DNA of 64,000 bases, taken from the NCBI GenBank assembly GCA_036677445.1, contig JAVBWI010000026.1, forward strand, positions 271 to 64,270. The letters run 5' to 3'. The first letter of the stretch is position 1. The number at the start of each line of letters is the position of its first letter. Shown here one piece after another: positions 1 to 64,000 of the stretch. A program made the translations under genes and the position numbers. The DNA comes from Clostridia bacterium (GTDB taxonomy: Bacteria > Bacillota > Clostridia > Christensenellales > CAG-138). The notes below the pieces were generated by a model, which saw only the letters and a list, made by a program, of their open reading frames with translations, was not told the origin of the DNA and did not search any database.

Positions 1-7
1 CGCGCGG

Positions 8-595
8 ATGGCCCGAAGGGGCATCTGGTTTTTTATGCGTACCGTGCTGTTGGTCGTACTGCTTGTGGCACTTTGTTACGGTGTGTTCACGACGGCAATG
101 CGTGCTTCCAACCTGTATATTTTGGCGACGGAGGGCCTGGAGCTGCGCGCAGAATGCATTTTGCAGGATGGCGCGCAGGTTGAACTGCGCGAATACTTTA
201 CCGAAGCATTCCTTGAAAAGGACGCCGCTCTCTCGCATACGGTATATGAGGATTATACCATTACGAGTTTTGATTACCGTATAGAGGTGGAAGGCGTCTC
301 CGTGTGGCCGTGGTCGCAGACGGCTACCGTTACGGTCATCGAGCGTATGGCTGCAATGACAGGTACCCTGAATGAGGATAAAAAGCCGGAGGGCACGGCG
401 GAGGATGCGGAACATCCCCTGCCGGAATGGCAGCCGGGGCGCTACTTGTTGCGCTTCCGTTTAAAAGACGACCGCTGGTATATCTACCAGATGCAGCTTC
501 TGAAGACGGTGGCTTCGGAAGAACCCAAGCGTACGCCGGATATGCGTATGTCGCCGATGCCCGTACCCACCGCCACTGCGCCGGCCGCCCAATAA
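8..595 (+). CDS. hypothetical membrane-anchored protein
   Basis: 195-aa ORF with an N-terminal hydrophobic helix (TVLLVVLLVALCYGVF) and a Pro/Ala-rich tail. No family recognised. The ATG is 7 nt from the window edge, so the true start could lie upstream. Confidence 0.5.
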   Translation: MARRGIWFFMRTVLLVVLLVALCYGVFTTAMRASNLYILATEGLELRAECILQDGAQVELREYFTEAFLEKDAALSHTVYEDYTITSFDYRIEVEGVSVWPWSQTATVTVIERMAAMTGTLNEDKKPEGTAEDAEHPLPEWQPGRYLLRFRLKDDRWYIYQMQLLKTVASEEPKRTPDMRMSPMPVPTATAPAAQ

Positions 596-602
596 ACGGG
601 TT

Positions 603-1601
603 ATGAAACTGGGCGCGCTGCAATTTACGTTTCCCGTGATGCTTGCCCCGATGGCGGGCGTTACGGATATGCCCTTTCGTATACTATGCCATGAGATGGG
701 CTGCGACACGACATTTACCGAAATGGTCAGCGCCAAAGGCCTGCATTACGGCAACGAGCGTACGGCGGGGCTGCTGGCAACTTCGCCTGTGGAGCGCCCC
801 TGTGGCGTTCAGATATTTGGCAAAGATCCGGAAATTATGGCGGATATGGCGCGGCATATAGAGCGGAGGCATGCGGGGGAGATTGCGCTCATAGACATCA
901 ACATGGGCTGTCCCGCGCACAAGATCGTGGGAAACGGCGAGGGCAGCGCGCTTATGCGCGACATGCCGCTTGCCGCCCGTATCATAGAAGCCGTGTCGCG
1001 CGCGGTCAGCCTGCCTGTTACGGTAAAATTCCGCAAAGGATGGGATGATACCTGCGTCAACGCGGTGGCATTTGCCCGCATGGCGGAGCAAAGCGGCGCG
1101 GCGGCAGTCTCGGTGCATGGCCGCACGCGTGCGCAGGGGTATAGCGGACGTGCGGATTGGGGCATCATAGGCGAGGTCAAGGCCGCGCTCAACATTTCTG
1201 TCATCGGTAACGGCGATGTTTACTCTGCGGCGGACGCACTGGCGCTTCGCGCATTGACCGGCTGTGACGGTGTGCTGATCGCCCGCGGCGCGCAGGGGAA
1301 TCCGTGGATATTCCGCGAGTGCAAGGCTGCGCTGCGCGGGGAGACCTGCCCACCGCCCACGCTTGTAGAGCGCGTCGAAATGGCCATCCGGCATGCGCAT
1401 ATGCAGCAGGCATATAAGGGCGTGCATGGGGTTGTGGAAATGCGCAAGCATGTGGCGTGGTATGCCCGCGGGGTTCCGCACGCGGCGTGGCTACGGACGC
1501 GTGTCAATGCCTGTTCTTCGCTGGAGGAACTGGAGGGACTGCTCAGGGATTTTGCCGTGCGGGCGGCGGGGACGGATGGCGGCGGACACCCTCATAACTG
1601 A
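603..1601 (+). CDS. dusB: tRNA-dihydrouridine synthase (Dus family)
   Basis: 332-aa ORF with the Dus N-terminal signature LAPMAGVTD, plus INMGCP and HGRTR TIM-barrel/FMN motifs. It sits upstream of lysS, as in Bacillus. Confidence 0.88.
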   Translation: MKLGALQFTFPVMLAPMAGVTDMPFRILCHEMGCDTTFTEMVSAKGLHYGNERTAGLLATSPVERPCGVQIFGKDPEIMADMARHIERRHAGEIALIDINMGCPAHKIVGNGEGSALMRDMPLAARIIEAVSRAVSLPVTVKFRKGWDDTCVNAVAFARMAEQSGAAAVSVHGRTRAQGYSGRADWGIIGEVKAALNISVIGNGDVYSAADALALRALTGCDGVLIARGAQGNPWIFRECKAALRGETCPPPTLVERVEMAIRHAHMQQAYKGVHGVVEMRKHVAWYARGVPHAAWLRTRVNACSSLEELEGLLRDFAVRAAGTDGGGHPHN

Positions 1602-1666
1602 CAGGTGCGAATCCGTCAAGCGAAATGGAGACGTATTTTTCCCGCCTTCGCCGCTGCTGCAAAACC

Positions 1667-1695
1667 TTGACAAGCAATGACATGGCTTCTATAAT
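1667..1695 (+). promoter_or_regulatory. sigma-70-type promoter candidate for greA-lysS
   Basis: Exact TTGACA (1667-1672), 17-nt spacer, exact TATAAT (1690-1695), about 90 nt upstream of the greA ATG. Pattern match only. Confidence 0.55.
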
Positions 1696-1784
1696 TGGTT
1701 AGTACTATGGAAATTTGCAGCTAATTTTATCGCACGGGGTAACCATGTGTGCGGTATATACTCATAGAAGTAGGAGGCAAATGC

Positions 1785-2258
1785 ATGGCAGAGGTCAGGC
1801 TCACGCCGGAGGGCATCGCGAAATACGAGGAGCATCTGGAATATTTAAAGACCACTCGCAGGATGGAGATTGCCGAGCAGATCAAAATTGCGCGGTCATT
1901 TGGCGATCTTAGCGAAAACGCGGAGTACGACGCCGCCAAAAATGAACAGGCCAAGAATGAGTATGACATCGTTCAGCTTGAAAACATGTTGCGCAGTGCC
2001 GTTATCATCGATGAGGATTCGCTGGATACGGAAACTGTGAATGTCGGTGCTGTCGTGACCCTGCACAACGAAGAAGCAGCAGTGGATATGACCTATCACA
2101 TTGTGGGCTCCGCCGAAGCTGACCCGATGGAAGGGCGCATCTCCAACGAATCCCCCGTGGGTATGGCGATACTCGGCCATAAGGCCGGTGACGTAGTTGA
2201 AGTACAAACACCCGGCGGCTCCATACATTTGCGCATACTCGAGATCAAGAAGCAGTGA
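1785..2258 (+). CDS. greA: transcription elongation factor GreA
   Basis: ATG at 1785 follows AGGAGG (1772-1777). The product [22 protein letters not shown]... has the GreA coiled-coil N-domain and C-terminal globular domain. The track start at 1749 has no RBS. Confidence 0.9.
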
Positions 2259-2281
2259 CCCCCGCAAGAGAGGAATCGGAT

Positions 2282-3799
2282 ATGGATAACCAACAGACCC
2301 CCGCACCCCCTGAGCCGCAGCAGGAGCTGACTGAGCAGGAGCTTAGCGAGCTCCTGCAGATAAGACGGGACAAGCTTGCCGCGCTGCAAGCCGCGGGTAA
2401 AGACCCTTTTGAGGTAATGACATTTGATCAGACCCACCACAGCCAGGATATTGTGGATGGGTTTGAGGCACTCGAAGGCCAGACCGTCCGCATCGCCGGG
2501 CGCATGATGTCTAAAAGGATCATGGGCAAGGCCAGCTTTGCACATATACTCGACGGCAAGGGTACCGTTCAGGCGTACATCCGCAGGGATGATGTCGGCG
2601 AGGATGCTTATGCTGATTTTAAGGCATTGGATATAGGCGACATACTGGGCATCGAAGGCACGGTATTTAAGACCCGCACAGGCGAGATTTCCGTACACGC
2701 GCAAAGCGTCTCACTCTTGAGCAAGTCCCTGCGTCCGCTGCCGGAAAAGTTCCACGGCCTGAAGGATTCCGAGCTTCGTTATCGGCAGCGGTATGTGGAT
2801 CTGATCATGAACCCAGAAGTGCGCGAAACGTTTGTCAAGCGCAGCCGCATTATATCGCAGATACGCCGCAGGCTGGATGAGCAGGGCTTCCTCGAAGTGG
2901 AGACGCCCGTGCTCAACACCATACCCGGCGGCGCAAACGCGCGCCCCTTCGTTACGCACCATAACACGCTGGATATCGACCTGTACCTGCGCATCGCGAC
3001 CGAGCTTCCGCTCAAGGAATGCATCGTGGGCGGCCTTGAGCGCGTATATGAGATCGGCCGTATCTTCCGCAACGAGGGCATGGATATCAAGCACAACCCG
3101 GAGTTCACCACGCTGGAGCTGTATCAGGCGTATACGGATTATAACGGCATGATGGCGCTGGTGGAGGATTTGATCGCCCATTGCGCGAAAAGCGTGCTTG
3201 GCGATACCCGTATCGTCTATCAGGGCATCGAGATAGATCTGACGCCTCCGTTTGCCCGTATGACCATGAACGAGGCCGTAAAGCAGTTTACCGGCGCGGA
3301 TTTCTTCGCGTGCCAAACGGATGAAGAAGCGCGCGCGCTGGCATGTACACTGGGCCTGGAATTTGCGGATAAAACGATTACGCGCGGCAAGCTGCTCAAC
3401 GAAGCCTTCGAGGCATTTGTGGAAGAAAAGCTGATACAGCCCACTTTCATACTCGATTATCCTGTGGAGGTTTCGCCGCTTACCAAGCGCAAGCCGGGCA
3501 CGCCGTATGTGACGGAGCGTTTTGAGCTGTTCATAGGTACAAGGGAATATGCCAATGCGTATTCCGAACTTAACGACCCGGTCGACCAGCGCGGCCGGTT
3601 TATGCAGCAGATTTCCGAGCGTGAAAAGGGCGACGATGAGGCGATGATGATAGACGAGGATTTCTGCCTCTCGTTGGAATACGGCATGCCGCCCACCGGC
3701 GGTATCGGCGTGGGCATTGACCGGCTGGTGATGCTGCTGACGGATTCGTATTCGATACGCGACGTGTTGCTGTTCCCTACAATGAAGCCAAGACGTTGA
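2282..3799 (+). CDS. lysS: lysine--tRNA ligase (class II)
   Basis: ATG at 2282 follows GAGAGG. It has an OB-fold N-domain and class II motifs ([14 protein letters not shown]). The track's GTG start at 2255 overlaps the greA stop and is less likely. Confidence 0.93.
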
Positions 3800-3975
3800 A
3801 CGAGGCCTGGACGCGAAAGCAATGTGTTATACGCAGTTGTCCTTATAATGAAGCCAAGACGTTGAACGAGGCCTGGACGCGAAAGAAAATGTGTTATACG
3901 CAGTTGTCCTTATAATGAAGCCGAGACGTTAAATGCGTTAAAACGCAGACGTGAAGCAAATGTGTTACATGCATG
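3781..3975. repeat. tandem repeat (66-67 nt, about 2.9 copies) beginning inside the lysS 3' end
   Basis: Copy 1 is 3781-3846 and copy 2 is 3847-3913; they are near-identical, with one extra nt in copy 2. Copy 3, from 3914, has diverged. Each copy starts with AATGAAGCC(A/G)AGACGTT(G/A)A, which is the last five lysS codons plus the stop. Confidence 0.85.
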
Positions 3976-4071
3976 GGAGTTAACAGTTTATTTACTTTGC
4001 GATTTTCACGGTTTGCGGTATCATGATAGGGAGTAGGCATACTAGATTATCATGGAAGTGAAGGTATACTC

Positions 4072-4992
4072 ATGAAAAAAACGCTTTCCATATTGCTCGT
4101 GATTGTTTTCATGCTCTCGGCTGTGGCTTGTGCCAAGAACGAAGAGCCTGCCGGCACGATTGACTTTGATTCCGACCCATCCGCAAGCGTCCAGCCGGGT
4201 GACCCCACGGGTACGCAGTCCGGAACTACTCCGGGCGGCTCGACGGTATCCAATGCGCCGGACTCTACGGTACCGGGTAGTACGGTACCGGGCGCTTCCG
4301 TTTCTCCGGGCGCTTCGGTTTCCCCGGGCGCTTCGGTTTCCCCGGGCGCATCCACTTCGCCTACGCCGGGCAGCACAGGCGCGCCAAAGAGCTACAGCGA
4401 GGCCAAAGCCATCAATTCGGATGTCATAGGGTGGATCAAGGTGCCCGGAACCAACATCGACTATCCTATTCTATATGACGATCCTTCGGATGGCGTCTGG
4501 TTCTATAACGACCACGACATTTATAAGAAAAGCACCGGTAATCCCGGCGCCGGCTGCATCTATACGTACTACAATGTGCTTACGCGCAATGTTATCGTAA
4601 CCGGCCATAACATGCGTCAGTCCGGCACCATGCTCCACGAACTGCATAAATTGCAGGACAACAAGTCGTCGCTCAAGACGAAAGCCAACCGTACCTTCAG
4701 CATACGGCTGTTCGGTTTTACGAAGTGGGAAGTGTTCGCGCTCTACGAAACCAAGGACAGCGAACCGTCCAGTACCATTAAGTACAATATCAAGCACCTG
4801 AGTTCCTCCGACAACTCCAACAAGAAGGAGATCGAGGAATGGATCGCCAAGCAGAAGAGCCGTTCGGAGATCGATTTGGGCGTGAGCGTTTCGGCGGACG
4901 ATTTCCTGATGACCATCATTACCTGCGGCGACAATTACGATTACAGCGAAGCGCAGTCCCGCCTGTACTACTTCCTCAGGGCTGTTGAGTAA
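4072..4992 (+). CDS. class B sortase-like protein with lipoprotein signal peptide
   Basis: Lipobox LSAVAC after the signal peptide, then a Pro/Gly/Ser/Thr-rich linker. The C-terminal domain carries SrtB-type motifs: GWIKVPGTNIDYPI, TGHNM..G.M, a TC catalytic Cys (IITCGD) and a downstream Arg. The ATG follows GAAGTGAAGG. Confidence 0.7.
   Translation: MKKTLSILLVIVFMLSAVACAKNEEPAGTIDFDSDPSASVQPGDPTGTQSGTTPGGSTVSNAPDSTVPGSTVPGASVSPGASVSPGASVSPGASTSPTPGSTGAPKSYSEAKAINSDVIGWIKVPGTNIDYPILYDDPSDGVWFYNDHDIYKKSTGNPGAGCIYTYYNVLTRNVIVTGHNMRQSGTMLHELHKLQDNKSSLKTKANRTFSIRLFGFTKWEVFALYETKDSEPSSTIKYNIKHLSSSDNSNKKEIEEWIAKQKSRSEIDLGVSVSADDFLMTIITCGDNYDYSEAQSRLYYFLRAVE
4288..4349 (+). repeat. in-frame 18-nt tandem repeat (about 3.4 copies) encoding PGASVS
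   Basis: CCGGGCGCTTC(C/G)GTTTC(T/C) is repeated head to tail inside the linker of the sortase-like gene. Confidence 0.85.
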
Positions 4993-5012
4993 TTGCAACC
5001 AGAGGCTTATCA

Positions 5013-5291
5013 CGCGCTGCCCCAGCATATGGGGCAGCGCGCTGTATATATCGAAAAAGTGGAAGTATCCACTTTTTCGAGGCTCACCGAACAGGTTGTC
5101 GCTCGGTTTCCTGCTTACGCAGGAAAGCTGTCGCGTCAACTTGCGCTCTAAGGTGTCATTTTGCATTGCGCATGTCGATGCAAAATGACGGATTGGAAGC
5201 CTCAAGTTATACAAACAAATTGTCTCTTCACCGTCTGTAGGCTTTTTTACAGCTTGAATGCGTTGTCCCGTTATATGAGGCAGCGCGCTGT
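5013..5291. repeat. multi-hairpin intergenic insert flanked by two diverged copies of a terminator hairpin
   Basis: The hairpin CGCGCTGCCCC-AGCATAT-GGGGCAGCGCG (5013-5041) recurs at 5259-5291 (26/33 identical; 18/19 over the 3' half). Three independent stem-loops lie between the copies: 5052-5079, 5107-5126 and 5155-5189. Confidence 0.7.
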
Positions 5292-5417
5292 GCTTTTACA
5301 CCATACTCCCGTTGATAGTACAGAATATTACAAAACCGGAACGGACGCATGCAACCCGAAGCGCTGCTGCTGCGTTTCTTATTCGAGGAACAACGTCAAT
5401 AGATGGGAGGATATAGT

Positions 5418-6500
5418 ATGAAAAAGCAATGGATTGCCCTATTCCTGTGTGCGCTGCTGGTGTTTGCAGTTGGATGCAGCGCACCAAAAAGTAACCAAGG
5501 CGCCCGTACCGAAGCGGCGATGCCTGCCCCTGTGGAGGCGCCCGCGGCCGAAGCGCCTGCGGAGTATGCGCAGGATTCCCAGTCAGTCAAAGGTGAGGAA
5601 AGCGGCTGGAGCGGCGGTGCGGGAAACGCGGCCGGCTCCGCACCGGACCAGGATTATGGCGGGCATAAAGTCATCAAGAACGCCGGGTTAGGATTGGAGA
5701 CGCGGGAATTCGACGCGGATCTCGCGTACATCAAGCAGAAGGTCATGGATATGGGCGGCTATATCTCCAACTCCTACGTCAGAGGCAGGAAACCCGAGAA
5801 CTACAATGACACCGGCCGCTATGCGAGCATTTCCATCCGCATCCCGCAGGAGCGTATGGAAGCGTTCCTGGCCGACGCGCGCGGCATCGCGACCGTGACT
5901 TATGAGAACAGCAGCGGCGAAGACATTACTTCTTCCTATTATGATACGGAATCGCGCCTGCAGATTTACGAGACCCAGCGCGAGCGCATCCTTGCGTTGC
6001 TCGCGAAAGCGGAAACCATGGAGGATATCATTTCGCTTGAGACGGAGCTTTCCCGCATCACCTATGAGATCGAGAGCCTGACTACGCAGCTCAAGCGTTG
6101 GGACGACCTGGTGGATTTCGCAACGGTTACCGTGGATCTGACCGAAATTCCGCCCGCCGTGGCTGTTGCCAGCAACGACGACATCGGCACGCGAATCAAC
6201 GAAGGCCTGGCGAGCACGTTGAGCGGCATGGCTGTGTTCTTTGAGAACCTGCTTGTGTTCCTGATCGCGGCTTCGCCCGTTCTGATACTGCTGGCTATTA
6301 TATTGGTTGTGGTGCTGCTCATATTAAGGGCGCGCCGCAAAAAACAAGCGAAGTTGATTGAGCAGGGCATACTGCCCGAGAAAAAGCGCTATCAGGCGTA
6401 TCAACCCCCGCAGCCCAACCAAGGCGGATACGGCACGCAGCCCCTGCCGCCGGTAACTCCCTCGCAGCCCCCCAAAGGACCGGAGCAACCCAAAGAATAA
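5418..6500 (+). CDS. DUF4349-like lipoprotein with C-terminal TM helix and Pro-rich tail
   Basis: ATG at 5418 follows GGGAGGA. Lipobox FAVGCS. The core resembles DUF4349, with a coiled region followed by a TM segment (LLVFLIAASPVLILLAIILVVVLLIL). Confidence 0.75.
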   Translation: MKKQWIALFLCALLVFAVGCSAPKSNQGARTEAAMPAPVEAPAAEAPAEYAQDSQSVKGEESGWSGGAGNAAGSAPDQDYGGHKVIKNAGLGLETREFDADLAYIKQKVMDMGGYISNSYVRGRKPENYNDTGRYASISIRIPQERMEAFLADARGIATVTYENSSGEDITSSYYDTESRLQIYETQRERILALLAKAETMEDIISLETELSRITYEIESLTTQLKRWDDLVDFATVTVDLTEIPPAVAVASNDDIGTRINEGLASTLSGMAVFFENLLVFLIAASPVLILLAIILVVVLLILRARRKKQAKLIEQGILPEKKRYQAYQPPQPNQGGYGTQPLPPVTPSQPPKGPEQPKE

Positions 6501-6519
6501 CGCATAGGAAATGCAATGC

Positions 6520-6766
6520 AAACGGCCCGCAGGCATGATCTGCGGGCCATGGCCGCTGACAAAGTCCATAGGACTTTGTCAGCGGATTTTCTGTAGGTTG
6601 AAATGCCGCTTTAGGTTGAAATGCCGCTTATGGCGGCACTCGCCGATTTGACGCACAAAAACGCTGCGCTGCCAGATCGGATTGAAATAGTGGGGAATTG
6701 AGATTCCCCACACCCCAGGAGGGTTTGCCAGTATTCTAAACGGCTCGCAGGCATGATCTGCGGGCC
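6520..6766. repeat. family-A multi-hairpin insert (copy 1) bracketed by a 29-nt direct duplication of a bidirectional terminator
   Basis: The direct repeats 6520-6548 and 6738-6766 are 28/29 identical. The interior (6549-6737) contains a perfect 15-bp stem (6553-6585), an 18-nt internal tandem duplication (6595-6630) and a 9-bp stem (6690-6711). It is homologous in inverted orientation to 25346-25524. Confidence 0.8.
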
Positions 6767-6774
6767 GTTTTAAG

Positions 6775-7752
6775 TCATTTTTCCGTCTCTATAGAGTATT
6801 TTGCGCCATCCATCGTGATATGGATCGTACCGGATACATCCGTCCGGTAAAACGGAATATCGGCGCTTTTGAGCGCCTGCACGACCTCCTCGTGCGGGTG
6901 GCCGTATTCGTTGTTCGCGCCAAGGCTGGCGACGGCAGCCTCCGGGCCGATCGCGTCGAGAAACGCCGCAGAGGTGGAGGAGTTGGAGCCGTGATGCCCC
7001 ACCTTAAGCACTGTGGAGCGGAAGTAAGATGCAGGCAGCTGTTTGAGCGCGGCTTTTTCCGCATAGCGTTCCGCATCGCCGGTAAGCAATATCGAGGTGT
7101 CGCCAAAACGCACGCGGCAAACGACGCTTGCGTCATTCAGGTCGTCGTATGTAACATCTGCAAGGGGAGAAAGTATGCGTATTTCCACCTGATCGTCCCA
7201 CTCGATGAAGGCGTTCTCGCCTCCGACAGCCTTTTTGACGGAAATGTTCTGCGCGTCCAGCGCGTCGATGAGATTTTCGAACATTTTTGTCTCATTCACG
7301 GCATCCGGCATATAGTATGTGCCGACCTCGTAGTTGGAGAGCACCTGCCGCATGCCGCCGATATGATCTGCGTGCGGGTGGGTGCCGATCACGACATCCA
7401 GCATGGTCACACCCTGTTCCTTCAGAAAGCCGTCGATACGTTCGTACATATCGCTGGTACTGGCATCCACCAGCATAGTTTTGCCGGAAGGGCTGCGTAA
7501 AAATATGCTGTCGCCCTGCCCGACATCCAGTACATATACGTCAAGCATGCCTTCCGCTGCGGAGGGCCGCCCAGCGGAGGGCTGCTCGGCGGGGGACTCC
7601 GTAAGGCCTGCGGCCGGGCTCCCCTCAAACAAGCTGAAAATGCCTAAGGAACCTTCCATGAAACAGTCGATCGCAAACAGAAGACCCAATACCATGAAAA
7701 GCGCGATCAGTGAGCGGACATGTTTGTTTAGACGCTTTTTGGATTTAGCCAT
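6775..7752 (-). CDS. membrane-anchored MBL-fold hydrolase, ComEC/Rec2 C-terminal-domain type
   Basis: ATG at 7752 follows AGGTGAG. N-terminal TM helix, then metallo-beta-lactamase motifs (LDVGQGDS, THPHADHIGG, GHHGS). Confidence 0.8.
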   Translation of the reverse strand: MAKSKKRLNKHVRSLIALFMVLGLLFAIDCFMEGSLGIFSLFEGSPAAGLTESPAEQPSAGRPSAAEGMLDVYVLDVGQGDSIFLRSPSGKTMLVDASTSDMYERIDGFLKEQGVTMLDVVIGTHPHADHIGGMRQVLSNYEVGTYYMPDAVNETKMFENLIDALDAQNISVKKAVGGENAFIEWDDQVEIRILSPLADVTYDDLNDASVVCRVRFGDTSILLTGDAERYAEKAALKQLPASYFRSTVLKVGHHGSNSSTSAAFLDAIGPEAAVASLGANNEYGHPHEEVVQALKSADIPFYRTDVSGTIHITMDGAKYSIETEK

Positions 7753-7930
7753 ATATGGAATACTCACCTGCAATTCAATACTATACCTTGCGTCCTATTA
7801 TACAGGGTATTATCGTACCGCGCAAAGCATAACGCGTTGAAAGAGCAAGAATTGCAGAATACGCCAAAACATGATATGGTATAGCTTGTTATCCGCATGC
7901 CGTTTGCATGTGTAAAAGGCGGAAGTACAA

Positions 7931-8827
7931 ATGAGAAAAGGCGTGTTGTTCGTTTTACTGGGGGCGGCCATGTGGGCCACGCTTCCCATATTCAGCCGGT
8001 ATGTATATAGTAATGGCAGCGATCCTGTTACGGCGGCCGCATGGCGCGCGTATCTGGCTGCAGGCATATTTCTCGTGTGGTTCCTTGCGGACGGGACATT
8101 GAAAAAATTGTGCTGGAAGGAACTTCCGTTCTACCTGCTGTATGGCGTGGTGGGCGTAGGCGGCACATTTTTGTTTTATATGCTGGCCGTGGAGCGGCTG
8201 TCCACGGCAATGGCGGCGATGCTGTTGTATACCGCGCCTGCTTTTGTAATACTCCTCAACCGCATTTTTTACCGGGAGCCAATCACAAAAACGAAGCTGA
8301 TCGCGCTGCTGTGCACATTCGGGGGCTGTTTTCTTGTCGTGCGCGGATATGATCCGGCCGCGCTCTTTGCAAGCGGAGGCGGTATATTGATCGGCCTTCT
8401 GTCCGGGGTCAGTTATTCCATGGTTACCGTACTCGGCCGCGCCGCAGGGCGCAAGCATGATTCCCGCACAAACGCCGGATTGATGATACTGTTCGGCTCG
8501 CTGATATTCCTGTTCCTCCGGCCGCCATGGGAGCTTACCGCGCCCAGCGCGCCATTATGGCTGGGCTATGCGGGCCTGGCGCTTATCGGCAGCGTGGGTG
8601 CGTATCTTGCATACCTGAGGGGCTTGTCCTGCGGGCTGGAGGGCGGAGTCGCCAGTATCACCGCCACTGCGGAACCGGTGATCGCCACGCTGCTTGGCGT
8701 GCTGTGCTTCGGCGATTTGCTTGAGATTTGGCAGGTGCTCGGCATAGCAGTCGTGTTTACCGGCGTGGCGCTGCCCATGCTGTATGGAAGCATTACCAGG
8801 AATTCGGCGAATTCGGCACAAGGTTGA
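7931..8827 (+). CDS. EamA/DMT-family transporter
   Basis: 298-aa protein with about 10 TM segments and the duplicated EamA architecture. Confidence 0.8.
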   Translation: MRKGVLFVLLGAAMWATLPIFSRYVYSNGSDPVTAAAWRAYLAAGIFLVWFLADGTLKKLCWKELPFYLLYGVVGVGGTFLFYMLAVERLSTAMAAMLLYTAPAFVILLNRIFYREPITKTKLIALLCTFGGCFLVVRGYDPAALFASGGGILIGLLSGVSYSMVTVLGRAAGRKHDSRTNAGLMILFGSLIFLFLRPPWELTAPSAPLWLGYAGLALIGSVGAYLAYLRGLSCGLEGGVASITATAEPVIATLLGVLCFGDLLEIWQVLGIAVVFTGVALPMLYGSITRNSANSAQG

Positions 8828-9467
8828 GCATATCCTCTTCGTTGTTGACGTCCGTAAAGGCCTCCGGAACCTTGCCCACGATAATGTGCTCGGCTACGGG
8901 CACATCCACCTGTGAAGCGACGACACACGTGCTGCCGGGCAATACTACGGCGAATTGAACCTCCAACCGCAGCACAACCCGGTGAAGAGTCTGGTTGATG
9001 CCTGCCGTGCGGAACTCGCTTGAGAATGCGGTGCGCACATTGCTTTCAGGGTGGAATGTCATATGCAGCATCGGCCCTGTTCCGGAAAACAACGGGATAC
9101 CCGTCGCGGTACCCATAGGGATATCGATGCCCTGCTTCCCGATGGATGCTACGCGCGATTGGGCGGCCTGTGCGCAGCGTGATGCAAACAGGTTAAGCGC
9201 ACGGTTATTGAGCTCGATATAATAAACCTGATCCTGCGTTTGCAGTATGTCGACGAACTCTGTGGAGGTCTCATCCGCCGCAAGGCATTCCAATACGGCG
9301 GCATACATCGCGTCGGAAGCCGCGGATTGCACGCGAATCTCCGCAAGGCGCGCCAGCGCGGGCTGCAGCTGCGCATTGATGAACGCGTACGCCAACGCAA
9401 GCAGCAGTATGACCGCGCCCAGTATGACATAGATCTTCCGCCGCCGCGGCCGCTTTCGAAGCTCCAT
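8793..9467 (-). CDS. yunB: sporulation protein YunB
   Basis: Start chosen at MELRKRPRRRK (9467). An N-terminal TM helix is followed by a YunB-like core (IDIPMGTATGIPLFSGTGP...INQTLHRVVL). The 3' end overlaps the convergent EamA gene by 35 nt. Confidence 0.78.
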   Translation of the reverse strand: MELRKRPRRRKIYVILGAVILLLALAYAFINAQLQPALARLAEIRVQSAASDAMYAAVLECLAADETSTEFVDILQTQDQVYYIELNNRALNLFASRCAQAAQSRVASIGKQGIDIPMGTATGIPLFSGTGPMLHMTFHPESNVRTAFSSEFRTAGINQTLHRVVLRLEVQFAVVLPGSTCVVASQVDVPVAEHIIVGKVPEAFTDVNNEEDMLNLVPNSPNSW

Positions 9468-9659
9468 GCGCCTGCCTCCCCATAGCAGTATATGCCGTGC
9501 ATAGGTAAGGTGTGAGAGGAAACGCAAGGCCAAAGAAGTTATTTTTGTAAGGCAGACCCAGGCCGAGCCGGAATGCGCAGGGAAACTTGGGCTTGCGGGG
9601 CAGAGAAATTTGGACTTGCATTCAACCGGATTTTGCGGTAATATAATATACGCGTCTAA

Positions 9660-9736
9660 GGGGATGTAGCCCAGCAGGTTAGAGCGCTTCGCTCACATCG
9701 AAGAGGTCGGGGGTTCGAGCCCCTCCATCCCCACCA
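9660..9736 (+). tRNA. tRNA-Val (anticodon CAC), CCA encoded
   Basis: Cloverleaf built by hand. Acceptor GGGGATG/CATCCCC, anticodon stem CTTCG/CGAAG with loop CTCACAT, T-arm GGGGG-TTCGAGC-CCCTC. There is one C-A mismatch in the D-stem. A TTGCAT-17-TAATAT promoter-like match lies at 9616-9644. Confidence 0.85.
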
Positions 9737-9918
9737 TACAAAGGCCGCCCAAAAGGCGGTCTTTTTGTATGGTGCGATATTTCAAAGGGGCTCGAAGCCG
9801 CGTTAAGAAATCGCTCCAGTGGAGCGATTTTAGCGGCCGCGAAGCGCAGCCGACCAAAGCTGCGAGCGGTGTGAGCGAGCAGCGGGAGGCAAGCGGAGGA
9901 GCCTCTCCATCCCCACCA
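9717..9918. repeat. 162-nt hairpin-rich insert bracketed by a 20-nt duplication of the tRNA-Val 3' end
   Basis: GAGCCCCTCCATCCCCACCA (9717-9736, the tRNA 3' end) recurs as GAGCCTCTCCATCCCCACCA (9899-9918), 19/20 identical. The interior starts with the A-tract/stem/T-tract hairpin 9736-9770 and contains the GAAATCGCTCC-AGT-GGAGCGATTT hairpin. Confidence 0.8.
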
Positions 9919-9936
9919 AAATTTTAGGTAGTTATA

Positions 9937-9966
9937 GATGCCATGCGGTGAAACCCGCATGGCATC
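9937..9966 (+). terminator. intrinsic terminator candidate downstream of the tRNA locus
   Basis: 12-bp perfect stem GATGCCATGCGG / CCGCATGGCATC with a 6-nt loop, followed by ACCTTTTC. Confidence 0.55.
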
Positions 9967-10080
9967 ACCTTTTCGGGATTTTTATCCTCGTTTTTTTGTC
10001 CCTTAGTTTCATAGATGACATCGGGCTTTTTCGGCTGACGTACGGGAGTTGAACCATCGTAAACGACTGATTCGGTTAAC

Positions 10081-11220
10081 TCAATTCTCCACGCCGATCT
10101 GAACGCTCACCCCATTGACTTCCACGCCCGCATCCGCAGGAATCAGGATATACCTGCTTCCGTCGATCACCCGCGTTTCGATGAGGTCGCTCCGCTCCGG
10201 ATCAACCTTGATCACCACATCCGGTGTGCGGATCACAAACTGCTTTTTGTCGATGACGTTGGCGGGCGGAAGCTGCGCATCCGAACCAAACTGCGCGTCA
10301 AAGGCAGTGACAAAGGCCTGAACATGCGCTTCGGATACGCCGCATTCCTGCAGCACCGCGCCGATTTCCTTTTGCGATAGCAGCAACTGTTCTTGTTCCT
10401 TGCTTTCCTTGTGTCGGTCTATCATTTCGCTCAGATGCTCATGGACAGCCTGCACCACCGTGAGGCTGCAATCCTCCTTGAGCGTTTCTGTCAGTATAGC
10501 TTGGAAAGTCTCTTTCTGTGCCGCGGCGGGCATGGGCGGCTCTACATGGAATACCGTATCGATAAATTCCTGGTGGTTCTCCACGGCGTTCTTCATATAG
10601 TACAACGCGCCGTAAATGTTGGCGGCCCTGTCATCGAAGGCCGGAAATAGGAAGCCCAGTTCCGGAGCGGATACCACATAGCCCTGCGAGGTGGTGTGGA
10701 AGCGGTTCTCCGCCAGTTGATAACTTAGTTCCGCCGGGGTTTGTTTCACCGGGCATATGCTGCAAAGGATGTAGCTGAATTCCTCGCCGGAAGCCTCCTT
10801 CTGGATCTCGCCGTCCTTGGCTCTGTAGGGCACGGTATATACGTCGTGAGTCAGCAGGATGAGATAGTTGCTTTCCATTTTAAGCGCTTCAATGATCCGC
10901 TGATAGAAAGTTTGCAGCATATCCGAATTCTTTAGCCCGGTCTGACGGAGCATGGACAGAAGCTTATGCTCGTCGCTATCCATCACCTGTTTGGCGCTGA
11001 ACTCTATATTGACGAGATTCTTTCCGAGGGAACCAGACAAAGACTTCTTCAAAAGGGAAAGAAAGCGTTCTGACTCCTCCTGCGGGATGCTGGAAAGGAA
11101 TTCTTCAAACGTAGCGACAATTTTTCTGTCCTCATTGACATAACAACCGTATACGTTACCGATCATGCTTTTATCCGGCCTGAAACGGCGCCGGATCTCC
11201 CGTATCTCTTTCTCGTTCAT
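10081..11220 (-). CDS. DUF4317 family protein
   Basis: Start at MNEKEIREIRRRFRPDK (11220) follows GTGAGG. The N-terminal motif and the length (379 aa) match my recollection of clostridial DUF4317 proteins. Confidence 0.72.
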   Translation of the reverse strand: MNEKEIREIRRRFRPDKSMIGNVYGCYVNEDRKIVATFEEFLSSIPQEESERFLSLLKKSLSGSLGKNLVNIEFSAKQVMDSDEHKLLSMLRQTGLKNSDMLQTFYQRIIEALKMESNYLILLTHDVYTVPYRAKDGEIQKEASGEEFSYILCSICPVKQTPAELSYQLAENRFHTTSQGYVVSAPELGFLFPAFDDRAANIYGALYYMKNAVENHQEFIDTVFHVEPPMPAAAQKETFQAILTETLKEDCSLTVVQAVHEHLSEMIDRHKESKEQEQLLLSQKEIGAVLQECGVSEAHVQAFVTAFDAQFGSDAQLPPANVIDKKQFVIRTPDVVIKVDPERSDLIETRVIDGSRYILIPADAGVEVNGVSVQIGVEN

Positions 11221-11378
11221 GCCTAACCTCACTGTTCATGATATAAGGAAGTGCCGCCACAAAAAGCGGCAGCAGTATGAATTATATCATGCCGGAAGCG
11301 ATGTTGTCTTGCTTTGGTTTTCAGGATAGAATAAGAGCGTGCTCACGCCGAGTAGAGTTTTGGGAGGGGGCGGAAAGG

Positions 11379-12331
11379 ATGCCGGAACGGGCATACCTTT
11401 GCATCGATCTAAAGAGCTTTTACGCCTCCGTCGAATGTGTCGAGAGAGGTCTGGACCCGTTTGCGACCAACCTTGTCGTCGCTGATCCGGCCCGCGGAAG
11501 CGGGGCCATTTGCCTGGCCATTACACCTGCCATGAAAGCGCTGGGTATCCCCAACCGCTGCCGTATTTTTGAGATCCCTAAGAATGTGGAATATATCACC
11601 GCCCTCCCGCACATGAGGCGCTATATGGAGGTTTCCGCGGATATCTACTCCGTTTATCTCAAATTTATCAGTCCTGAGGACATTCATGTCTATTCCATCG
11701 ACGAGTGCTTTCTGGACGTGACCACCTACCTGGGGCTCTATTATAAAACACCCAGGGAGATGGCGGTCATGCTAATGGATACCGTTTTACGGGAAACCGG
11801 CATCTGTGCATCGGTGGGCATCGGCCCCAACCTGTTCCTTGCAAAGGTCGCATTGGACATTACGGCCAAGCACGCTACGGATACATCGGCATTTTAGATG
11901 TGGAGGAATTCAAGCGCACCATCTGGTGCCACAGACCTATCACCGACATCTGGAATATAGGCAAAGGCATTGTCAAAAGGCTGGAGAAGTACGGTGTATA
12001 TGACTTATATGGAGTAACCCAACTGGGCGAACGGCTGCTTTATAAGGAATTCGGTGTGAACGCGGAATACCTCATCGACTATGCCCGCGGCGTCGAGCCC
12101 TGCACCATCAAGGAGATCCGCGAATATAAGTCCAAGAGAAACTCCCTCTCCAACAACCAGATTCTTTTTGAGGACTATTCCTCCGATGACGCCTTCCTGT
12201 TCCTGAAAGAGATGGTGGATATAATGGTGCTGGAACTGGTGGAGAAGCAGCTGGTGACCAACTCGATCTCCCTCTCGGTCGGCTATTCCAAAGAGGCATC
12301 TCCAATACTTCTGCGGATACCGGGAATATGA
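11379..12331 (+). pseudogene. Y-family DNA polymerase (DinB/UmuC/ImpB-like), frameshifted and 3'-truncated
   Basis: The N-terminus MPERAYLCIDLKSFYASVEC is the Y-family palm motif. Reading stops at 11897 and resumes one frame over (..GYIGILDVEEFKRTIW..), which implies a 1-nt indel near 11875-11885. The little-finger region is cut off at about 12300 by a transposase fragment. Confidence 0.8.
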
Positions 12332-12464
12332 CGGCAGCAAGCCACCCTTCGACCCGTCGTTGATGGTGTACTTTCGTAAGCGGTTAACACCGGAGATTTT
12401 AGGCGAAATCAATGAGATGATCATCGCCAAGGCTCAGAAACCCAGCGAGAGGAAAAGAAAGTAG
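12324..12464 (+). mobile_element. transposase N-terminal fragment (DUF772-type, IS5/IS1182-like)
   Basis: A 46-codon frame reads EYDGSKPPFDPSLMVYFRKRLTPEILGEINEMII..., a motif I associate with DUF772 transposase N-domains. There is no DDE domain, and it abuts the truncated polymerase gene. Confidence 0.5.
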
Positions 12465-12527
12465 CTTGCCATTGTATCAATGACAAGCTACTTAGGTGGA
12501 CCTGGTAGGGGATTCGCTTGCTCCATG

Positions 12528-13205
12528 CTACCTTAAAACAAGCTTACACCGTACTAACAGCCTGCGGTTGCCGTGGCTGGAGCATGTAAGCAGCGTTAAT
12601 GCGGTTTGACCCTCATATTCATTAAGCGCTTCCGCATTATCCGGTTTTACCACCTGCGTTTCATAGACCTCATAGCGGTAGGCTTTACCGTTCGGCGCGT
12701 CGAGTATGACCGAATCGCCTTCTTTCAGCTCATCCAGTTTTCCGAAATGCGCTCCATTGGCGTAGTTGTGGCCGGTTATTACCATATTTCCGGTTTCACC
12801 CGGTATAGATCCCTGATACCAGCATACGGATACTTCCAAGGCCTTCTGCTCTGTATGCGAGATGACGGGCAGCTCAACGCCAATTTTTTGTATGGTCAGC
12901 TTACCGATAACTTGATAACCCGAAAGAGTTTGTATGGCTTCAATGACGTCCGCTGGTTCCGCGTCCGCATTCTCCGGTTGTATATACCCCCCCGCAGCAG
13001 CCGTTAAGACGGGAAAAGCAATCCGCTCATATTGGGCCAGGAGCTTTTGTGCTTCCCGCCGGGCGGCTTCGCCCTCGTTATAAATAGAGGCGCCCACAAC
13101 AACTGCCGCAATCAGCAACAGGCCTGACAGGCATCCCAGCGCCAGATAAAGCGGCCTGTGGTTTACCCGCTTCACGACGGGCAGGCGCGCTTTGAATCCG
13201 TACAT
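12528..13205 (-). CDS. sortase (TLxTC transpeptidase, N-terminal membrane anchor)
   Basis: Start at MYGFK (13205). A TM helix is followed by the sortase fold motifs ITGHNY, LTLLTCSS and a downstream Arg. It lies immediately downstream of an LPSTG substrate gene. Confidence 0.85.
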   Translation of the reverse strand: MYGFKARLPVVKRVNHRPLYLALGCLSGLLLIAAVVVGASIYNEGEAARREAQKLLAQYERIAFPVLTAAAGGYIQPENADAEPADVIEAIQTLSGYQVIGKLTIQKIGVELPVISHTEQKALEVSVCWYQGSIPGETGNMVITGHNYANGAHFGKLDELKEGDSVILDAPNGKAYRYEVYETQVVKPDNAEALNEYEGQTALTLLTCSSHGNRRLLVRCKLVLR

Positions 13206-13245
13206 TCTTTTCACAATTCTGCCCTTGCTTGCGCGAAACCTTCGC

Positions 13246-14940
13246 CTAAACACACGTTTTTCTCCGCTTGTGGATGTTGAGTACCAGGAACAATCCTCCG
13301 GCGCATGCTGACAGCGCAAGCAACCAGATCGCGGGCGTAAAGTCCTGCCCGGTGGACGGTAACTCCGCCCTGGAGACCATGACGTCAACATAAGCCGACT
13401 GCCGCCCGACCGTATAGGTCACACGCGCCATGCCCTCTTTCAGGCCGGTAAACGTCTCCCCGCTGCGGGAAAAATGTTCCTCATCATACTGCCAGGTTCC
13501 ACCCGGGATATTCGGAGTTATTGTGACGCGCCCTCCTGTGTAGATTTTTCCGTCCGAGGGCGACATGGATAATACAAGAGCAGGTGACGACGTCTGCTCG
13601 GATGTAGGCGGAGTCTGCGTCGGCTCCGGCCCTATCCACTTCGCGTACAGCGTCATATTGGCCATAACGATATCGTTTGCGAGATCCCAGGGGAGTGTAC
13701 ATTCCTTGTCCCTGTACCAGCCGCCGAAGGTATGTCCAGCGCGGGTGGGCGGTTCGGGCGGCATTTCAATAACCCCGCCCAATTCCACGTTCATGCTGGC
13801 GGGTGTGGCCTCCGTATCCCCGTCGTTTTTATCGAAGATAACGGTACAGGGGGAGAAGAACGCCATAAGGGGATAATACCCTGAACCGGGGGTTATTGGA
13901 TACTCTGCCTCGGTAAAACCTCCCCCCGGGCCCATCCAGCCGACGAATGTTGCGCCGTCATTGGGCGTTGCCACGGCATACCCCCCTTCGTCGACGGACA
14001 ATCCGACAGTTCCGTTTCCATTAGACCATATCTCTATATTAGACCCGTTTATACTCGCTTTGATCAGGGTCAGCCGGTTGTCATTGCAGTAAAGAAACTG
14101 CAATGCCGTATTCGCGCTTACGTCCAACTCCGTCAGGTCGTTGGCGGAGCAGTCAAGCTCAAGCAGTGCAGGATTTGCGCCGACATCCAGCGTCGTCAGG
14201 TCGTTGTGGGAACAATCGAGCGCTTCCAAAGCCGTCAAGGCCCTTACGTCCAACGAAGCCAGCAGGTTGTGTTCGCAGTTCAGGTAAACCAAAGCCGTAT
14301 TTGCGCCTACATTCAGGGCAGATAGTTGGTTGTCACCACAAGAAAGAGAGGTCAGCGCCGTATTTGCACCTACATCCAGCGACGTCAACTGATTGTTGTC
14401 GCAGTACAAATAAACCAAAGCTGTACTTGCGCTTACATCCAGTGACGTCAGTTGGTTGGTATGGCAGTGCAGTTCAGTCAGCGCCGCATCCGCGCTGATG
14501 TCCAGCGATGTTAACTGATTATTGCTGCAGTCCAATCGAGTCAAAACCGGATTATCGCTTGCATCCAGGGAAACAAGCCCGCATCCGTCACAGAGCAGTT
14601 CAGTCAAGGCTGAAAACCCGCTGACATCCAGTGAACCGGCAAGGCCGAGGCCGCGCCACGAACCGCTGGCATTGACCGTCATGACGCGCTTCGGGGTGTC
14701 GTTGTTCCATTCAACCCCTATCCACGTCGCGGGATCGGCTGGGTTATAGGCTGTTATATTAATGCGCTGCCCGTTTGTCTGGCCCGCTATCTCCGAGGGC
14801 TGGTTAAGAAACGCCTGCAGCTTATAGAAATCATTATCATCATATTCGGTGCCGCCTATATCCACCGCGTATGCCGTAATGGACAGCGTCCCGAACACCA
14901 TGATGATTGATAAAATGAATACTAACAGCTTCCGTTTCAT
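13246..14940 (-). CDS. LPXTG-anchored leucine-rich-repeat surface protein
   Basis: Signal peptide, then about ten 22-aa LRR units (LTSLDVSANTAL..L.C..NQL). A Listeria-Bacteroides (Flg_new) repeat (GHTFGGWYRDKECTLPW) follows. The C-terminus has LPSTG, a hydrophobic helix and a KRRK tail. Confidence 0.88.
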   Translation of the reverse strand: MKRKLLVFILSIIMVFGTLSITAYAVDIGGTEYDDNDFYKLQAFLNQPSEIAGQTNGQRINITAYNPADPATWIGVEWNNDTPKRVMTVNASGSWRGLGLAGSLDVSGFSALTELLCDGCGLVSLDASDNPVLTRLDCSNNQLTSLDISADAALTELHCHTNQLTSLDVSASTALVYLYCDNNQLTSLDVGANTALTSLSCGDNQLSALNVGANTALVYLNCEHNLLASLDVRALTALEALDCSHNDLTTLDVGANPALLELDCSANDLTELDVSANTALQFLYCNDNRLTLIKASINGSNIEIWSNGNGTVGLSVDEGGYAVATPNDGATFVGWMGPGGGFTEAEYPITPGSGYYPLMAFFSPCTVIFDKNDGDTEATPASMNVELGGVIEMPPEPPTRAGHTFGGWYRDKECTLPWDLANDIVMANMTLYAKWIGPEPTQTPPTSEQTSSPALVLSMSPSDGKIYTGGRVTITPNIPGGTWQYDEEHFSRSGETFTGLKEGMARVTYTVGRQSAYVDVMVSRAELPSTGQDFTPAIWLLALSACAGGLFLVLNIHKRRKTCV

Positions 14941-15055
14941 TGATTTAGCCTCCTGAATCAGTTAGCATACATTTTATCTTTTTTTCAAAAAAGCTTCATT
15001 GACGATCTTGTGATTTGACTAATAAAATAAAAAAATCTTTCAATATTTAAAAAAA

Positions 15056-15973
15056 TCAGATGTTTGTATAGGGTGCCAGATAAGCAAGCGCATCGGAAAG
15101 ATCATGATATTGGGCCTGTAAAGCCAGGGTCTTCCCATCTGTGCGATACATTTTCCGAAACTGCGAGGGCGTGTATTGATGGTTTAGTTTAAAATGCTTT
15201 ATGAGGTATTTTGGATCGGAGAACCCACATTCACCAGAAATCTCAGTAACCGGCTTATCGGTGCTTAGTAACAGCCTTGCCGCGTGTTCGCATCGGCTGT
15301 AATGCAATAATTCCTGGAATGTCTGATTGAATTTTTTCTTAATGTCGTGAGACAGATGGCACAATGTAACATCGGCTTCCTCCGCCATCTCCCAAAACGC
15401 GGGTTTTCCGGCAGGATGGCTGAGTATGTGCTCATACATCTTTTTGAGTCTTACCACCTGCTTTTTATCAAATTCTTCAATTCCGGCTCCCCAGCGAAGG
15501 TAATCAAAGCTGGTTATCATATAAGAAAGCATCTCTTTGAGACATTCTTTTATATCTTTTTCAGCGTCTTTGTAAGGCTTTTTGCTTAATTGGTCAATCA
15601 ATCGCGCAATATGTCCCTTCATTTTATGATACTTCTCCGGCGCTTCGGCCTCGTGATAGGGTGAGCAGCAGTAGATGAAGGCATATTTGTAATCCGGATC
15701 AATCCGTTCACAAAAGGCTGAATCGATCTGGATCAACAATAGTTTGTTGTCCTCACTGCATGTATCGATACGGTGTATCTCGTCAATATTGATGATAGCG
15801 ATATCGTTCTCTTTTAACAGGTGTGTTTCCGACCCCATTCCGACAGTTACCCGGCCCTCCAATACAAAAACAATTTCCAGAGCGTCATGCCAGTGCAAGG
15901 GATATTGGCCGATATTCATAACCGAAGCTTTAACCGGCATATCATTTTCAAATTGAATGATTTCAGGACGCAT
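15056..15973 (-). CDS. AraC-family transcriptional regulator (cupin N-domain + HTH)
   Basis: 305 aa. The N-terminal cupin-like sensor has HWHD. The C-terminus has the AraC dual-HTH domain (FSDPKYLIKHFK..YTPSQFRK). Confidence 0.85.
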   Translation of the reverse strand: MRPEIIQFENDMPVKASVMNIGQYPLHWHDALEIVFVLEGRVTVGMGSETHLLKENDIAIINIDEIHRIDTCSEDNKLLLIQIDSAFCERIDPDYKYAFIYCCSPYHEAEAPEKYHKMKGHIARLIDQLSKKPYKDAEKDIKECLKEMLSYMITSFDYLRWGAGIEEFDKKQVVRLKKMYEHILSHPAGKPAFWEMAEEADVTLCHLSHDIKKKFNQTFQELLHYSRCEHAARLLLSTDKPVTEISGECGFSDPKYLIKHFKLNHQYTPSQFRKMYRTDGKTLALQAQYHDLSDALAYLAPYTNI

Positions 15974-16003
15974 AACTTGACCATAAACCTCGCTTATCGT
16001 ATG

Positions 16004-16330
16004 CTATCGCGTCACCCCGCTGAGGTTCAGCATCACAACGCCCGCAATTATCATTGCTATTGCAGCGATTTTAACGGGGGGCATTTGTTCTTTGAATAAC
16101 AGATATCCGATGATTGCGATGGATACCGTGCCAATCCCGGACCAAATTGCATAAGCCACGCCAACATCGATCTTTTTTAATGCCAGCGTAAAGAAAGGCA
16201 GCGTAAGAATATAAAAAACTGCCATAAGAATGGACGGGACAAGTTTGGTAAACCCGTTGGAAACTTTCATCATTACGGTCCCCATTATCTCACACCCTAT
16301 GGCAAGCAGCAAGAAAATCCAATATATCAT
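16004..16330 (-). CDS. SMR-family small multidrug/quaternary-cation exporter
   Basis: 108 aa from the ATG at 16330, with four TM helices and the conserved membrane Glu (CEIMGT). The track's TTG at 16348 is an alternative start. Confidence 0.85.
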   Translation of the reverse strand: MIYWIFLLLAIGCEIMGTVMMKVSNGFTKLVPSILMAVFYILTLPFFTLALKKIDVGVAYAIWSGIGTVSIAIIGYLLFKEQMPPVKIAAIAMIIAGVVMLNLSGVTR

Positions 16331-16399
16331 TTCAACACCATTCGACAAGTCAAAGCATTTTATGCCAGATTTTACGCAACTTCTCCCTTAACACTATAC

Positions 16400-16545
16400 C
16401 ATGATAATAAAGTCTGCTCAAGTCCGGCAGGGGAGTCCCCACTGACGGCTCTACGCGGCTTCGACTCCCTTACCCGGCAGGGAAGTCTCCGCTTAGCCTC
16501 CCACAGCTTGCGACGGCCCGCAGGCCTAGAGTCTGTTTTAAAACC
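16400..16545. repeat. GC-rich modular intergenic repeat (family B)
   Basis: It shares a 26-mer, GCGACGGCCC(G/A)CAGGCCTAG(A/T)GTC(T/C)G, between 16511-16536 and 37204-37229 (23/26 identical). In inverted orientation it also shares TCGAAGCCGCGT and GGGAGGC(T)AAGCGGAG with 9791-9898. Confidence 0.6.
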
Positions 16546-16587
16546 CAACACTTGAAGAAAAAGTGCGCCAAGGATAGAATGAGAAAC

Positions 16588-17228
16588 ATGAAGCGACATG
16601 AATTAAGCAAAAGACAATGGGATAGTCTCAAAGACCTGTTTCCTCCGGAACGAAAGCCCCAAGGCGGACGTCCGGGAAAAAGTAACCAGGAGATGCTCAA
16701 TGCAATCCTGTATTGGCTGAACACAGGGATTCCGTGGCGAGATCTACCGGAACGCTTCGGCCCTTGGCAAAGTGTATACAGTCGGTTCCGTGCGTGGACG
16801 CTGGCAGGAGTATGGGAAAAGGTGCTTACCGCTTTGATGGGACAGGATATCGTAGAGGAGACAACGTTGATGCTGGACAGCTCTACAATCAAAGTGCATC
16901 AGCATGCCAGCGGTGTAAAAAAGGGCGCTATGACGAGGAAACCGGACGAAGCCGGGGCGGGTTGACGATAAAGGTTCATGCGGTGACAGATGGGCTTGGG
17001 AATCCATTGCGCTTTATGCTCTCCAGCGGTAACCGCAACGACATCTGTATGGCGCAGTCGTTGTTGGAGCCCTTTGATCTGCGAAGAAAACTGATATTGG
17101 CGGACAAGGGTTACGATAGTGACAAATTCGTCCGCTGGATAGAGGATCGGGGTGGCATTGCGGTAATCCATGCCCAGCGCTTTTCCACTCGGTACTATTC
17201 AGACATTCTCGAACAAAGTATAATATAA
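16588..17228 (+). mobile_element. IS5-family (IS427/IS1031-like) transposase remnant, two ORFs with a -1 frameshift site, 3'-truncated
   Basis: OrfA reads MKRHELSKRQWDSLKDLFPPERKPQGGRP...WRDLPERFGPW. The A6G slippery run at 16927-16933 links it to the -1 frame (GRSRGGLTIKVHAVTDGLGNPL, ADKGYDSD). Homology ends at about 17170, before the catalytic Glu region. Confidence 0.8.
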
Positions 17229-17322
17229 TATGAACATATTCATGTTTTGCTTGAACGGGAGATGAGCATGGTGACGATGAGGAAGAAAAGCGTGCGGAAG
17301 CGATTTGAATATATTGCATATC

Positions 17323-17391
17323 AAGAGAAAAATATTAAAGCGGCTGATTGAAAAGGACGCCATGACTCAGGACCTTGCGGACACGCTCTGA
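17323..17391 (+). pseudogene. XRE-type HTH gene fragment
   Basis: The frame KRKILKRLIEKDAMTQDLADTL* looks like the first helices of an XRE/Cro-type HTH, ended by a premature stop. No start codon or RBS. Confidence 0.3.
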
Positions 17392-17614
17392 AAGGATCCC
17401 ACAGTGGTTACCAGTTTCATTTTTAGAATGATTTACTTTGAAGGGGCAATGATCGTTAATTTTGCTTAACATAACGATATTTCAGGATAGGATTTATAGG
17501 GGTGTATTTTCTCGGCTTATTTCAGTAAAAAATGCAACTACGTAATATCGAATTGGAAGCATGCGCACGCAATACGGCTCATTCACAGGAATATAAACAC
17601 AGGAGGGAGTACAA

Positions 17615-18040
17615 ATGGATCACATTGTATATTGCGACAAAAAGGCAAAGGAGCTCCCGCGGCTGCTATCCGGCGAGCAGACCATGGTAATACGGGGAGC
17701 GACAGGACGAAAGCTCCCCCACGGCAGAGTAGACGTGGGGGACAGCCTGTATTTTCTCCAAAACGATGGCAGCGGACGAATTGTGGCCAAAGGTACCGTA
17801 TCGGATGTGTTTCATTCGGAAAAGCTGACGCCGGAGGAATCGGAGAGCCTGATTGAGAAACATATGCCCCGCCTGAAGCTTACGGACGCGCAGAAAAAGC
17901 GTTGGAGCGGTAAACGGTATCTGTGCCTGACGGGCGTGGCGGAGGTGGCGGAAATTACGCCGTTTACTTATGCACGGGAAAAGAACATGGATGATTGGGT
18001 CATTGTGGAACATATTGAGGACATCAAAGAAACCGTCTAA
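17615..18040 (+). CDS. ASCH/PUA-like domain protein (hypothetical)
   Basis: The ATG follows AGGAGGGAG. 141 aa with the pattern LLSGEQTMVIRG...GDSLYFLQ...IVAKGTV, which is reminiscent of ASCH domains. The assignment is tentative. Confidence 0.5.
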   Translation: MDHIVYCDKKAKELPRLLSGEQTMVIRGATGRKLPHGRVDVGDSLYFLQNDGSGRIVAKGTVSDVFHSEKLTPEESESLIEKHMPRLKLTDAQKKRWSGKRYLCLTGVAEVAEITPFTYAREKNMDDWVIVEHIEDIKETV

Positions 18041-18082
18041 AAGCCCTCACGGGTATTCAGCTCGGAAAGGAGGGTCAGCCGT

Positions 18083-19465
18083 ATGGAGATTAGAGAGGTC
18101 TTGCCGATTCTTATTCCCAGCGTTTTGTTCCAGCTGTCCATACAGGGTTTCTATATCATAAGGTGCCTGAAGGATTTAAGGCTCACGCCGGGTAAGCGCC
18201 GCCTGTATGCCGTAATGATCGCCTTTTTCAGTCTGCCCGCGGCTGCCGTTTACCTGTTTAAAAGCGGCGAAAAACTACCCGATGTGGACACAAGTGTCGC
18301 CGCCCACACCCGCAGAGGCATCTTTCTCCTGCTGGTGACGGCTTACGAGGTAATGGGGCTGCATATGCTGGCGGAAAACACAGGGAGTCCGCTTTACTTC
18401 CTCTTGGTAGCACTTCTCGCCATATCCTTTGTTTTGATGCTGCTGTACAATCTGCTCCCCGCAGGCAATCGCCTTGCGGTCAGCCCTATATTACCCGTTC
18501 TGCAACTGTTGCTCTGTGCCCCAATTCAATATTTAGACATCTCCGGGGACAATCTGTTTCTTTCAATTATTGCGGGAATCAGCGCAATCAACCACGCCCC
18601 GCTCCCCCAAGCGAAGGTATATGGAATCGCCGCGCTGGGCACGTATCTTGTGGGCAGCACGGCCAAGACAATCCTCATGTCCGCGACGAACGAAATGGGC
18701 CAGATTGTCCGATATTTCTTTGTAAACACGCTGGTGGTTTTGCTGGCCCTCGTCGCCTTTTATACGCTCAAAAAGCAGATGGTGACGAGCGGCCAACTGA
18801 AATTCGTCCTACACAAGGTGAAAGAGCAATCCGAACAGCTAAAGGGGTTGGCTGTGTTCGAAGAGCGCAACCGTATTGCCGCCGAAATGCACGATACGGT
18901 CGGGCATACGCTCACCGCGGCCGTCCTGACTTTAGAAGCGGCTGAAGGACTTCTGTCAAAACAGTCACCCCAAGCGGCGCAGAAACTCCATCAAGGGAAA
19001 GAACAGGTGCGACGCGGGCTTTCGGAGCTTCGCGCTTCCGTCAAAGCTGTCAGGGCAGAAAGCACAGCGGACTTCGCCGCCGCCCTCGGGCAGCTTTTAC
19101 GGGAAATTCGTTCGGACACCGGGTTGGACGTTCAGAGCGTCATTGAGTCATCGGTCGGGTTGCCGCCCCTCCAAGCGGGCATCCTGCTTTCGGCGGTGAA
19201 GGAGTGCGCGACAAACGCAATCCGACATGGGCAGGCCTCGCACGCAGATATTCTGGTTGGGGAGCATAACGGACAGCTCCGGCTTACCTTTACGGACAAC
19301 GGCATCGGCTCGGCGGATAATGTGCAACCCGGCTCCGGGTTTAACATCATGCTGGAGCGCATACAAAGCATCGGCGGGACGCTGTCCATAGAGACCACGC
19401 CGGGAGAAGGCTTTACCGTCAGCGTTACCATTCCCGCCGAGCAAGGGAAGGAGGATGCGCCATGA
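18083..19465 (+). CDS. intramembrane-sensing histidine kinase (HisKA_3/LiaS-DesK type)
   Basis: The ATG follows AAAGGAGGG. About seven N-terminal TM helices with almost no extracellular loop, then the H-box ERNRIAAEMHDTVGH and the HATPase_c N/G boxes. Confidence 0.85.
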   Translation: MEIREVLPILIPSVLFQLSIQGFYIIRCLKDLRLTPGKRRLYAVMIAFFSLPAAAVYLFKSGEKLPDVDTSVAAHTRRGIFLLLVTAYEVMGLHMLAENTGSPLYFLLVALLAISFVLMLLYNLLPAGNRLAVSPILPVLQLLLCAPIQYLDISGDNLFLSIIAGISAINHAPLPQAKVYGIAALGTYLVGSTAKTILMSATNEMGQIVRYFFVNTLVVLLALVAFYTLKKQMVTSGQLKFVLHKVKEQSEQLKGLAVFEERNRIAAEMHDTVGHTLTAAVLTLEAAEGLLSKQSPQAAQKLHQGKEQVRRGLSELRASVKAVRAESTADFAAALGQLLREIRSDTGLDVQSVIESSVGLPPLQAGILLSAVKECATNAIRHGQASHADILVGEHNGQLRLTFTDNGIGSADNVQPGSGFNIMLERIQSIGGTLSIETTPGEGFTVSVTIPAEQGKEDAP

Positions 19466-20097
19466 ACCAAATCACTGTCCTCATAGCAGACGATCAGACT
19501 ATTATCCGGGACGGCCTGCGTGCGCTTCTTGCCACTTATCTGGATATCCGGGTGGTTGCGGAAGCGAAAAACGGTGAGGAGGCTTATGAACAGTCGAAAA
19601 TCCACCGCCCTCATGTCATTCTCATGGATATCCGAATGCCGCAGATGGGCGGCGTTGAGGCTACGTGCCTGATCAAGCGGGATGTTCCCGAAACAGCCGT
19701 TTTGGTGCTGACCACCTTTGACGATGACGAAAGCATACTTGGCGCCATCACCTACGGCGCTTCGGGGTATCTCCTTAAAGATATCAGCGGGGCGAAGCTG
19801 GCGGAAGCCATCCGGGACGCCGTTCGGGGAAGCGTGATTCTGCCGGGCAATATCGCCGCAAAAATCACAAAGCATATCCATCGGCAAGGGCGACCGGAAC
19901 CGTCGCTTTCGGACTTTACGCCGCGGGAGCAGGAGATCATCCGGTTGCTGATGCAGGGGGAAAGCAATCAGGAAATCGCGCAGACGCTTTTTCTGACTGT
20001 CGGCACCGTTAAGAATTATGTCAGCCAGATATACAGCAAGGCAGGAATCGCCGACCGGGCGAACGCCATATTGCATTTCAAAGAATTGGGGTTCTAA
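19462..20097 (+). CDS. NarL/LuxR-family response regulator
   Basis: Start overlaps the kinase stop (ATGA). A receiver domain (ADDQ..., MDIRMP) is followed by a LuxR-type HTH (REQEIIRLLMQGESNQEIAQTLFLTVGTVKNY). Confidence 0.9.
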   Translation: MNQITVLIADDQTIIRDGLRALLATYLDIRVVAEAKNGEEAYEQSKIHRPHVILMDIRMPQMGGVEATCLIKRDVPETAVLVLTTFDDDESILGAITYGASGYLLKDISGAKLAEAIRDAVRGSVILPGNIAAKITKHIHRQGRPEPSLSDFTPREQEIIRLLMQGESNQEIAQTLFLTVGTVKNYVSQIYSKAGIADRANAILHFKELGF

Positions 20098-20115
20098 TGG
20101 GTTTAACTTTTGGGA

Positions 20116-20139
20116 CGGGGGCGCGGCTCCCGTTTTTTT
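20116..20139 (+). terminator. intrinsic terminator after the two-component operon
   Basis: Stem CGGGGG/CTCCCG (one G-U pair) with a 5-nt loop, followed by T7 (20133-20139). Confidence 0.6.
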
Positions 20140-20231
20140 GTTACCTGAAGCATGACTCCAGTCACTTATCATATCACCGTTTATCCTTCTATACTAAACA
20201 TGGAATCAAACCAAATGAGAGGATTTATGTC

Positions 20232-20444
20232 ATGAATGAATTTATGCTCACGAAAGAAACGCTTTTAATACTCTCCCCGCTTGTTTTCCTTCAGATATCC
20301 TTGGCCGTGTACTGTGGGATCAAAATCTTCAAGGAAGGCGTTGCAAACCTAAACCGGTGGGCGTGGCTTTTTATCTGCCTGTTTGTCAGCATGATCGGCC
20401 CGGTCATTTTCCTTCTGGCTGGAAGAAAGAAGGAATTCAAATGA
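20232..20444 (+). CDS. PLDc_N / YxlE-like small two-helix membrane protein
   Basis: 70 aa from the ATG at 20232, after GAGAGGA. Two TM helices joined by a basic/aromatic loop (NRWAWLF...IGPVIFLLAGRKK). The stop overlaps the start of the ABC ATPase. Confidence 0.7.
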   Translation: MNEFMLTKETLLILSPLVFLQISLAVYCGIKIFKEGVANLNRWAWLFICLFVSMIGPVIFLLAGRKKEFK

Positions 20445-21340
20445 TTACGGCAAAGGGGCTTACAAAGGAATTCAAAGGCTTTCAGGCATTAAAAGGGCTG
20501 GATATGCAGGTGAATGCCGGTGAGGTCTACGGTTTTGTCGGTCAGAATGGCGCGGGGAAAACCACTACCATGAACATTCTCGCCGGTCTATCCCATGCTG
20601 TGCAGGGCGAATGTGTTGTGAACGGAAATGATGTCGCAAGGCTTGCGCATCCCGGAGACTTGAATATAGGCTACCTTCCCGAGGAACCCAAATTCTATCC
20701 GTGGATGACTGCGCGTGAAACCCTTGTTTATTTGTCCGGCACACGAAGCACCGAACGCACTCGGGAGATACTTCGGTGGACCGGGCTTGTGGAGGCTCAG
20801 AATCGCCGCGTGGGCGGGTTCTCCCGCGGCATGAAACAGCGGCTGGGCATCGGCGCCGCTCTCATACGGAACCCTGAGCTTCTCATTCTTGACGAGCCGT
20901 CCTCGGCCCTTGACCCGGAGGGAAGAAGCGAAGTGCTCCGCCTGATTAAAGACCTGAAAAGCATGGGCAAAACCATTTTATTTTCCACGCACATTTTAGA
21001 CGACGTCGAGCGTGTCTGCGATACGGTCGGTATGATCGATGCAGGACAAATGGTGTTTGAAAAGCCGCTTGCGCAGCTTCAAAAAGAGACCATGCAGTCG
21101 ATTTTTGACATCACTCCCGCCTACGCTGTGGAACCCAATATGCTGGATGCGCTGGAGCGGCTTACGGGCGTCGTGTCCGTAACGAAATTAGAGACCTCCT
21201 TCACTGTCAAAGCGGCAGACAGCACAGTTTCCGTTTCGGTGATGCGGTTCTTGGCAGAACACGAGATTGCTGTAGAGTCTTTTTCTCTGCGCAAGGCGCG
21301 GTTAGAGGATTTATTTCTACAGGGGGTGAACGCAAAATGA
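20441..21340 (+). CDS. ABC transporter ATP-binding protein (ABC-2/YxlF-like)
   Basis: Walker A GQNGAGKTT, signature FSRGMKQRL, Walker B LLILDEPSSALD. Confidence 0.9.
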   Translation: MITAKGLTKEFKGFQALKGLDMQVNAGEVYGFVGQNGAGKTTTMNILAGLSHAVQGECVVNGNDVARLAHPGDLNIGYLPEEPKFYPWMTARETLVYLSGTRSTERTREILRWTGLVEAQNRRVGGFSRGMKQRLGIGAALIRNPELLILDEPSSALDPEGRSEVLRLIKDLKSMGKTILFSTHILDDVERVCDTVGMIDAGQMVFEKPLAQLQKETMQSIFDITPAYAVEPNMLDALERLTGVVSVTKLETSFTVKAADSTVSVSVMRFLAEHEIAVESFSLRKARLEDLFLQGVNAK

Positions 21341-22116
21341 AAGATGAGATCATCAAAGAACTGCACTATGCCATAAGGAGCGGGCGGGTGCTTATCCTGC
21401 TTGCGAGCTTCCTGTTTTTTGCGCTGCTGACGCCAGTGATGCTCAAGGTGGTGCTTCCAATGGTTCTCTCCAGTCAGCTTTCCGGAGAAGCCTCGCAGGC
21501 CATCAGCAGCCTAACGGGTATGACTCAGCTCGACTGTGTTCGCAACTATATGGACGATGTGTTTCAAATCGGAACACTCATCATCTCCTTTACGCTGTGC
21601 GGCCTTACGGCGGCTGAGATCCGGGGAAACACATGGGTGCTGCCCCTATGCTCTGGAAAACGGTTTGGGCGGATGATCGGTGCGAAGCTGCTGGTTTTTG
21701 GCGCGTTGCTGATCATGGTTCCCATTCTTGCGCTGCTTGCCGATTATGGGTATGCGGGGCTTCTCTTTGGCTTTGAGATCGGGATTCTTCCCATTCTATA
21801 CGGTGGACTGTTGCAGGGGATTTATATGCTGCTTTTGCTCTCCTGCTTGATGATGTGGGGCGCTTTACTGAAAAAACCGATCCCTGCCGGTTGTTTGACG
21901 CTGGCGACAGCGTTCGGGCTGCATTTTATCTCATCCCTGCTCTGCATACCCGAGTGGACACCCTCCGGTTTGCTGGTTGAGGCCCAAAAGCTGATACCGG
22001 CAGCCGCATCATCGCTGTTAATTCCACTGGCCGTGACGATGCTGCTTATTGTTTTGATGCCGCTTCTCACTCTATGGCGGCTGAAGCGCATGGAATGGAA
22101 TACACGGAACGTGTAA
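21337..22116 (+). CDS. ABC-2-type permease
   Basis: Start overlaps the ATPase stop. 259 aa with six predicted TM helices. Confidence 0.7.
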   Translation: MKDEIIKELHYAIRSGRVLILLASFLFFALLTPVMLKVVLPMVLSSQLSGEASQAISSLTGMTQLDCVRNYMDDVFQIGTLIISFTLCGLTAAEIRGNTWVLPLCSGKRFGRMIGAKLLVFGALLIMVPILALLADYGYAGLLFGFEIGILPILYGGLLQGIYMLLLLSCLMMWGALLKKPIPAGCLTLATAFGLHFISSLLCIPEWTPSGLLVEAQKLIPAAASSLLIPLAVTMLLIVLMPLLTLWRLKRMEWNTRNV

Positions 22117-22127
22117 CCCAAGGAGGT

Positions 22128-23606
22128 ATGAAAATGAAAAACACAGAAATATTTGGAGGCCGCAGGATGTGGATATGGTTTATAGTTTTATCCCTGTTTA
22201 TCGGTTTTCTTGCGACGCTGCTTTCCGGCAGCCTGCGAATCAAGCGAAATATATATGCCAATGCCTCCTTGGAAGATTTTCGGACGCATATGAACGAGCG
22301 CATCCCCGCGCTGATGAAGCTGTATCAGATTCCCGGCTGCAACGTCGCGCTTGTGCGTGGTCACGAAATCGTATGGACGCAAAGCTTTGGTTACGCGGAT
22401 GTGGCAAGCGGCAGGGCGCTGACGGTCGATACCCCCATGAGCGTTCAATCCATTACAAAATCCGTTACCGCATTGGGGGTTATGAGGCTTGTAGAGAAGG
22501 GTTTAGTAGACATGGACGCTCCATTGTCGCGGTACCTGAAAAGCTGGAAATTCCCGCCATCGGGCTATCCGGTGGAACAGGTTACGATACGCCGGCTTTT
22601 GAGCCATACCGCCGGAATGCCGTTGGGTGATTTCACCTACGTCTTTTCACCGGGAGAAAAAATGCCCTCGCTTAGAGAGCGGCTCACGCAGGAGGCGGTT
22701 TTAATGCGGGAACCGGGGACGGGATTTACCTACTCAAACGTAGGCTTCCATCTTCTGGAGCTACTTATCGAGGAGGCTACGGGGCAGGACTTTTCGGAAT
22801 ATATGCGCACGGAGGTATTCCTTCCGCTGGGTATGAAAAGCGCGGCCTACACGGTGGACGATAGTATGATGCCCTACCCGCCCACGGCATATAACCTCGG
22901 CGGAAAGCCGATTCCGGTTTATCTCTATCCCGAAAAGGCGGCGGGCGGCTTGTTTGCTACGGTAGAGGATATCGCCCGGTTTGCCCAAGCGGGCTTAAAA
23001 GAGAACCCTGTGCTAAGTGCTCAGAGCATTGGCCGGATGTATCTGCCTGAGAGCCGCAAAATTGGGATTTACGGTCTGGCGTTTGAAGCGTACGGTCTTG
23101 GGCACTATCTCGAAACGCTGCCGAACGGTTTACGCAGCGTTTCCCACGGCGGTCAGGGCAACGGTATCATGACGCATTTTCAGGCTGTACCGGAAACGGG
23201 CGACGCCATCGTGATCCTCACAAACAGCCAAAGAAGCTGGCCGTTTATCGCCTATGTACTCAGTGATTGGGCATGGTGGAGATCGTTCCCGTCCATCGGC
23301 ATGGGGAGGATTATCTGGGGGCATTATGGACTGAGTACGGTAATCGGCATGCTGCTCTCCGCAAGTCTGCTGATCGTTTTAAGAACAATTACAGCTTTTT
23401 ACCGGCAAAAGCGCTTTGGTGTGAAGCCATTCCGGGCCGTGATAGCGTTGCTTCTGCTCGGCATCCTGATTTGGTGCGCTTGCCAGAAGTACCTGTTTTT
23501 GACCTCGGTCTTCCCGATTTTGTCGATATGGCTTGGAGGCGCGGCACTTATTTTCTCCATTGCTTTGCTGGCATCAGCCATAATACCGTATGATCATAAC
23601 TGCTGA
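22128..23606 (+). CDS. serine hydrolase (beta-lactamase/PBP4*-type) with N- and C-terminal membrane segments
   Basis: ATG at 22128 follows AGGAGG. Contains the SxxK motif (SITKSV) and YSN. Four hydrophobic helices follow the catalytic domain. Confidence 0.85.
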   Translation: MKMKNTEIFGGRRMWIWFIVLSLFIGFLATLLSGSLRIKRNIYANASLEDFRTHMNERIPALMKLYQIPGCNVALVRGHEIVWTQSFGYADVASGRALTVDTPMSVQSITKSVTALGVMRLVEKGLVDMDAPLSRYLKSWKFPPSGYPVEQVTIRRLLSHTAGMPLGDFTYVFSPGEKMPSLRERLTQEAVLMREPGTGFTYSNVGFHLLELLIEEATGQDFSEYMRTEVFLPLGMKSAAYTVDDSMMPYPPTAYNLGGKPIPVYLYPEKAAGGLFATVEDIARFAQAGLKENPVLSAQSIGRMYLPESRKIGIYGLAFEAYGLGHYLETLPNGLRSVSHGGQGNGIMTHFQAVPETGDAIVILTNSQRSWPFIAYVLSDWAWWRSFPSIGMGRIIWGHYGLSTVIGMLLSASLLIVLRTITAFYRQKRFGVKPFRAVIALLLLGILIWCACQKYLFLTSVFPILSIWLGGAALIFSIALLASAIIPYDHNC

Positions 23607-23685
23607 TTTCAACTCTTGAGAAGGGATTTGTAAATTGCATAAGTAACAGCGATTAAAACTGGCGAAATGACCTACATTCAGTGCG

Positions 23686-23844
23686 CCAGATCGCATGGGC
23701 GGGGATTTGGCACTGTGCTCCGATGGCAACAAGGGCAGCACCTTCAGAATTACGATTCCCGCGATTTATGGTAGATTTAAGATTCAAATCAGCTGTATGA
23801 CAGGTTCGAATGCTATGATAGCAATAAGCCTGAAATACAGCTGA
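23686..23844 (+). pseudogene. histidine-kinase C-terminal remnant
   Basis: The frame contains MGGDLALCSDGNKGSTFRITIPA (23695-23763), which is the G2 box and last strand of an HATPase_c domain. No upstream kinase body or start is present. Confidence 0.35.
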
Positions 23845-23937
23845 TTTTTTTATGGTGAGGTGATAAGTAATGAAGCACGAACCGGCTCGTTTAGAGATAT
23901 TTCTTACAAGGCTCATGTTTGCGGAGGAGGTATTGTC

Positions 23938-24369
23938 ATGCTTTTCAGAAAACAAAACGCAGGAATGAGGTGTGTTCAGAATATGAATCCGGTTATTTTT
24001 CTGCCACTGGTAATTGCCATTATTATAGCGCTCACGGCTTGCACCGCGACAAAAGGCAGTATTGTGATCCTTGAAAATCCAAATGGGACAGGATTCACAA
24101 TGGATTTCAAAGAATGGAGCGCAAAAAACAAGTGCGAGTTGTCTTTGAACAGGGATGATGTGTTGCAAATTGAAGTTGCCCGTGAAAGTGGAGAGATCGC
24201 CCTTATGGTCAGCGGCAAAAACGGCAGCGAACCCTATACGGGAAACGATTTGCAGTCCGGCATATTCACTGTTGCCGTTTCTGAAACGGATGAGTATGTG
24301 ATACGAATTACCGGCAAAGACGCAATCGGAAAGATTACGGTCAAAAATTTGGGGAGCGAGGTTAAATAG
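23938..24369 (+). CDS. hypothetical lipoprotein
   Basis: ATG at 23938 follows GGAGGAGG. The signal peptide ends in the lipobox IALTAC. The mature part is beta-rich and no family was recognised. Confidence 0.6.
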   Translation: MLFRKQNAGMRCVQNMNPVIFLPLVIAIIIALTACTATKGSIVILENPNGTGFTMDFKEWSAKNKCELSLNRDDVLQIEVARESGEIALMVSGKNGSEPYTGNDLQSGIFTVAVSETDEYVIRITGKDAIGKITVKNLGSEVK

Positions 24370-25128
24370 ATGGTTGGGATTTATTTGAGCGGCACGGGCA
24401 ACACCAAGCGTTGCACGCAGAGACTTGTTCATCTTCTTGATGAACAGGCTCAGACCCTTCCGATAGAGGAGGATAGAGCAGTTGCGGCTATTAAAGAGAA
24501 CGGAATAATCGTGCTGGCATACCCAGTTCAGTTTTCCAATGCGCCGGTGATGGTTCGAGATTTCATCAAAAATCATGCTGACCTTTGGCAAGATAAAAAG
24601 GTTCTCTGCGTGGCAACGATGGGCGCGTTCAGCGGCGACGGTACGGGCTGTACGGCAAGGCTGTTAAAAAAATACGGTGCGAAAATCATTGGCGGGTTGC
24701 ATATCCGTATGCCGGATTCGGTATGCGATGTGAAGTTGTTGAAGAAACCGTTGGAGAAAAACAAGCAGATTGTGTTGGCAGCGGATAAAAAGACTGAAGC
24801 TATTGCCGCCAGTATCAAGGCTGGCAAGTACCCAAAAGAAGGCTTGGGGTTCTTCCATCACATTACCGGGTTATTCGGACAGCGGCTTTGGTTTTATGGC
24901 AAAACGCTACATCATTCTGACCAGCTCAAAATCAGCGCCGCTTGCGTAGGTTGCGGCCAATGTGCAGAACTATGTCCGATGAAAAATATCACAATGCGTG
25001 ATAGAAAGCCCGTTCCCGGTAATCAGTGTACCATGTGCTACCGTTGTATCTGCCAATGCCCTCAAAAGGCAATTACGCTTCTTGGGAAACGGACACTGTT
25101 CCACTCCGGGCATGGTATATCAGGGTAA
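24370..25128 (+). CDS. EFR1-family ferredoxin (flavodoxin-like N-domain + 2x[4Fe-4S])
   Basis: N-terminus MVGIYLSGTGNTKRC (flavodoxin-like). C-terminus CVGCGQCAELCP and CTMCYRCICQCP cluster motifs. Confidence 0.8.
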   Translation: MVGIYLSGTGNTKRCTQRLVHLLDEQAQTLPIEEDRAVAAIKENGIIVLAYPVQFSNAPVMVRDFIKNHADLWQDKKVLCVATMGAFSGDGTGCTARLLKKYGAKIIGGLHIRMPDSVCDVKLLKKPLEKNKQIVLAADKKTEAIAASIKAGKYPKEGLGFFHHITGLFGQRLWFYGKTLHHSDQLKISAACVGCGQCAELCPMKNITMRDRKPVPGNQCTMCYRCICQCPQKAITLLGKRTLFHSGHGISG

Positions 25129-25323
25129 CATTGTCCCGGGGGCATTCATCCACGGACCCATATGCGGGTTCTCTTTAACGTTCACTTTGCTAACCCCTTC
25201 CATTTTTTGGTTCGCAGTATTCTATGGAGGACACTGAAAACATGCTACATTTCTAGACAAAGACTGATGTATTGGCATCTTTTTACCTAACTTCTCAAAT
25301 AAGGCCGTAGGCTGGATACAAAG

Positions 25324-25546
25324 AAACCTCCAGAAGTTCTGGAGGTTCAGAGTATCGATAAACCCTCTCCATGGGGGTGTGGCGGAGTAGAATACCCCCA
25401 CTTTTAATCCGATTTGACATCGCAGCGTCTTTGTGCGTCAAATCGGCGGAAAAATGCCGCATGAGCGGCATTTTAACCCACCAAAAACCCATCGACAAAG
25501 TCCACAGGACTTTGTCGATGGTCTAAACATCCAGAAGTTCTGGAGG
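25324..25546. repeat. family-A multi-hairpin insert (copy 2, inverted) bracketed by a 22-nt direct duplication of a hairpin
   Basis: AAAC(C/A)TCCAGAAGTTCTGGAGG occurs at 25324-25345 and 25525-25546 (21/22 identical). The interior (25346-25524) is collinear with the reverse complement of 6549-6737 and includes a perfect 15-bp stem at 25489-25521. Confidence 0.8.
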
Positions 25547-25690
25547 GCTTCCGGCCTTTTAGGTATGGAAGCAGATCAATAATGTGCTCTTCTTTTTCTG
25601 CTTGCATCATGTCGATGCGCGCTTTCACCATTTGTCCCTCCCGATTGGAGGCTGTATTTCATGGCTGCCGTGACACTGGAGAAAACGACA

Positions 25691-25930
25691 TTATTGGTGA
25701 TTTCTTTCCTTATGCTGCCTCTTTTTTATAGGCGTTATGATCGCGCCGGTCAATAAACCCAGTACGCCACCATAGACGGCGGAAATATAAGGGTTGGACG
25801 TGATGGCACAAGTTCCGCTGGCACATCCGATAAAATGATAATACAGATACCCGCCCGCTGTACCAATAACCGTAAAGATTACCATGGGCAAGTATCGAAG
25901 CCATATTTTCTTTGCGATTTTACGCTCCAT
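25691..25930 (-). CDS. small membrane protein with CxxxxC motif (DUF6132-like)
   Basis: 79 aa from MERKIAKK, with two TM helices flanking GCASGTC. The upstream in-frame extension to 26179 has no RBS, so the start is uncertain. Confidence 0.55.
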   Translation of the reverse strand: MERKIAKKIWLRYLPMVIFTVIGTAGGYLYYHFIGCASGTCAITSNPYISAVYGGVLGLLTGAIITPIKKRQHKERNHQ

Positions 25931-26179
25931 GTTTTTCGCTTCTTTCCCGTTTGTTGTAGTATAGCCTTGATGGGAAGGCGTCACCGTGATTTTATCACCT
26001 TCGGCCGGGTAACGGCTGAATTGATCCAATTTTTGCGTCTGGCGCAAAACGCTTTTTGCCATTTTCTGATGAAATTCCGTTTTGTTCATTTTTGCTGACA
26101 AATATGCGGATTTTTCGGATTGCCCAGAAATTGTTATAACAATATGATAAAGAAAACAGATCAAAAGGAGTGTAGGCAA

Positions 26180-27274
26180 ATGAAGACTGTATTTGTGTGT
26201 TTTCTTTCATTGGTTATGCTTTTTTCCATTGCAGCTTGCGCCACGGAAGTGACACCGGCTGCTTCTCCGGGCACACCGGCGGAGTCAAATCCGACGGATG
26301 CCGTCCCGCCGCCTGCCGAGGAAACGCAGCCGGCCCAAACGGCTGAAAGCAAGGAACTCGTCATTTATTGCCCGCATCCACTCGAGTTCATCGACCCAAT
26401 AGTGAGCGAATTCGAAAAACAGACCGGCATTACGGTGGAAGTGATTGCTGCCGGTACCGGCGAACTGCTCAAGAGGGTAGAAGCGGAGGAATCCAATCCT
26501 TTAGGAGATGTTTTTTGGGGCGGCTCACTTTCGACCATGGAGCCGAAAAAGGATCTGTTCGAGCCTTATGTATCCGCGAACGAAGACGCGGTCATTGAGG
26601 AATGCAAGAACATAGACGGCAATATCACCAGATTCACCTATATTCCAAGCGTAATCATGGTCAACACGAACCTGATAGGCGACATTAAAGTTGAAAGCTA
26701 TGAGGATCTTCTGAACCCTGAATTAAAGGGCAAGATCGCTTTTGCCGATCCCGCCAAGTCGTCTTCGTCCTTTGAACATGTAGTCAATATGCTTTATGCC
26801 ATGGGCAAGGGCAATCCTGATAATGGATGGGGCTACGTGCAGGCGCTTTGCACAAATTTGGACGGCAAGCTGCTTTCAGGCTCATCCGCGGTCTATAAAG
26901 GAGTCGCGGACGGCGAATATACCGTAGGCCTTACGTTCGAAGAAGGCGCAGCGAAATATGTGGCATCCGGTGCGCCAGTCAGCGTCGTCTATATGTCGGA
27001 GGGCGTGATATCCAAGCCTGACTGCGTCCAGATCATCAAAGGGGCGAAAAATATTGAAAACGCCAGGAAGTTCATCGATTTTTGCACCAACAAAGAGATT
27101 CAGACGCTGATCGTGAACCAGCTCAACAGACGCTCCATAAGAAACGACGTCCCTCCTGCACAGGGTTTGAAGGATTTGAGTGAGATCAATCTCATTTTCG
27201 ACGATCCCGAGCTGGTAATCGCAAACAAGGAAGCATGGATTGAGAAATTCGCAGATATATTTACGAGCAACTAA
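26180..27274 (+). CDS. ABC transporter substrate-binding lipoprotein (Fe3+/polyamine/thiamine-class SBP)
   Basis: The ATG follows AAAAGGAG. Lipobox SIAACA and a Pro/Ala/Glu linker, then a class II SBP fold resembling the FbpA/PotD-like group. Confidence 0.85.
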   Translation: MKTVFVCFLSLVMLFSIAACATEVTPAASPGTPAESNPTDAVPPPAEETQPAQTAESKELVIYCPHPLEFIDPIVSEFEKQTGITVEVIAAGTGELLKRVEAEESNPLGDVFWGGSLSTMEPKKDLFEPYVSANEDAVIEECKNIDGNITRFTYIPSVIMVNTNLIGDIKVESYEDLLNPELKGKIAFADPAKSSSSFEHVVNMLYAMGKGNPDNGWGYVQALCTNLDGKLLSGSSAVYKGVADGEYTVGLTFEEGAAKYVASGAPVSVVYMSEGVISKPDCVQIIKGAKNIENARKFIDFCTNKEIQTLIVNQLNRRSIRNDVPPAQGLKDLSEINLIFDDPELVIANKEAWIEKFADIFTSN

Positions 27275-27347
27275 ACGCCTTTTTTAGGCCTGCCTGTACA
27301 GCTTGATTTTGCAGGCAGGCCCATTCTGTATTTTGTGGAGTAAAACA

Positions 27348-28460
27348 ATGAGCATCGCAATCGATATTTGTCGTATAAGCAAAAGATTTGGTAAAACAAC
27401 GGTGATTTCCGATCTGTCCGCACATATTGACAACGGCGAGTTTTTTACATTGCTTGGCCCGTCAGGATGCGGGAAAACCACGCTGCTGCGGATGATTGCA
27501 GGTTTCTATGGTGTGGAAGAAGGAACGATCAGCTTTGACGGCCAGGTTATCAACGATATCCCCGCCTTTAAAAGGAATATCGGAATGGTTTTTCAAAACT
27601 ATGCCATATTTCCACATATGACCCTGCGTCAGAATATCGAATATGGACTGAAGCTTAGAAAGCTTCCCCATAGTGAGATAAAGAAAAAGGTCGATGCCAT
27701 ACTGGAAATTGTACAGATCGGCGATTATCAGGACAGATTGCCTGAAAATCTTTCAGGCGGACAGCAGCAGCGAATCGCCCTGGCGCGGGCGATCGTAATC
27801 CATCCATGTGTTTTATTGATGGATGAACCGCTGTCCAATCTGGATGCAAAGCTGCGCATTGAAATGCGAAGCGCAATAAGAGAAATACAAAGAACCGTCG
27901 GCATCACAACTGTATACGTGACCCATGACCAGGAGGAGGCACTGGCTATTTCCGACCGAATCGCCGTCATGAAGGATGGTGTGATACAGCAGATTGGCAA
28001 GCCCGAGACCATCTATACCCGGCCGAAGAATGTTTTCGTTGCGTCCTTTATCGGGCATTCCAATCTTTTCAAAGCGACTTTGTCTTTGGAAGAAGGCCAG
28101 GCATATGTCGTATTTTCGGATCATTTTAGGATCAAAACGGCGAATTTGTGCGATAAGGCTGTTCATGGGCAACAAGTCATTGTGAGCATCAGGCCGGAAG
28201 AATTTTATGTTTCCGAAAGCGGCGTTACCGCCCGTATAAAAAACAAAACATTCCTGGGAAAGTACGTAAACTACGTCATCGATCCAGTCGATTTCCGTTC
28301 CTTCGATACCGTTGCGTCCGCCGAGTTTTGCCAGGATATAGGGAGCTGCAGGCGGCTTTATGAACCGGGCGAAAGCATTTGTCTTGGCGTCAACGCCGGC
28401 AAAATGAATGTTTTTACCGAGGATGGGAGAGAAAACCTTCTCAAGGAGTCCGGTATATGA
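27348..28460 (+). CDS. ABC transporter ATP-binding protein (PotA/FbpC-like, C-terminal TOBE-type domain)
   Basis: Walker A GPSGCGKTT, signature LSGGQQQRIALARA, Walker B LLMDEPLSNLD. Confidence 0.9.
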   Translation: MSIAIDICRISKRFGKTTVISDLSAHIDNGEFFTLLGPSGCGKTTLLRMIAGFYGVEEGTISFDGQVINDIPAFKRNIGMVFQNYAIFPHMTLRQNIEYGLKLRKLPHSEIKKKVDAILEIVQIGDYQDRLPENLSGGQQQRIALARAIVIHPCVLLMDEPLSNLDAKLRIEMRSAIREIQRTVGITTVYVTHDQEEALAISDRIAVMKDGVIQQIGKPETIYTRPKNVFVASFIGHSNLFKATLSLEEGQAYVVFSDHFRIKTANLCDKAVHGQQVIVSIRPEEFYVSESGVTARIKNKTFLGKYVNYVIDPVDFRSFDTVASAEFCQDIGSCRRLYEPGESICLGVNAGKMNVFTEDGRENLLKESGI

Positions 28461-30115
28461 TGAGCAGACTGAAGCAAAAGATGGATTTTTGGAATATCGT
28501 CACGCTTTGCATTGGGCTCTTATTTGTATTGTTTCTGGTTTACCCGGTGTTCTCCCTGATTTTGAGCGGATTTCGCAGCACCTCCACCGGGGCCTTTTCA
28601 CTGAGCAATTTTGCAAAGTTCTTTGAAAGAAAATATTACTATCAAACGCTGCTTAACTCGTTTATGGTTTCAACATGCGTTACGCTGCTCTCTACCATAA
28701 TCGGGACGATGCTTGCCTGGATCACCACCCAATATAAAATAAAAGGGAAACGCCCCATAGAAGTTCTTGTTATTATTTCTATGCTGTCCCCTCCGTTCAT
28801 TGGCGCGTATTCATGGATATTGCTCGCGGGAAGAAGCGGTCTCATTACCAAATTTGCATCGGAATTTCTGGGTATCACGGCGCCGACAATATACGGGTTC
28901 GGCGGTATCGTGCTCGTTTTTACTCTGAAGCTGTTTCCGTTCATATACCTGTACGTATCCGGTGCGCTCAAGAAAATCGATGTTTCTTTGATCGAAGCGG
29001 CAGAAAGCTTGGGGTGCAAGCCCGTAAAAAAGCTTGTGAATATCGTTATGCCGCTCATACTCCCTACTATGCTGGGCGGCAGTCTGCTTGTGTTCATGAA
29101 TTCTCTTGCGGATTTCGGCACGCCGATGCTCATTGGAGAAGGATTTCAAGTAATGCCGGTTCTGATATATTCCGAGTTTATCAGTGAAGTCGGCGGGAAG
29201 GCAAACTTCGCGGCCGCAATAGCGTCCATTATGGTGGTTATTATCGCATTTCTGTTTTTTATACAGAAGCATATTATCAATAAGAAATCATTCACCATGA
29301 GCTCGCTTCGGCCCATGAAGCCAAAGCCGATATCCGGAATAAAGGCATTCATTTCCTATGCATTTATATTCATCGTCGTGTTTCTTGCGATTATTCCGCA
29401 GTTGACGGTGACCTATACTTCATTCCTTAACACAAAGGGTTCAATGTTCACCAGCGAATTCTCGCTGAAAAGCTATGAAGTCGTATTCGATAAATTGTCC
29501 GGCGCAATATCCAATACTTATTTGTTCGGCCTCGTCGCTTTATTCTTTATATTGCTGCTGGGCATGTTCATTGCGTACCTTGCGGCAAGGCGCAAAAATC
29601 TGTTTACAAATCTGCTCGACACCTTGACGATGTTTCCGTATATCATACCGGGGTCCGTATTGGGGATCACGCTGCTGCTCAGTTTTAACCAAAAGCCTTT
29701 ATTGCTGAGCGGAACCTGTGCTATAATGATCATATCATTTGTAATCAGGAGATTACCATATACGCTCCGATCAAGTGCCGCGATACTCTATCAAATCAGT
29801 CCGAGCTTAGAGGAAGCCTCGATCAGCCTGGGGTGTCCCCCGGTAAAGACATTTTTTCGGATTACAGCGGCGATGATGCTGCCCGGCGTATTTGCGGGCG
29901 CAATATTGAGTTGGATAACCGTAATCAACGAACTGAGTTCCTCCGTAATACTTTATACGGCCAATACGAAAACGATGTCCGTAGCGATCTATACGGAGGT
30001 TATCCGGGCGAGCTATGGTACGGCGGCTGCGCTTTCGGCTATATTGACCGTGACCACGATCATATCACTGTTAATATTCTTCAAAATATCGGGGAAAAAG
30101 GACATCAATCTATAG
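28457..30115 (+). CDS. ABC transporter permease, fused two-domain (FbpB-like)
   Basis: Start overlaps the ATPase stop. About 12 TM helices in two MetI-like halves, each with an EAA-type loop (IEAAESLG, LEEASISLG). Confidence 0.88.
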   Translation: MMSRLKQKMDFWNIVTLCIGLLFVLFLVYPVFSLILSGFRSTSTGAFSLSNFAKFFERKYYYQTLLNSFMVSTCVTLLSTIIGTMLAWITTQYKIKGKRPIEVLVIISMLSPPFIGAYSWILLAGRSGLITKFASEFLGITAPTIYGFGGIVLVFTLKLFPFIYLYVSGALKKIDVSLIEAAESLGCKPVKKLVNIVMPLILPTMLGGSLLVFMNSLADFGTPMLIGEGFQVMPVLIYSEFISEVGGKANFAAAIASIMVVIIAFLFFIQKHIINKKSFTMSSLRPMKPKPISGIKAFISYAFIFIVVFLAIIPQLTVTYTSFLNTKGSMFTSEFSLKSYEVVFDKLSGAISNTYLFGLVALFFILLLGMFIAYLAARRKNLFTNLLDTLTMFPYIIPGSVLGITLLLSFNQKPLLLSGTCAIMIISFVIRRLPYTLRSSAAILYQISPSLEEASISLGCPPVKTFFRITAAMMLPGVFAGAILSWITVINELSSSVILYTANTKTMSVAIYTEVIRASYGTAAALSAILTVTTIISLLIFFKISGKKDINL

Positions 30116-30140
30116 GATCATAAGGCGTTGAGGCATTGTG

Positions 30141-31874
30141 ATGCAAGGGGAAAGAAGTCAAAACTTTAAAAATCAGTTAAGGCGGGCTTTCTTGCTGTAT
30201 GCGCTGACGCCTATGATCTGTTTTTCCCTCGTTATATACGCAGTTTTGTTTTTTGTATGGTATTTGGCGATATTCAGCCATGCGAGTGACGGCAACGCGA
30301 AAATCACGCATGCCCTAAACACGGTATACTCTTCATATTCGAACGATCTGGAAAGAATGAAAAACGATACCCGCCTGGATGCGCTTTTTGCGGGTGAGGA
30401 ACCGGAAATCGGCTTATACGAAGAGTTTTATGCATCCTCGAATACGTCCGAGACAGGGTGCAATTTCTTTGTGCTGGATAAAGAGCTGAAGATTCTCTTA
30501 AGCAATACGACGAATTCACCGTGGTACGCCGAATCGGCCTATATGGAGGATTATGGAATTATAAAATTGATAAGGGATGATCCCAAAGCAATATCCATCG
30601 ACATTACAAAGCTGGGGAACCGGGATTCTACGTTGTCGCCTATTATTATGGGTACCGCCATAGAAAGGGACGGGGAAGTGGTCGGTTATATTACTTTAGA
30701 CCTGCGCTACCATGATCTCATGCAGGTGATTAATATGCATACTTCAAATGATATTTTAATTACCGATCAAAACTATAATATCGCCATTACAACCAACCAC
30801 AAATTCTCCGACGATTTTGGCAAACTGGCCGTCCTTTTGCGGCGTGACGACCGGTCCTTTCCGAATCTGAACGATTTTAATTATGTTCGGCAAAGAGATT
30901 TTTTCGACAATCGTCTGTACCTTTTCAGCATTACTTATACCGGCGTTGTGAATTCCGCCTTTTTATATGTCGGCGCTTTTCTGACCGTCTTATTCTGTAT
31001 ACTTACGTTTATCATGGTGAAATCCGCCAAACGCATTGCCATACAAAAGACAAAGGTAATGGATATAATCGTTGAAAGGATAAAAGGAGTACAGGAGGGG
31101 GATCTTGATACGACCCTGCAAATCGATACGAATGATGAATTCAGGATTATTGGGGACGCGTATAACAAAATGCTCAATGATATCAAGCATTTGATCAATG
31201 TGAATTCCGAGATCATACAGAGGCATGCAATTGCTGAGATCAAACAGCTCGAATCGCAGTTCAACCCGCATTTTTTGTTCAATACTTTAGAAACCATCCG
31301 GTATATGATACAGCTTAAACCAATGATTGCCTGTCAGATGGTTTTAAGCTTATCCGCATTGCTGCGGTACAGCATCAACAATGAGAAAAGCCATGTGACC
31401 CTCCTTGAGGATCTAGAGTATACAAAGAACTATCTGCAGATTCAAAAATACCGGCTGAATAATTTGTTTGAATACAACATCGTACTTGACAAAGGCGTGG
31501 AGGACTGTGTCATACCCAAACTGATTATTCAGCCCATTATAGAAAACGCTTTCAAGTACGCCCTAAAGAACGATCAAAAGCTCATTGTCGATATCAATGC
31601 GTATTTTTCTGGTAGCGATCTAGAAATATGTATTCGTGATAACGGCATAAGCATGTCACCGGAAGAACTCGAAAACATACGGACATTGCTCAATAGTGAG
31701 GAAAACAAATCATTGCACATCGGGCTTTATAACGTGCAGCGGAGAATCAGGCTGATGTATGGGAAGGATTACGGCATCCAAATAAACGGTGAAAAGAACA
31801 GAGGCACGGTTATAAAAATAAGAATGCCTCAGTGTAAAGGAGGTGGTGACCTTGCTCAAAGTAGTCATTGTTGA
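30141..31874 (+). CDS. sensor histidine kinase, YesM/LytS-type (His_kinase + HATPase_c)
   Basis: Two TM helices flank an extracytoplasmic domain, followed by HAMP. H-box region QFNPHFLFNTLETI and a C-terminal ATPase. The GTG at 30138 is an alternative start. Confidence 0.85.
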   Translation: MQGERSQNFKNQLRRAFLLYALTPMICFSLVIYAVLFFVWYLAIFSHASDGNAKITHALNTVYSSYSNDLERMKNDTRLDALFAGEEPEIGLYEEFYASSNTSETGCNFFVLDKELKILLSNTTNSPWYAESAYMEDYGIIKLIRDDPKAISIDITKLGNRDSTLSPIIMGTAIERDGEVVGYITLDLRYHDLMQVINMHTSNDILITDQNYNIAITTNHKFSDDFGKLAVLLRRDDRSFPNLNDFNYVRQRDFFDNRLYLFSITYTGVVNSAFLYVGAFLTVLFCILTFIMVKSAKRIAIQKTKVMDIIVERIKGVQEGDLDTTLQIDTNDEFRIIGDAYNKMLNDIKHLINVNSEIIQRHAIAEIKQLESQFNPHFLFNTLETIRYMIQLKPMIACQMVLSLSALLRYSINNEKSHVTLLEDLEYTKNYLQIQKYRLNNLFEYNIVLDKGVEDCVIPKLIIQPIIENAFKYALKNDQKLIVDINAYFSGSDLEICIRDNGISMSPEELENIRTLLNSEENKSLHIGLYNVQRRIRLMYGKDYGIQINGEKNRGTVIKIRMPQCKGGGDLAQSSHC

Positions 31875-32691
31875 AGATGAGGATATCATACGCAATGGAT
31901 TTGCGCATACGATTGACTGGCTGTATATGGATTGCGTGGTAATAGGCTCGGCGCCCAATGGCCGTGAGGGGCTGCGCATGATACGGAGCCTTTGCCCTGA
32001 TGTCGTTTTTACCGATATCAAGATGCCGGTGATGAACGGAATCGAGATGCTGGAGGAGGCGAATAAGCATTGTTCTTTCAAAAGCGTTATCCTGACGAGC
32101 TTTTCCGAATTCGATTATGCGCAAAAGGCGATCTCGCTCAACGTAACCGAGTATCTTTTAAAACCCGTTGACGAACGGAAGCTGAGGGAACTCATCAGCC
32201 GGATTAAAGGTGAAATTGAAGAAGGGAAGATATATAACGAAATATTGGAAAAGACAAAGGATATGAGCGCACTGAAGCTCGACAGCCTCAAAATATATAC
32301 GGATTATTCCAATGCTGTAAGCATATATACGGTTGAAGTGTTGGACCAAATCAAAAAGAATTATGCTAAAAAAATAAGCATAGACTCCGTTGCCGAGGAA
32401 CTGGGAATAAGCAACAGCTATTTAAGCAGAAAGTTTAAGGACGATACCGGCCTGACTTTTCATGATATGCTCAATCGCTTCAGGCTGCAAAAGGCGATTG
32501 AATTGCTCAATAAGGGGATTTATCGGGTATACGAGGTTTCGGATTTAACGGGATTTTATGACTATAAGTATTTCTGCAGCGTTTTTAAGAAGTACATCGG
32601 AGTTTCTCCTACCGAATTTTCAAAAACCCGCAAAATTATCGTAACCAATGTGGCCGAGAACCTTATCGGAGAAGAAAATGTCCAAAGATAA
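31843..32691 (+). CDS. response regulator with AraC-type output (YesN-like)
   Basis: Receiver domain (VVIVEDE, TDIKMP) followed by an AraC HTH (FCSVFKKYIGVSPTEF). The start is approximate; a TTG at 31852 is also possible. Confidence 0.85.
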   Translation: MVTLLKVVIVEDEDIIRNGFAHTIDWLYMDCVVIGSAPNGREGLRMIRSLCPDVVFTDIKMPVMNGIEMLEEANKHCSFKSVILTSFSEFDYAQKAISLNVTEYLLKPVDERKLRELISRIKGEIEEGKIYNEILEKTKDMSALKLDSLKIYTDYSNAVSIYTVEVLDQIKKNYAKKISIDSVAEELGISNSYLSRKFKDDTGLTFHDMLNRFRLQKAIELLNKGIYRVYEVSDLTGFYDYKYFCSVFKKYIGVSPTEFSKTRKIIVTNVAENLIGEENVQR

Positions 32692-32902
32692 TCGATTTTT
32701 GCTCCTGTGACCTGAATGACACACCCCTTGATTAAGATGGCGTCCGGCAACCCCTGCCGGCAGCATTTGCCGTAGATGTCCGTGCAGAAGAGTATATAGC
32801 TACGAAAACCAGCGGCATCTATAATCACCTGACTTGCCATCGATTTAGGTGATTATAGACGCCATGCGTTACAGCAACTACTTTCCTTGCTAAAAAGGCT
32901 CC

Positions 32903-33604
32903 TTATGCCGCGTTCAGGTGAAACGCGGTATCGGCGGCGTATTTCTTAAAATGCGTCATCAGCAATGCAATAAACACCACCCAGGGTATCAGGGACAGCA
33001 AAGAAAATATCATACCTAATACACCGGCCGAAGACGGGATTATCATGAAAAATCCGGAGACCAATCCCCACAAACCAACCGATTTTTTAAATTTGGGGCT
33101 TTTTATTAATGCGTAGGCGAATAGTAAGAGGCATATGGTGCTCAATACATAGTAGACATCAAACGCGGTACCTGTATACCCTGCCATCAGGGCCTCGCCG
33201 GCCGCAAGATAAATGATTTGCTGCTCAGCCAGCGCCTGAAAATACTGATTACTTAAGGTCAGCATTTCAAATGCCGGATTGGATGGATAATAACAGGCAA
33301 TACCGATCAAGCCCAGTATAAGCGCCAAAAGAACGGTAACGGGTTTTTCCCGATATAGGAGGACAAAAAGGGCCAAATAGATCACAACGATGATGAGGTT
33401 ATTAAACAGATACAGAAAATCCAGGCTCAGCAGCCCTAAAAATGCATTTTGCCGATAGAGTTCAAATAACCCTTTCACAGTGTCCGGTGGCGGTGCGATC
33501 ACATAGACAATGATCTGCATGGGTATCAGAATGAGCATCACTAAAGTCAAATACCAGGCAACGCGATAAAGCGGCTGAAAGTTGATTTTGAAACCTTGAA
33601 TCAT
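32903..33604 (-). CDS. multi-pass membrane protein (DUF4386-like)
   Basis: ATG at 33604 follows AGGAGG. 233 aa with about six TM helices. The family call is tentative. Confidence 0.65.
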   Translation of the reverse strand: MIQGFKINFQPLYRVAWYLTLVMLILIPMQIIVYVIAPPPDTVKGLFELYRQNAFLGLLSLDFLYLFNNLIIVVIYLALFVLLYREKPVTVLLALILGLIGIACYYPSNPAFEMLTLSNQYFQALAEQQIIYLAAGEALMAGYTGTAFDVYYVLSTICLLLFAYALIKSPKFKKSVGLWGLVSGFFMIIPSSAGVLGMIFSLLSLIPWVVFIALLMTHFKKYAADTAFHLNAA

Positions 33605-33629
33605 GAATATTACCTCCTGAAAAATCTTT

Positions 33630-34211
33630 CTATTTTTTAAATAAATACTTTGTAATTTTCGCAAGTTCCCTTTTGATACTTTCTTGCTCCAAGGCCCCAT
33701 TGGAAGACAGGCTGAGCATAATCATTCCCTGCAGGGCATAGATCATCGTCTTTGCAACAACTTCAATATCATCGGTATAAATAATACCTTCCTGCGTTAA
33801 TCGAAAAAACGAGGTCTGCCACATACGGCCAAATCGTTCCTCGAGCTTTTGATAGCTGTCATCTCCTTCCGGTTGGACAAATGGATAGAAGTAGAAAAAA
33901 CGAAAAACATTCGGGTGTTTTAAAAAAAACTCCGCATAGCAGAAGAAAGCGCCCAGGATTTCTTCTACAGGGTCTTCATTGGTATAGGGAACGGTATCCA
34001 GCTCGGCAATCATATCCTCTACCATATCAAGGCGCAATGCCCATAACAGCGCATTCAGGTCCTTAAAATAGTAATAAAGATTGGTATACGAATAGCCTGT
34101 TACTTCGGCCAAATATCGAACGGTAACGGCTTCATACCCCTTATCATGGATGATCCCTTTTGCAGCCTGCATGAGTTCATTCTGGGTACGTTCTTTTTTT
34201 GTTTGCTTCAT
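33630..34211 (-). CDS. TetR/AcrR-family transcriptional regulator
   Basis: The ATG follows GGAGG. The N-terminal HTH is VTVRYLAEVTGYSYTNLYYYF. Confidence 0.85.
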   Translation of the reverse strand: MKQTKKERTQNELMQAAKGIIHDKGYEAVTVRYLAEVTGYSYTNLYYYFKDLNALLWALRLDMVEDMIAELDTVPYTNEDPVEEILGAFFCYAEFFLKHPNVFRFFYFYPFVQPEGDDSYQKLEERFGRMWQTSFFRLTQEGIIYTDDIEVVAKTMIYALQGMIMLSLSSNGALEQESIKRELAKITKYLFKK

Positions 34212-34226
34212 ACGGCCTCCGTGTTA

Positions 34227-34288
34227 TTTAACTTAGTTCAATTATTTTAACTAAGTTAAATATATGGCGTGTTTCCCGCTAATGTCAA
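34227..34288 (-). promoter_or_regulatory. promoter candidate plus perfect 12-bp inverted repeat (putative TetR operator)
   Basis: On the minus strand, TTGACA (34283-34288), 18 nt, TATATT (34259-34264). Directly after it comes TTTAACTTAGTT-N10-AACTAAGTTAAA (34227-34260), 16 nt upstream of the TetR ATG. Confidence 0.5.
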
Positions 34289-34806
34289 GCGGTTTTTACG
34301 AAAATGATCGATATTTTTTTCAGGTGCGGCCGGCATCATGTAAGCGATGAATACACAGGCCCCAAGATCGCTTCATCGGGGAATTGTGGGCAAGAGAAAC
34401 AAGTTTAAAAAATTTGCATCGTATCTAAATAATTAAACGCTGAAATATGATAGCTGAATTATTTGTTTTAATTCGCTATAAGGACAGGTAAAGTATGTTG
34501 GGCAATATTGCGGGTGAATTGTTTGCGGCAATAGCTGAAAATAAGTGTGTGGAATTATTTAAATTAATTATATTTATTGCCAATTTTTTAGTTTTAATTC
34601 AATCGTGTATTTCAAAAAGAGCCGAATATTGGGCGGTTGAACGCGATTGAACAATTAATAGATGTGCGATTTTTTTCACCTTCCGGAACCAATAAAATTC
34701 ACAAAAATCGAGCAAATAATTGTTCGCGGCATTTTTTACTTAGGAATTGAAGCATTATAAAGAATATTTAATAGAGATAATAGCGCGAATATAAATAATT
34801 CGAAAT

Positions 34807-36054
34807 TCATTTCGGCTTTGAAAAACACAAATAGTAGTAGTTCGACTGGCTGTCAAACCCTGCGCCCAAACGCGAAAAGATGCCCATGATCTGATAGAGT
34901 ATGGTCTGATTTGCGGCCGTGCAGACGATTTGGCCGCCGGGCATTAACAGGCCGTACAGCGATGAAAAGAAGGCCTCCCTGTTCTGAATATCCTGCGAGC
35001 CGCTTTCCACGACAATATAGTGATACGACCTGCTTCCGAAATGGCGTTCCACATCCTCAATGGAGGCATACGCGGCCTCTTCGCATATGGTTTGCAATTC
35101 AACCATATTGTAGGGCTGTTCCGAAAGGTAGTAAAGGCGGACATTTTTACTGCCGTGGCTCTTGCAGGCGTTTTTCAGCTGCAGCACCGTTGTGCCATAG
35201 GATTTGCCGATACCTAAAATATTGATATCGTCCCCGCCGCCAAATGTCAAAATGTCCAGCACATTGTAGTCGATCAACCCGGCCACATAGGGGTCTACCC
35301 CGAATTTTCTTACAAACAGGCGCTTGTTTCGCATTTGCAGCGTCCTGTCCTTTGCATATTCCTCGTTGAATGTCCGGGCGCCGAAGTGGTGCACAAAAGC
35401 ATCCTTCGCTAAAATGACCTTGTAACCCAATCTTCGGATTGTGAAGCAGATCGCGTCGTCATCGTAACAGCCGGGGTTGAAATCCTCGTCAAACCCGCCC
35501 AGGGATTTAAAAAGCCCGCCCCTGTAGATCGCGGCGTAGGTCGAAAGCTTCAGCCGCTCCTCCCACAGGCCGGGATTGCTTACATTATAGCGTTCAGCGG
35601 CGGCCTGCATTTCGTCCATCGTCTGGTAGGGCAGGGAAATCTGCTGATAGTTGCAGGAGGCGTCGCATATCGGCACCGCCATGCCGACCTTCGGATCGGT
35701 TTCCATACAAATCAGGAGATTGTCGAGCCAGCGGGTGGTCGCTACAATGTCATTGCTGACATTCATGATATATTTCCCCTCGGCAACGCGGAAACCCTGA
35801 TTAAAGGCCTTGCATACGCCGATATTTTCCGGGAAACTTATTTTTTTTGCGTTGGGCAGGCTGTCGAAATATTCCTTTGTTCCGTCCGTCGACCCGTTGT
35901 TGACGGTGATCAGCTCAAAATCGATATGCGACGTATAGCGGTATATGCTTTCGATGCACTGCCGGGTATACTCCTCCAGATGGTTATAGGCGAGCACCAC
36001 GATGCTCACCAGCGGGGAAACCGCGGTTTTGTCCGCCGTCGAATCTATGCGCAT
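34807..36054 (-). CDS. family 2 glycosyltransferase fused to a methyltransferase-like C-terminal domain
   Basis: ATG at 36054 follows AAGGAGAG. GT2 motifs VSIVVLAYN, NNGSTDGT and a DxD-like NVSNDI. The C-terminal 170 aa has a Rossmann-like ILGIGKSYG segment. Confidence 0.8.
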   Translation of the reverse strand: MRIDSTADKTAVSPLVSIVVLAYNHLEEYTRQCIESIYRYTSHIDFELITVNNGSTDGTKEYFDSLPNAKKISFPENIGVCKAFNQGFRVAEGKYIMNVSNDIVATTRWLDNLLICMETDPKVGMAVPICDASCNYQQISLPYQTMDEMQAAAERYNVSNPGLWEERLKLSTYAAIYRGGLFKSLGGFDEDFNPGCYDDDAICFTIRRLGYKVILAKDAFVHHFGARTFNEEYAKDRTLQMRNKRLFVRKFGVDPYVAGLIDYNVLDILTFGGGDDINILGIGKSYGTTVLQLKNACKSHGSKNVRLYYLSEQPYNMVELQTICEEAAYASIEDVERHFGSRSYHYIVVESGSQDIQNREAFFSSLYGLLMPGGQIVCTAANQTILYQIMGIFSRLGAGFDSQSNYYYLCFSKPK

Positions 36055-36303
36055 TCTATGCTCTCCTTTGCTGCGTACGTGCGTATGCGCGACTGCCTTT
36101 GACTTATATATATGCACATAAAAAGCCATTGGATAACGGTACCGCGCGAACAGAAACACGATTGGGAGTCCGGCCGTTTTACTCCAATAAAAAGGCTGGA
36201 TACAGGGAAGAAAAAATTTGCCGGGAGCCCTTGACTCTCCCCTTACTGGAACGATTATACTCAGCACAAGAACATGTTCTAAATTGATCCGGGCGGTGAT
36301 GAA

Positions 36304-37101
36304 ATGCTTACCATAGGGGAATTCTCAGGCATCTGCCGGGTATCGGTCAAAACGCTGCGCTACTACGACCAGATCGGCCTGTTTAAGCCCGGCCGCGTAA
36401 ACGGGGAAAACGGCTACCGGTATTACGAAGTTCCGCAGCTTCGGGAGATACTGTTGATATCCAGGCTCAAGCAGTACCGGTTCTCCCTGCCGGAAATAGC
36501 GGCGATACTCGCTAAAAACGATGCCGAGTATCTCGCCGCGAGCATCCGGAGCAAGCAAGAGGAGATCGCCCGAGAGATCGCCGAGCAGCAAAGCGTCCTG
36601 CGCGCGATGAAACAGGATATCGAAAAAATTGAAAGGTGTGGAACATTTATGAATGAAGCTTATACCGTAAAAACGGTTACAATGCAGCCAAAAACAATTT
36701 GTACGCTCAGAAGGAAGATGGGAATCAAGGATTTTGGCGCGGCGTTCGGCGACCTTTGCGCCGGCCTGGGGAAGCGCGGCCTGAAACCGTGCGGGCCTTT
36801 CCTTTCCATCTATCACGATGAGGAATTCGACAGGGAATGTTCCGATATCGAGGTCGGCGTCGAGGTTGATTCGGGAAGCGGCGAGCATGTGCGCACGTTT
36901 GCCCCGGGACTGTGCTGCTTTGCGACGCACATTGGCCCTTACGACGATTTTTCGCAGTGCTATACGGCGCTGGCCGAGTGGATGGAAGGCGAAGGGTATA
37001 CCGTATCCGGTCCTCCCTTCGAGTTATACATTAAGGGATGCGAAAGCAACGTACTGCCAAGCGCGTATGTGACCGAAATCTATTTCCCCATCACCAGGTA
37101 A
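36304..37101 (+). CDS. MerR-family regulator with GyrI-like effector domain (BmrR-type)
   Basis: N-terminal MerR HTH (MLTIGEFSGICRVSVKTLRYYDQIGL), a coiled linker, and a GyrI-like C-domain. Confidence 0.85.
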   Translation: MLTIGEFSGICRVSVKTLRYYDQIGLFKPGRVNGENGYRYYEVPQLREILLISRLKQYRFSLPEIAAILAKNDAEYLAASIRSKQEEIAREIAEQQSVLRAMKQDIEKIERCGTFMNEAYTVKTVTMQPKTICTLRRKMGIKDFGAAFGDLCAGLGKRGLKPCGPFLSIYHDEEFDRECSDIEVGVEVDSGSGEHVRTFAPGLCCFATHIGPYDDFSQCYTALAEWMEGEGYTVSGPPFELYIKGCESNVLPSAYVTEIYFPITR

Positions 37102-37106
37102 ACAGG

Positions 37107-37135
37107 CAAGGGCCGGTCCGGTGGACCGGCCCTTG
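37107..37135 (+). terminator. stem-loop after the MerR gene
   Basis: 13-bp perfect stem CAAGGGCCGGTCC/GGACCGGCCCTTG with a 3-nt loop. No T-tract follows, so function as an intrinsic terminator is uncertain. Confidence 0.45.
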
Positions 37136-37142
37136 AGATTGT

Positions 37143-37300
37143 CAAAAAAGTGACTGCGTCACTTTTTTGAGCTTCACAGGAACCGTCTGCATCTTTAATG
37201 GCGGCGACGGCCCACAGGCCTAGTGTCCGAGGCGTCTCCCGCCGAGGACCGGCGGTTCCTGCAAGGGAAGCCTTGCGCCGCAAGGCTTTTCGCTCGCGCC
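37143..37300. repeat. hairpin / GC-rich modular intergenic repeat (family B related)
   Basis: Contains the A-tract/stem/T-tract hairpin CAAAAAAGTGAC-TGC-GTCACTTTTTTG (37143-37169) and the long-range pairing CAGGAACCG (37177-37185) / CGGTTCCTG (37253-37261). The 26-mer at 37204-37229 is shared with 16511-16536. Confidence 0.6.
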
Positions 37301-37556
37301 GCACATGTCGCCGCTCGCGAATGAAGCCTATTACGGTAGTAGTTTGCTAGCCATCAAAGACTTTCTTGACACTCTGAAGGGCGAACTACCCGATCGGCCC
37401 TTATTGCATGAATCAGGATGCCGTACATTGCGGTATTTCTTCCGCGAATCCCACGTATGGTATATGGAACACCATATACGTCTGCAACTGCGCGTAAAAT
37501 CATTTCAGAAACAGATCAAAAGGTCGCGGCGTAAATCCAACGTGAAGGAGAACGGC

Positions 37557-38150
37557 ATGGAATTGCATGCGGTGAAAGCCTTTTTCGATGAGCAGGCACA
37601 GCGGTGGGATTCCATTTGCTATCACGATGCGCGGAAGCTCCAGTATATATTATCCGTATGTGATTTGCTGCCCGGGCAGCGGATAATAGACATTGCGTGC
37701 GGCACGGGCGTATTGTTCCCTATGCTGCTGGAAGCGGCGCCCGCGCGGCTTCTGGGGGTGGATCTTTCCGAGGCCATGCTGCAAATGGCGCGGAATAAGC
37801 TTCGGGATACGCGCCTGGAGCTTCTGGCGGCGGATTTTTTGGATATGGAGGAATCCGAATTCGACAGGGCGATACTCTACAGCGCATACCCGCATTTTTT
37901 TGATAAGGCGGCGCTTGCAAAAAAACTATGGGCGGTGCTTGCGCCCGGCGGGCGCTTTACAATCGCGCACAGCCAGGGCCGCGAACAGATCAACGCCATG
38001 CATACACGGCGCGGCGCCGACCCTATTTCCGCCCCCCTGCAATCTGCGGCCAAAGAGCGGCGCTGGTTTCATCCATGGTTCAATGTCGATGCCTGTGTGG
38101 ATACCAAAGAGCTGTTTATTCTTTCCGGAGTCAAGCCCATAGACATTTAA
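37557..38150 (+). CDS. class I SAM-dependent methyltransferase
   Basis: ATG at 37557 follows GAAGGAG. SAM motif I is IIDIACGTG. The track's longer ORF from 37305 runs through the upstream repeat and has no RBS. Confidence 0.8.
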   Translation: MELHAVKAFFDEQAQRWDSICYHDARKLQYILSVCDLLPGQRIIDIACGTGVLFPMLLEAAPARLLGVDLSEAMLQMARNKLRDTRLELLAADFLDMEESEFDRAILYSAYPHFFDKAALAKKLWAVLAPGGRFTIAHSQGREQINAMHTRRGADPISAPLQSAAKERRWFHPWFNVDACVDTKELFILSGVKPIDI

Positions 38151-38245
38151 AACTCAGATTATCGTATCTTTCATATAAAATGGATTTTTTGGAAACGGCA
38201 GTAACCTGCATGCCGCACCTGCTGGTTGCTTGGCGCGCCGCTAAA

Positions 38246-38303
38246 CTTGACAAACGAACCCCACATTGCTATTATTAGTTAGTCAATCTAAGTATATTTA
38301 GAT
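38246..38303 (+). promoter_or_regulatory. fab operon promoter candidate and palindromic operator candidate
   Basis: TTGACA (38246-38251), 17 nt, TATTAT (38269-38274). Then the inverted repeat ATCTAA-N6-TTAGAT (38286-38303), just upstream of the MarR/FabT-like gene. Confidence 0.5.
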
Positions 38304-38316
38304 CAGAGGTGTGAAG

Positions 38317-38778
38317 ATGGATGAGTTTTCGACGCATTTGAACGATTTATTTGTGGATACCTTTCGAAGCATCCTCAAAGTCGAAGAAGAAATGCTCAAG
38401 GGGTACGAATCTATCAACCTTACGATCAGCGAAATGCATTTGATCGAATCCGTGGGCAAATGCAGGCAGCAGGGCAGAACCATCAGCAGCATCGCGGAGG
38501 ATATTGGTATTACGCTGCCCTCGGTGACGGTCGCGATCAATAAGCTGCAAAGGAAAGGGTATGTGGAAAAAGTGCGCGGCGAGGCGGACAGCCGTACGGT
38601 ATTCGTCAAGCTGACCAGGACAGGCAGGCGTGTGGACGCAGCCCACCGCTATTTTCATGAAAATATGGTGCGAAACGTCGCAAGTGAAATGACTGAAGAA
38701 GAGAAACAGGCTTTGGTAAAGGGCATCGTCAAGCTGAATTCCTTCTTCAAAGGAAAGTTAAATAAATCGGAGGCATAA
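38317..38778 (+). CDS. MarR-family regulator, FabT-like by position
   Basis: The ATG follows GAGGTG. It has a winged HTH (INLTISEMHLIESVG...ITLPSVTVAINKLQRKGYV) and is the first gene of the fab cluster, as fabT is in streptococci. Confidence 0.75.
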   Translation: MDEFSTHLNDLFVDTFRSILKVEEEMLKGYESINLTISEMHLIESVGKCRQQGRTISSIAEDIGITLPSVTVAINKLQRKGYVEKVRGEADSRTVFVKLTRTGRRVDAAHRYFHENMVRNVASEMTEEEKQALVKGIVKLNSFFKGKLNKSEA

Positions 38779-39753
38779 ATGAGCTTTTCCCTGATCGGTA
38801 CCGGAAGCGCATATCCTGCGCGCAGCGTCACAAATGATGAATTGTCGCAGTTGGTGGATACGTCGGATGCGTGGATCAAGACCCGCACCGGGGTGCGGGA
38901 TAGGCATATTCTCGGCGACGAAACGCTCACACAGATCGTACACCGTGCGGCGCAGCTCGCGCTGGAGGATGCGGGCGTTGCGCCCCAAGAATTGGATCTC
39001 ATATTGTGCGCAACTGTACGCAACGATTATATTACCCCTTCCATGGCCTGCGTGCTGCAAAAAAATCTTGGCGCGAGCTGTATCAGTATGGATGTGAATG
39101 CGGCCTGTTCAGGCTTTTTGTATGCGATGGACGTGGCGGACGGATATTTCGCGCGCAAACGGGTAAAAAAGGTGCTGGTGGTGGCGGCGGAGGCCATGTC
39201 CAAGCTGGCGGACTGGAAGGATCGTGCCACCTGCGTGCTCTTTGGCGACGGCGCGGGCGCTGTGGTGCTTTCGGAGGGCGACGACCTGCTGTCGCTGCGC
39301 ATCACGGCAAGCGGCAATACGGAGTCCCTGTATATCCCGCATGTGGAGGGCAACTGCCCTTTTACGCAGCATGCCAAGACGCAGCCTTTCGTGTATATGA
39401 ACGGGCAGGATGTCTATAAATTTGCTGTCTCCTCTTTATGCCATGATCTCACCGCGGTCATCGAAGATGCCGGATTGAGCCAGGAAGAAATCGATTACGT
39501 ACTGCCGCATCAGGCGAACAGCAGGATTATCGACGCCGCCAAGGGCAGGCTGCGCATCGACCCTGAACGATACCTGACCAATATCGAGCATTTTGGCAAT
39601 ACTTCCGCCGCGAGCATTCCCATACTTCTGGATGAGTGCAATCGCGCGCAAATCTTCCGCAAAGGCGATTTGCTCGCGTTTAGCGCGTTTGGCGGGGGCT
39701 TTACAACCGGCGCCTGTGTGCTGCGCTGGAGCAAAGGCACCCAACCGCAATAA
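38779..39753 (+). CDS. fabH: 3-oxoacyl-ACP synthase III
   Basis: Active-site Cys context NAACSGF, plus the His/Asn motifs (PHQAN, GNTSAASIP). Confidence 0.92.
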   Translation: MSFSLIGTGSAYPARSVTNDELSQLVDTSDAWIKTRTGVRDRHILGDETLTQIVHRAAQLALEDAGVAPQELDLILCATVRNDYITPSMACVLQKNLGASCISMDVNAACSGFLYAMDVADGYFARKRVKKVLVVAAEAMSKLADWKDRATCVLFGDGAGAVVLSEGDDLLSLRITASGNTESLYIPHVEGNCPFTQHAKTQPFVYMNGQDVYKFAVSSLCHDLTAVIEDAGLSQEEIDYVLPHQANSRIIDAAKGRLRIDPERYLTNIEHFGNTSAASIPILLDECNRAQIFRKGDLLAFSAFGGGFTTGACVLRWSKGTQPQ

Positions 39754-39781
39754 TCTTATTATTTTAATGGAGGGCAATCAC

Positions 39782-40024
39782 ATGGTATTCGAAAAAATCG
39801 TTCGTATTCTCGCAGACTTCAAGGATATCGATGCACAGAGCATAACGCCCGAAAGCACATTCGAGCAGCTGGCGCTCGATTCGCTTGACAGGGTGGAGCT
39901 CATTATGAACTTCGAGGAGGAATTCAACATCCAGATCGAGATGAACGAATCCATCCGGACGATACAGGATCTTGTGGATGAGATTGAAAAACTGTGCAAG
40001 GCACAGGGGAGGGCAATCCAATGA
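39782..40024 (+). CDS. acpP: acyl carrier protein
   Basis: 80 aa from the ATG after GGAGGG, with the phosphopantetheine attachment motif LDSLD. Confidence 0.9.
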   Translation: MVFEKIVRILADFKDIDAQSITPESTFEQLALDSLDRVELIMNFEEEFNIQIEMNESIRTIQDLVDEIEKLCKAQGRAIQ

Positions 40025-40965
40025 GGACCGCGCTGTGCGACCTGTTGGGTATTGAGCACCCCATATTGCAGGGAGGCATGGCGTGGGTAGCGGACGCTTC
40101 CCTGGCTTCTGCCGTGAGCAACGGCGGGGGCTTGGGTATCGTTTCCGCCATGAACGCCGACGCGAACTGGCTGCGCAATGAAATCCGCAGCGCACGCGCG
40201 CACACGGATAAGCCCTTCGGCGTAAACATCATGCTGATGAGTCCCTTCGTGGACGATGTGGCGCAGGTGGTGTTGGAAGAGGGTGTGCCGGTCGTGACCA
40301 CGGGCGCGGGCAACCCCGCAAAGTATATGCGCGCGTGGGTGGAGGCAGGCATCAAAGTGATCCCCGTTGTCCCTTCTACCGCCGTCGCCAAGCTGGTTGT
40401 GCGCAGCGGCGCTTCCGCCGTCATTGCCGAAGGCGGGGAGTCGGGCGGCCATGTAGGGGAGCTTACCACCATGACGCTGGTGCCGCAGGTATGCGACGCG
40501 GTGAATGTGCCGGTGATTGCCGCGGGCGGCATCGCCGACGGGCGCGGCGTGGCGGCCGCCTTCATGCTCGGCGCTGTCGGCGTGCAGGTGGGAACCAGAT
40601 TCTTGGTAGCCAGCGAATGCACCATACACCAAAATTACAAGGATAAAATATTGCAGGCAAAGGATATCGACACCGCGACGGCAGGCAAACGTTTAGGCCA
40701 CCCCGTCCGTGCGATGCGCAACGCGTTCATGCGGGAATTCATCCGCAGGGAATATGACAGCAGCATCACCAACGAGGAACTGGAAGCCTACGGCGCGGGC
40801 GCGCTCCGGCTTGCGGCGCGCGAAGGGGATGTGAAGAACGGCAGCGTCATGGCGGGGCAGATTGCAGCCATGGTCAACCGGGAACAGCCAGCGTGCGAAA
40901 TCATACGCGAAATGATGGCCGAGGCCGAGGCGCTGTTAATGGGAGGCGGCCGATGGGCGCAATAG
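40021..40965 (+). CDS. fabK: enoyl-ACP reductase II (FMN-dependent, nitronate monooxygenase fold)
   Basis: N-terminus LLGIEHPILQGGMAWV, and the GGESGGH and AAGGIADGRG motifs. Confidence 0.9.
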   Translation: MRTALCDLLGIEHPILQGGMAWVADASLASAVSNGGGLGIVSAMNADANWLRNEIRSARAHTDKPFGVNIMLMSPFVDDVAQVVLEEGVPVVTTGAGNPAKYMRAWVEAGIKVIPVVPSTAVAKLVVRSGASAVIAEGGESGGHVGELTTMTLVPQVCDAVNVPVIAAGGIADGRGVAAAFMLGAVGVQVGTRFLVASECTIHQNYKDKILQAKDIDTATAGKRLGHPVRAMRNAFMREFIRREYDSSITNEELEAYGAGALRLAAREGDVKNGSVMAGQIAAMVNREQPACEIIREMMAEAEALLMGGGRWAQ

Positions 40966-41894
40966 CCTTTTTATTCGCCGGGCAGGGCGCGCAATATACG
41001 GGCATGGGCAAAGAGCTTTTTGAATGCTCGGGCGTGGCGCGCGCGGTATTCGATATGGCGGATTCCCTGCGCCCGCAAACGAGCAGCCAGTGCTTTACGG
41101 CTCCGAAGGAAGAATTATCAGAGACTATCAATACGCAGCCGTGCCTGTTCGCGGTGGATCTTGCCGCCGCGCGCGCGCTGCAGGAAGCGGGGGTAAAGCC
41201 CGACGCCGTGGCTGGGTTTTCGCTCGGAGAGGTCGCCGCGCTGACGTTTGCAGGCATGCTTTCGGATGAGGACGGCTTCCGCTTGGTGATGCGGCGCGCC
41301 GCGCTTATGCAACGGGAGGCGGAGCGCTTTCCCGGCGGCATGGCCGCGGTGCTCAAGCTTAGTAACGGGCAGGTAGAAGCGCTTTGCCATGAATTTCCGG
41401 GCGTATATCCCGTCAACTACAATTGCCCCGGACAGTTGGTGGTCGCAGGCGAAAAAGAGGCGCTTGCAGCGTTTTGCAGCGCTGTGCAGGAAAAAGGCGG
41501 GCGGGCGGTGCCGCTTGCCGTCAACGGTGCGTTCCATTCTCCTTATATGGCCGAATCAGCAAAAATATTAGAAACGGAATTATCTTTTTATACATTCCAT
41601 GCGGCCATGTATCCGGTCTATGCGAACCGTACGGCGCAGCCTTATCCCGCATCTGCCGTACAAACGCTTGCGAAACAGGTTTGCTCGCACGTGCTGTGGC
41701 AAAACACCATAGAGGCAATGGCGGCAAAAGGCATCAATACGTTTATTGAGGTCGGCCCCGGAAAAACGCTCGGCGGGTTCCTGAAAAAAATCGATCCTTC
41801 GCTTGCATACTGCAATGTACAGGACAAACAGAGTCTGCAGGAGACGCTGCAATATCTTGACAAAGAGGTGGGAGCATGCTCAATGGCAAAATAG
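40953..41894 (+). CDS. fabD: malonyl-CoA:ACP transacylase
   Basis: FAGQGAQYTGMG, the active-site motif GFSLGE, and NGAFHS. Confidence 0.92.
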   Translation: MGAIAFLFAGQGAQYTGMGKELFECSGVARAVFDMADSLRPQTSSQCFTAPKEELSETINTQPCLFAVDLAAARALQEAGVKPDAVAGFSLGEVAALTFAGMLSDEDGFRLVMRRAALMQREAERFPGGMAAVLKLSNGQVEALCHEFPGVYPVNYNCPGQLVVAGEKEALAAFCSAVQEKGGRAVPLAVNGAFHSPYMAESAKILETELSFYTFHAAMYPVYANRTAQPYPASAVQTLAKQVCSHVLWQNTIEAMAAKGINTFIEVGPGKTLGGFLKKIDPSLAYCNVQDKQSLQETLQYLDKEVGACSMAK

Positions 41895-42616
41895 CGGTCG
41901 TGACCGGCGCATCCCGCGGAATAGGCAAGGCAATCGCGATCGCATTGGCGGCCGAGGGCGCGGACATTGCGCTCATCTACGCGGGCAACGAGGCCGCGGC
42001 GGCCGAAACGTGCGGGCATATCCGCGCGCTGGGGGTCAGGGCGGAGGCCTTCCGCTGCGATGTTTCGGATTTTTCCGCAACGAAGGAAATGGTGAAACAA
42101 ATTCTTGCGCAGTTCGGCGGCGCCGATATCCTTGTAAACAACGCGGGCATTACGCGCGACGGCCTGCTGCTAACCATGCAGGAAGCGGATTATGATGCGG
42201 TGCTGGATACGAACCTGAAAGGCACGTACAACATGATCAAGCACACCGCGCCGCACTTTATTAAAAAAAGGAGCGGGCGCATTATCAACATCTCTTCCAT
42301 CGCGGGCCTGATCGGAAACGCCGGGCAGGCCAATTACGCGGCGGCCAAGGCAGGGATGATCGGGCTGACGAAAGCGGTCGCGAAGGAGCTTGCCTCGCGC
42401 GGCGTCACTTGTAACGCCATCGCGCCGGGCTTTATTCAAACCGATATGACGGACGTCCTGCCGGAGAAAACGCAGCAGGCGCTGCTGGACGCCATCCCCA
42501 TGAAGCGCATGGGCGCGGCCGAAGAAGTTGCCGCGCTGGCGGCGTTCCTGGCGGGGCCGCATGCCGCCTACATCACCGGCGAAGTGCTGCGGGTGGACGG
42601 CGGGCTGGCAATGTAG
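41876..42616 (+). CDS. fabG: 3-oxoacyl-ACP reductase
   Basis: SDR motifs TGASRGIG, NNAG and YAAAK. Confidence 0.92.
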   Translation: MLNGKIAVVTGASRGIGKAIAIALAAEGADIALIYAGNEAAAAETCGHIRALGVRAEAFRCDVSDFSATKEMVKQILAQFGGADILVNNAGITRDGLLLTMQEADYDAVLDTNLKGTYNMIKHTAPHFIKKRSGRIINISSIAGLIGNAGQANYAAAKAGMIGLTKAVAKELASRGVTCNAIAPGFIQTDMTDVLPEKTQQALLDAIPMKRMGAAEEVAALAAFLAGPHAAYITGEVLRVDGGLAM

Positions 42617-42695
42617 ACGGCGTCCCGGTTTGATTTTTCGCCGGCCCTGCAACAAGCAGACCCCTGATTTTCGAATCATTGGAGGGAAATTGTAT

Positions 42696-43934
42696 ATGAA
42701 ACGAGTCGTTATAACCGGAATGGGGGTTGTGTCCCCCGTTGGAAATACACTGGAGACATTTTGGAACAGCCTCATTGCGGGCAGCTGCGGCATCGACTTC
42801 ATCACCCGGTTCGATGCATCCGAATACAAGGTGAAGATCGCCGCCGAGGTAAAAGAATTTGATCCCACGCTGTACATGGAGAAGCAGGATATTCGGAAAA
42901 CCGACCTGTTTGCGCAATATGCCATGGCGGCCGCGGCGCAGGCCATGCAGGACAGCGCGCTGGCCGTGCGCGACCCGTACCGTCTGGGCGTATATGTGGG
43001 TTCGGGCATCGGCGGCATGGGTACATTCATGAATGAATGCCAGAAGCTTCTTGAGCAGGGGCCGCGGCGGGTTTCACCGCATTTTATTCCCATGATGATC
43101 GCGAACATCGCATCCGGGAGCATCGCCATACGCTATCAAGCGCTGGGGCCGTGCCTGCCGGTCGTCACTGCCTGCGCCACTTCCTCGCACGCTATCGGCG
43201 AAGCCTTTCGGGCGATCAAGCACGGCTATGCCGACGCGATACTCGCGGGCGGCGCGGAGGCCGTGCTCAACCCGCTTGCCGTCGCCGGGTTTACCAACTG
43301 CATGGCGCTTTCCACAAAGAACGATCCAGAGAATAGCTCCATCCCATTTGACAAACGCCGCGACGGCTTTGTCATGGGCGAGGGCGCGGGCATACTCGTG
43401 CTGGAGGAATACGAACACGCAAAAGCGCGGGGCGCAAAGATTTACGCGGAAATCTGCGGTTACGGCAACACCTGCGACGCCTACCATGTCACGGCGCCGC
43501 ATCCGGAATCGCTGAGCGCCGCGCAGGCCATACGGCTCGCGATGGGCGAGGCAGGTTTGAAAAGCGAACAGGCTGACGCACTCTACATCAATGCCCACGG
43601 CACGAGCACCCCGCTCAACGATAAAGCGGAAACGCTGGCCATCAAGAACGCGTTGGGAGAATATGCGTACAAAGCGATGATCAGCTCTACCAAATCGATG
43701 ACGGGGCATATGCTTGGCGCCGCGGGCGCGGTGGAGGCCATAGCGAGCGTTAAGGCGATTGAACAAGGTATGGTGCCTCCGACGATAGGTTATCAGGAGC
43801 CGGACCCGGATTGCGACCTGGATATCGTACCCAATTTGTGCCGCCGGGCGGACGTCCGTTTTGCGCTTTCTTTGTCGTTGGGCTTTGGCGGCCACAACGC
43901 CTGCCTGGCCTTTGTAAAAGCGGGGAAGGAGTAA
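42696..43934 (+). CDS. fabF: 3-oxoacyl-ACP synthase II
   Basis: ATG at 42696 follows GGAGGG. N-terminus MKRVVITGMGVVSPVGN, the active-site Cys (VVTACATS) and the two His motifs. Confidence 0.92.
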   Translation: MKRVVITGMGVVSPVGNTLETFWNSLIAGSCGIDFITRFDASEYKVKIAAEVKEFDPTLYMEKQDIRKTDLFAQYAMAAAAQAMQDSALAVRDPYRLGVYVGSGIGGMGTFMNECQKLLEQGPRRVSPHFIPMMIANIASGSIAIRYQALGPCLPVVTACATSSHAIGEAFRAIKHGYADAILAGGAEAVLNPLAVAGFTNCMALSTKNDPENSSIPFDKRRDGFVMGEGAGILVLEEYEHAKARGAKIYAEICGYGNTCDAYHVTAPHPESLSAAQAIRLAMGEAGLKSEQADALYINAHGTSTPLNDKAETLAIKNALGEYAYKAMISSTKSMTGHMLGAAGAVEAIASVKAIEQGMVPPTIGYQEPDPDCDLDIVPNLCRRADVRFALSLSLGFGGHNACLAFVKAGKE

Positions 43935-43937
43935 AGC

Positions 43938-44372
43938 ATGAATTTAAAAAATATTCGGGAGCTGGTGCAGCTCCTGGAAAATTCCGGCCTCAGCGTACTG
44001 GAGGTTTCGGAAGCGGATACCAAGATCCGGCTGGAAAAGGGAACGGGCCAGCAGACGGCCGCGCTTGCGGCACAGCCGGTGGTTCCAGTACCGCTCCCGA
44101 GCGCGCCGGAAGCCGACGGCGCGGTGGATTTCAATCATATCGTCGAGATAAAATCCCCGATGGTGGGCGTGTTTTACGCGGCGCCCGCGCCGGACGCAAA
44201 GCCTTTTGTGTCCGTAGGCTCGAAAGTGAAAAAGGGCGATGTGCTGTGCATCATTGAGGCCATGAAGCTGATGAATGAGATCGCCGCCGAGGTCGACGGC
44301 GAGGTCGTGGATATCTGCGTGGAAAACGGCCAGGTGGTGGAATACGCGCAGATATTGTTCAAGGTGTTTTAA
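43938..44372 (+). CDS. accB: acetyl-CoA carboxylase biotin carboxyl carrier protein
   Basis: Ala/Pro linker and the biotinylation motif EAMKLMNEI. Confidence 0.9.
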
Positions 44373-44386
44373 CGGGGGAAAAATAT

Positions 44387-44809
44387 ATGGACAGGGAAGA
44401 ATTGAAAACAATATTGCCGCACAGGGAGCCCATGCTGCTGGTGGATGAGGCGGAGTTGATCGGGTCGGATAAAGCTTGCGGCGCTTACACCGTACGCGGG
44501 GACGAATGGTTTTTGCAGGGCCATTTTCCCGGCAACCCGGTGGTCCCGGGCGTGATACTTTGCGAAATCATGGCGCAGGCTTCCTGCGTGCTGGTCGCGC
44601 AGAAAATAAAAGGCACCACGCCTTACTTCACCGGCCTCAACCGCGTGCGGTTCCGGCGCAAGGTGGTGCCGGGCGAAACGCTGCGCATAGAAAGCACGAT
44701 TGTTAAGGAAAAAGCGCCCTTCTATTTCGCCGAGGCGACAGGTCTGGTAAATGGGGAGGTCTGCGTGAGCGCGGAATTCTCCTTCATGCTGGATAAGCAA
44801 GGGGAGTGA
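44387..44809 (+). CDS. fabZ: 3-hydroxyacyl-ACP dehydratase
   Basis: Hot-dog fold motifs LPHREPMLLVD and GHFPGNPVVPGV. Confidence 0.92.
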   Translation: MDREELKTILPHREPMLLVDEAELIGSDKACGAYTVRGDEWFLQGHFPGNPVVPGVILCEIMAQASCVLVAQKIKGTTPYFTGLNRVRFRRKVVPGETLRIESTIVKEKAPFYFAEATGLVNGEVCVSAEFSFMLDKQGE

Positions 44810-46149
44810 GGCGTTTGTTTTCCAAGATTTTGATCGCCAACCGCGGCGAAATCGCAGTGCGGATTATACGCGCCTGCAAGGAAATGGGCATCTCGACCGT
44901 CGCGGTCTTTTCCGAAGCCGACCGCGACGCGCTGCACGTTAACCTTGCTGATGAAAGCTACTGTATCGGCGCGCCCATGGCGAAGGACAGCTATCTGAAT
45001 ATGTCGGCCATACTTTCCGCGGCCGTGCTTTCGGGCGCGCAGGCCATCCACCCGGGCTACGGGCTGCTTTCCGAAAACGCCAGGTTTGCGCAGCTCTGCG
45101 GAGAATGCGGTATCGTGTTCATAGGCCCCCCGGCGGAAGTGATCATAAAGATGGGGGATAAAAACGAGGCCAGGCAAACCATGATCGGCGCGGGCGTACC
45201 CGTCATTCCCGGAAGCGGCGTGCTGCCGACGCTGGAGGAAGCGCAAAAAGCAGCGAAGGCAATCGGCTATCCCCTGCTCATTAAGGCGCGCGCGGGCGGC
45301 GGCGGACGCGGAATAAGGCTGGTGGAAGAGCCGCAGGCGTTTGAGGCAAACTACCTTGCCGCGTCTTCCGAGGCGCAAAGCGCGTTTGGAGACGGGGCTG
45401 TGTATCTTGAAAAGTACCTGTTTCCGGTAAAGCATGTCGAAATGCAGCTCTTATGCGACCGCCACGGCAACGTGGTATGTCTTGGAGAGCGGGAATGCTC
45501 CGTACAGCGCAAAAATCAAAAACTGATTGAGGAAAGCCCTTCCCCGGCGGTGGACGCGGCGCTTCGCGCACGCATGATGGAGGTTTGTATCCGCGCCGCG
45601 AAAACCGTAGGATACGAGAACGCGGGCACCATCGAGTTTTTGCTGGACGGGGACGGGAACTTCTATTTCATGGAGATGAACACCCGCCTGCAGGTAGAGC
45701 ACCCCGTGACGGAAATGGTGACCGGCATCGACCTGGTCAAATGGCAGCTCCGCATTGCGGCAGGGCTGCCGCTGCAGTTCAAACAGGAGGATATCCCCAT
45801 ACAGGGCTGTGCGATCGAGTGCCGCATCAACGCGGAAAACCCGGCGCTGCATTTTCGCCCAAGCTGCGGGCGCATTACGCTGCTGCACATACCGGGCGGG
45901 CCGTGGGTCAGGTTCGATACCGCGCTGTATCAGGATTATTTTGTGCCGCCGTATTACGATTCCATGATCGGCAAGCTGATCGTACACGCAAAAACGCGCG
46001 AGGAGGCCATCCGCAAAATGCAGGCGGCGCTTTGCGAACTTGTCGTGGAGGGGATAGACCACAACAGCGAACTGCAGGTGGAAATCCTCTCGGATGAACG
46101 GTTCTGTTCCGGCACCTACACGACCGATTTTATGGCGAAACGGGGGTAA
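44806..46149 (+). CDS. accC: acetyl-CoA carboxylase biotin carboxylase subunit
   Basis: KILIANRGEIAVR and the ATP-grasp motifs. The start is either the GTG at 44806 or the TTG at 44815. Confidence 0.92.
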   Translation: MRRLFSKILIANRGEIAVRIIRACKEMGISTVAVFSEADRDALHVNLADESYCIGAPMAKDSYLNMSAILSAAVLSGAQAIHPGYGLLSENARFAQLCGECGIVFIGPPAEVIIKMGDKNEARQTMIGAGVPVIPGSGVLPTLEEAQKAAKAIGYPLLIKARAGGGGRGIRLVEEPQAFEANYLAASSEAQSAFGDGAVYLEKYLFPVKHVEMQLLCDRHGNVVCLGERECSVQRKNQKLIEESPSPAVDAALRARMMEVCIRAAKTVGYENAGTIEFLLDGDGNFYFMEMNTRLQVEHPVTEMVTGIDLVKWQLRIAAGLPLQFKQEDIPIQGCAIECRINAENPALHFRPSCGRITLLHIPGGPWVRFDTALYQDYFVPPYYDSMIGKLIVHAKTREEAIRKMQAALCELVVEGIDHNSELQVEILSDERFCSGTYTTDFMAKRG

Positions 46150-46152
46150 GCT

Positions 46153-47022
46153 ATGCTCAGCAGAGGCTTGTTTAAAAAACCCAAGAATACGCTGGAGGCG
46201 GATGGGCGCCAGGAAAACGAGAAACAGCCCGCCGTTCCAGAGGAATTGTGCATGAAGTGCCCTTCCTGCAAGGCGATGCTGTTCCAGGGCGATTTGGTGT
46301 CAAACAGCCAGGTTTGCCCGCGCTGCGGCCAGTATTTCCGGATGAGCGCGCGGGAACGGCTCAACAGCGTTTGCGACGCGGATACATTCGTGGAGCATTT
46401 TTCCGAAATCGTCTCGGGCAACCCTTTGCAGTTTCCCGGGTACGAAAGGAAGCTTGAGCAGGCAAGGTCCGCAAGCGGCGAACCGGAAGGGGTTGTGTGC
46501 GGCACGGCGCGGATCGAAGGCAGCCCCTGCGCTGTGTTCGTAATGGAACCCAACTTCATGCTGGGCAGCATGGGTACGGCATTGGGGGAAAAAGTTACGC
46601 TGCTTTTTGAGCTGGCCGCGAAACAGAACCTGCCTGTCGTCGGGTTCACGGTATCCGGCGGGGCGCGCATGCAGGAAGGCATACTTTCGCTCATGCAGAT
46701 GGCAAAAACCAGCGGCGCGGTCAAAATGCACAGCGCGGCGGGGAACCTTTATATTTGCGTGCTGACGGACCCCACTACCGGCGGCGTCACCGCAAGCTTT
46801 GCCATGGAGGCGGATATCATACTGGCCGAACCCCGCGCGCTCATAGGCTTTGCGGGCCCGCGGGTCATCGAGCAGACAATACGGCAAAAGCTGCCCGAAC
46901 GCTTCCAGCGCGCGGAGTTTTTGCTGGAAAAGGGATTCGTCGACGCCATTGTGGAGCGTAAAGATATCAAACGGACGCTGGGCCGTCTGCTGCTGCTCCA
47001 CCAAAAGGAGGCGGCGATATGA
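46153..47022 (+). CDS. accD: acetyl-CoA carboxylase carboxyltransferase beta subunit
   Basis: N-terminal Zn ribbon CPSC...CPRCG, followed by the carboxyltransferase fold. Confidence 0.92.
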   Translation: MLSRGLFKKPKNTLEADGRQENEKQPAVPEELCMKCPSCKAMLFQGDLVSNSQVCPRCGQYFRMSARERLNSVCDADTFVEHFSEIVSGNPLQFPGYERKLEQARSASGEPEGVVCGTARIEGSPCAVFVMEPNFMLGSMGTALGEKVTLLFELAAKQNLPVVGFTVSGGARMQEGILSLMQMAKTSGAVKMHSAAGNLYICVLTDPTTGGVTASFAMEADIILAEPRALIGFAGPRVIEQTIRQKLPERFQRAEFLLEKGFVDAIVERKDIKRTLGRLLLLHQKEAAI

Positions 47023-47795
47023 GCGCAATGGATAAGGTGCGCGCGGCGCGCGCCAACGGCAGGCCGACCGGCCTGGATTTTATAGTAAACATATTTGAAG
47101 GGTTTATGGAGCTGCACGGCGACCGCCGCTACAGCGACGACAATGCCGTCGTTGCAGGCATTGCCAGCCTCAAAGGGCTGCCCGTAACGGTGATTGCGCT
47201 GGAAAAAGGGCATGATACTAAGGAAAAGATCATGCGGAACTTCGGCGCGGCGCATCCCGAAGGGTATCGCAAGGCGCTTCGCCAAATGAAGCTTGCGGAG
47301 AAGTTCCATCGCCCCATCGTTTGCTTTGTGGATACCGCCGGCGCTTACTGCGGCATTCAGGCGGAAGAACGGGGGCAGGGGCAGGCAATTGCGGAAAACC
47401 TGATGGAGATGATGTGGCTCAAAACGCCCGTACTGTCCGTTTTCATTGGCGAAGGCGGCAGCGGCGGCGCGCTGGCGCTGGCCGTGGCCGATGAGGTGTG
47501 GATGCTGGAAAACGCGGTATATTCGGTCATTTCCCCCGAGGGCTGCGCAAGCATCCTCTGGAAAGATCCCGCGAAAATGCAGGAAGCGGCGGAGAGCCTC
47601 AAGCTCACGGCCGACGATCTGTTGAGGCTTGGCGTCATCGAGCGCATCATCCCGGAAGGGGATGTATCCGGGATGTATGCGGAGCTTTCTGAAAAAATAT
47701 ATCAAACGCTGTGCACATACAGGGCAGGGGATATGCAAAACCTGGCCGAACGGCGCTACGCAAGATTTCGAAGCATGGGGGGAAACCAGCTATGA
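47019..47795 (+). CDS. accA: acetyl-CoA carboxylase carboxyltransferase alpha subunit
   Basis: Start overlaps the accD stop. Motifs FVDTAGAY and IGEGGSGGALA. Confidence 0.92.
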   Translation: MSAMDKVRAARANGRPTGLDFIVNIFEGFMELHGDRRYSDDNAVVAGIASLKGLPVTVIALEKGHDTKEKIMRNFGAAHPEGYRKALRQMKLAEKFHRPIVCFVDTAGAYCGIQAEERGQGQAIAENLMEMMWLKTPVLSVFIGEGGSGGALALAVADEVWMLENAVYSVISPEGCASILWKDPAKMQEAAESLKLTADDLLRLGVIERIIPEGDVSGMYAELSEKIYQTLCTYRAGDMQNLAERRYARFRSMGGNQL

Positions 47796-48616
47796 TGGCC
47801 ATCGTAACCGACAGCACGATTTGTATACCGCGCAGCGAGGCCGAAGCGATGGGGCTGTATATCGCATCCAACAGCTACAGCATACGAGGACAAGTGTACC
47901 TGGAAGGCTTCAGCGACGAAAACGGCGATTTTGAGCCGCGGATATTTGCTGAACCCGAACGCTGCAAAACTTCGCAGGCGGCGGTCGCGTCGTTTATACA
48001 GCTGTTTGAGGAGCTTGTGCGAAAGGGCATGGATGTATTGTGCCTGGTCATTTCCTCGCGTTTGAGCGGCACGTACAGCAGCGCCTGTATCGCGGCGCGG
48101 GAGGTGGATTCAGAAAGGATCGCGGTGGTGGATTCGCTTTCCACCTCGGGCGGGCTGTGGCTGCTCGCCAAAAGGGCGCGGGCTCTCTCCGAGCAGGGCC
48201 TTTCACTTATGCAGGTCGCAAGCAGGCTGGAACAGCTGCGCGATAAGGCGGGCATCGTTTTTTCCGTAAACGACATGGCGGCGCTCCGGCGCAGCGGGCG
48301 GCTGGGCGTCGTGCCCCAGTCGGTCGGGACGGTGCTCAATATCCGCCCCATACTCATGTGCATCCGGGGTGCGGTGGTGGCGCGCGGGCTGGTGCGCGGC
48401 AACGCGGAACGCATCCGGGCGCTGGTGAGCCGCGTGCCCGCCGATGCGAAGGAGATCGTCATACAGCACATGGGGGATCGTATGGCGGCCGAGCCGCTGT
48501 ACCAGGCCATTCGAAAGCGCTTTCCCGATATCGGCATACACATCAGCCGGTTGGGGCCCGTGCTGGGCATACACCTGGGGGCGGGCACGATAGGGATTTC
48601 CTGGATCACCGCGTAA
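47792..48616 (+). CDS. DegV-family fatty-acid-binding protein
   Basis: Start overlaps the accA stop (ATGA). N-terminus MMAIVTDSTICIP and the DegV fold pattern (ISSRLSGTYSSA). Confidence 0.85.
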   Translation: MMAIVTDSTICIPRSEAEAMGLYIASNSYSIRGQVYLEGFSDENGDFEPRIFAEPERCKTSQAAVASFIQLFEELVRKGMDVLCLVISSRLSGTYSSACIAAREVDSERIAVVDSLSTSGGLWLLAKRARALSEQGLSLMQVASRLEQLRDKAGIVFSVNDMAALRRSGRLGVVPQSVGTVLNIRPILMCIRGAVVARGLVRGNAERIRALVSRVPADAKEIVIQHMGDRMAAEPLYQAIRKRFPDIGIHISRLGPVLGIHLGAGTIGISWITA

Positions 48617-48634
48617 GGGTGCGGTTTATCCGTC

Positions 48635-48859
48635 ATAACGCTCCCGCGTTAGTTCGAATAGTTGAGCTGCTTGCCTGTGTTGGCCAGCAGCTTATTGCGT
48701 GCCGACAAAAGGCCAGTGGCACTTTGTAGAGGTTTACCGCGCAAGTATAATACAGGGATGGCGTATCTTCCACTCCAAATTCTGTGCAGGGAGCAAATCT
48801 GCCCTTCCAGGCGCCGATTGCCGCGCAAATAAACGCTCCCGCAGGTTGCCTGCGGGAGC
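48635..48859. repeat. probable degenerate third copy of the family-A hairpin element; its right end doubles as a minus-strand terminator
   Basis: CGACAAAAGGCCAGTGGCACTTTGT (48702-48726) resembles the 15-bp-stem module. GCGCCGATTGCCGCGCAAATAAACGCT (48811-48837) resembles 6641-6665, in the same order as copy 1. ATAACGCTCCCGC (48635-48647) recurs at 48829-48842. There is an 11-bp perfect stem at 48835-48859. Confidence 0.45.
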
Positions 48860-48916
48860 TGTTGGAAAGTCTATCAATTTAATGCGGCTTGGATGCCGCC
48901 GCGGGAACGAGGCATG

Positions 48917-49087
48917 CTATTCTCCCGATCCGCAGCCCTGCGCGGCAATCAATGCCAGCTGGTCGCCAATGGTTGTATACAGGGCGCTTAACAGTTGCAA
49001 TTCCTCTTCCGTAACACATTTGGATATTTCTATGGCGATGGCAGCGGCAATAAGCACCAGCTCAGGACCGGAACAGCTGCACAGCAT
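48917..49087 (-). CDS. small Cys-containing protein (DUF6774-like), below the ORF-track cutoff
   Basis: Hand translation gives MLCSCSGPELVLIAAAIAIEISKCVTEEELQLLSALYTTIGDQLALIAAQGCGSGE*. The ATG at 49087 lies 6 nt after GGGGGG (an in-frame ATG at 49093 also exists). A hairpin with a T-rich tail follows at 48835-48859. Confidence 0.5.
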   Translation of the reverse strand: MLCSCSGPELVLIAAAIAIEISKCVTEEELQLLSALYTTIGDQLALIAAQGCGSGE

Positions 49088-49182
49088 ATGCATCCCCCCT
49101 GCTTTAAAATATGCAAACGGATGCGGTGCGGTGCGGTTGCGGCGTCTTGAAGAGGAGCGCCAATTGCGCCGTGCGCAGCGGT

Positions 49183-49749
49183 CTATACGGGCAGTTCCCC
49201 GATGAGGCTGCGCATGGCGAGTATGGTGCGGGTAATGAGCGTATCGATATCCCAGCCCAGCATATCCGCGCCGCGCGCAATCACCTCCCGCGAGCAGCCC
49301 GCGGCAAAGTTTGGCGTCTTGTATTTCTTCTTGACGGATTTAAGCTCCATATCCGCAACGCTTTTTGAAGGGCGGAGTATGGCGACCGCGCCGATCAGGC
49401 CGGTCAGTTCATCCGTAGCATAGAGTATTTTTTCCATAATGTGTTCGGGGGCAATATCCACGGTCAGAGCATACCCGTGGCTTGCGGCCGCGCGGATGAT
49501 GCGTTCATCCAGTTCCAGTTCGCGCATGATCTGCTGCTGGCGGATGCAGTGTTCCTCGGGATACCGTTCAAAATCCAGGTCGTGCAGCAAACCCACTACC
49601 GCCCAAAAGTCTTCTTGCACAGGGTCATATTCTTTGGCAAAATACCGCATCACGCCCGAGACGATATGGGCGTGCAGAAGGTGGAACGGGTCCTGATTGT
49701 AACGCTTGAGTATCTCTTCGGCCTGCGCCGGTGTGGGGACGTAAGGCAT
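49183..49749 (-). CDS. HD-domain phosphohydrolase
   Basis: 188 aa with the HD motif region HAHIVSGV...GLLHDLD. Confidence 0.8.
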   Translation of the reverse strand: MPYVPTPAQAEEILKRYNQDPFHLLHAHIVSGVMRYFAKEYDPVQEDFWAVVGLLHDLDFERYPEEHCIRQQQIMRELELDERIIRAAASHGYALTVDIAPEHIMEKILYATDELTGLIGAVAILRPSKSVADMELKSVKKKYKTPNFAAGCSREVIARGADMLGWDIDTLITRTILAMRSLIGELPV

Positions 49750-49811
49750 TTTTCAGTTTCCTTTCGTAGGTTGCTGTTAAATTTTTATAGGGGGGAAGGG
49801 CTATCCGGCGG

Positions 49812-50657
49812 TTACTGCAGCTTCAGCCGGCGAAGCAGTTCGGGTATGCCCGCTTCAAAATTTACGCCGAAACGGACGTCTGTGCCCGCCTCACGGGTGC
49901 GGGCGATGCTTTGCACCGTATAATCCACCGCGAGCTGCGCCGATAGCCCAAGGTCGAGGCCGTTCAGAAGCCCCGAGAGCAGCGCGCTTGCGAACACATC
50001 GCCGGTACCGTGGTAAGAGCCCGCGATACGCTGCGAAAACGCGTAGCCGACGGTGTCCGTATCGCGGTCGTAAGCTGCGGCGCCAAGCTGTTCGCCGTCA
50101 AAATAAACGCCGGTCAGCACGACCTTGCGCGGCCCAAGCGCGCACAGGTCTTTTAATAGTTGCGTGATATACGCGGGCGTATACGGCCCTTCCCGGTACG
50201 GCTGGCCCAGCAGCAGCGCCGCCTCGGTCATGTTGGGTACGATCACGTCGGCTTTTGCGCAAAGCTTGCGCATGCCGACGGGAAAGTCCGAATCAAACAG
50301 CTTGTACAGCTCGCCGTTATCCGCCATCACGGGGTCGACCAATAGCAGCGTATCCGATGCCTTCAGGCGGCCGAACACCTCGCAGACGATGTCGATCTGC
50401 TCGAACGACCCCAGAAAGCCGGTATATATGGAGTCAAAATGCAGCCCGAGCGTCTGCCAATGGGAAACGATGGGCAATATATCTTCCGTCAGGTCCCGGT
50501 AGGTATACCCGGTAAATCCGCCTGTGTGCGTGGAAAGCACGGCGGTGGGGATGACGCTTGTCTCGATGCCGGCGGCGGAAAGTATGGGCAGCGCAACGGT
50601 CAGTGAACATTTTCCCACGCAGGAGATGTCGTGTATGGCGGCGACTCGTTTTTGCAT
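49812..50657 (-). CDS. pdxK: pyridoxal/pyridoxine/pyridoxamine kinase
   Basis: Start at MQKRVAAIHDISCVGKCSL (50657). Ribokinase-like fold with the YTGFLGS and GTGD motifs. Confidence 0.85.
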   Translation of the reverse strand: MQKRVAAIHDISCVGKCSLTVALPILSAAGIETSVIPTAVLSTHTGGFTGYTYRDLTEDILPIVSHWQTLGLHFDSIYTGFLGSFEQIDIVCEVFGRLKASDTLLLVDPVMADNGELYKLFDSDFPVGMRKLCAKADVIVPNMTEAALLLGQPYREGPYTPAYITQLLKDLCALGPRKVVLTGVYFDGEQLGAAAYDRDTDTVGYAFSQRIAGSYHGTGDVFASALLSGLLNGLDLGLSAQLAVDYTVQSIARTREAGTDVRFGVNFEAGIPELLRRLKLQ

Positions 50658-50769
50658 AGGGCTGTGTATCCTCCGAATTTTATTAGCCGTAATGTAACGG
50701 TACAAACACCTTATTTCATACGGGTATTATAGCAATTAAGAAAGCGTTTGTACAGCGCAGACGCGCCCA

Positions 50770-51261
50770 TCAATGCACGTCATATTGCATGATGACGACA
50801 CTTCTTGGCCGATTATCCAGCGTACCGACGTTTTTCAATATGCCTGCATAATAAAAGCCGTACTTTTCGTGAAAGCGGACGGAATTTTTGTTCTCATCGT
50901 CGATCCATGCCGTTACGACGCGGAGCCCGTTTTGATGCGCGCGTACGAGCAGCGCGCGCATGAGCGTGCCGCCATACCCTTTGCATGCGTGTCCGGGCGC
51001 GACGTAGATGCTGTTTTCCGCTGTGTCTTTGTAGCCGCTGTACGGGCGGAAGCCGGAAAGGGACGCATAACCTGCGACTATTCCATCCTCCTCCGCGATG
51101 AGCGCAGCGTAGGGCGGCGTGCTGTGGGTAAAGAGCCACGCCTGCATGTCCGTATCCGTCAGAAGCGTTCTGTCCCAAATGTGGTTCGTGTTTTGCCGGT
51201 AATAATCCATGATCGCCTGCAGCGCACCCAAATCCCCGGCTGCGGCGTCGCGTATCAGCAT
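50770..51261 (-). CDS. GNAT-family N-acetyltransferase (phosphinothricin-acetyltransferase-like)
   Basis: 163 aa with an acetyl-CoA binding segment (KGYGGTLMRALL) and a PAT-like N-terminal half. Confidence 0.85.
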   Translation of the reverse strand: MLIRDAAAGDLGALQAIMDYYRQNTNHIWDRTLLTDTDMQAWLFTHSTPPYAALIAEEDGIVAGYASLSGFRPYSGYKDTAENSIYVAPGHACKGYGGTLMRALLVRAHQNGLRVVTAWIDDENKNSVRFHEKYGFYYAGILKNVGTLDNRPRSVVIMQYDVH

Positions 51262-51293
51262 GGCTCGTTTCCCCCCTGTATCCTATACTCGGG

Positions 51294-52049
51294 CTACCGT
51301 CCCGCGATATCTTTAATGACCTCGCCCGCAAGTATCAACCCCGCGACGGAAGGCACGAACGCCACGCTGCCGGGCACCTGCCGCCGTATGGTGCATTTTC
51401 GTTTGGTATCCGGCGGGCATATACAGTGGCTTTTGCAGCTGCTGCTTTCATCCTCTATGGGCGTGATGACTTCCTCTTTGGAATACACAACCTTGAGCGC
51501 GGGGATATTCCGCGCCCGGAGCTCCCGCCGCATCACCCGCGCGAGCGGGCAGACGGAGGTTTGATATATGTCGGCTACCTCAAAGCGGGTGGGGTCCAGC
51601 TTGTTGCCCGCTCCCATGCTGCTGATGATGGGAACGCCAGCCGCATACGCGTTTTCGATCAGCGTGAGCTTGGAGGATACCGTGTCGATCGCGTCGATGA
51701 TATAGCTGTACCGCGTCAGGTCATATTCCCCGGCGTTTGCGGCGGCGTAAAAGCACTCGTTTGCCTCCACGATGCACTGTGGGTTGATATCCAGTATGCG
51801 TTCTCGCATGACCTCCACTTTTTTACGCCCGACCGTCTTTCTGGTTGCGATCAGCTGCCGGTTGATGTTGGTCAGGCATACGCAGTCGTCGTCGAACAAC
51901 GCGATCCTGCCCACGCCGCTGCGCGCGAGCGCCTCGGCTGCGAACGCGCCGACCCCGCCGATGCCGAACACCGCCACTGCGGCTTGCTTCAGGTTTTCCA
52001 TCGCTGCCTTGCCCAGCAGCAGTTCCGTTCTTGAAAAAGAATTCAGCAT
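51294..52049 (-). CDS. tcdA: tRNA threonylcarbamoyladenosine dehydratase (ThiF/E1-like)
   Basis: FGIGGVGAFAAEALARSGVG Rossmann motif, NINRQ, and a TcdA-type C-terminus. Confidence 0.85.
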   Translation of the reverse strand: MLNSFSRTELLLGKAAMENLKQAAVAVFGIGGVGAFAAEALARSGVGRIALFDDDCVCLTNINRQLIATRKTVGRKKVEVMRERILDINPQCIVEANECFYAAANAGEYDLTRYSYIIDAIDTVSSKLTLIENAYAAGVPIISSMGAGNKLDPTRFEVADIYQTSVCPLARVMRRELRARNIPALKVVYSKEEVITPIEDESSSCKSHCICPPDTKRKCTIRRQVPGSVAFVPSVAGLILAGEVIKDIAGR

Positions 52050-52139
52050 ATCGTTCCTTATAAATAATCAGTCCGCGCGGCATGCGCCGCCGGGCGGAAT
52101 AAATATTCTGTCATCAGTATGGCCGGATGCGGCCTTATA

Positions 52140-52412
52140 TTATCGCAGCGCCTCGGGCTGTACGGGCACAGGACCAGCTTGCGTTACATGGTATAGGCGG
52201 TAGGCCTGCGCGGATACCGGAAAGCCGCCGCAGAGCAACTGTTTGAGCGCGGCGAAATCATTCGCTTCCACACGCAGCGAAATGCCGCAGCTTGCGGTAA
52301 CCGACCTTAGCGTGGGCATGGTGCATACGCCCAGGCGCGCGGCTAAATACCGCTCGGCGCTGATGGCCTGATGGGTGGAATCAAAAGAGATCATATAGTA
52401 ATCCGCCGTACG
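52140..52412 (-). CDS. DUF3343 domain protein
   Basis: The core YYMISFDSTHQAISAERYL...CGISL matches DUF3343. The start is proposed at the TTG at 52412, 7 nt after GGGAGGG, because the first ATG would remove the conserved first strand. Confidence 0.6.
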   Translation of the reverse strand, partial: RTADYYMISFDSTHQAISAERYLAARLGVCTMPTLRSVTASCGISLRVEANDFAALKQLLCGGFPVSAQAYRLYHVTQAGPVPVQPEALR

Positions 52413-52649
52413 CAAATATTCTTCCCTCCCGTTGTGCTTGAGTATAGCATGTGAAACCGGTATTGACAATGCGCACGGGCCAGGCGTGCGATAACGGAAA
52501 ACACCTCCGATTGGCTGCATAAGCCGCGCTATCTGTTCGTATTCCACGCGAAAATTCGCGCTTCATAATTTCCACACAACGCGCTGATACCATATGACCT
52601 GACAAAGAAGCATGGGCATGGTACATGTACAAGAAAGGAAGAAAAAGAT

Positions 52650-53198
52650 ATGTTCCAATCAAAATTTCAGAAAAAGCGCGCAAATAAAAAGCGAATACTT
52701 GTTGCCGTTGTTCTCATTGCGGGTATGTTTGTATTAGGCGGATGTTCGCTGCCCGCAGGCAAACCGGCACAGAGCGGTACGGCCGCGGCTTCTGTGCCCG
52801 CGGCGGAGATAGGCAAGCCCGAACCATCGGCCGCGGCACAGGATCTTTTGATCCCCGTCGCCGGTATAACGGATCAGCCGGCGTTTTATCCGTATACTGC
52901 GAATGGACGGGATATGGAAATACTCGCGGTCACGGCATCCGACGGCACCGTCCGTACGGCGTTCAACACCTGCCAGGTTTGCTACGGCTCCGGCCGCGGG
53001 TATTACAAGGTGGACGGCGAGGAGCTGGTTTGTCAGAACTGCGGCAACCGCTTTGGCTTTGACCAGGTGGCGCTTAAACAGGGCGGCTGCAACCCCGTAC
53101 CCATTGCGGAAGAAGACCGGTCGGAGGTTGACGGGAACATCGTGATTTCCGCTTCGTATCTCAATACGGCCTCGGTACTGTTTGAAAACTGGAAGTAA
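52650..53198 (+). CDS. DUF2318-like lipoprotein with Cys-rich (Zn/Fe-binding) domain
   Basis: Lipobox VLGGCS, and motifs CQVCYGSGRGYY...CQNCGNRF...GGCNPVPI. Confidence 0.7.
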   Translation: MFQSKFQKKRANKKRILVAVVLIAGMFVLGGCSLPAGKPAQSGTAAASVPAAEIGKPEPSAAAQDLLIPVAGITDQPAFYPYTANGRDMEILAVTASDGTVRTAFNTCQVCYGSGRGYYKVDGEELVCQNCGNRFGFDQVALKQGGCNPVPIAEEDRSEVDGNIVISASYLNTASVLFENWK

Positions 53199-53301
53199 AA
53201 AAGCTAACATAAACCGGCGGGAGCGGGCGCAGGCGGCGAACGGCATGCGCAGCCGCAGTCTGGGGTAGGATAGCGACAGAATGCCTTGAAGGAGGCGCGC
53301 C

Positions 53302-53994
53302 ATGACGCAGCAGACCATACTGGTGGTGGATGATGAAGAAAAGATCGTGGAGATTGTAAAGTCCTACCTGGAAGCGGCGGGCTACGGCGTGGTTTGCGCT
53401 TACGACGGGGAGGAGGCGCTGCGCCTGTTCGAACAGCATGCGCCCGCCCTCGTGGTGCTCGACCTCATGCTGCCCGGCCTTTCCGGCGAGGCGGTATGCG
53501 AGGCCATACGCAAGCGGTCACGTACGCCCATTATCATGCTCACCGCAAAGGTGGAGGAAAGCAGCATCATCGGCGGCCTGCACCTGGGCGCGGACGATTA
53601 TGTGGTCAAACCCTTCAGCCCCCGCCAGCTCATGGCGCGGATAGAAGCCGTGCTGCGCCGCGCCGCGGGCGATGCCGCATTGTATCGCGCATTATCCTTT
53701 GGCGGGGGCGACCTTATCATCGACGACGCGCGGCATGAGGTACGCAAGCGCGGCTTACGCGTGCCACTTACGCCTACGGAGTTCAATATTCTTTTCACCA
53801 TGGCAAAGCACCCTACCAAAATATTCACGCGGGAGGAACTGATTGCCATCGCGATGGAGGAAGATTACGCCGGCTATGACCGGGTGATCGACACGCACAT
53901 CAAGAACATCCGGCACAAGATAGAGGATAACCCAAGAAACGCCGTATATATAAAGACCGTGCACGGCGTCGGCTATACGTTTGGCGGTGAATAG
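53302..53994 (+). CDS. OmpR/PhoB-family response regulator
   Basis: Receiver domain (VVDDEE, LDLMLPG) followed by a winged-helix output (LTPTEFNILFTMAKHP...VHGVGY). Confidence 0.9.
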   Translation: MTQQTILVVDDEEKIVEIVKSYLEAAGYGVVCAYDGEEALRLFEQHAPALVVLDLMLPGLSGEAVCEAIRKRSRTPIIMLTAKVEESSIIGGLHLGADDYVVKPFSPRQLMARIEAVLRRAAGDAALYRALSFGGGDLIIDDARHEVRKRGLRVPLTPTEFNILFTMAKHPTKIFTREELIAIAMEEDYAGYDRVIDTHIKNIRHKIEDNPRNAVYIKTVHGVGYTFGGE

Positions 53995-53995
53995 T

Positions 53996-55390
53996 ATGAA
54001 AATGCGTTCGTTACGGGCACGGCTCTCGTTTTCCTACGCGCTGATCGCGCTGCTTTTGGTGGCGTCGGTCAGCCTTTTTTCCAACCTCTTTTTGCAGGAC
54101 GCATTTGTGGAATATGTGATCCGTCAGCAGCTCAATAAGAACGAGGCGATGGTCTCGCAGCTTGCACAGCGGTATGACCAAGAAACAGAGGCCTATGACG
54201 CTTACGCGCTGGAATCCATCGGCATGAACGCGCTGGAGCAGGGCATGATTTTGCGGGTAAAGGATTCCTCCGGCGCTGTGGTATGGGATGCCATGATCCA
54301 CAACGGCGGCCTGTGCAACCAAATGCTGCAAAACATGGCGCAAAGCATGCAAAACCGCTATCCCAGCTTTCAAGGCGCTTATGAAGAAAAGAGCTACGCC
54401 ATTACGGCGGGCGGCGCCGACGCGGGCAGCGTACAGATCGGCTACTACGGCCCCTATTACTTCACCGACAGCGACTTTGCGTTTATCGATACGCTCAACC
54501 GCGCGCTCCTCGTCATAGGCATATTTTCCCTCGCGTTTGCGGGGGCGCTGGGCTTTTTTATGGCGCGGCGCATCAGCCGCCCCATTTCGCAGGCGATTGG
54601 CGCAGCCGGGCGCATTGCGGCGGGCAATTACAGGGATAAGATCGATGTGCGCGCCGATACGCGGGAACTGGACGGCCTGGTGCAATCCATCAACCGGCTT
54701 TCCGGCGCCCTCGAAGAGCAGGATATGCTGCGCAAGCGACTGACCGCGGATATCGCGCATGAATTGCGCACGCCGCTTACCGCGCTGCAGGGGAATATGG
54801 AAGCGCTGATCGACGGCGTATGGCAGCCGGAGCAGCGGCGGTTTTTAAGCTGCCACGAAGAGATCCTGCGGCTCAACCGGCTTATTAACGATTTGGAAAA
54901 CCTTTCCCGGCTGGAAAACCATACGGAAGCGCCGGTAATGACCGAATTCGATCTCTATGCGCTTGCGGAAAAAGCGGCGGCAAGCTTTGAACTCGCCTGC
55001 CGTGAAAAGAATCAGAAGCTCACGGTGCAGGGTTCCTCTCTTCAGGTAAAGGCCGATGAAAGCAAGCTTTTTCAGGTGCTTTCTAACTTGATTGCCAACA
55101 GCGTGAAGTACACGCCCGCGGGCGGCGAAATCACCGTCAACGTCGAAAAAGAAGCGGGATATGCTTCCTTGAGCGTACAGGATACCGGCATAGGCATCGC
55201 GCCGGAGGATATTCCCTATGTGTTCGAACGTTTTTACAGGGCGGATACCTCGCGCAGCAGCCGCACAGGCGGCATAGGCGTGGGGCTTGCTATCGTGAAG
55301 GCTATTGTGGATATGCACGGCGGCACCATCGGCGTACAGAGCAAGCTTGGCCGGGGTTCCATCTTTACAGTTCGCCTGCCGCGTGAGTAA
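53996..55390 (+). CDS. sensor histidine kinase (TM-sensor-TM-HAMP-HisKA-HATPase_c)
   Basis: ATG is 2 nt after the regulator's stop. H-box ADIAHELRTPLT, plus the N, G1 and G2 boxes. Confidence 0.9.
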   Translation: MKMRSLRARLSFSYALIALLLVASVSLFSNLFLQDAFVEYVIRQQLNKNEAMVSQLAQRYDQETEAYDAYALESIGMNALEQGMILRVKDSSGAVVWDAMIHNGGLCNQMLQNMAQSMQNRYPSFQGAYEEKSYAITAGGADAGSVQIGYYGPYYFTDSDFAFIDTLNRALLVIGIFSLAFAGALGFFMARRISRPISQAIGAAGRIAAGNYRDKIDVRADTRELDGLVQSINRLSGALEEQDMLRKRLTADIAHELRTPLTALQGNMEALIDGVWQPEQRRFLSCHEEILRLNRLINDLENLSRLENHTEAPVMTEFDLYALAEKAAASFELACREKNQKLTVQGSSLQVKADESKLFQVLSNLIANSVKYTPAGGEITVNVEKEAGYASLSVQDTGIGIAPEDIPYVFERFYRADTSRSSRTGGIGVGLAIVKAIVDMHGGTIGVQSKLGRGSIFTVRLPRE

Positions 55391-55524
55391 GCCGTTGTGA
55401 AAACGGACGCGTAGCATAGCCGAAAAGCGCATCGCGCCGGAAAACCGGGGCTAGACAAAAATCGTGAAACATCGGCATAGGCCGTATGCTATACTATATA
55501 TATCACACAGATGGAGGAATGTAT

Positions 55525-56322
55525 ATGAGGCTTGCGCTCGCACAATTGCGTTTGACGGCTTCTCTGGAGGAAAACCTGCTTCATGCGCTCTCCGCCATGG
55601 AAATGGCAGCGAAAGAAGGCGCCGAACTGATATTTTTCCCCGAAATACAGCTTTCACCGTTTTTCCCGCAGTATGCGGGGCGGGATGTGAGCGAATATTT
55701 AGTTACGCTCGAGCACGAAGCCATCCGTCGTATCCGGGATAAATGCCGGGAACTGCATATCATGGCTTCTCCCAACGTGTATCTTTCATTCAACGGTTCG
55801 CGTTTTGACGCCTCGCTGTTTATCAGTGCGGAAGGCGAACTGCTGGGCATATCCAAAATGGTGCACATCACGCAGGCACCGCAGTTTTACGAGCAGGATT
55901 ACTATACACCGTCCGACGACGGCTTCAAGGTATACGACACGCCGTTTGGCAAGGTAGGCATCGTCATCTGTTTTGACCGTCACCTGCCTGAAAGTATCCG
56001 TACCTGCGCGCTTCGCGACGCGCAGCTTATACTCATTCCCACCGCCAACACAACGGAGGAGCCTATGGAGCTTTTCGAATGGGAACTGCGTGTACAGGCC
56101 ATGCACAGCAGCGTATATGTCGCCATGTGCAACCGTGTGGGACAGGAGGGGGATATGTGCTTTGCGGGCGAATCGCTCGTGGCCGACCCCAACGGCGATA
56201 CGCTCTGTAAGGCGGATGCGTCCGAGCAGATACTGCTTGCGGATATCGATCTTCCGCTTGCCCGGGCCGTTCGCGAGGAAAAGCCGTATTTCCGCCTGCG
56301 CAGGCCGGAAATGTATGCGTAA
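55525..56322 (+). CDS. carbon-nitrogen hydrolase (nitrilase superfamily)
   Basis: ATG follows GGAGGA. The catalytic E-K-C triad contexts are present (FFPE, ISKMVH, VICFDR). Confidence 0.85.
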   Translation: MRLALAQLRLTASLEENLLHALSAMEMAAKEGAELIFFPEIQLSPFFPQYAGRDVSEYLVTLEHEAIRRIRDKCRELHIMASPNVYLSFNGSRFDASLFISAEGELLGISKMVHITQAPQFYEQDYYTPSDDGFKVYDTPFGKVGIVICFDRHLPESIRTCALRDAQLILIPTANTTEEPMELFEWELRVQAMHSSVYVAMCNRVGQEGDMCFAGESLVADPNGDTLCKADASEQILLADIDLPLARAVREEKPYFRLRRPEMYA

Positions 56323-56408
56323 GGGGTACGGGCCGTGTGCAGCGGCATATGCAGTTAAGGGTAAGGAGTACATTATATTTATAGAGCAGCTAAAACAGCG
56401 CTGTCAGC

Positions 56409-57095
56409 CTACCGTCCGCCGCGCGTAAAGCTATGATCAATTTCCATAACAGATATAGAACTTATTCGTCTGTCTTTTCTTTTGATGCCATTGAGCAGTA
56501 TTTGAAAGTGTGCCGCAGTTTCCTCTTTCAATTCGAAATCGGGGTAACGGATACACCATTCGTAGCAAAGCCCCCGTATAGCCATCACAAAATGCCGGGA
56601 CAGCGCTTCAAGCGGCAGGTCAGTTTTGAATTCCCCCCGCCGTATCCCCTGTTCCAGTATATCGCCGAACATTTTGTAAAGCTCACGGCTATAGCCTTTG
56701 ATCGCGTCCATATCGACGTCTCTTGTAAGCTGCAACTGATAAACCGTCTGCATCATTTCATAGCCGATTGTGTCCACCAGTACGTCGGCTATTTTTCTGT
56801 TCATGGCGAGAAGCACGTCGGAAGCGGGCATATCGGGAGGCAAGGAATTCAGAAAGGTTTTGTAATCCAGATCAAGACGGGCCGTATAATCAGAGATAAA
56901 CGAAGCGATCAGCGCATCCTTCGATTCGAAATGCACATAGAACGTACCCTTGGATACGCCGGCCTCCTCCACAATGTTGTCTACGCTGACCTCGGTAAAG
57001 TCACGTTCACGGAACAGCTTTCCCGCGCTTTCGTATAATTTCTTCTTCGTCTCGGCGGCCTGCTCTTTTCTTTTGCCTGATTTCTCTTTTCCCAT
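56409..57095 (-). CDS. TetR/AcrR-family transcriptional regulator
   Basis: Start at MGKEKSGKRKE (57095) follows GGGAGGG. The HTH is VSVDNIVEEAGVSKGTFYVHF. Confidence 0.85.
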   Translation of the reverse strand: MGKEKSGKRKEQAAETKKKLYESAGKLFRERDFTEVSVDNIVEEAGVSKGTFYVHFESKDALIASFISDYTARLDLDYKTFLNSLPPDMPASDVLLAMNRKIADVLVDTIGYEMMQTVYQLQLTRDVDMDAIKGYSRELYKMFGDILEQGIRRGEFKTDLPLEALSRHFVMAIRGLCYEWCIRYPDFELKEETAAHFQILLNGIKRKDRRISSISVMEIDHSFTRGGR

Positions 57096-57134
57096 ATACC
57101 CTCCCTGATTGATTTTCGACATAAAGTATTATAT

Positions 57135-57163
57135 AATGACTTCAGTCACTGAACTGGGTCATT
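57135..57163. promoter_or_regulatory. nested inverted repeat in the TetR / surface-protein divergent intergenic region
   Basis: TTCAGT-C-ACTGAA (57141-57153) is nested in AATGAC...GTCATT (57135-57140 / 57158-57163). It lies 40 nt upstream of the TetR start. Confidence 0.4.
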
Positions 57164-57285
57164 AAATTATTATAGGACTCATTGATCTGGAATACAAGCC
57201 TGAGCCGCAAATAACAGGTATTTTGCCACCTGCCTGCGCCATGACGTGCTTATGGAAGCAGGTACGGTAAATGGAGGGAATGACT

Positions 57286-60200
57286 ATGAATAACAACAAG
57301 CCTTCCCGGAAGCTTATAGCGATAGCGCTGTCCATTGTCATGGTTCTGGCGTCGGCGCCGGTTTTGGCGGAGGCAGAAACGGTGCCGCTCGGCGCAAACG
57401 GTGAAATCACGGCCTTTTCGCCACTTGCGGAGGAGGTCTCGGCGCAGCAAGTTCCAACCGGCACGGCGCTTTCCGAACTCACTCTGCCCGGGCGGATTTT
57501 TGTCACGGTGGGTGGCAGGCAAACAGACATTGCGGTCGCATGGCAACCGGAGCCTCAGTACGACGGCAACACAATAGGCGAATACATTTTTACCCCCGCG
57601 CTGCCGGAGGGCTGTTCATTGGCCGACGGCGTGGAGCCGCCGCAAATCTCCGTAACGGTGGTGGGCCCCATGCTTCGCACGACGGCCGGCGCAATGGCCG
57701 CTGCAACGCCGGATTATGCGTGGTACGACGCCAATAAAGCGGCGCCCCGGTTTGAAATCGGCAGCCCCGCGCAGCTAAAAGGCCTTGCCGACATTGTCAA
57801 CGGCAACCATGGCGCTGCGTTCGCCTTTACGGGCAGGGAAGTCAGCCTGACGGCAGACATCGACCTTTCCGGATATGAAAACTGGACGCCGATCGGGGCA
57901 AATTATAATACATTTTCCGGAACCTTTACCGGCAACAGCCATACCATCAGCGGCCTGACAATCAATGCCCCGGCGCAGAGCGGCGTGGGGCTTTTCGGCT
58001 TACTGGTGGGGTCGGTATCGGACCTTTATCTTTCAAATGTAAACATTACCGGCTACCAAAATGCCGGCGGCATAGCGGGCGAGGTTTGGGGCAGCATCAG
58101 ACACTGCGCGGTGATCGGCGGCACGGTCTCCGGCTACGAAAACACCGGCGGCATCGCGGGAAAAGTATCTAATAACGGCAGCCTGCTGACAAGCTGCTTT
58201 ACCACTTGCGGTGTCCGCGCTACGGGCATTTCTCCCTACAGTGCCGGCGGCGTGGCGGGCAGAGTCGAATACGGAGGAGTCCTATCCGACTGCTATGCCA
58301 CCGGCTCAGTCAAACCGGGGGAGGGACTTAATATTCAGGCGCTTGGCGGGGTGGTGGGCTCGATATACGGCGGGAGTATTCGAAACTGCTTCGCCGTGGG
58401 CGAGGTAACGGGCACTACCCGAATCGGCGGGGTTGCCGGGGGGCTTAGCGGCGCAACAACGCTGGAAAACTGTGCCGCGCTCAACATTCGTGTGGCCGGC
58501 GACCCCAATGCCGGCTCATATGGAGGCGTCAATACAGGCCGCGTCGCGGGATATGTCTCAGGCGCACAGGTGATCAATGACATTGCCTTTTCAGGATTGA
58601 TACTTGTAAACGGCGGCGGCAACAACGCAAACGGCAGCGACAGGTCCTCCGCGCAAATCAAGGCCGAAGGTTTTTTTGAGACAAGCGGTTTTTCCGCGCC
58701 GGCCTGGCAAAGCGAAACCGAGAAGCTGCCCATTCTGACCGGCTTCCCCGAAGGGCTGCAGAGCGGGGAACTGCCCGCGCATATAGGCTCCCCGACGCCC
58801 AGCGCGCCGCAGACGCTCACAGCCGAGCCCAACGACGGCTCGGCTAAACTCAGTTGGGCCGCGCCCGGAAGCAGCGGCGCAAGCGACATCAGCCGATATG
58901 AGGTTCGTAAAAACAACGAGGGCTGGATATCGGTCGGCATGGCAATGACCTACACGTTCACCGGACTGACCAACGGCACAATTTACACCTTTGAAGTGCG
59001 GGCCGTCAACAGCTATGGAAACGGCGCCGCGGCCTCTGTTCAGAGGGTACCGGTCAGTTCCGGGAATATAGCGGCCATCCCGGGCGACCGAAGCGTCGTT
59101 CTCAATTGGGTGACGCCGCCATCTTTAATCGGAAGAATTACGGATTATTGGGTGCGCTACGATGATGCCTCATGGAAGTACCCCGATGAGAATTACCTGC
59201 ATACCTTCTTTGGGTTGGCTAACGGCGTAAACTACACCTTTGAAATATGGGGAATTGGCATGAATGGCTCGACTCAAGGCGTACTGTTCAGCGCCAGCAT
59301 CGTGGCCATGCCTGTCGGCAAGCCTATGGAGCCGGCCAATCTCATCGCGGTTCCGGGGGGCGGGCAGATTGCGCTGAGCTGGGAGGAGGTGTACAGCGAC
59401 GAGGGCAGCCCCGTTCTGAGATATGAGGTATCCCAGGATGGCGGCGTCAACTGGGTATCGGTCGGTATGGCCATGACCTACACCTTCACCGGCTTGACCA
59501 ACGGTATGGCCTATCCGCTGCAGGTACGGGCAGTCAATGCCATCGGGACGGGCAACGCGGCGGCGATATCGGCCACGCCGCGCCAGCCGCCCGCAATGAT
59601 AAGCACGGGCAGCCAAAGCTTTCCTTATGGTTCCGGCGGCGCCTTTACCGTCTCGGCCAGCGGTACGCCGCCCATCGCCTACGCCCTTTCCGGCCAGCCC
59701 GGCGGCATCAGCATGAACGAATCGACCGGCAGCGTTACCGTTGAAAGAACGGTACCCGCAGGAGTATATCCCTTTACCGTCACCGCGGCGAACGGTTCGC
59801 CGCCCGATGCGGTGCAGGACTTTTCATTGACCATAACGTCCCGCACGCCGCAATTGAGCGACCTGCAATATACAGCCCCGTCCAACCGCACCTACGACGG
59901 CGCCAGCACCGGCATCGGCCCGGTAACCGATAAAAACGCCATCGGCCTGTCCTGTACCGTCTATTATCAGGGCATTAGCGGGACAACCTACCCAAGGTCC
60001 CAAACACCCCCCAAAAATGCGGGACAGTATGAAGTCATTGCGGCTATTGCGGGAAACACGAATATCAACGCGGCCGAGCTGTCCCTCGGGACCTACCGCA
60101 TCCTTTCCAAAAGCATCACCGTTACGCCGACAGCCGGGCAGAACAAGGTGTACGGCCAGCCCGATCCGCCGCTGCAGTACACTCTGTCCGATGCTCTTTG

Positions 60201-62919
60201 CACCGGCGATGAACTGACCGGCACGCTTGCGCGCGCCGCCGGGGAAAATGTGGGGAGCTATGCCATCGCGATGGGAACGCTAACGGCCGGCGGCAACTAT
60301 ACATTGTCGCTCTCGGGCAGCGTCAGCTTCGCCATCACCCCCAAGGCTGACGCCACATTTACCATTGCCGAAATTTCCCCGCGGACCTATACCGGCAGCG
60401 CTATTACGCCGGAGCCGCAGGTGAAGGACGGAAGCATCGTTTTAACAAAGAATGTGGACTTCACTTACGGTTACGGCAACAATACCAATGCCGGGGTTTC
60501 CGCCGCCGTCAGTATCACCGGCATCGGCAACTATGCGGGCAGCACCGGCTCCGCGATATTTACCATCAACAAGGCGATGCCCCCGCTGACGCTGACGGCC
60601 AACCCTGCGGCTACGCAGACACGACCCGGCAGCGTAACGCTTTCGGCGGCATTGCCATCTGACGCGACGGGAACTCTCACCTTCAGAGCAGGGACGGATA
60701 CCATTGCGGCCGTAACCCTGCCAATGAAAACAGCCGCCTTCACGCCGACAGGCATTGCCAACGCATACAGCTTCACCGTGGAATACAGCGGGGACAGCAA
60801 TTACGAGGGCAAAACCAGTACGGCGCTGGAATACGGTTTTATAAAATCCGATCAGGCGGCATTAAATACCACGGACGGCACGGTCAGCTTCGGCGACCCA
60901 TTGGATTTATCAACTTTGGTCAGCGGCGGCTCCGGCACGGGCGCGTTCAGCTTTGCCGTAACCGACGGTCCCGCCAACCTTGACGGCGTCACCCTGATTC
61001 CTACCGGCGTGGGCACAGTGAGTATTACGGTGACAAAGGCGGCTGATCATGACTATAACGAAAAGTCCGCCATTTTCACGGTAACGGTCATTCCCCGCGT
61101 GATCACCTTTACGGTCGCCTCTGTCCAACCGCAAACCTATACCGGCAGCGCCATCACCCCGGAACCGGAGGTGAAAGACGGTGACATATTCCTGACAGAG
61201 GGGATCGATTTCGCCTACGGTTACAGCGACAATACGAGCATCGGAGCTTTCGCTGCCGTCAATATTACCGGCATTGGCAACTACGCAGGCAGCACCGGCT
61301 CCACAACATTTACCATCGGCAAGGCTGCGCCGAACATTTTAACCCCTCCAGCTGTCAGCGGTACCATCTATGCCGGAACTGCGCTATCGAAAATCTTGCT
61401 GACAGGTGGTGAGGCCAGCGTCAGCGGGCACTTCGAGTGGGCGAATCCTTCGGCGGCCGCGGTACGCGGGGAAAATACTTTCGAGGCCCGCTTCGTGCCG
61501 GACGACACGGTGAATTATCTGGAAGTGGAAGGCATCAGCATTACTTTTACCGCAAAAAACCGTCCCGACGGCGACTCAACCCTCTTTGCAGCAAAGCCCA
61601 ACCAGCCCACCGCTGCCAGCGTAACCGCAGCCGCACAGATGACGAATGGCCGCGCAGCCCTGACCATTACCGGCAGCATAGTCAGGGCGGCCATCGATAA
61701 AGCGCTGGCGGACGCCAAAGCCGGAGGCAATGCCGCAAACGGCATCAGCGTAACTATTTCGGTGACAGCCACAGGCGCCACCGGCTTCACGCTTACCCTG
61801 GAACGGAATGCCCTGAACCGCCTGCTCAACGCAAGAGTAAAATCCTTCGGTGTTTCCGGCCTGCCGGTCAACTTGGGCTTTGATACGGAGGCCCTCAGGC
61901 AGATCCACACACAAAGCGGCGGCGATGTTGTCATCGCCGTCAAGCCTGCGGCGGTGACTGGCCTCTACAATGCCTATGATATCACCATCACTTCGACAAG
62001 GGCCAAAAAGGCGGTCGGCATTACCTCGCTGGGGAGGGGCAGCATCATACTAAGCATCTCTGCCGTTCCCGGCAGGAACGAGTCCGGCGGTTATCTATAC
62101 GGTGCCTATGTGAGCGCGGACAACAAAATTAACCGCATTGCGAATTCGGCCTACGATGCAAACAGCAAGCGCGTGATTTTGTCCATCAATCATTTCTCGG
62201 TATACGGCGTGGGCTACGCTGCCCCCAGCGCCGGATTTTTCGATATCGCAAAGCATTGGGCGAAGGACAGCATTGATTACGCGGTAGGCCGGGGGTTGCT
62301 TTCGGGAACTTCCGGGAGGGCATTCTCCCCCGATGCGGCCATCACCCGCGGAATACTGGCAACAGCCCTCGGCAGGCTCTCCGGCGCCGATGTGAGCGGC
62401 TACAAGGCCAGCAGCTTTCGTGATGTAAAAGCCGGAAGCGTTCTCCAACCTTACATTGAGTGGGCATACAGGGAAGGTATTATGCAGGGCGTCGGAAACA
62501 GCCAGTTCGCCCCTGACAGGGCTGTGACCCGCGAGGAAATCGCGGTTATCCTGCAAAATTACGCCAAGGCCACCGGCTACAAGTTGCCTGTGACCCGCGA
62601 AGCGGTCACTTTTGCGGACGCTTCCAACATCGGAAATTCCTGTAAAACGGCGGTAACGGCCATGCAGCAGGCGGGCGTCATGATGGGCCGAAGCGATAAC
62701 AGATTTCATCCCAAATCCAATGCCACCCGGGCGGAGGTTTCCGCCATGCTGCACCGGTATGTCAAGCTAGCCGTCGACCCCGCTACCGCGCAGGGCTGGG
62801 CGAGAAACGATGACGGCGGGTACATGTACTACCAAAACGGCGCCGCCGTAACAGGCTCAACGACCATTGACGGCGTGAAATATTACTTCGACAGCATTGG
62901 CGTTTTGCAGGCCGCCTAG
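57286..62919 (+). CDS. giant cell-surface protein: signal peptide, GLUG repeats, FN3 x4, MBG/Ig-like modules, 3 SLH domains, C-terminal cell-wall-binding repeat
   Basis: ATG at 57286 follows GGAGGGA, with signal peptide ...APVLAEAE. GLUG-type GGIAG repeats lie at about 57840-58680. FN3 units carry the repeated VSVGMAMTYTFTGLTNG (58933, 59461). MBG-like KVYGQPDP is present. SLH motifs lie at about 62230-62770, and the tail reads GW..DGGYMYYQNGAAVTG..IDGVKYYFD. Confidence 0.9.
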   Translation: MNNNKPSRKLIAIALSIVMVLASAPVLAEAETVPLGANGEITAFSPLAEEVSAQQVPTGTALSELTLPGRIFVTVGGRQTDIAVAWQPEPQYDGNTIGEYIFTPALPEGCSLADGVEPPQISVTVVGPMLRTTAGAMAAATPDYAWYDANKAAPRFEIGSPAQLKGLADIVNGNHGAAFAFTGREVSLTADIDLSGYENWTPIGANYNTFSGTFTGNSHTISGLTINAPAQSGVGLFGLLVGSVSDLYLSNVNITGYQNAGGIAGEVWGSIRHCAVIGGTVSGYENTGGIAGKVSNNGSLLTSCFTTCGVRATGISPYSAGGVAGRVEYGGVLSDCYATGSVKPGEGLNIQALGGVVGSIYGGSIRNCFAVGEVTGTTRIGGVAGGLSGATTLENCAALNIRVAGDPNAGSYGGVNTGRVAGYVSGAQVINDIAFSGLILVNGGGNNANGSDRSSAQIKAEGFFETSGFSAPAWQSETEKLPILTGFPEGLQSGELPAHIGSPTPSAPQTLTAEPNDGSAKLSWAAPGSSGASDISRYEVRKNNEGWISVGMAMTYTFTGLTNGTIYTFEVRAVNSYGNGAAASVQRVPVSSGNIAAIPGDRSVVLNWVTPPSLIGRITDYWVRYDDASWKYPDENYLHTFFGLANGVNYTFEIWGIGMNGSTQGVLFSASIVAMPVGKPMEPANLIAVPGGGQIALSWEEVYSDEGSPVLRYEVSQDGGVNWVSVGMAMTYTFTGLTNGMAYPLQVRAVNAIGTGNAAAISATPRQPPAMISTGSQSFPYGSGGAFTVSASGTPPIAYALSGQPGGISMNESTGSVTVERTVPAGVYPFTVTAANGSPPDAVQDFSLTITSRTPQLSDLQYTAPSNRTYDGASTGIGPVTDKNAIGLSCTVYYQGISGTTYPRSQTPPKNAGQYEVIAAIAGNTNINAAELSLGTYRILSKSITVTPTAGQNKVYGQPDPPLQYTLSDALCTGDELTGTLARAAGENVGSYAIAMGTLTAGGNYTLSLSGSVSFAITPKADATFTIAEISPRTYTGSAITPEPQVKDGSIVLTKNVDFTYGYGNNTNAGVSAAVSITGIGNYAGSTGSAIFTINKAMPPLTLTANPAATQTRPGSVTLSAALPSDATGTLTFRAGTDTIAAVTLPMKTAAFTPTGIANAYSFTVEYSGDSNYEGKTSTALEYGFIKSDQAALNTTDGTVSFGDPLDLSTLVSGGSGTGAFSFAVTDGPANLDGVTLIPTGVGTVSITVTKAADHDYNEKSAIFTVTVIPRVITFTVASVQPQTYTGSAITPEPEVKDGDIFLTEGIDFAYGYSDNTSIGAFAAVNITGIGNYAGSTGSTTFTIGKAAPNILTPPAVSGTIYAGTALSKILLTGGEASVSGHFEWANPSAAAVRGENTFEARFVPDDTVNYLEVEGISITFTAKNRPDGDSTLFAAKPNQPTAASVTAAAQMTNGRAALTITGSIVRAAIDKALADAKAGGNAANGISVTISVTATGATGFTLTLERNALNRLLNARVKSFGVSGLPVNLGFDTEALRQIHTQSGGDVVIAVKPAAVTGLYNAYDITITSTRAKKAVGITSLGRGSIILSISAVPGRNESGGYLYGAYVSADNKINRIANSAYDANSKRVILSINHFSVYGVGYAAPSAGFFDIAKHWAKDSIDYAVGRGLLSGTSGRAFSPDAAITRGILATALGRLSGADVSGYKASSFRDVKAGSVLQPYIEWAYREGIMQGVGNSQFAPDRAVTREEIAVILQNYAKATGYKLPVTREAVTFADASNIGNSCKTAVTAMQQAGVMMGRSDNRFHPKSNATRAEVSAMLHRYVKLAVDPATAQGWARNDDGGYMYYQNGAAVTGSTTIDGVKYYFDSIGVLQAA

Positions 62920-62980
62920 GTGCGGCGCGGGAATAGCCGTACCAGTTCTCCGGCAACACCCGATTCACCCGCGCCAATGC

Positions 62981-63029
62981 AAACAAAAAGCAGCGGAAGC
63001 AGATAATGACTTCCGCTGCTTTTTGTTTT
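62981..63029 (+). terminator. strong bidirectional intrinsic terminator
   Basis: AAACAAAAAGCAGCGGAAG-N10-CTTCCGCTGCTTTTTGTTT forms a 19-bp perfect stem with an A-tract and a T-tract. Confidence 0.8.
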
Positions 63030-63367
63030 CCGAATTCAGTCAGTCTTTGGGGCAGGTTCAATCCTTGAGACTACCCGCCTTTTGCCGGCTCCCCACTTTT
63101 TGCCGGTGAAAGGCAGGAAACAGAGGCTGCAAGGGCAATTGTTGTCATGAAGCATATCTGACAAAATGAAGTGATGTTCCCGTTGAAATTCCCCTCCGCA
63201 TGCCTGAAAATAGCAATATAGACATCCTGTCAAAGAAGGATTCCCATCTTTATGATGCCATGCGCAATGTTGAGCAATCGACAGGCATCCGGGCACGATC
63301 CTTCAGCATCACATCGCTTGTCGGTCGACCACATCCAAGCAAAACACATGAATATGGAGGGGTATGC

Positions 63368-64000
63368 ATGGAAACTGCAGTCAAAACCAAAAGCGGCAAG
63401 CAAACCGTACAGAAAATTGGCCGGTTCCTCAGCGGCATGATCATGCCGAACATCGGCGCGTTTATTGCGTGGGGCTTTATTACAACGCTTTTTATCGAGG
63501 TAGGCTGGCTCCCCCACGAGGGGTTTGCCACCATGGTAGGGCCGATACTTCGCTTCCTGTTGCCTATGCTTGTCGGCTACACAGGCGGTAAGCAGGTGGG
63601 CGGCGCGCGCGGCGGCATAGCCGGCGCCGTCGCAACGATGGGCGTCATCGTCGGTACCGAGGTCACCATGATCATGGGCGCCATGCTCATAGGCCCTCTG
63701 GCCGGTTGGGTGGTCAAACAGTTTGACCGCGCGGTGGAGGGGAAGATCCGTGCCGGCTTTGAAATGCTCGTCAACAACTTCGGTCTGGGCATTCTTGCTA
63801 TGCTGATGGCGCTGCTGGGTTTTGTAGTCATCGGGCCGGTCGTTCAGGCAATCACGGCGTTCCTGACCGCCGGCGCAACATTGATCAACGACATTCATGC
63901 GCTGCCTGCGATCTCCCTCTTCGTGGAACCCGCAAAAGTGCTGTTCTTGAACAATGCCATCAACCATGGTATCATGGGGCCCATCGGTGCGCAGCAGTTT
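63368..64000 (+). CDS. mtlA: PTS mannitol-specific EIICB component (5' part; runs off the window)
   Basis: Not in the ORF track because there is no stop before the window edge. Hand translation from the ATG at 63368, after GGAGGGG, gives METAVKTKSGKQTVQKIGRFLSGMIMPNIGAFIAWGFITTLF...GYTGGKQVGGARGG...FVEPAKVLFLNNAINHGI, which matches MtlA EIIC motifs. Confidence 0.85.
   Translation, partial: METAVKTKSGKQTVQKIGRFLSGMIMPNIGAFIAWGFITTLFIEVGWLPHEGFATMVGPILRFLLPMLVGYTGGKQVGGARGGIAGAVATMGVIVGTEVTMIMGAMLIGPLAGWVVKQFDRAVEGKIRAGFEMLVNNFGLGILAMLMALLGFVVIGPVVQAITAFLTAGATLINDIHALPAISLFVEPAKVLFLNNAINHGIMGPIGAQQF

Follow-up and report, generated by a model that had tools for sequence, protein, structure and literature searches.

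For the IS1182 family of IS elements, with which we compare the locus reported here, the ISfinder entry gives direct repeats of 0–60 bp. Within this family, IS1272/TnSha1 always inserts into inverted-repeat or stem-loop sequences, mostly terminators, and does so without sequence specificity (PMC4923244, PMC5678879); the same terminator is struck repeatedly and independently, in both orientations, and the target hairpins have been confirmed as terminators by RNA-seq (PMC4923244). The target stem-loop is partly or wholly deleted in the process, and no duplication is formed (PMC4923244, PMC5678879). The model proposed for these elements is a strand transfer that depends on the structure of its target, an extruded cruciform, and in its hypothetical pathway b the joining of the ends at the 5′ feet would leave the whole stem-loop duplicated (PMC5678879). 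Palindrome targeting by some IS1182 members has been credited to Siguier et al. 2015, as cited in both of these papers (PMC4923244, PMC5678879). Long direct repeats also occur in the IS1202 family (formerly ISNCY), where they measure 27–28, 16–17 or 5–6 bp; the ends of these elements begin with TGT or TaT/TgT, and one subgroup targets Xer sites (bioRxiv 10.1101/2022.12.17.520857).

The locus described here lies in a 64-kb stretch of Clostridia DNA, which we refer to as the window, and consists of a 189-nt insert bracketed by two copies of one hairpin. Small, non-coding, intergenic repeats with inverted ends are familiar from Correia, RUP and ERIC, and some IS, such as IS1397, ISKpn1 and the IS1111 type, prefer palindromic REP sequences; classical MITEs and the REP-targeting IS make fixed duplications of 2–10 bp or none, and they insert in or beside a palindrome without duplicating it whole. 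Elements of the IS200/IS605 type have an HUH transposase and a subterminal hairpin at either end; they go in beside a short specific motif and leave the target unduplicated. Class C group II introns home just downstream of terminator stem-loops, and group II introns carry a ribozyme and a reverse transcriptase, measure at least 600 nt, and have neither inverted ends nor target duplications.

A Whole Hairpin Duplicated Around a 189-nt Insert

The insert, which we call A1, separates two convergent genes, as the initial annotation of this DNA had it (DUF4349 on the plus strand, ComEC-like on the minus strand), and the site is laid out as follows.

5418–6500, plus strand: gene for a DUF4349 protein, the upstream flank (360-aa P0121, 100% identical)
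6520–6548, no strand assigned: left copy of the host-terminator hairpin, AAAC followed by 9-bp stem/7-nt loop/9-bp stem, its T-run lost to the insert
6549–6737, plus strand: MITE copy A1, 189 nt with boundaries good to ~1–3 nt, non-coding, related to IS1182-family elements
6738–6771, no strand assigned: right copy of the hairpin, with a single C-to-T change and the host T-run GTTTT kept
6775–7752, minus strand: gene for an MBL-fold protein, the convergent flank (325 aa by analogy with P0001; ComEC/Rec2 family in the sources)

The true start of the DUF4349 gene lies 5 codons inside the longest ORF.

A 29-nt direct repeat, AAACGGC(C/T)CGCAGGCATGATCTGCGGGCC, had been claimed here, and we find it at exactly 6520–6548 and 6738–6766 with 28 of 29 positions identical; for repeat pairs of this quality (28/29) no more than 4 kb apart, ~9e-8 would be expected by chance in the 64-kb window. 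Both copies form the 9-bp-stem hairpin previously described, with a 7-nt loop and, in the left copy, AAAC in front. The right copy alone had further been said to run on into GTTTT, and this is borne out as well; GTTTT can pair with the AAAC at the front of the left copy, the resulting 13-bp arms being 6520–6532 and 6758–6770. The insert had been called non-coding, and no transposase gene lies inside it; the only ORF over A1 is one of 81 aa on the reverse strand (6324–6569), which merely clips its first 21 nt.

Within A1 we distinguish these features:

6548–6567, plus strand: left terminal inverted repeat CATGGCCGCTGACAAAGTCC, which supplies the left arm of the hairpin at the 5′ end, compared with CAGACTGTAGACAAAGTCC of ISEfa7 and with other elements
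6553–6585, plus strand: 5′ stem, a perfect 15 bp with a 3-nt loop, in which the left end is paired with an inner inverted copy of itself, followed by ATTTTCTG
6591–6626, plus strand: 18-nt tandem duplication, specific to A1 and lacking in its sister copy A2
6640–6691, plus strand: conserved interior module, a CCGATTTGAC stem with a GCACA-containing loop, then CGGATTGAAAT
6690–6711, plus strand: 9-bp stem-loop GTGGGGAAT-TGAG-ATTCCCCAC, located where other families have their G+C-rich 3′ hairpin
6716–6738, plus strand: right terminal inverted repeat ...GGGTTTGCCAGTATTCTA, whose reverse complement is TAGAATACTGGCAAACCC

A1 folds far better than its shuffled controls (z = −6.0). The perfect 15-bp stem at 6553–6585 and the GTGGGGAAT/ATTCCCCAC stem-loop at 6690–6711 had both been noticed from the sequence and are both present. 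The 18-nt tandem duplication is also real, though it lies at 6591–6608/6609–6626 (17/18 identical) and not at 6595–6630, and the GATTTGAC stem reported earlier is imperfect in A1 and a perfect 10 bp in A2. The CCGATTTGAC stem of the interior module is likewise decayed in A1 and perfect in A2, and the module as a whole (6640–6691) is homologous to the module GGATTTGNCG...CAAATCCGATTA of MITEs from gut metagenomes (see below). The end sequence of the A type reads ...GACAAAGTCC...; the inverted ends of A1 itself are weak, matching at 7/8 positions of a core, and its first and last bases deviate from the CAG...CTG consensus.

Empty and Filled Sites in Relatives

An empty counterpart of the site was found, as the initial annotation had suggested looking for: in the Logan contig L155, whose DUF4349 protein is 86% identical, the orthologous junction consists of a single hairpin (AAAACGGCCCGC-AGAGAA-GCGGGCCGTTTT) and no insert. 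In a contig of the same strain as the window (L153, with an identical DUF4349 protein), A1 is present in just the form seen in the window. A third contig (L030, MBL protein 98% identical) also has this hairpin, and a C-type MITE (see below) comes after it in the opposite orientation, the contig ending inside this MITE. One and the same terminator is therefore seen empty (L155), filled by A1 (the window and L153) and filled by another MITE (L030), and the insert, present in one relative and lacking from the precisely empty site of another (L155), is polymorphic in the way that marks a mobile element. In being struck repeatedly the A1 hairpin resembles the targets of IS1272/TnSha1: it is empty in L155, holds A1 in the window and holds a MITE of opposite orientation in L030. 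The elements themselves differ, in that IS1272/TnSha1 is autonomous or composite and its target stem-loop is partly or wholly lost, whereas A1 is a non-autonomous element of 189 nt whose target stem-loop is duplicated whole.

Sister Copies Within the Window

Our searches revealed three further copies in the window, one of the same family (A2) and two others, B and C, which came to light when the whole window was screened for perfect hairpins and for direct repeats.

5046–5259, plus strand: MITE copy B, of a different family, following a sortase gene and its terminator
25324–25345, no strand assigned: duplicated hairpin AAACCTCCAGAAGTTCTGGAGG at the right end of A2, the copies being 21/22 identical
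25346–25524, minus strand: MITE copy A2, 179 nt, ~78% identical to A1 and, like it, between convergent genes
25525–25546, no strand assigned: duplicated hairpin at the left end of A2 (21/22 against the other copy)
37136–37376, plus strand: MITE copy C, directly after the terminator hairpin at 37107–37135, with a decayed second copy of it at 37377–37402

Copy B is flanked by a decayed 32-nt duplication of a whole hairpin (5014–5045/5260–5291, 26/32 identical), and it is present in the relatives L155 and L156 in a 3′-truncated form; since it is common to relatives in which its 3′ part has been lost, we regard it as an old insertion, which fits the decay of its flanking duplication. The inverted ends of C match at 14 of 16 positions. 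All four copies have a common layout of a short spacer, a perfect stem of 13–15 bp with a loop of 3–4 nt, and further stems, and the 5′-hairpin arrangement (the end paired with an inner inverted copy) recurs in every MITE family and at the left ends of the full-length ISEfa7 and L144 elements. When 11 metagenome MITEs, and no other sequences, were made into an nhmmer profile (see below), this matched the window at these four places and nowhere else, each time in the correct orientation: the full length of C (2.6e-14), B (1.2e-5), A1 (2e-4, over 6641–6726) and A2 (2.1e-4, over 25453–25353). That the flanking hairpins differ between copies, and so are not repeats belonging to the element, had been argued from the sequence, and A2, B and C do each stand beside a different hairpin.

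A Superfamily in Metagenomes and the Geometry of Its Duplications

A probe for the 5′ hairpin common to B, C and the L030 element, AAAAAGTGN{6,8}CACTTTTTYGAGSYT, detected at least 120 metagenome loci; the matches listed are mostly from the human gut, and many lie at contig ends. In the dominant gut family the inverted ends are clean, the left one being CAGGCTGTCGAAAAAG and the right one TTTTTCGACAGGCTG. The sequence next to the left end recurs past the right end at no fewer than 19 distinct sites, with a different hairpin in each case and often as a perfect copy. The view that the insertion had used and duplicated a host hairpin thus holds for A1, with its empty site in L155, and is supported by the separate hairpins of A2, B and C and by these metagenome sites, at least 19 in number.

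When A1, A2 and B are taken together with 19 sites among the matches listed, the 22 duplications have a median length of 26 nt and a range of 12–37 nt. Most of their boundaries are found no more than ~5 nt from the stem feet, the offsets reaching 8 nt (22 sites, among the matches listed), and over the same 22 sites, again among the matches listed, duplication length is correlated with hairpin length (r = 0.66). A stem of at least 9 bp is present at 86% of the sites among the matches listed, compared with 1.6% of random 50-nt windows, and the hairpin sequences of the 22 sites (among the matches listed) are unrelated, so that there is no specificity for primary sequence. Two copies, in L037 and L134, lie in AT-rich targets that form no hairpin, and both are flanked by exact 7-nt duplications. 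The MITEs are co-oriented with the T-run of the terminator in 12 cases against 2 among the matches listed (p = 0.013, by a crude test).

Not all loci are of this kind. In the dominant gut family, 17 loci with both ends among the matches listed have no duplication; a hairpin stands at one or both ends of 14 of them and at neither end of 3 (among the matches listed). These no-duplication loci are ordinary MITEs of 200–245 nt, the full-length IS being found only in L144 among the matches listed. Nor is there a duplication around three full-length IS copies from plasmid records, of which two, on finished plasmids, have a different hairpin at each end and one has a hairpin at the right end only. 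If genuine, such pairs of unlike hairpins could stem from recombination among copies, from intramolecular transposition or from another mode of insertion. The 17 loci and the three plasmid copies lie beyond a simple hairpin-duplication model alone. On the point of whether every copy is bracketed by a duplicated local hairpin, the answer is accordingly divided: A1, A2, B, C and the 19 or more metagenome sites are so bracketed, and the 17 gut-family loci (among the matches listed) are not. Metagenome contigs that run across a 200-nt repeat may also be chimeras.

The lengths of the duplications bring to mind the IS1202 family, which has long direct repeats in common with our MITEs, and the 29 nt at A1 and the ~28–32 nt at B and C do lie near its class of 27–28 bp. 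However, IS1202 elements are set apart by fixed length classes, TGT starts and Xer targeting: their ends begin with TGT, TaT or TgT as opposed to the CAG, TAG and CAT found here, and our duplications follow hairpin size over a continuous range of 12–37 nt and drop to 7 nt in plain targets, which argues against the fixed IS1202 classes. In addition, the full-length partner described below scores as IS1182, and its sole ISNCY-type match, to NF033593, reaches 82.6 bits against a cut-off of 325. The end sequence and the duplication behaviour led us to rule out a MITE of the IS1202 family, a reading to which we attach practically no probability.

These sites also bear on an explanation without any transposition, namely a local, in situ duplication of a terminator around a resident RNA gene, or a site-specific integration of the att type. 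The secondary structure of the interior is conserved as it would be in an RNA gene (see below), and a tRNA-Val gene in the window has a 22-nt duplication of its 3′ end that resembles an integrase footprint. Yet the A1 site is polymorphic among close relatives (empty, A1, or another MITE), no Rfam family was matched, and the element stands at many unrelated sites; because each of these has a different duplicated hairpin, they have no att sequence in common. We consider such a local or att-like origin exceedingly improbable and hold to the transposition of a MITE.

A Probable Link to IS1182-Family Elements

A full-length partner for the gut family was identified in L144, a 1.57-kb element with the same ends as the gut MITEs (CAGGCTGTCGAAAAAGG...GGGTTTTTCGACAGACTG). 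Its 491-aa ORF is an IS1182-family transposase by NCBIfam NF033551 (405.6 bits, cut-off 270), with Pfam matches to DUF772, DDE_Tnp_1_6 and DDE_Tnp_1. A relative with 67% identity is found on pTVN, a finished plasmid of Thermocaproicibacter melissae; it is a 1526-bp IS whose ends are again the same, each of them with a hairpin. Further, the IS1182-like ISEfa7 of Enterococcus faecium plasmids has the ends CAGACTGTAGACAAAGTCC...TTTTGTCTACAGTCTG, and a whole hairpin, AAACGATGCCTATTTAGCATCGTTT, is perfectly duplicated over 25 nt on either side of its copy in the finished plasmid pELF_AA94; since ISEfa7 duplicates a whole hairpin there, full-length elements behave as the MITEs do. The terminal inverted repeats are imperfect, and a single consensus, CAGnnTGTCGAnAAAG, covers the L144 IS, the pTVN IS, ISEfa7, the gut MITEs, C and A2, and more weakly A1 and B, the elements starting with CAG, TAG or CAT. 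Replacement of the stem-loop, as in IS1272, the member of the family studied best, is not what we see at A1, A2, B, the 19 or more metagenome sites or the pELF_AA94 copy of ISEfa7, at all of which the stem-loop is duplicated whole.

ISEfa7 resembles family A in its ends, in its left-end hairpin and in its whole-hairpin duplication. The sequence GACAAAGTCCAT is common to family A and the left end of ISEfa7, and in both the end and an inner inverted copy of it form a hairpin. It differs from the MITEs in its size (~1.55 kb), its intact transposase gene and its lack of a multi-stem interior, and its transposase is 46% identical to that of the gut family. A2 agrees with the IS1182-type consensus at 11–15 of 16–19 positions of its ends, and family A has the same interior architecture and the same GGGTTT...CTG layout of the right end as the IS1182-partnered MITEs.

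Based on these findings, we conclude that the insert is, with high probability, a non-autonomous MITE derived from or mobilised by an IS1182-family IS that strikes stem-loops and duplicates them whole. A1 and its kin belong to an already published hairpin-targeting family and represent no new transposon class. In this respect the initial annotation has to be corrected: it set a 20–30-nt duplication with a whole hairpin apart from the 2–14-bp target-site duplications of the IS and MITE classes it considered, but the IS1182 family does fit, and its full-length elements have these ends in common with the MITEs.

For family A specifically the enzyme would be of the IS1182 type as well. The source genome was searched over the 64-kb window, where tblastn with the IS1182 transposase gave no match. 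Our searches turned up a partner for the gut family (L144) but no autonomous element whose ends are of the family-A type; for this reason, the link between family A and an IS1182 enzyme rests on similarity of the ends, architecture and behaviour. The family-A 18-mer GCCGATTTGACGCACAAA had 29 loci in 185,579 representative genomes, all of them chance matches and none in the context of an element; three probes against viral contigs and a blastn search of plasmids and phages with A1 gave no matches. The hairpin-duplicating MITEs of family A might instead be mobilised by a transposase other than IS1182, with ends that are similar through convergence or ancient descent, and the missing autonomous A-type element, the degenerate ends of A1 and the core 18-mer that lacks element context in all 185,579 genomes would be in keeping with this. 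Against it stand the 11–15 of 16–19 consensus positions in the ends of A2, the 12-mer common to family A and the left end of ISEfa7, and the interior architecture and right end (GGGTTT...CTG) that family A has in common with IS1182-partnered MITEs, and we consider a non-IS1182 enzyme unlikely, mobilisation by an IS1182-type enzyme being preferred.

A different chemistry would be transposition as single-stranded DNA through an HUH/Y1 enzyme, as in IS200/IS605, or as RNA through target-primed reverse transcription in the manner of a SINE. Such intermediates would suit an interior that is strongly structured on one strand and conserved with compensatory changes, duplications of variable length as in LINE and SINE insertions, and the orientation bias relative to the T-run (12 vs 2, among the matches listed). 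They would not suit the clear inverted ends and duplications of these elements, a partner whose matching ends enclose a DDE transposase, or the 7-nt duplications in plain targets, which are typical of DDE strand transfer, and no reverse transcriptase or HUH gene was seen near any copy. In terms of IS200/IS605 features, duplications are present, a perfect hairpin is confined to the left end, and the enzyme of the partner is a DDE transposase. This reading therefore appears very improbable next to DDE transposition of the IS1182 type. Given the inverted ends and the DDE partner, we also dropped Cas1/casposase-like elements, integrase/att systems, group IIC introns and retrons, as well as bridge-RNA/omega-RNA and SINE-like readings. 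Rfam detected no intron domains in the window or in A1.

Proposed Mechanism and Possible Effects on Terminators

We propose that the MITE, which has no gene of its own, would be served in trans by the DDE transposase of a full-length element elsewhere in the genome. This transposase would pick its target by shape and not by sequence, the target being a stem-loop and typically an intrinsic terminator; the geometry of the duplications suggests that it would be met as a cruciform extruded from the duplex or as an exposed single-strand hairpin. The two transposon 3′ ends would join at or near (within a few nt of) the two 5′ stem feet, one per strand, the exact joining positions being presumptive. 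Gap repair would then copy the whole stem-loop to both sides of the element, so that the duplication would be as long as the hairpin (29 nt at A1, 12–37 nt elsewhere). If the stagger is short, fixed and measured at the base of the structure once this is extruded, it would account both for hairpin-sized duplications and, on ordinary duplex, for those of 7 bp.

With 7 nt in plain DNA and 12–37 nt at stem-loops, the same MITE provides a natural series. We see in this series indirect in vivo evidence that terminator palindromes are extruded when the transposase strikes, and support for the whole-stem-loop branch that had merely been hypothesised for IS1272.

As for the host, the insertion may affect termination. 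Gene 3′ ends are rewired, one hairpin copy standing without its T-run while a new hairpin with a T-rich tail comes with the element. The 5′ hairpin of A1 followed by ATTTTCTG has a terminator-like score, and this hairpin with its T-rich tail may therefore stand in for the terminator that was split; the earlier idea of a terminator stack is, judged from the sequence, plausible. For annotation, duplicated terminators with structured inserts of ~200 nt in Clostridia and in gut metagenomes can be read as footprints of IS1182-type MITEs, that is, as mobile elements and neither as novel RNA genes nor as a new transposon class. In gut metagenomes such MITEs are abundant, and they cause assemblies to break at terminators.

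A Conserved Multi-Stem Interior

The multi-stem interior is common to families of differing sequence, and no counterpart to it was found in the full-length IS elements examined. At the gathering threshold of Rfam 15 only tRNA was detected in the window or in L031 and nothing over six MITE-bearing loci, and sensitive Rfam scans over A1, C and the L031 array returned only chance-level, sub-threshold matches. A consensus structure for eight family representatives has 7 helices with 42 pairs, of which 15–16 are kept through changes on both sides. Of the cells of this alignment, 93.6% are paired, compared with 40–54% when the partners are slid, and none of 500 shuffles reaches the level of covariation observed in the eight sequences. 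On the strand of the element, pairs of the G-U type outnumber those of the A-C type.

It is conceivable, and we offer it tentatively as less probable than its opposite, that the interior is a functional, strand-specific structured RNA (or a single-strand DNA fold) kept across families. Should this be the case, it may promote the element's own transposition or the capture of its target, or it may give the host a replacement terminator or a 3′-end stabiliser, which would explain why copies persist in co-orientation with terminators. One length variant of the interior is present, a 45-nt loop insertion, and A1 and A2 have each lost the pairing of one stem, as in decaying copies.

Target duplications and terminator orientation

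In AT-rich targets without a hairpin, the duplications that bracket the dominant gut MITE (the main metagenome family, with IS1182-type ends) are exact and 7 nt long (ATATTTC and ATGTTTA; loci L037 and L134), which suggests that the intrinsic stagger of the transposing enzyme is ~7 bp. Across the 22 duplication-flanked sites of the window and the metagenome (A1, A2 and B, three of the four IS1182-related MITE copies in the window, plus 19 metagenome loci), we found that the MITEs predominantly shared the orientation of the T-run in the terminator that they occupy (12 versus 2, p = 0.013); this could result from selection on a transcribed strand or from a strand bias in target capture. The terminator hairpin that carries A1 in the window is followed by a C-type MITE in opposite orientation on contig L030 (2082–2209) of a strain whose MBL protein, the product of the convergent gene flanking the A1 site, is 98% identical to that of the window; the L030 contig terminates within this MITE.

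Copies with two unlike hairpins

Many MITE copies, as well as some full-length IS1182-family elements, have unlike hairpins at their two ends:

Loci with unlike hairpins: L034, L048, L051, L083, L084, L107, L109, L110, L121, L135 and others
Full-length IS1182-family examples: L158/L159 (pTVN); L160 and L161 (ISEfa7)

Some of these flanks recur elsewhere, e.g., the right hairpin of L107 is similar to the left hairpin of L051, and the right flank of L048 is the reverse complement of the left flank of L146 together with the duplicated hairpin of L146. Recombination between copies, intramolecular transposition and assembly chimeras are all possible sources of such ends; however, we also found them in plasmid records, i.e., outside short-read metagenome assemblies.

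A module of element C and tRNA-adjacent repeats

Inside a stem of element C, the fourth MITE copy of the window, at a position that a short loop occupies in related MITEs, lies a 47-nt module (…CGACGGCCCACAGGCCTAGTGTCCGAGGCG…) with counterparts in tandem units next to a tRNA gene in the relative L031:

Window 37205–37251: 47-nt module of element C
L031 8443–8486 and 8651–8698: counterparts of the module
L031 8400–8900: ~210-nt tandem units adjoining the tRNA gene
Window 9660–9736: tRNA-Val
Window 9717–9738: 3'-terminal 22 nt of tRNA-Val
Window 9899–9920: second copy of these 22 nt, 182 nt downstream

The modules are ~92% identical, whereas protein identity between the two genomes is only ~65%; given its position, the module of element C could have arisen by nested insertion or by module shuffling. 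The first 17 nt of each L031 tandem unit repeat the 3' end of the tRNA, and a hairpin, AAATCGCTCC...GGAGCGATTT, is common to these units and to the 160-nt non-coding stretch between the two copies of the tRNA-Val 3' end. These repeats may be the footprint of an integrase or may mark a further small element with the 3' end of tRNA genes as its target.

Other elements and repeats

A possible fifth MITE at ~48695–48760 of the window is suggested by a candidate, degenerate left end (CCGACAAAAGGCC-AGT-GGCACTTTGTAG), immediately preceded by a hairpin, GAGCTGCTTGCC…GGCCAGCAGCTT; its match to the profile built from the metagenome MITEs was only marginal (E = 0.058). Nearby is:

Window 48835–48859: an additional, perfect 11-bp hairpin

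At L074, L128, L142, L063, L121 and L135, the dominant gut MITE occurs as a 244-nt variant, in which the loop closed by the conserved GGATTTG…CAAATCC stem contains a 45-nt insertion that itself forms a hairpin. Lastly, near-perfect repeats of 46–49 nt, spaced 66–67 nt apart, form ~2.4 tandem units at 3774–3933 of the window, at the end of the ORF at 2255–3799 or just past it.

Follow-up and report, generated by a model that had tools for sequence, protein, structure and literature searches.

A single tRNA-Val(CAC) gene, called by ARAGORN and Rfam at positions 9660 to 9736, is followed in the window (the whole 64-kb stretch of DNA analyzed here) by a 162-nt noncoding insert that is flanked on both sides by 20-nt copies of the tRNA end (Table 1). 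The second copy is identical to the first, GAGCCCCTCCATCCCCACCA, at 19 of 20 positions, the single difference being a C-to-T change at tRNA position 62, and these two are the only matches in 64 kb at up to three mismatches, with 0.01 expected. The direct repeats match the 3′ part of the target tRNA and the tRNA stays intact, as in att-flanked elements; the att-like duplication of a tRNA 3′ end around a hairpin-rich insert that had been proposed in a first-pass annotation of this DNA was thus borne out. The insert was also rightly described as noncoding: it is crossed by short overlapping ORFs only, none of them of note, and the homologous units described below differ in length (92 to 154 nt), which argues against coding. 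The region folds much better than shuffled sequence (z = -8.9).

Table 1. Features of the tRNA-Val locus and of the related relic in the window.
Feature	Positions	Strand	Basis
tRNA-Val(CAC), intact, CCA encoded	9660-9736	+	ARAGORN; Rfam tRNA, 64.3 bits
Repeat copy 1 (O), tRNA positions 57-76: T-loop, T-stem and acceptor 3′ strands, CCA	9717-9736	+	
Hairpin H1, terminator-like (A-tract, GC stem, T-tract), beginning directly after CCA	9737-9769	+	folds
TGGTG, inverted copy of tRNA positions 72-76, distal part of O′	9770-9774	+	
AT-rich filler CGATATTTCAAA, in place of an acceptor-strand complement (positions 64-71); predicted bubble of the folded hairpin	9775-9786	+	
GGGGCTC, inverted copy of tRNA positions 57-63, proximal part of O′	9787-9793	+	specificity matrix; covariation count
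Conserved family core, GAAGCCGCG..AAATCGCTCC-NGT-GGAGCGATTTTAGCGGCCG, 46 nt, including H2	9794-9839	+	identity to other loci; alignment A1
Palindrome H2, perfect, GAAATCGCTCC-AGT-GGAGCGATTT	9807-9830	+	
Variable hairpin-rich 3′ half of the unit, ending in GGGAGGCAAGCGGAG	9840-9898	+	
Repeat copy 2 (O), displaced tRNA positions 57-76, one mismatch	9899-9918	+	
Hairpin common to relatives, outside the element; terminator of the convergent DUF4317 gene	9937-9966		
Degenerate relic of the same family, without a tRNA, abutting an IS5-family element	16424-16523	-	

The insert is built of distinct modules. Both structures singled out in the first-pass annotation, a hairpin right after the tRNA and a palindrome with an AGT center, are present. 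The stem of the hairpin (H1) extends into the tRNA end, where CACCA (9732 to 9736) pairs with TGGTG, and the sequence of the hairpin is different in each of the homologous loci compared. Beyond it, both ends of the repeat recur as inverted copies, followed by the core with the palindrome H2 and a variable 3′ half in which a GTGAGCG motif is loosely conserved. The junctions read TTC/GAGCC and GGGGCTC/GAAGCC (slashes mark the joints). The GC-rich modules of the insert do recur in inverted orientation near 16.4 to 16.5 kb, as had been noted: TCGAAGCCGCGT is matched exactly on the minus strand at 16453 to 16464, and GGGAGGC(T)AAGCGGAG lies at about 16487 to 16502. They belong to the relic, which consists, in order, of the right end of a unit, a short O-like piece (ACTTCCCTGCCGG), the left end of a unit (AAGGGAGTCGAAGCCGCGT) from which H2 is deleted, and a second O-like piece. 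The hairpin at 9937 to 9966 is present as well, but it is not necessarily the original terminator of the tRNA for which it had been taken: it is conserved behind the DUF4317 gene in a relative (L134) that has no tRNA-Val there and is therefore the terminator of at least that convergent gene.

Related units behind other tRNA genes

The core is 78 to 95% identical, over 38 to 78 nt, to units in other Clostridia MAGs and gut metagenomes (loci L003, L009, L015, L032, and L122 to L131). These units lie at tRNA-Met ends (L009 and L032), at a Met-like (L003) and a Leu-like (L015) end, behind tRNA-Gly(GCC) (L122/L125), and, in eight human-gut contigs with one or two units each, behind tRNA-Leu(GAG); at least six different repeats occur together with this one core. 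The units are often arranged in tandem, with two or three per locus, and their copy number is polymorphic among strains. Their distribution is sporadic and crosses phyla, and related genomes use different tRNAs. Among the matches listed for the strict pattern, a genome has no more than one or two loci, a low number for an active mobile element: two in the window (at 9.7 kb and the relic at 16.4 kb) and one in each of the other genomes. A genome-wide pattern limited to H2 was too permissive, given that its matches, at least 120, were mostly alphaproteobacterial palindromes. No element with such a layout was found described in the literature.

The layout itself is constant: the tRNA is followed by a hairpin that abuts its CCA, then by both ends of the repeat in inverted form with unrelated, mostly AT-rich filler between them, and finally by the core and the direct tRNA copy. 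In all loci, the direct copy begins at T-loop position 57. The repeat spans 17 to 66 nt across the family, covering the last 17 to 24 nt of the tRNA and reaching 66 nt where the terminator is included. Behind tRNA-Gly, the second copy of the repeat ends 6 nt before tRNA-Lys, and the hairpin must therefore belong to the insert. Internal units of tandem arrays are devoid of the hairpin in L009, L015, and L032 and keep it in L123.

The inverted copy tracks the target. The 7 nt immediately to the left of the core are the reverse complement of positions 57 to 63 of the cognate tRNA at 7 of 7 positions (6 of 7 for tRNA-Gly), compared with 3 to 6 matches to tRNAs that differ in this segment, and the specificity matrix shows this segment to be specific for the cognate tRNA in all loci. 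In an alignment of hand-excerpted segments, pairing in the helix between the inverted copy and the repeat reaches 98%, and 5 of the 7 pairs show double changes; none of 500 shuffles of these segments reached the observed value, and controls in which the segments were slid had 29 to 49% paired cells. For example, the second unit of L015 has a C-to-A change in the repeat and the matching G-to-T change in the inverted copy. Folded as single strands, all eight loci examined form a basal helix of 5 to 8 bp, a bubble, and a long distal helix that starts from about positions 71 to 76, with fold z scores of -5 to -11. We think that the repeat, the hairpin, and the inverted copy, folded on one strand, constitute the attachment site of the element, in the form of a long hairpin with a central bubble.

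These features could also be read as those of a resident functional RNA or a tRNA 3′-trailer module, that is, a small structured RNA, paired between its 5′ end and its tRNA-like 3′ end, that is retained beside tRNA genes and owes its spread to duplication and gene conversion instead of transposition. The compensatory changes preserve pairing between the inverted segment and the right-hand repeat of the same unit, as such an RNA would have it; the mismatches in the hairpin stem on the tRNA-sense strand are G.T in eight cases and A.C in one, which indicates selection on that strand; and the copy number per genome, among the matches listed, is low. Moreover, in Thalassospira, the H2 module is native to the spacer between 5S and tRNA-fMet of the rRNA operon, and X+O units occupy places where a tRNA would be expected. 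Conversely, no Rfam family corresponds to the unit. Against the Rfam covariance models, the window passes for tRNA only, its weak matches at E-values up to 10 being far below gathering, and in the window and seven loci, searches at gathering and at an E-value of 10 yielded nothing except tRNA and rRNA. Between the tRNA and the unit stands H1, a good terminator, and this stretch showed no promoter-like site on the tRNA strand. The sporadic cross-phylum spread, with different tRNAs in related genomes, and the copy-number polymorphism among strains also argue against a resident RNA, as do L009 and L032, the hairpins of which are wholly different despite near-identical tRNAs and cores. Accordingly, we regard a resident RNA as improbable.

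The hairpins of L009 and L032 are perfect 21- to 23-bp palindromes that take in the CCA end, a feature that would fit template switching during replication at a highly transcribed, structured tRNA end. Two switches at inverted repeats are expected to produce a direct-inverted-direct triplication, with foreign sequence copied at the switch point, and the observed order (direct copy, hairpin center, inverted copy, insert, and direct copy) is the expected one. This scenario, however, leaves unexplained the constant 46-nt core, the constant junction between positions 56 and 57, and the filler that invariably stands in for the acceptor part of the inverted copy; we consider it very unlikely.

Several known structures were rejected as well: a group II intron domain V (on inspection, neither the loop nor the stem lengths agree), a T-box (wrong position, on inspection), a permuted tmRNA (ARAGORN negative), and a tRNA pseudogene (what the left flank corresponds to is the reverse complement of positions 57 to 63, not positions 49 to 56). 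IS200/IS605-type elements, for their part, give no duplication.

Other inserts and the islands at the tRNA-Val end

Other inserts in the window bear on the possibility of a MITE-like insertion by a structure-targeting transposase that cuts on both sides of a folded target and leaves a long, variable duplication, which corresponds to the general stem-loop-targeting mechanism suggested in the first-pass annotation. Insert A (6549 to 6737) is a proven insertion, because the relative L142 has one terminator hairpin (the empty state), against two 29-nt copies with 189 nt between them in the window. Insert B (25346 to 25524), an inverted homolog of A, is flanked by a different, 22-nt hairpin duplication; the differing flanks of A and B imply that the target is copied at insertion rather than carried by the element. 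Both set their own terminator hairpin beside the upstream target copy, as the tRNA element does, and the tRNA family, too, combines one core with many different repeats. Transposition into hairpins is known for IS1272 of the IS1182 family, which selects terminator hairpins by structure, not by sequence (PMC4923244, PMC5678879). However, IS1272 removes part of the hairpin and yields deletions with no duplication. In addition, the duplicated tRNA piece (positions 57 to 76) is not itself a stem-loop, and the repeats range from 17 to 66 nt. Furthermore, the element contains, between the repeats, an inverted segment specific to the target; a pure target-site duplication cannot make such a segment, and insert A lacks it. 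The first-pass annotation had raised the prospect that the tRNA insert shares its ends with the other inserts, but neither the insert nor its family has sequence similarity to A, B, or C. There is no matching transposase in the window, where only an IS5-family one occurs, and no parent IS was found for the tRNA-Val insert. Like MITEs, the units are small, noncoding, structured, and apparently nonautonomous, with inverted-repeat ends; in contrast to MITEs, these ends copy the target tRNA and not transposase repeats, and the duplication is 17 to 66 nt rather than short and fixed. A transposase origin is thus rather unlikely.

The tRNA-Val end is a real attachment site, given that an integrase-bearing island occupies it in relatives. 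In L139, the tRNA-Val is followed by a hairpin and then by a frameshifted tyrosine integrase (a pseudogene), and the other junction of a prophage-like region is seen in L132/L133, at ..CCATCCCCACCA; a prophage-like island is thus located at the tRNA-Val end in both cases. Seven IMG/VR viral contigs (L146 to L152) also hold the tRNA-Val(CAC) 3′ segment, four as a partial block and three as a whole or cut gene, directly followed by a terminator-like hairpin, which makes a hairpin abutting the CCA an ordinary attP-type layout. No true empty tRNA-Val site was recovered, only alternative occupants: the syntenic relatives all carry the island, and the DUF4317 homologs P0002 to P0005 and P0008 show no synteny with the window.

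Another reading is that the 20-mers once enclosed an integrase-bearing island or prophage and that the insert is the ordinary remnant of its deletion. Close relatives have an island at exactly this tRNA-Val end, with the integrase decaying in L139, and the viral tRNA-Val 3′ blocks directly precede a hairpin as the tRNA here precedes H1. Yet alignment of the insert with 400 nt from each end of the relatives' island revealed no significant similarity: on the left, 25 of 500 shuffles attained the score, and on the right there was none. The core is missing from the viral contigs with the tRNA-Val 3′ end, and the inverted, bubble-forming repeat copy is absent from those examined; in scans of viral contigs, the core pattern matched only an alphaproteobacterial phage REP, and the tRNA-Leu empty-site and 3′-end patterns had no match. 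Finally, independent random deletions would not give rise to one and the same core and architecture at five or more further tRNAs, beside ordinary genes and in tandem. A deletion remnant is therefore quite improbable.

In its more specific form, as the collapsed remnant of the island that follows, this notion from the first-pass annotation was not supported either. The DNA to the right of copy 2 (DUF4317, dinB, sortase, and LRR genes) is syntenic in L132, where similarity picks up again at 9907, inside copy 2, and is not bounded by the repeat. Comparison of the locus among relatives did reveal an island with a decayed integrase, but one to which the insert has no significant similarity; the insert is instead a member of a recurrent family of small elements at other tRNAs.

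No recombinase is linked to the units. None of the large ORFs between 4 and 37 kb of the window, all scanned with Pfam, has a recombinase domain, in agreement with the earlier remark that there is no integrase near the insert; the sole transposase is the IS5-family one at 16.5 kb. The unit-flanking ORFs scanned with Pfam in L003, L009, L015, L032, L125, L126, and L127 include no integrase and no transposase; those that are recognizable are mostly housekeeping genes, apart from a phage terminase downstream in the gut contig L126. There is no IntI-like gene in the window, and the vicinity yielded neither an IntI nor a Xer gene; the rest of the genome is expected to contain xer genes.

A possible mode of integration and its implications

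With a probability of about one half, the family is best explained as miniature, noncoding, nonautonomous integrative elements specific for tRNA 3′ ends, of which 9737 to 9898 is one copy. A unit of about 90 to 205 nt would integrate at the 3′ end of a tRNA gene, keeping the tRNA intact and displacing a second copy of its last nucleotides, always with the junction between T-loop positions 56 and 57. It would bring a hairpin, usually a terminator, directly after the CCA; the inverted ends (positions 72 to 76 and 57 to 63) with unrelated, mostly AT-rich filler between them; and the conserved 46-nt core with its REP-like palindrome. The most likely route would be Campbell-type site-specific recombination between a small circular form and the tRNA end, by a recombinase acting in trans, probably a tyrosine recombinase, and such integration may continue today. 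The predicted empty site is GGTTCGAGCCCCTCCATCCCCACCAAAATTTTAGG / ..GGGGGTTCGAGCCCCTCCATCCCCACCAAAATTTTAGGTAG, and the predicted circle or tandem junction is ..GCAAGCGGAG-GAGCC..CCACCA-TACAAAGG or, in a longer form, ..GGAGGCAAGCGGAG/GAGCC[CT]CTCCATCCCCACCA/TACAAAGGCCGCC. The combination of one core with at least six repeats speaks against such integrative elements, since the 20-nt identity block of a classical attP is not easily changed. A core with many repeats needs either frequent retargeting or copying of the target whenever the element inserts; retargeting might proceed by gene conversion from a neighboring tRNA together with two to four compensatory changes.

Integrase-encoding islands and prophages at tRNAs, and CIMEs, share much with these elements: direct repeats of a tRNA 3′ segment, a reconstituted tRNA followed at once by a terminator borne by the element, tandem accretion at one site, and, in the relatives, use of the same tRNA-Val end. 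The differences are that the insert is a gene-less 162 nt, that at least six tRNA repeats go with one core, and that there is an inverted, bubble-forming copy of the repeat. Unlike autonomous tRNA elements, the units have no integrase of their own, a trait in common with CIMEs. However, CIMEs, as known from the Streptococcus thermophilus ICESt literature, are integrase-less, cis-mobilizable island derivatives, whereas the insert has no significant similarity to the island ends or the viral contigs and shows no sign of derivation from a larger element by internal deletion.

The palindrome has counterparts elsewhere. H2 (AAATCGCTCC-NNN-GGAGCGATTT) is a high-copy, often tandem extragenic palindrome of the REP/BIME kind in Devosia, Thalassospira, and Rhodobacterales, where the matches include one identical at 29 of 29 nt and copies directly after tRNA-Val (L023 and L095). 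In the Clostridia loci, by contrast, H2 is low-copy (once in the 64-kb window) and always within a tRNA-end unit; no RAYT-type transposase was seen, and REPs lack flanking duplicated tRNA ends.

Parallels in layout are the attP(+) of CTX phage, other Xer-exploiting elements, and integron attC, with the same order of site, variable hairpin, imperfect inverted site, body, and site. By analogy, this order is the product of single-strand-exchange integration of a folded hairpin site, and the site here may be presented as folded single-stranded DNA in a comparable way. As in attC and attP(+), two paired arms surround an unpaired bubble (the eight loci fold alike, and the basal arm covaries), and the distal hairpin, hypervariable in sequence and constant in structure, recalls the variable terminal structure of attC. 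In contrast to attC and attP(+), the target is a tRNA end and not dif or attI, inspection disclosed neither GTTRRRY/RYYYAAC boxes nor dif-like XerC/D arms, and a single-stranded stage is suggested by analogy only. A bolder possibility, which we put forward tentatively and consider doubtful, is that gene-less cassettes with tRNA 3′ ends as their primary site use a folded single-stranded att that mimics the duplex tRNA end (paired arms at 57 to 63 and 72 to 76 around an unpaired acceptor-strand center) and a host or phage tyrosine recombinase in trans, in an integron/CTX-like single-strand pathway common to Clostridia and Alphaproteobacteria.

The 3′ ends of tRNA genes are classic landing sites of islands and prophages, and partial tRNA copies are routinely taken as scars of lost islands. 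These findings indicate that a partial copy of this kind can instead belong to a complete element that recurs, lacks genes, and has a core of its own and a target-mimicking hairpin. Island-finding programs that rely on tRNA fragments as boundaries would miscall these loci. Because each unit carries a terminator, it can insulate or rewire tRNA operons, the tRNA-Gly/tRNA-Lys case being an example. To our knowledge, single-strand site-specific recombination has so far been known for integron cassettes and Xer-exploiting phages; if the folded-site idea is true, it reaches tRNA genes as well and would account for the tandem arrays of tRNA-end fragments found in genomes.

An element behind tRNA-Val and its relatives

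The 3'-terminal 20 nt of the tRNA-Val(CAC) gene, which in tRNA numbering begin at T-loop position 57 and finish with the CCA, recur with one mismatch beyond a 162-nt insert. No third copy with ≤3 mismatches is present in 64 kb (0.01 expected). The duplication described in the first-pass annotation is thus real and non-random, and all the features listed there for the insert were found within its 162 nt. The entire locus is identical in a Logan assembly (L001) and is therefore no assembly artifact of the window. The insert stretch folds far better than shuffled sequence (z = -8.9). The reverse complement of the tRNA-Val anticodon arm (GTGAGCGAAGCGC) is matched by each of two 9-mers in the variable half of the unit. 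Since units behind other tRNAs likewise carry a GTGAGCG-like motif, these 9-mers may represent a motif of the family or a relic of the unit's origin.

One genome per species was scanned with the palindrome of the insert (H2) as an exact pattern. Among the matches listed, alphaproteobacterial palindromes prevailed, joined by at least four loci in Bacillota/Eubacteriales MAGs, where the likeness to the insert spans the whole core (85 to 93% over 47 to 78 nt). A metagenome scan with a stricter pattern added ten further contigs (78 to 95% over 38 to 64 nt). Where the ORFs neighboring the units were scanned against Pfam, no integrase or transposase was found; the recognizable ones are mostly ordinary genes (MotA/B, oxidoreductases, regulators, and an ABC transporter), plus one phage terminase. 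The insert is no ordinary scar; it belongs to a family of elements that recurs at tRNA ends. The family is absent from Rfam, and no description of it was found in the literature searched.

The GC-rich modules reported to recur, inverted, near 16.5 kb are indeed there, with their order swapped, as a decayed family copy. They read that way because the stretch is a minus-strand junction, in which the right end (..GGGAGGCTAAGCGGAG) and 15 nt of O-like sequence (O being the repeated tRNA 3' segment) come before the left end (AAGGGAGTCGAAGCCGCGT, with H2 deleted) and the O-like GGACTCCCCTGCCGG. The stretch resembles a boundary between two tandem units, now decayed, that belonged to another tRNA.

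The host belongs to the Clostridia, is uncultured, and forms spores; the closest named homologs of its DUF4317 protein are in Neglectibacter and Caproiciproducens (~60% identity). The region at ~10 to 36 kb is G+C-poor and carries two-component systems, ABC transporters, and a beta-lactamase-fold protein. Pfam scans found no recombinase in it, in agreement with the reported absence of an integrase near the insert. The split dinB/IMS-family polymerase gene, a single 419-aa gene in the relative L132, is probably a recent pseudogene.

Features of the window and units of the family at other loci
Feature	Location	Strand	Description
tRNA-Val(CAC)	9660-9736	plus	sole tRNA gene of the window (ARAGORN; Rfam, 64 bits)
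tRNA 3' end, first copy	9717-9736	plus	GAGCCCCTCCATCCCCACCA
tRNA 3' end, second copy	9899-9918		one mismatch
Insert	9737-9898		162 nt
H1	9737-9769		hairpin right after CCA
Inverted segment	9770-9774, 9787-9793		filler at 9775-9786
Core	9794-9839		H2 at 9807-9830
9-mer stretch of the variable half	9829-9880		9-mers GCGAAGCGC, TGTGAGCGA
Decayed family copy	~16424-16523	minus	unit right end, O-like piece, unit left end, second O-like piece
IS5-family element	16552-17228		directly adjoins decayed copy; DUF4096 + DDE_Tnp_1, two overlapping frames
EamA transporter, sporulation gene yunB	left of tRNA-Val locus		
DUF4317 gene, split dinB-type gene, sortase, LRR surface protein, AraC regulator, IS5-family element	right side	convergent	
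dinB/IMS-family gene	11277-12331		split into 206-aa and 143-aa ORFs
Tandem repeat	3774-3933		~2.4 copies of a 66-67-nt unit, 94-96% identical; between gene ending at 3799 and sortase-domain gene at 4072
Insert A	6549-6737		189 nt; with hairpin copies, 6520-6766
Insert B	25346-25524	inverted relative to A	with hairpin copies, 25324-25546
Insert C	5046-5259		with terminator copies, 5014-5291
Units, contig L009			two tandem tRNA-Met genes, then two units
Units, contig L032			two tandem tRNA-Met genes, then three units
Units, contig L015			Leu-like tRNA end, then two units
Units, contig L003			one and a half units, Met-like end
Unit, contigs L122/L125			single unit between tRNA-Gly(GCC) and tRNA-Lys(CTT)
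Units, eight human-gut contigs of one species			tRNA-Leu(GAG), then one or two units
Alphaproteobacterial palindrome	L002 1-800; L061 6270-6750; L023 1650-1930; L095 5700-6060; L039 4650-5050		AAATCGCTCC-NNN-GGAGCGATTT, up to 29/29 nt equal to the Clostridia core

Constant architecture and target-matched arms

Read 5' to 3' on the tRNA strand, the first units of all loci share one order: tRNA, H1, filler, a 7-nt inverted segment, the core, a variable hairpin-rich stretch, and a direct tRNA copy. H1 starts immediately after CCA, and its stem runs on into the tRNA end (CACCA/TGGTG in the window). The filler comprises 5 to 13 nt of unrelated, mostly AT-rich sequence, and the conserved core reads GAAGCCGCG-(0-16 nt)-AAATCGCTCC-NGT-GGAGCGATTTTAGCGGCCG. 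The direct copy at the 3' end of the unit starts at tRNA position 57 in all first units, so that the junction always lies between C56 and R57, and it ends at position 73 or 76; it runs 4 nt past CCA at the Gly locus and includes the whole terminator plus 6 nt at the Leu locus (66 nt in total). In L122 the second copy lies 6 nt before tRNA-Lys, the normal spacing of a tRNA operon, and therefore the hairpin came with the insert. The H1 sequence differs at every locus, even between L009 and L032, which share the same tRNAs and have cores ~90% alike; strains of the gut species carry two H1 alleles.

The 7 nt before the core are the reverse complement of T-loop/T-stem positions 57 to 63 of each locus's own tRNA: the match to the cognate tRNA is 7/7 (Gly, 6/7), versus only 3 to 6 of 7 for tRNAs that differ at these positions. 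The initial 4 to 5 nt after H1 are likewise complementary to positions 72/73 to 76, discriminator base included (TGGA if the discriminator is T). In an excerpt alignment hand-assembled from the relevant segments, which tests solely the pairing named here, 98% of the basal helix is paired, and at five of the seven pairs both partners have changed; the observed value was reached by 0 of 500 shuffles, and sliding the partner left 29 to 49% of cells paired. Within L015, unit 2 has the right-hand repeat AAGTCCAAT and the inverted segment ATTGGACTT and unit 1 has AAGTCCCAT and GGGACTT, so the inverted segment covaries with the right-hand repeat within one unit. That such units are by-products of template switching is barely credible.

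Folded as a single DNA strand, the repeat, H1, and inverted segment adopt one shape at all eight loci (z of -5 to -11), composed of a basal helix of 5 to 8 bp, an asymmetric bubble of tRNA positions 64 to 71 against the filler, and a long distal helix from ~positions 71 to 76 through H1. By analogy, the two paired arms, unpaired center, and hypervariable distal hairpin resemble integron attC. Mismatches in the H1 stem on the tRNA-sense strand are G.T in eight cases and A.C in one; thus, the hairpin is constrained on that strand, as termination of the tRNA transcript would predict. A resident structured RNA is an improbable reading of these units.

Two further observations come from tRNA-Leu loci. 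In gut contig L124 (minus strand, ~0-based 800 to 850 of the reverse complement), precisely 7 nt are missing from the T-loop/T-stem of tRNA-Leu(GAG) (positions 57 to 63 or 58 to 64), the same 7 nt as the basal arm of the element's hairpin, and ARAGORN calls no tRNA there; the loss could reflect assembly noise, slippage between TCA repeats, or an aberrant recombination event. Four gut contigs (L126, L127, L130, and L131) begin to diverge from one another ~200 nt past the unit array, where phage terminase genes follow in L126 and housekeeping genes in L127, L130 has a 104-nt piece repeated ~7.4 kb away, and L131 has ~213 nt extra. This point looks like a candidate second integration hot spot beside the array.

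The tRNA-Val attachment site and inserts at terminators

As judged from related contigs, the 3' end of tRNA-Val is itself a true attachment site. In L139, whose yunB product is 91% identical, the same tRNA-Val and hairpin are followed by a frameshifted tyrosine integrase (..HMLRHTYATML..LGHADVETTLRIYTH..) and HTH genes. L132 and L133 (DUF4317 product 95% identical; 92% nucleotide identity to window positions 9907-12299) hold the opposite junction, where a prophage-like region (ParB_N, CI-like repressor) ends ..gggtgtcgag-CCATCCCCACCA-aaattcagg and similarity to the window starts within the second repeat copy. Seven IMG/VR viral contigs carry the tRNA-Val(CAC) 3' segment with a terminator-like hairpin immediately after it, four as a partial block of ~26 to 45 nt and three as a whole or cut gene; a partial tRNA 3' block next to a hairpin is the classical attP layout.

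According to the first-pass annotation, the insert would be an ordinary deletion remnant if relatives had an element with an integrase flanked by these 20-mers; such relatives are thus found in form. The conclusion does not follow, because the 162 nt show no significant similarity to either end of the relatives' island, the viral contigs bearing the tRNA-Val 3' segment lack the family core, and the same core recurs at other tRNAs; we regard a remnant of a larger element as quite improbable. Nor is a collapsed form of the island that follows supported: the DNA right of the repeat is common to L132, and the low-G+C region is therefore not bounded by the tRNA-Val site.

Three separate inserts lie at terminator hairpins. 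The terminator hairpin of the DUF4349 gene, duplicated as 29-nt copies, brackets the non-coding insert A, which brings a further terminator hairpin of its own, placed 6 nt past copy 1. In the relative L142 the site is empty, and a single hairpin leads into the same downstream sequence; therefore, A is a true insertion that duplicated the whole hairpin. Insert B, an inverted homolog of A (54 nt at 85%) flanked by a different 22-nt hairpin duplication, belongs to the same element family and sits at an unrelated target. The hairpin-rich insert C lies between two diverged 32-nt terminator copies (81%) and is partly present, without its distal part, in L142 and L143 (81% over 111 nt); it is therefore older than A. 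These cases prove that hairpin-duplicating insertion occurs in the genome. The nearest parallel found was IS1272 (IS1182 family); it also targets terminator hairpins but deletes them rather than duplicating them (PMC4923244, PMC5678879). That a structure-targeting transposase likewise duplicated its target at tRNA-Val is unlikely: no sequence is shared between A, B, or C and the tRNA element, and, unlike the latter, they have no target-specific inverted segment.

Proposed mechanism and spread of the core

We favor, with a probability of about 0.5, a site-specific element that is miniature and non-autonomous and depends on a recombinase supplied in trans. A circular form would integrate by a single crossover within its own copy of the tRNA segment, giving a repeat, then a variable hairpin, an imperfect inverted repeat, the body, and a second repeat. 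One strand exchange at a folded hairpin site on single-stranded DNA would yield this very order, as it does for CTX-phage attP(+), and by this analogy a single-strand version of the element is a less likely possibility. The main difficulty for the site-specific element is that one core is joined with at least six different tRNA repeats, which requires retargeting. Gene conversion from the neighboring tRNA could replace the repeat, after which the inverted segment would acquire two to four compensatory changes, a plausible course given the 10 to 25% core divergence. The family is characterized at the structural level, and its mechanism is a proposal.

H2 with its 3' flank is matched (29/29 nt) by an extragenic palindrome that Devosia, Thalassospira, and Rhodobacterales carry in high copy number, often in tandem, and copies of which also lie directly after tRNA-Val(TAC). 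Thalassospira has tandem units of 298 nt, every one of which finishes with the final 20 nt of tRNA-fMet and the terminator of that gene; they contain H2 and a segment that by eye resembles the 3' half of the window's unit, and they lack the inverted segment. The alphaproteobacterial locus L061 has the same layout, and there the tRNA-fMet closes an rRNA operon. The identity of H2 across phyla points to horizontal transfer of the core module, if not of more.

Follow-up and report, generated by a model that had tools for sequence, protein, structure and literature searches.

A small hairpin-rich element between duplicated terminator stem-loops in an uncultured Clostridia lineage, a probable product of structure-dependent transposition

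The window analyzed in this study (the whole 64-kb stretch of clostridial DNA, with positions counted from its first letter) carries two copies of a small element, hereafter called E, both of them located between convergent genes. Each copy is bracketed by direct repeats that contain a hairpin, named T1 for the repeats surrounding copy 1 (near 6.5 kb) and T2 for those surrounding copy 2 (near 25 kb). The strand of copy 2 that is read on the plus strand of the window defines E+. The genes and features of the two loci are as follows:

5418-6500, plus strand: DUF4349 gene, on one side of E copy 1
6520-6548: T1 on the DUF4349-gene side, direct repeat made of AAAC followed by GGCCCGCAG-GCATGAT-CTGCGGGCC
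6549-6737, minus strand (E+ lies on the minus strand): E copy 1, 189 bp
6553-6585: hairpin H4 of copy 1
6738-6766: T1 on the ComEC-like-gene side, direct repeat with one C>T change in the stem
6775-7752, minus strand: ComEC-like metallo-beta-lactamase-fold gene, on the other side of E copy 1
24370-25128, plus strand: flavodoxin/4Fe-4S-like gene, on one side of E copy 2
25324-25345: T2, left copy, direct repeat made of AAA followed by the stem-loop CCTCCAGAA-G-TTCTGGAGG
25346-25524, plus strand: E copy 2, interior of 179 bp, described by its sequence, its folds and its alignment to copy 1
25362-25378: hairpin H0 of copy 2
25379-25401: hairpin H1 of copy 2
25409-25446: hairpin H2 of copy 2
25451-25474: hairpin H3 of copy 2
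25489-25521, minus strand: hairpin H4 of copy 2, with a 15-bp stem and a 3-nt loop, followed by GTTTTTGG on the minus (E-) strand
25525-25546: T2, right copy, direct repeat AAACATCCAGAAGTTCTGGAGG, with a stem weakened by one C>A change
25691-26089, minus strand: DUF6132 gene (identified by Pfam), on the other side of E copy 2

The first-pass annotation of this DNA had described the interior 25346-25524 as collinear with the reverse complement of 6549-6737 over a series of shared blocks. All these blocks were recovered in a MAFFT alignment of the two copies, in which the mean column identity (flanks included) is 78%. The 27-nt core GCAGCGTYTTTGTGCGTCAAATCGGCG and the hairpin GACAAAGTCCNNNGGACTTTGTC (GACAAAGTCC...GGACTTTGTC) are each found exactly twice in the 64-kb window, for an expectation of zero in shuffled sequences. 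An 18-nt sequence is duplicated in tandem within copy 1 (6591-6626). The 3′ arm of H4 is also the right terminal repeat of E, and its 15-bp stem reads CCATCGACAAAGTCC-ACA-GGACTTTGTCGATGG in copy 2 and CCGCTGACAAAGTCC-TAT-GGACTTTGTCAGCGG in copy 1; the exchange of three adjacent base pairs initially noticed between the two copies (ATC/GAT versus GCT/AGC) is exact. Compared with shuffles, the bracketed units have fold z-scores of -11.1 and -8.9. Both copies contain only short chance ORFs, the search of their six-frame translations against 5.8 billion proteins gave no match at E<=10, and their sizes are below the limit of about 300 bp for MITEs.

An independent repeat finder retrieved the brackets first seen around copy 2, at 25324-25345 and 25525-25546. 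The T2 repeats are 22 nt long with 21/22 identical positions (95%), and the T1 repeats are 29 nt long with 28/29 identical positions (97%). We calculate that chance alone would give about 1e-4 repeats of 22 nt (no more than one mismatch, within about 300 nt) per 64 kb. As had been proposed, T1 and T2 are unrelated in sequence. The outermost bases of the repeats (3-4 nt: AAA for copy 2 and GTTT for copy 1) are just as readily interpreted as the termini of E (TTYAGA.../...TCTAAA). If these terminal TTY/RAA bases are assigned to the element, the duplication is essentially limited to the stem-loop, with a target of 19 nt for copy 2, 25-26 nt for copy 1 and 25-27 nt for a different element, X, found in a sister strain (see below). 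The whole stem-loop was duplicated in these three recent events, and duplication length appears to follow hairpin size. As judged from the relatives described below, the bracketing repeats are target-site duplications. Relative to the T-tract of the hairpin, E+ has the same direction in copy 1 and the opposite one in copy 2.

Both targets have the features of intrinsic terminators. T2 was called by a terminator scan as the minus-strand terminator of the DUF6132 gene (25348-25324, with the tail CTTTGTATCC), its native T-tract being kept; the terminator predicted for this gene on the minus strand is CCTCCAGAACTTCTGGAGG followed by TTTCTTTGT. T1 lies in an AAAAC...GTTTT frame and starts a few bases past the stop codon of the ComEC-like gene. 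Since the bracketing hairpins appear to be native terminators of the neighboring genes that were duplicated upon insertion, E is first of all a mobile element.

Relatives of the window strain were traced via the flanking proteins in protein and contig indexes, the collection of species representatives containing no close relative. Two loci (L014 and L015, from Logan samples SRR28867354 and DRR784986) encode a DUF4349 protein that is 86% identical to that of the window. The same convergent genes are separated there by about 53 nt that include one hairpin (aaaacGGCCCGC-agagaa-GCGGGCCgtttt) and no element, the order being the DUF4349 stop codon, aaaacGGCCCGCagagaaGCGGGCCgtttt and the convergent ComEC-like gene; they therefore provide an empty T1 site. 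A different situation is found in a sister strain, defined by proteins 98% identical to those of the window (samples SRR27162510 and SRR27176485). Its T1 hairpin is located beside the ComEC-like gene in one locus (L006), with a sequence unlike E after GTTT, and also beside the DUF4349 gene in two others (L012/L013), again followed by non-E sequence. These two non-E sequences correspond by homology to the two ends of element X of the window. One and the same T1 terminator is consequently empty in a relative, occupied by E in the window strain and occupied by X in the sister strain, and the hairpin is duplicated with identical boundaries in the two occupied sites. Between the T1 copies of the sister strain, two base pairs differ, in both cases with full compensation (GGCCCGCAG/CTGCGGGCC versus GTCCCACAG/CTGTGGGAC). 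An empty T2 site was also sought at 25 kb: the sister strain diverges within the 3′ end of the flavodoxin-like gene, its contig ending in another repeat, and a further relative diverges before the hairpin. Taken together, these sequences demonstrate that E recently entered two terminator hairpins of unlike sequence and that the stem-loop was duplicated each time.

E is not the only element of this type in the window, which contains two others:

5014-5291, plus strand: element Y, with an interior at 5046-5259 and a 32-nt hairpin repeat on each side, the two repeats being 81% identical
36304-37101: MerR-family gene (identified by Pfam), whose terminator (37110-37132) directly precedes X
37133-37378, plus strand: element X, a related non-autonomous element of 246 bp

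The terminal inverted repeats of X, TTGAGATTGTCAAAAAAGTG and TTCAGAGTGTCAAGAAAGTC (the latter being the reverse complement of the 3′ end), match with a score of 12 that was reached in 0/2000 shuffles; for the X of the sister strain, 8/2000 shuffles reach the score of its terminal repeats. The hairpin bracketing Y is GCGCTGCCCCA...TGGGGCAGCGC(GCTGT); Y, which is partly present in L014/L015, appears to be an older and less clean case. The left ends of Y and X also match with a score of 12 (0/2000 shuffles), the figure for the other match between Y and X ends being 20/2000. The two ends of E copy 2, TTCAGAGTATCGATAAAC at 5′ and ...GTTTGTCGATGGTCT(AAA) at 3′, form an imperfect inverted repeat; the match of TTCAGAGTATCGATAAAC with TTTAGACCATCGACAAAG has a score of 9 and is marginal (35/2000 shuffles), and the terminal inverted repeat of copy 1 does not reach significance (712/2000). 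Between the left end of E copy 2 and the right end of X, the match has a score of 11 (2/2000 shuffles). The E copies start with TTCAGA or TTTAGA, and the reverse complements of their 3′ ends are AGACCA and ATGGCC. Because of their related termini, E, X and Y look like members of one superfamily. A hairpin, GGGGTGTGGGG, is common to E and other elements. Outside the window, scanning for a motif internal to X revealed 25 loci in seven metagenome-assembled genomes (labeled Bacillota, Oscillospiraceae or Feifaniaceae), and the X-type relatives carry a near-invariant core of 45 nt. Diverged duplications of a hairpin flank the X copies of relatives at three loci (L036, L038 and L039), and the flanking duplication is absent at four other X loci. 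The best reading of these data is that E belongs to a mosaic superfamily, probably comprising E, X, Y and others, of an uncultured Clostridia lineage.

We propose, with a probability of about 0.6, that E is a non-coding and non-autonomous MITE-like element that inserts into terminator hairpins by structure-dependent transposition, the inferred target being a cruciform. A transposase supplied in trans would read the terminator palindrome by its shape, most plausibly that of an extruded cruciform; extrusion of palindromes of 19-25 nt as cruciforms in vivo is an assumption of this model. Recognition of shape would explain both the unlike sequences of the targets and a duplication length that follows the length of the hairpin. 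Gap repair would then copy the whole stem-loop to both sides of the element, whose ends (TTY.../...RAA) would restore short T and A runs beside each hairpin copy. The interior of E would in addition bring terminator-like hairpins, H4 acting on one strand, H1 on the other and H3 on both. Termination or insulation between the convergent genes would probably be kept or even reinforced, which would make the insertions tolerable. Our best guess for the enzyme is a DDE transposase resembling those of the IS1182 family.

The closest known behavior is that of IS1272 and TnSha1, which fits far better than that of IS1202. The terminator stem-loops that these two staphylococcal elements of the IS1182 family enter, in either orientation, are unrelated in sequence, and the same hairpin is struck repeatedly; their target structures are typically 21-38 nt long, located just 3′ of genes and devoid of any sequence consensus (PMC4923244; PMC5678879). 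Similarly, E targets terminator stem-loops of 19 and 25 nt in both orientations, and T1 was hit by both E and X. However, with IS1272 and TnSha1 the hairpin is lost in whole or in part and no target duplication is generated (PMC4923244; PMC5678879), whereas the whole stem-loop is duplicated at the E sites. Such an outcome corresponds to a hypothetical pathway considered by the authors who studied IS1272: in their model of a cruciform target, joining at the 5′ feet is predicted to duplicate the whole stem-loop (PMC5678879, Figure 13, pathway b). E also differs from IS1272 and TnSha1 by its size (about 180 bp) and by its lack of coding sequence; no matching full-length IS was found in the loci scanned, and no IS1182-type gene was detected in about 340 kb of loci (tblastn with the C-terminal domain of ISKpn6). 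In ISfinder, the direct repeats of the IS1182 family range from 0 to 60 bp.

A bolder proposal, which we consider rather unlikely, is that E, X and Y represent an undescribed mode of transposition. A structure-specific enzyme, not necessarily related to IS1182, would attack the 5′ feet of the cruciform, thereby duplicating terminators of any sequence and length and delivering a multi-terminator cassette. Mobilization of E itself would require the conserved five-hairpin fold, in the form of single-stranded DNA or RNA, and the 45-nt core of the X type would be a recognition or catalytic module.

Because of the long duplications, the IS1202 family was considered first. This family, which occurs in Firmicutes, shows unusually long target duplications, fixed at 27-28 bp in one subgroup (15-17 or 5-6 bp are also found in the family), and its ends start with TGT or TRT (bioRxiv 10.1101/2022.12.17.520857). 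An IS1202-family MITE was rejected since neither the ends nor the repeat lengths fit: the duplication made by E varies from 19 to 29 nt with hairpin size and the ends of E are TTYAGA.../ATGGCC.... Among known bacterial MITEs, the Correia elements of Neisseria, bcr1 of the Bacillus cereus group and ERIC share with E a small size, an absence of coding capacity, an intergenic location, inverted ends (at most marginal in E) and a strong predicted structure. For some such MITEs, compensatory changes, termination of transcription and a presence that differs between strains are known. However, Correia, bcr1 and ERIC generate short duplications of fixed length (TA, TTTAT, etc.) at targets defined by their sequence, whereas the target duplication of E is variable, defined by structure and equal to the whole terminator hairpin.

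The search was extended to other genomes. Exact searches gave 0 matches in genome contigs (with the core GCGTNTTTGTGCGTCAAATCGG) and 0 in viral contigs (with a 17-mer of the core and the H4 hairpin); a 20-mer gave two matches in metagenome contigs, both chance matches inside coding sequence, and no match to E or X was found in plasmid records (blastn, distant mode). Besides the two copies of the 64-kb window, the only ones known in this genome, homologues of E were detected in three other genomes, among the loci retrieved with the X motif, a weaker match being found in a further locus:

L031, 7150-7318: full-length E homologue (nhmmer E = 2e-44; covariance model, 170 bits)
L033, 1745-1908: full-length E homologue (nhmmer E = 2e-41; covariance model, 151 bits)
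L034: truncated E homologue at the edge of the locus
L037: weaker, sub-threshold E match, with a right end that is of X type by eye

Because of the empty site in L014/L015 and of these homologues in other genomes, E can be regarded as a member of a dispersed family and not as a simple segmental duplication, in agreement with what the first-pass annotation had suspected. In L033, E is located between convergent genes, beside a terminator-like hairpin found 3′ of a small gene (rpmH by eye). In L031, H4 begins 3 nt past a stop codon and is the sole hairpin there, making this homologue the only case compatible with a replacement of the hairpin. Neither L031 nor L033 shows a recognizable flanking duplication around its E homologue.

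All four full E copies, two from the window and two from other uncultured Clostridia genomes, fold into the same H0-H4 series. Covariation was scored on the alignment of these four sequences, using helices H0, H1, H2 and H4 (H3 was omitted since it is misaligned). Bases are paired in 91.9% of the cells, and 12 of the 37 pairs are changed on both sides, compared with 5.9±1.5 in shuffles, none of which (0/500) reaches the observed number; registers slid by one to three columns give only 0-3 such pairs. H2 accounts for five of the compensatory pairs and H4 for six (of its 14 pairs). The five-hairpin layout of E is therefore conserved across genera by compensation, a pattern that, with four sequences and palindromic DNA, fits RNA and DNA alike. 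The covariation seen between the two window copies, from which selection on the long stem had been claimed, thus holds in this larger alignment, and the 12/37 compensatory pairs obtained with two added homologues strengthen the claim. However, the 3-bp difference of H4 is partly mirrored in the left (5′) terminal repeat (ATCGAT-AAAC in copy 2 versus ACTGGC-AAAC in copy 1) and may therefore reflect co-evolution of the terminal repeats or self-templating of the palindrome no less than selection for an RNA stem. This calls for caution if the proposed mechanism is true: in palindromic DNA, changes that look compensatory may stem from either of these two processes, besides RNA selection.

The hairpins of E had also been compared to bidirectional intrinsic terminators. 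This description suits H3 well, as it is bordered by A and T runs (by eye), whereas H4 and H1 each fit one strand: the terminator scan retains H4 on the E-minus strand for the two window copies, and H1 in L033. No E hairpin passes a simple terminator scan of L031. A conserved promoter was not found, the promoter-like matches varying in position and strand between the E copies. A scan of the window with Rfam 15 detected only a tRNA; around both E copies, only sub-threshold chance matches were obtained, at gathering or permissive thresholds, and the related elements of 19 loci gave nothing.

A reading of E as above all a structured RNA with a function (a small RNA gene, or a 3′-UTR, terminator or insulator module under host selection), whose mobility would be incidental or ancient, is unlikely. 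The strong covariation across genera and the fold z-scores of -9 to -11 would be in line with such a function, as would the conservation of short single-stranded linkers (e.g., TTTTAACC and AAAACCC), the slight excess of G-U pairs over A-C mismatches on the E+ strand (8 versus 5 cells) and the position of H4 in L031, where it is apparently the sole terminator of the upstream gene. However, besides the lack of a matching Rfam family and of a conserved promoter, the orientation of E relative to the neighboring genes is not fixed, and the near-perfect duplications, the polymorphism between strains and the empty site show recent insertion. It should be added that a role as structured RNA is compatible with E being a mobile element.

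Among the 10 nearby or suspicious ORFs of the window that were scanned, Pfam revealed neither transposase nor integrase, and no RAYT, TnpA, TnpB or cas gene was found. These observations bear on the resemblance of E to REP/BIME sequences, which are mosaics of palindromic modules located at gene 3′ ends or between convergent genes and for which roles in termination and mRNA stability have been proposed. E is likewise a mosaic of palindromic modules between convergent genes. However, REPs are short units present in hundreds of copies, linked to RAYT, preceded by a conserved 5′ tetranucleotide and inserted without target duplication, whereas E is a defined unit of five hairpins lying between duplicated host terminators, with no visible GTAG-type foot. 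A REP/BIME-like or IS200/IS605-type element, moved as single-stranded DNA by an HUH (Y1) transposase that recognizes subterminal hairpins such as H4, would account for the hairpin-rich mosaic architecture at gene 3′ ends, for modules common to several families (e.g., the GGGGTGTGGGG hairpin) and for a conserved subterminal hairpin with a variable foot. We nevertheless hold this to be quite improbable, since HUH single-strand transposition proceeds without target duplication whereas duplications of 19-29 nt are found here, since E was inserted in both orientations relative to the T-tract of the hairpin and since, by eye, there is neither a conserved flanking tetranucleotide target nor a GTAG-type foot; the limited set of ORFs scanned, devoid of RAYT, TnpA and TnpB, points in the same direction.

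Some of the data could also evoke an origin without any transposon, by template switching at palindromes or by breakage of a cruciform followed by a repair that captures filler DNA copied from elsewhere in the genome or from another locus. Indeed, the compensatory double changes between the T1 copies of the sister strain are what self-templating would be expected to produce, and resolution of a cruciform followed by fill-in might also duplicate a whole palindrome. Such an origin is very improbable given that a single defined unit with constant ends lies at unrelated hairpins, that E, X and Y have related termini, that family members are present in other genera and that two different family members occupy one hairpin with the same boundaries. 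Other recombinases act on palindromes or on folded DNA. With integration of the Cas1 type, the palindromic repeat beside the insert is duplicated as a whole, and the duplicated targets are here palindromes of CRISPR-repeat-like size; a Cas1/casposase-type integrase or an integron-type tyrosine recombinase is nonetheless scarcely credible, as duplication length varies with the hairpin without any ruler, the insert is a defined element of 180-250 bp with inverted ends, the 10 ORFs scanned include no cas or integrase gene and integron exchange does not duplicate its site.

Three further candidates were rejected: (i) an IS256-type end, since the motif GAYAAAGTCC, which resembles what we take to be the IS256 tip, sits 9 nt inside the element and its flanks are inverted, not direct; (ii) a Campbell-type integration via hairpin homology, since the element would need to carry the hairpin of each target beforehand; and (iii) a group II intron of class C or an IStron, since E is far too small, the intron ends are absent and those elements insert without duplication.

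If structure-dependent transposition of E into terminator hairpins is true, the sites described here would be natural evidence of transposition guided by shape, in which the whole stem-loop is duplicated instead of deleted; the duplication that is only a hypothetical pathway for IS1272 would then have been seen in nature. It would also explain how small elements can settle in the short intervals of convergent gene pairs while termination is preserved, and would reveal a source of duplication and turnover of terminators in compact genomes. The E/X-type elements could be mined as portable insulator cassettes. These elements also break short-read assemblies, a situation that was met repeatedly in this study.

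Inside X, the 246-bp element related to the non-coding, hairpin-rich element E, lies a core of some 45 nt, GCGACGGCCCGCAGGCCTAGTGTCCGA(A)GGCGTCTCCCGCCGAGGAC, that hardly varies among the copies compared. The present comparison identified 27 distinct copies of this core, distributed over seven metagenome-assembled genomes and the window. The elements that carry them are of at least three kinds (X-type, GGGGTGTGGGGAAAC-hairpin type and tRNA-linked type). A search of Rfam gave no match to the core; it may serve for recognition or represent a small RNA, either catalytic or structured. The positions of the core and of two repeats in the window are as follows (L-numbers designate loci fetched from other genomes or Logan contigs):

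37193-37260, core of about 45 nt, inside X (+); also at L007 8431-8524 and 8639-8732, and in L016-L040
9717-9736 and 9899-9918, repeat pair of a tRNA 3′ end, adjoining the tRNA at 9660-9733
6591-6626, 18-nt tandem duplication (CTGTAGGTTGAAATGCCG / CTTTAGGTTGAAATGCCG), in E copy 1 (-), just after its hairpin H3

In several cases the duplicated hairpins that bracket these elements have diverged. In the sister strain with 98%-identical proteins, the two copies of T1 (the terminator hairpin between the DUF4349 and ComEC-like genes) were compared using L012/L013 (around 1403-1434), L006 2091-2119 and window 6520-6548. They differ at two base pairs, both fully compensatory (G-C to T-A and G-C to A-T), and are about 16% divergent, compared to about 2% for the genome. 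Copies of X in L036, L038 and L039 are also flanked by diverged hairpin duplicates with compensatory differences. Taken together, these differences suggest either a fast structure-preserving evolution or a self-templating of the palindromes. In the window, no exact copy of the terminator located to the left of X (37110-37132, GGGCCGGTCCGGTGGACCGGCCC) is present on its right, where GGGCGAACTACCCGATCGGCCC is found instead (37379-37400); these two sequences agree only at their outer ends (4 and 7-8 bases), their centres being unrelated. Likewise, the outer stem is conserved and the centre replaced in L036.

A different arrangement is seen at the tRNA at 9660-9733. Its 3′-terminal 20 nt, GAGCCCCTCCATCCCCACCA, recur 182 nt downstream, and the two copies enclose a 162-bp stretch containing the module GGCTCGAAGCCGCG..AAATCGCTCC..GGAGCGATTT..AGCGGCCG. 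This module was found twice in GCA_964440115.1 (L007 8519-8575 and 8786-8842), beside an apparently orthologous tRNA and likewise with partial copies of the tRNA 3′ end. A related string, GGGAGGCAAGCGGAGGAGCCCCTCCATCC, constitutes the end of a contig of the 98% strain, downstream of the flavodoxin-like gene (L042). No integrase gene adjoins the 162-bp stretch; the nearby 383-aa ORF (10081-11232) encodes a DUF4317 protein.

The third duplicated hairpin lies at 5014-5291, where two copies of 32 nt that are 81% identical flank Y, a hairpin-rich element of 214 bp located upstream of the DUF4349 gene. Since the left half of Y is preserved in the 86% relative (L014/L015), with no more than a trace of the second copy of the hairpin, the insertion of Y is considered as older and partly eroded. 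Same-strain Logan contigs break inside Y, suggesting that it is multi-copy. One Logan contig (L010) ends at the tandem duplication of E copy 1. In L034, a truncated E-like copy (H1 and the 5′ arm of H2; 1-123, the locus being cut at position 1) adjoins the end of an X copy, which suggests that members of the family were inserted there nested or side by side.

Other repeats were detected in the window. Two overlapping pairs of direct repeats (46-49 nt, 94-96% identical, spacing of 66-67 nt) at 3774-3933, read as about three tandem units, start at the 3′ end of ORF 2255-3799. This ORF corresponds to a gene with a tRNA-synt_2 domain called in L011, a contig that terminates at these repeats. Three repeats of coding regions look like ordinary features of repeat proteins:

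4288-4341, three 18-nt units, in ORF 4072-4992
14087-14634, units with a period of 63 nt, in the gene of a leucine-rich-repeat/Flg_new protein
60379-61325, 197-nt pair, 750 nt apart, inside a 1882-aa ORF
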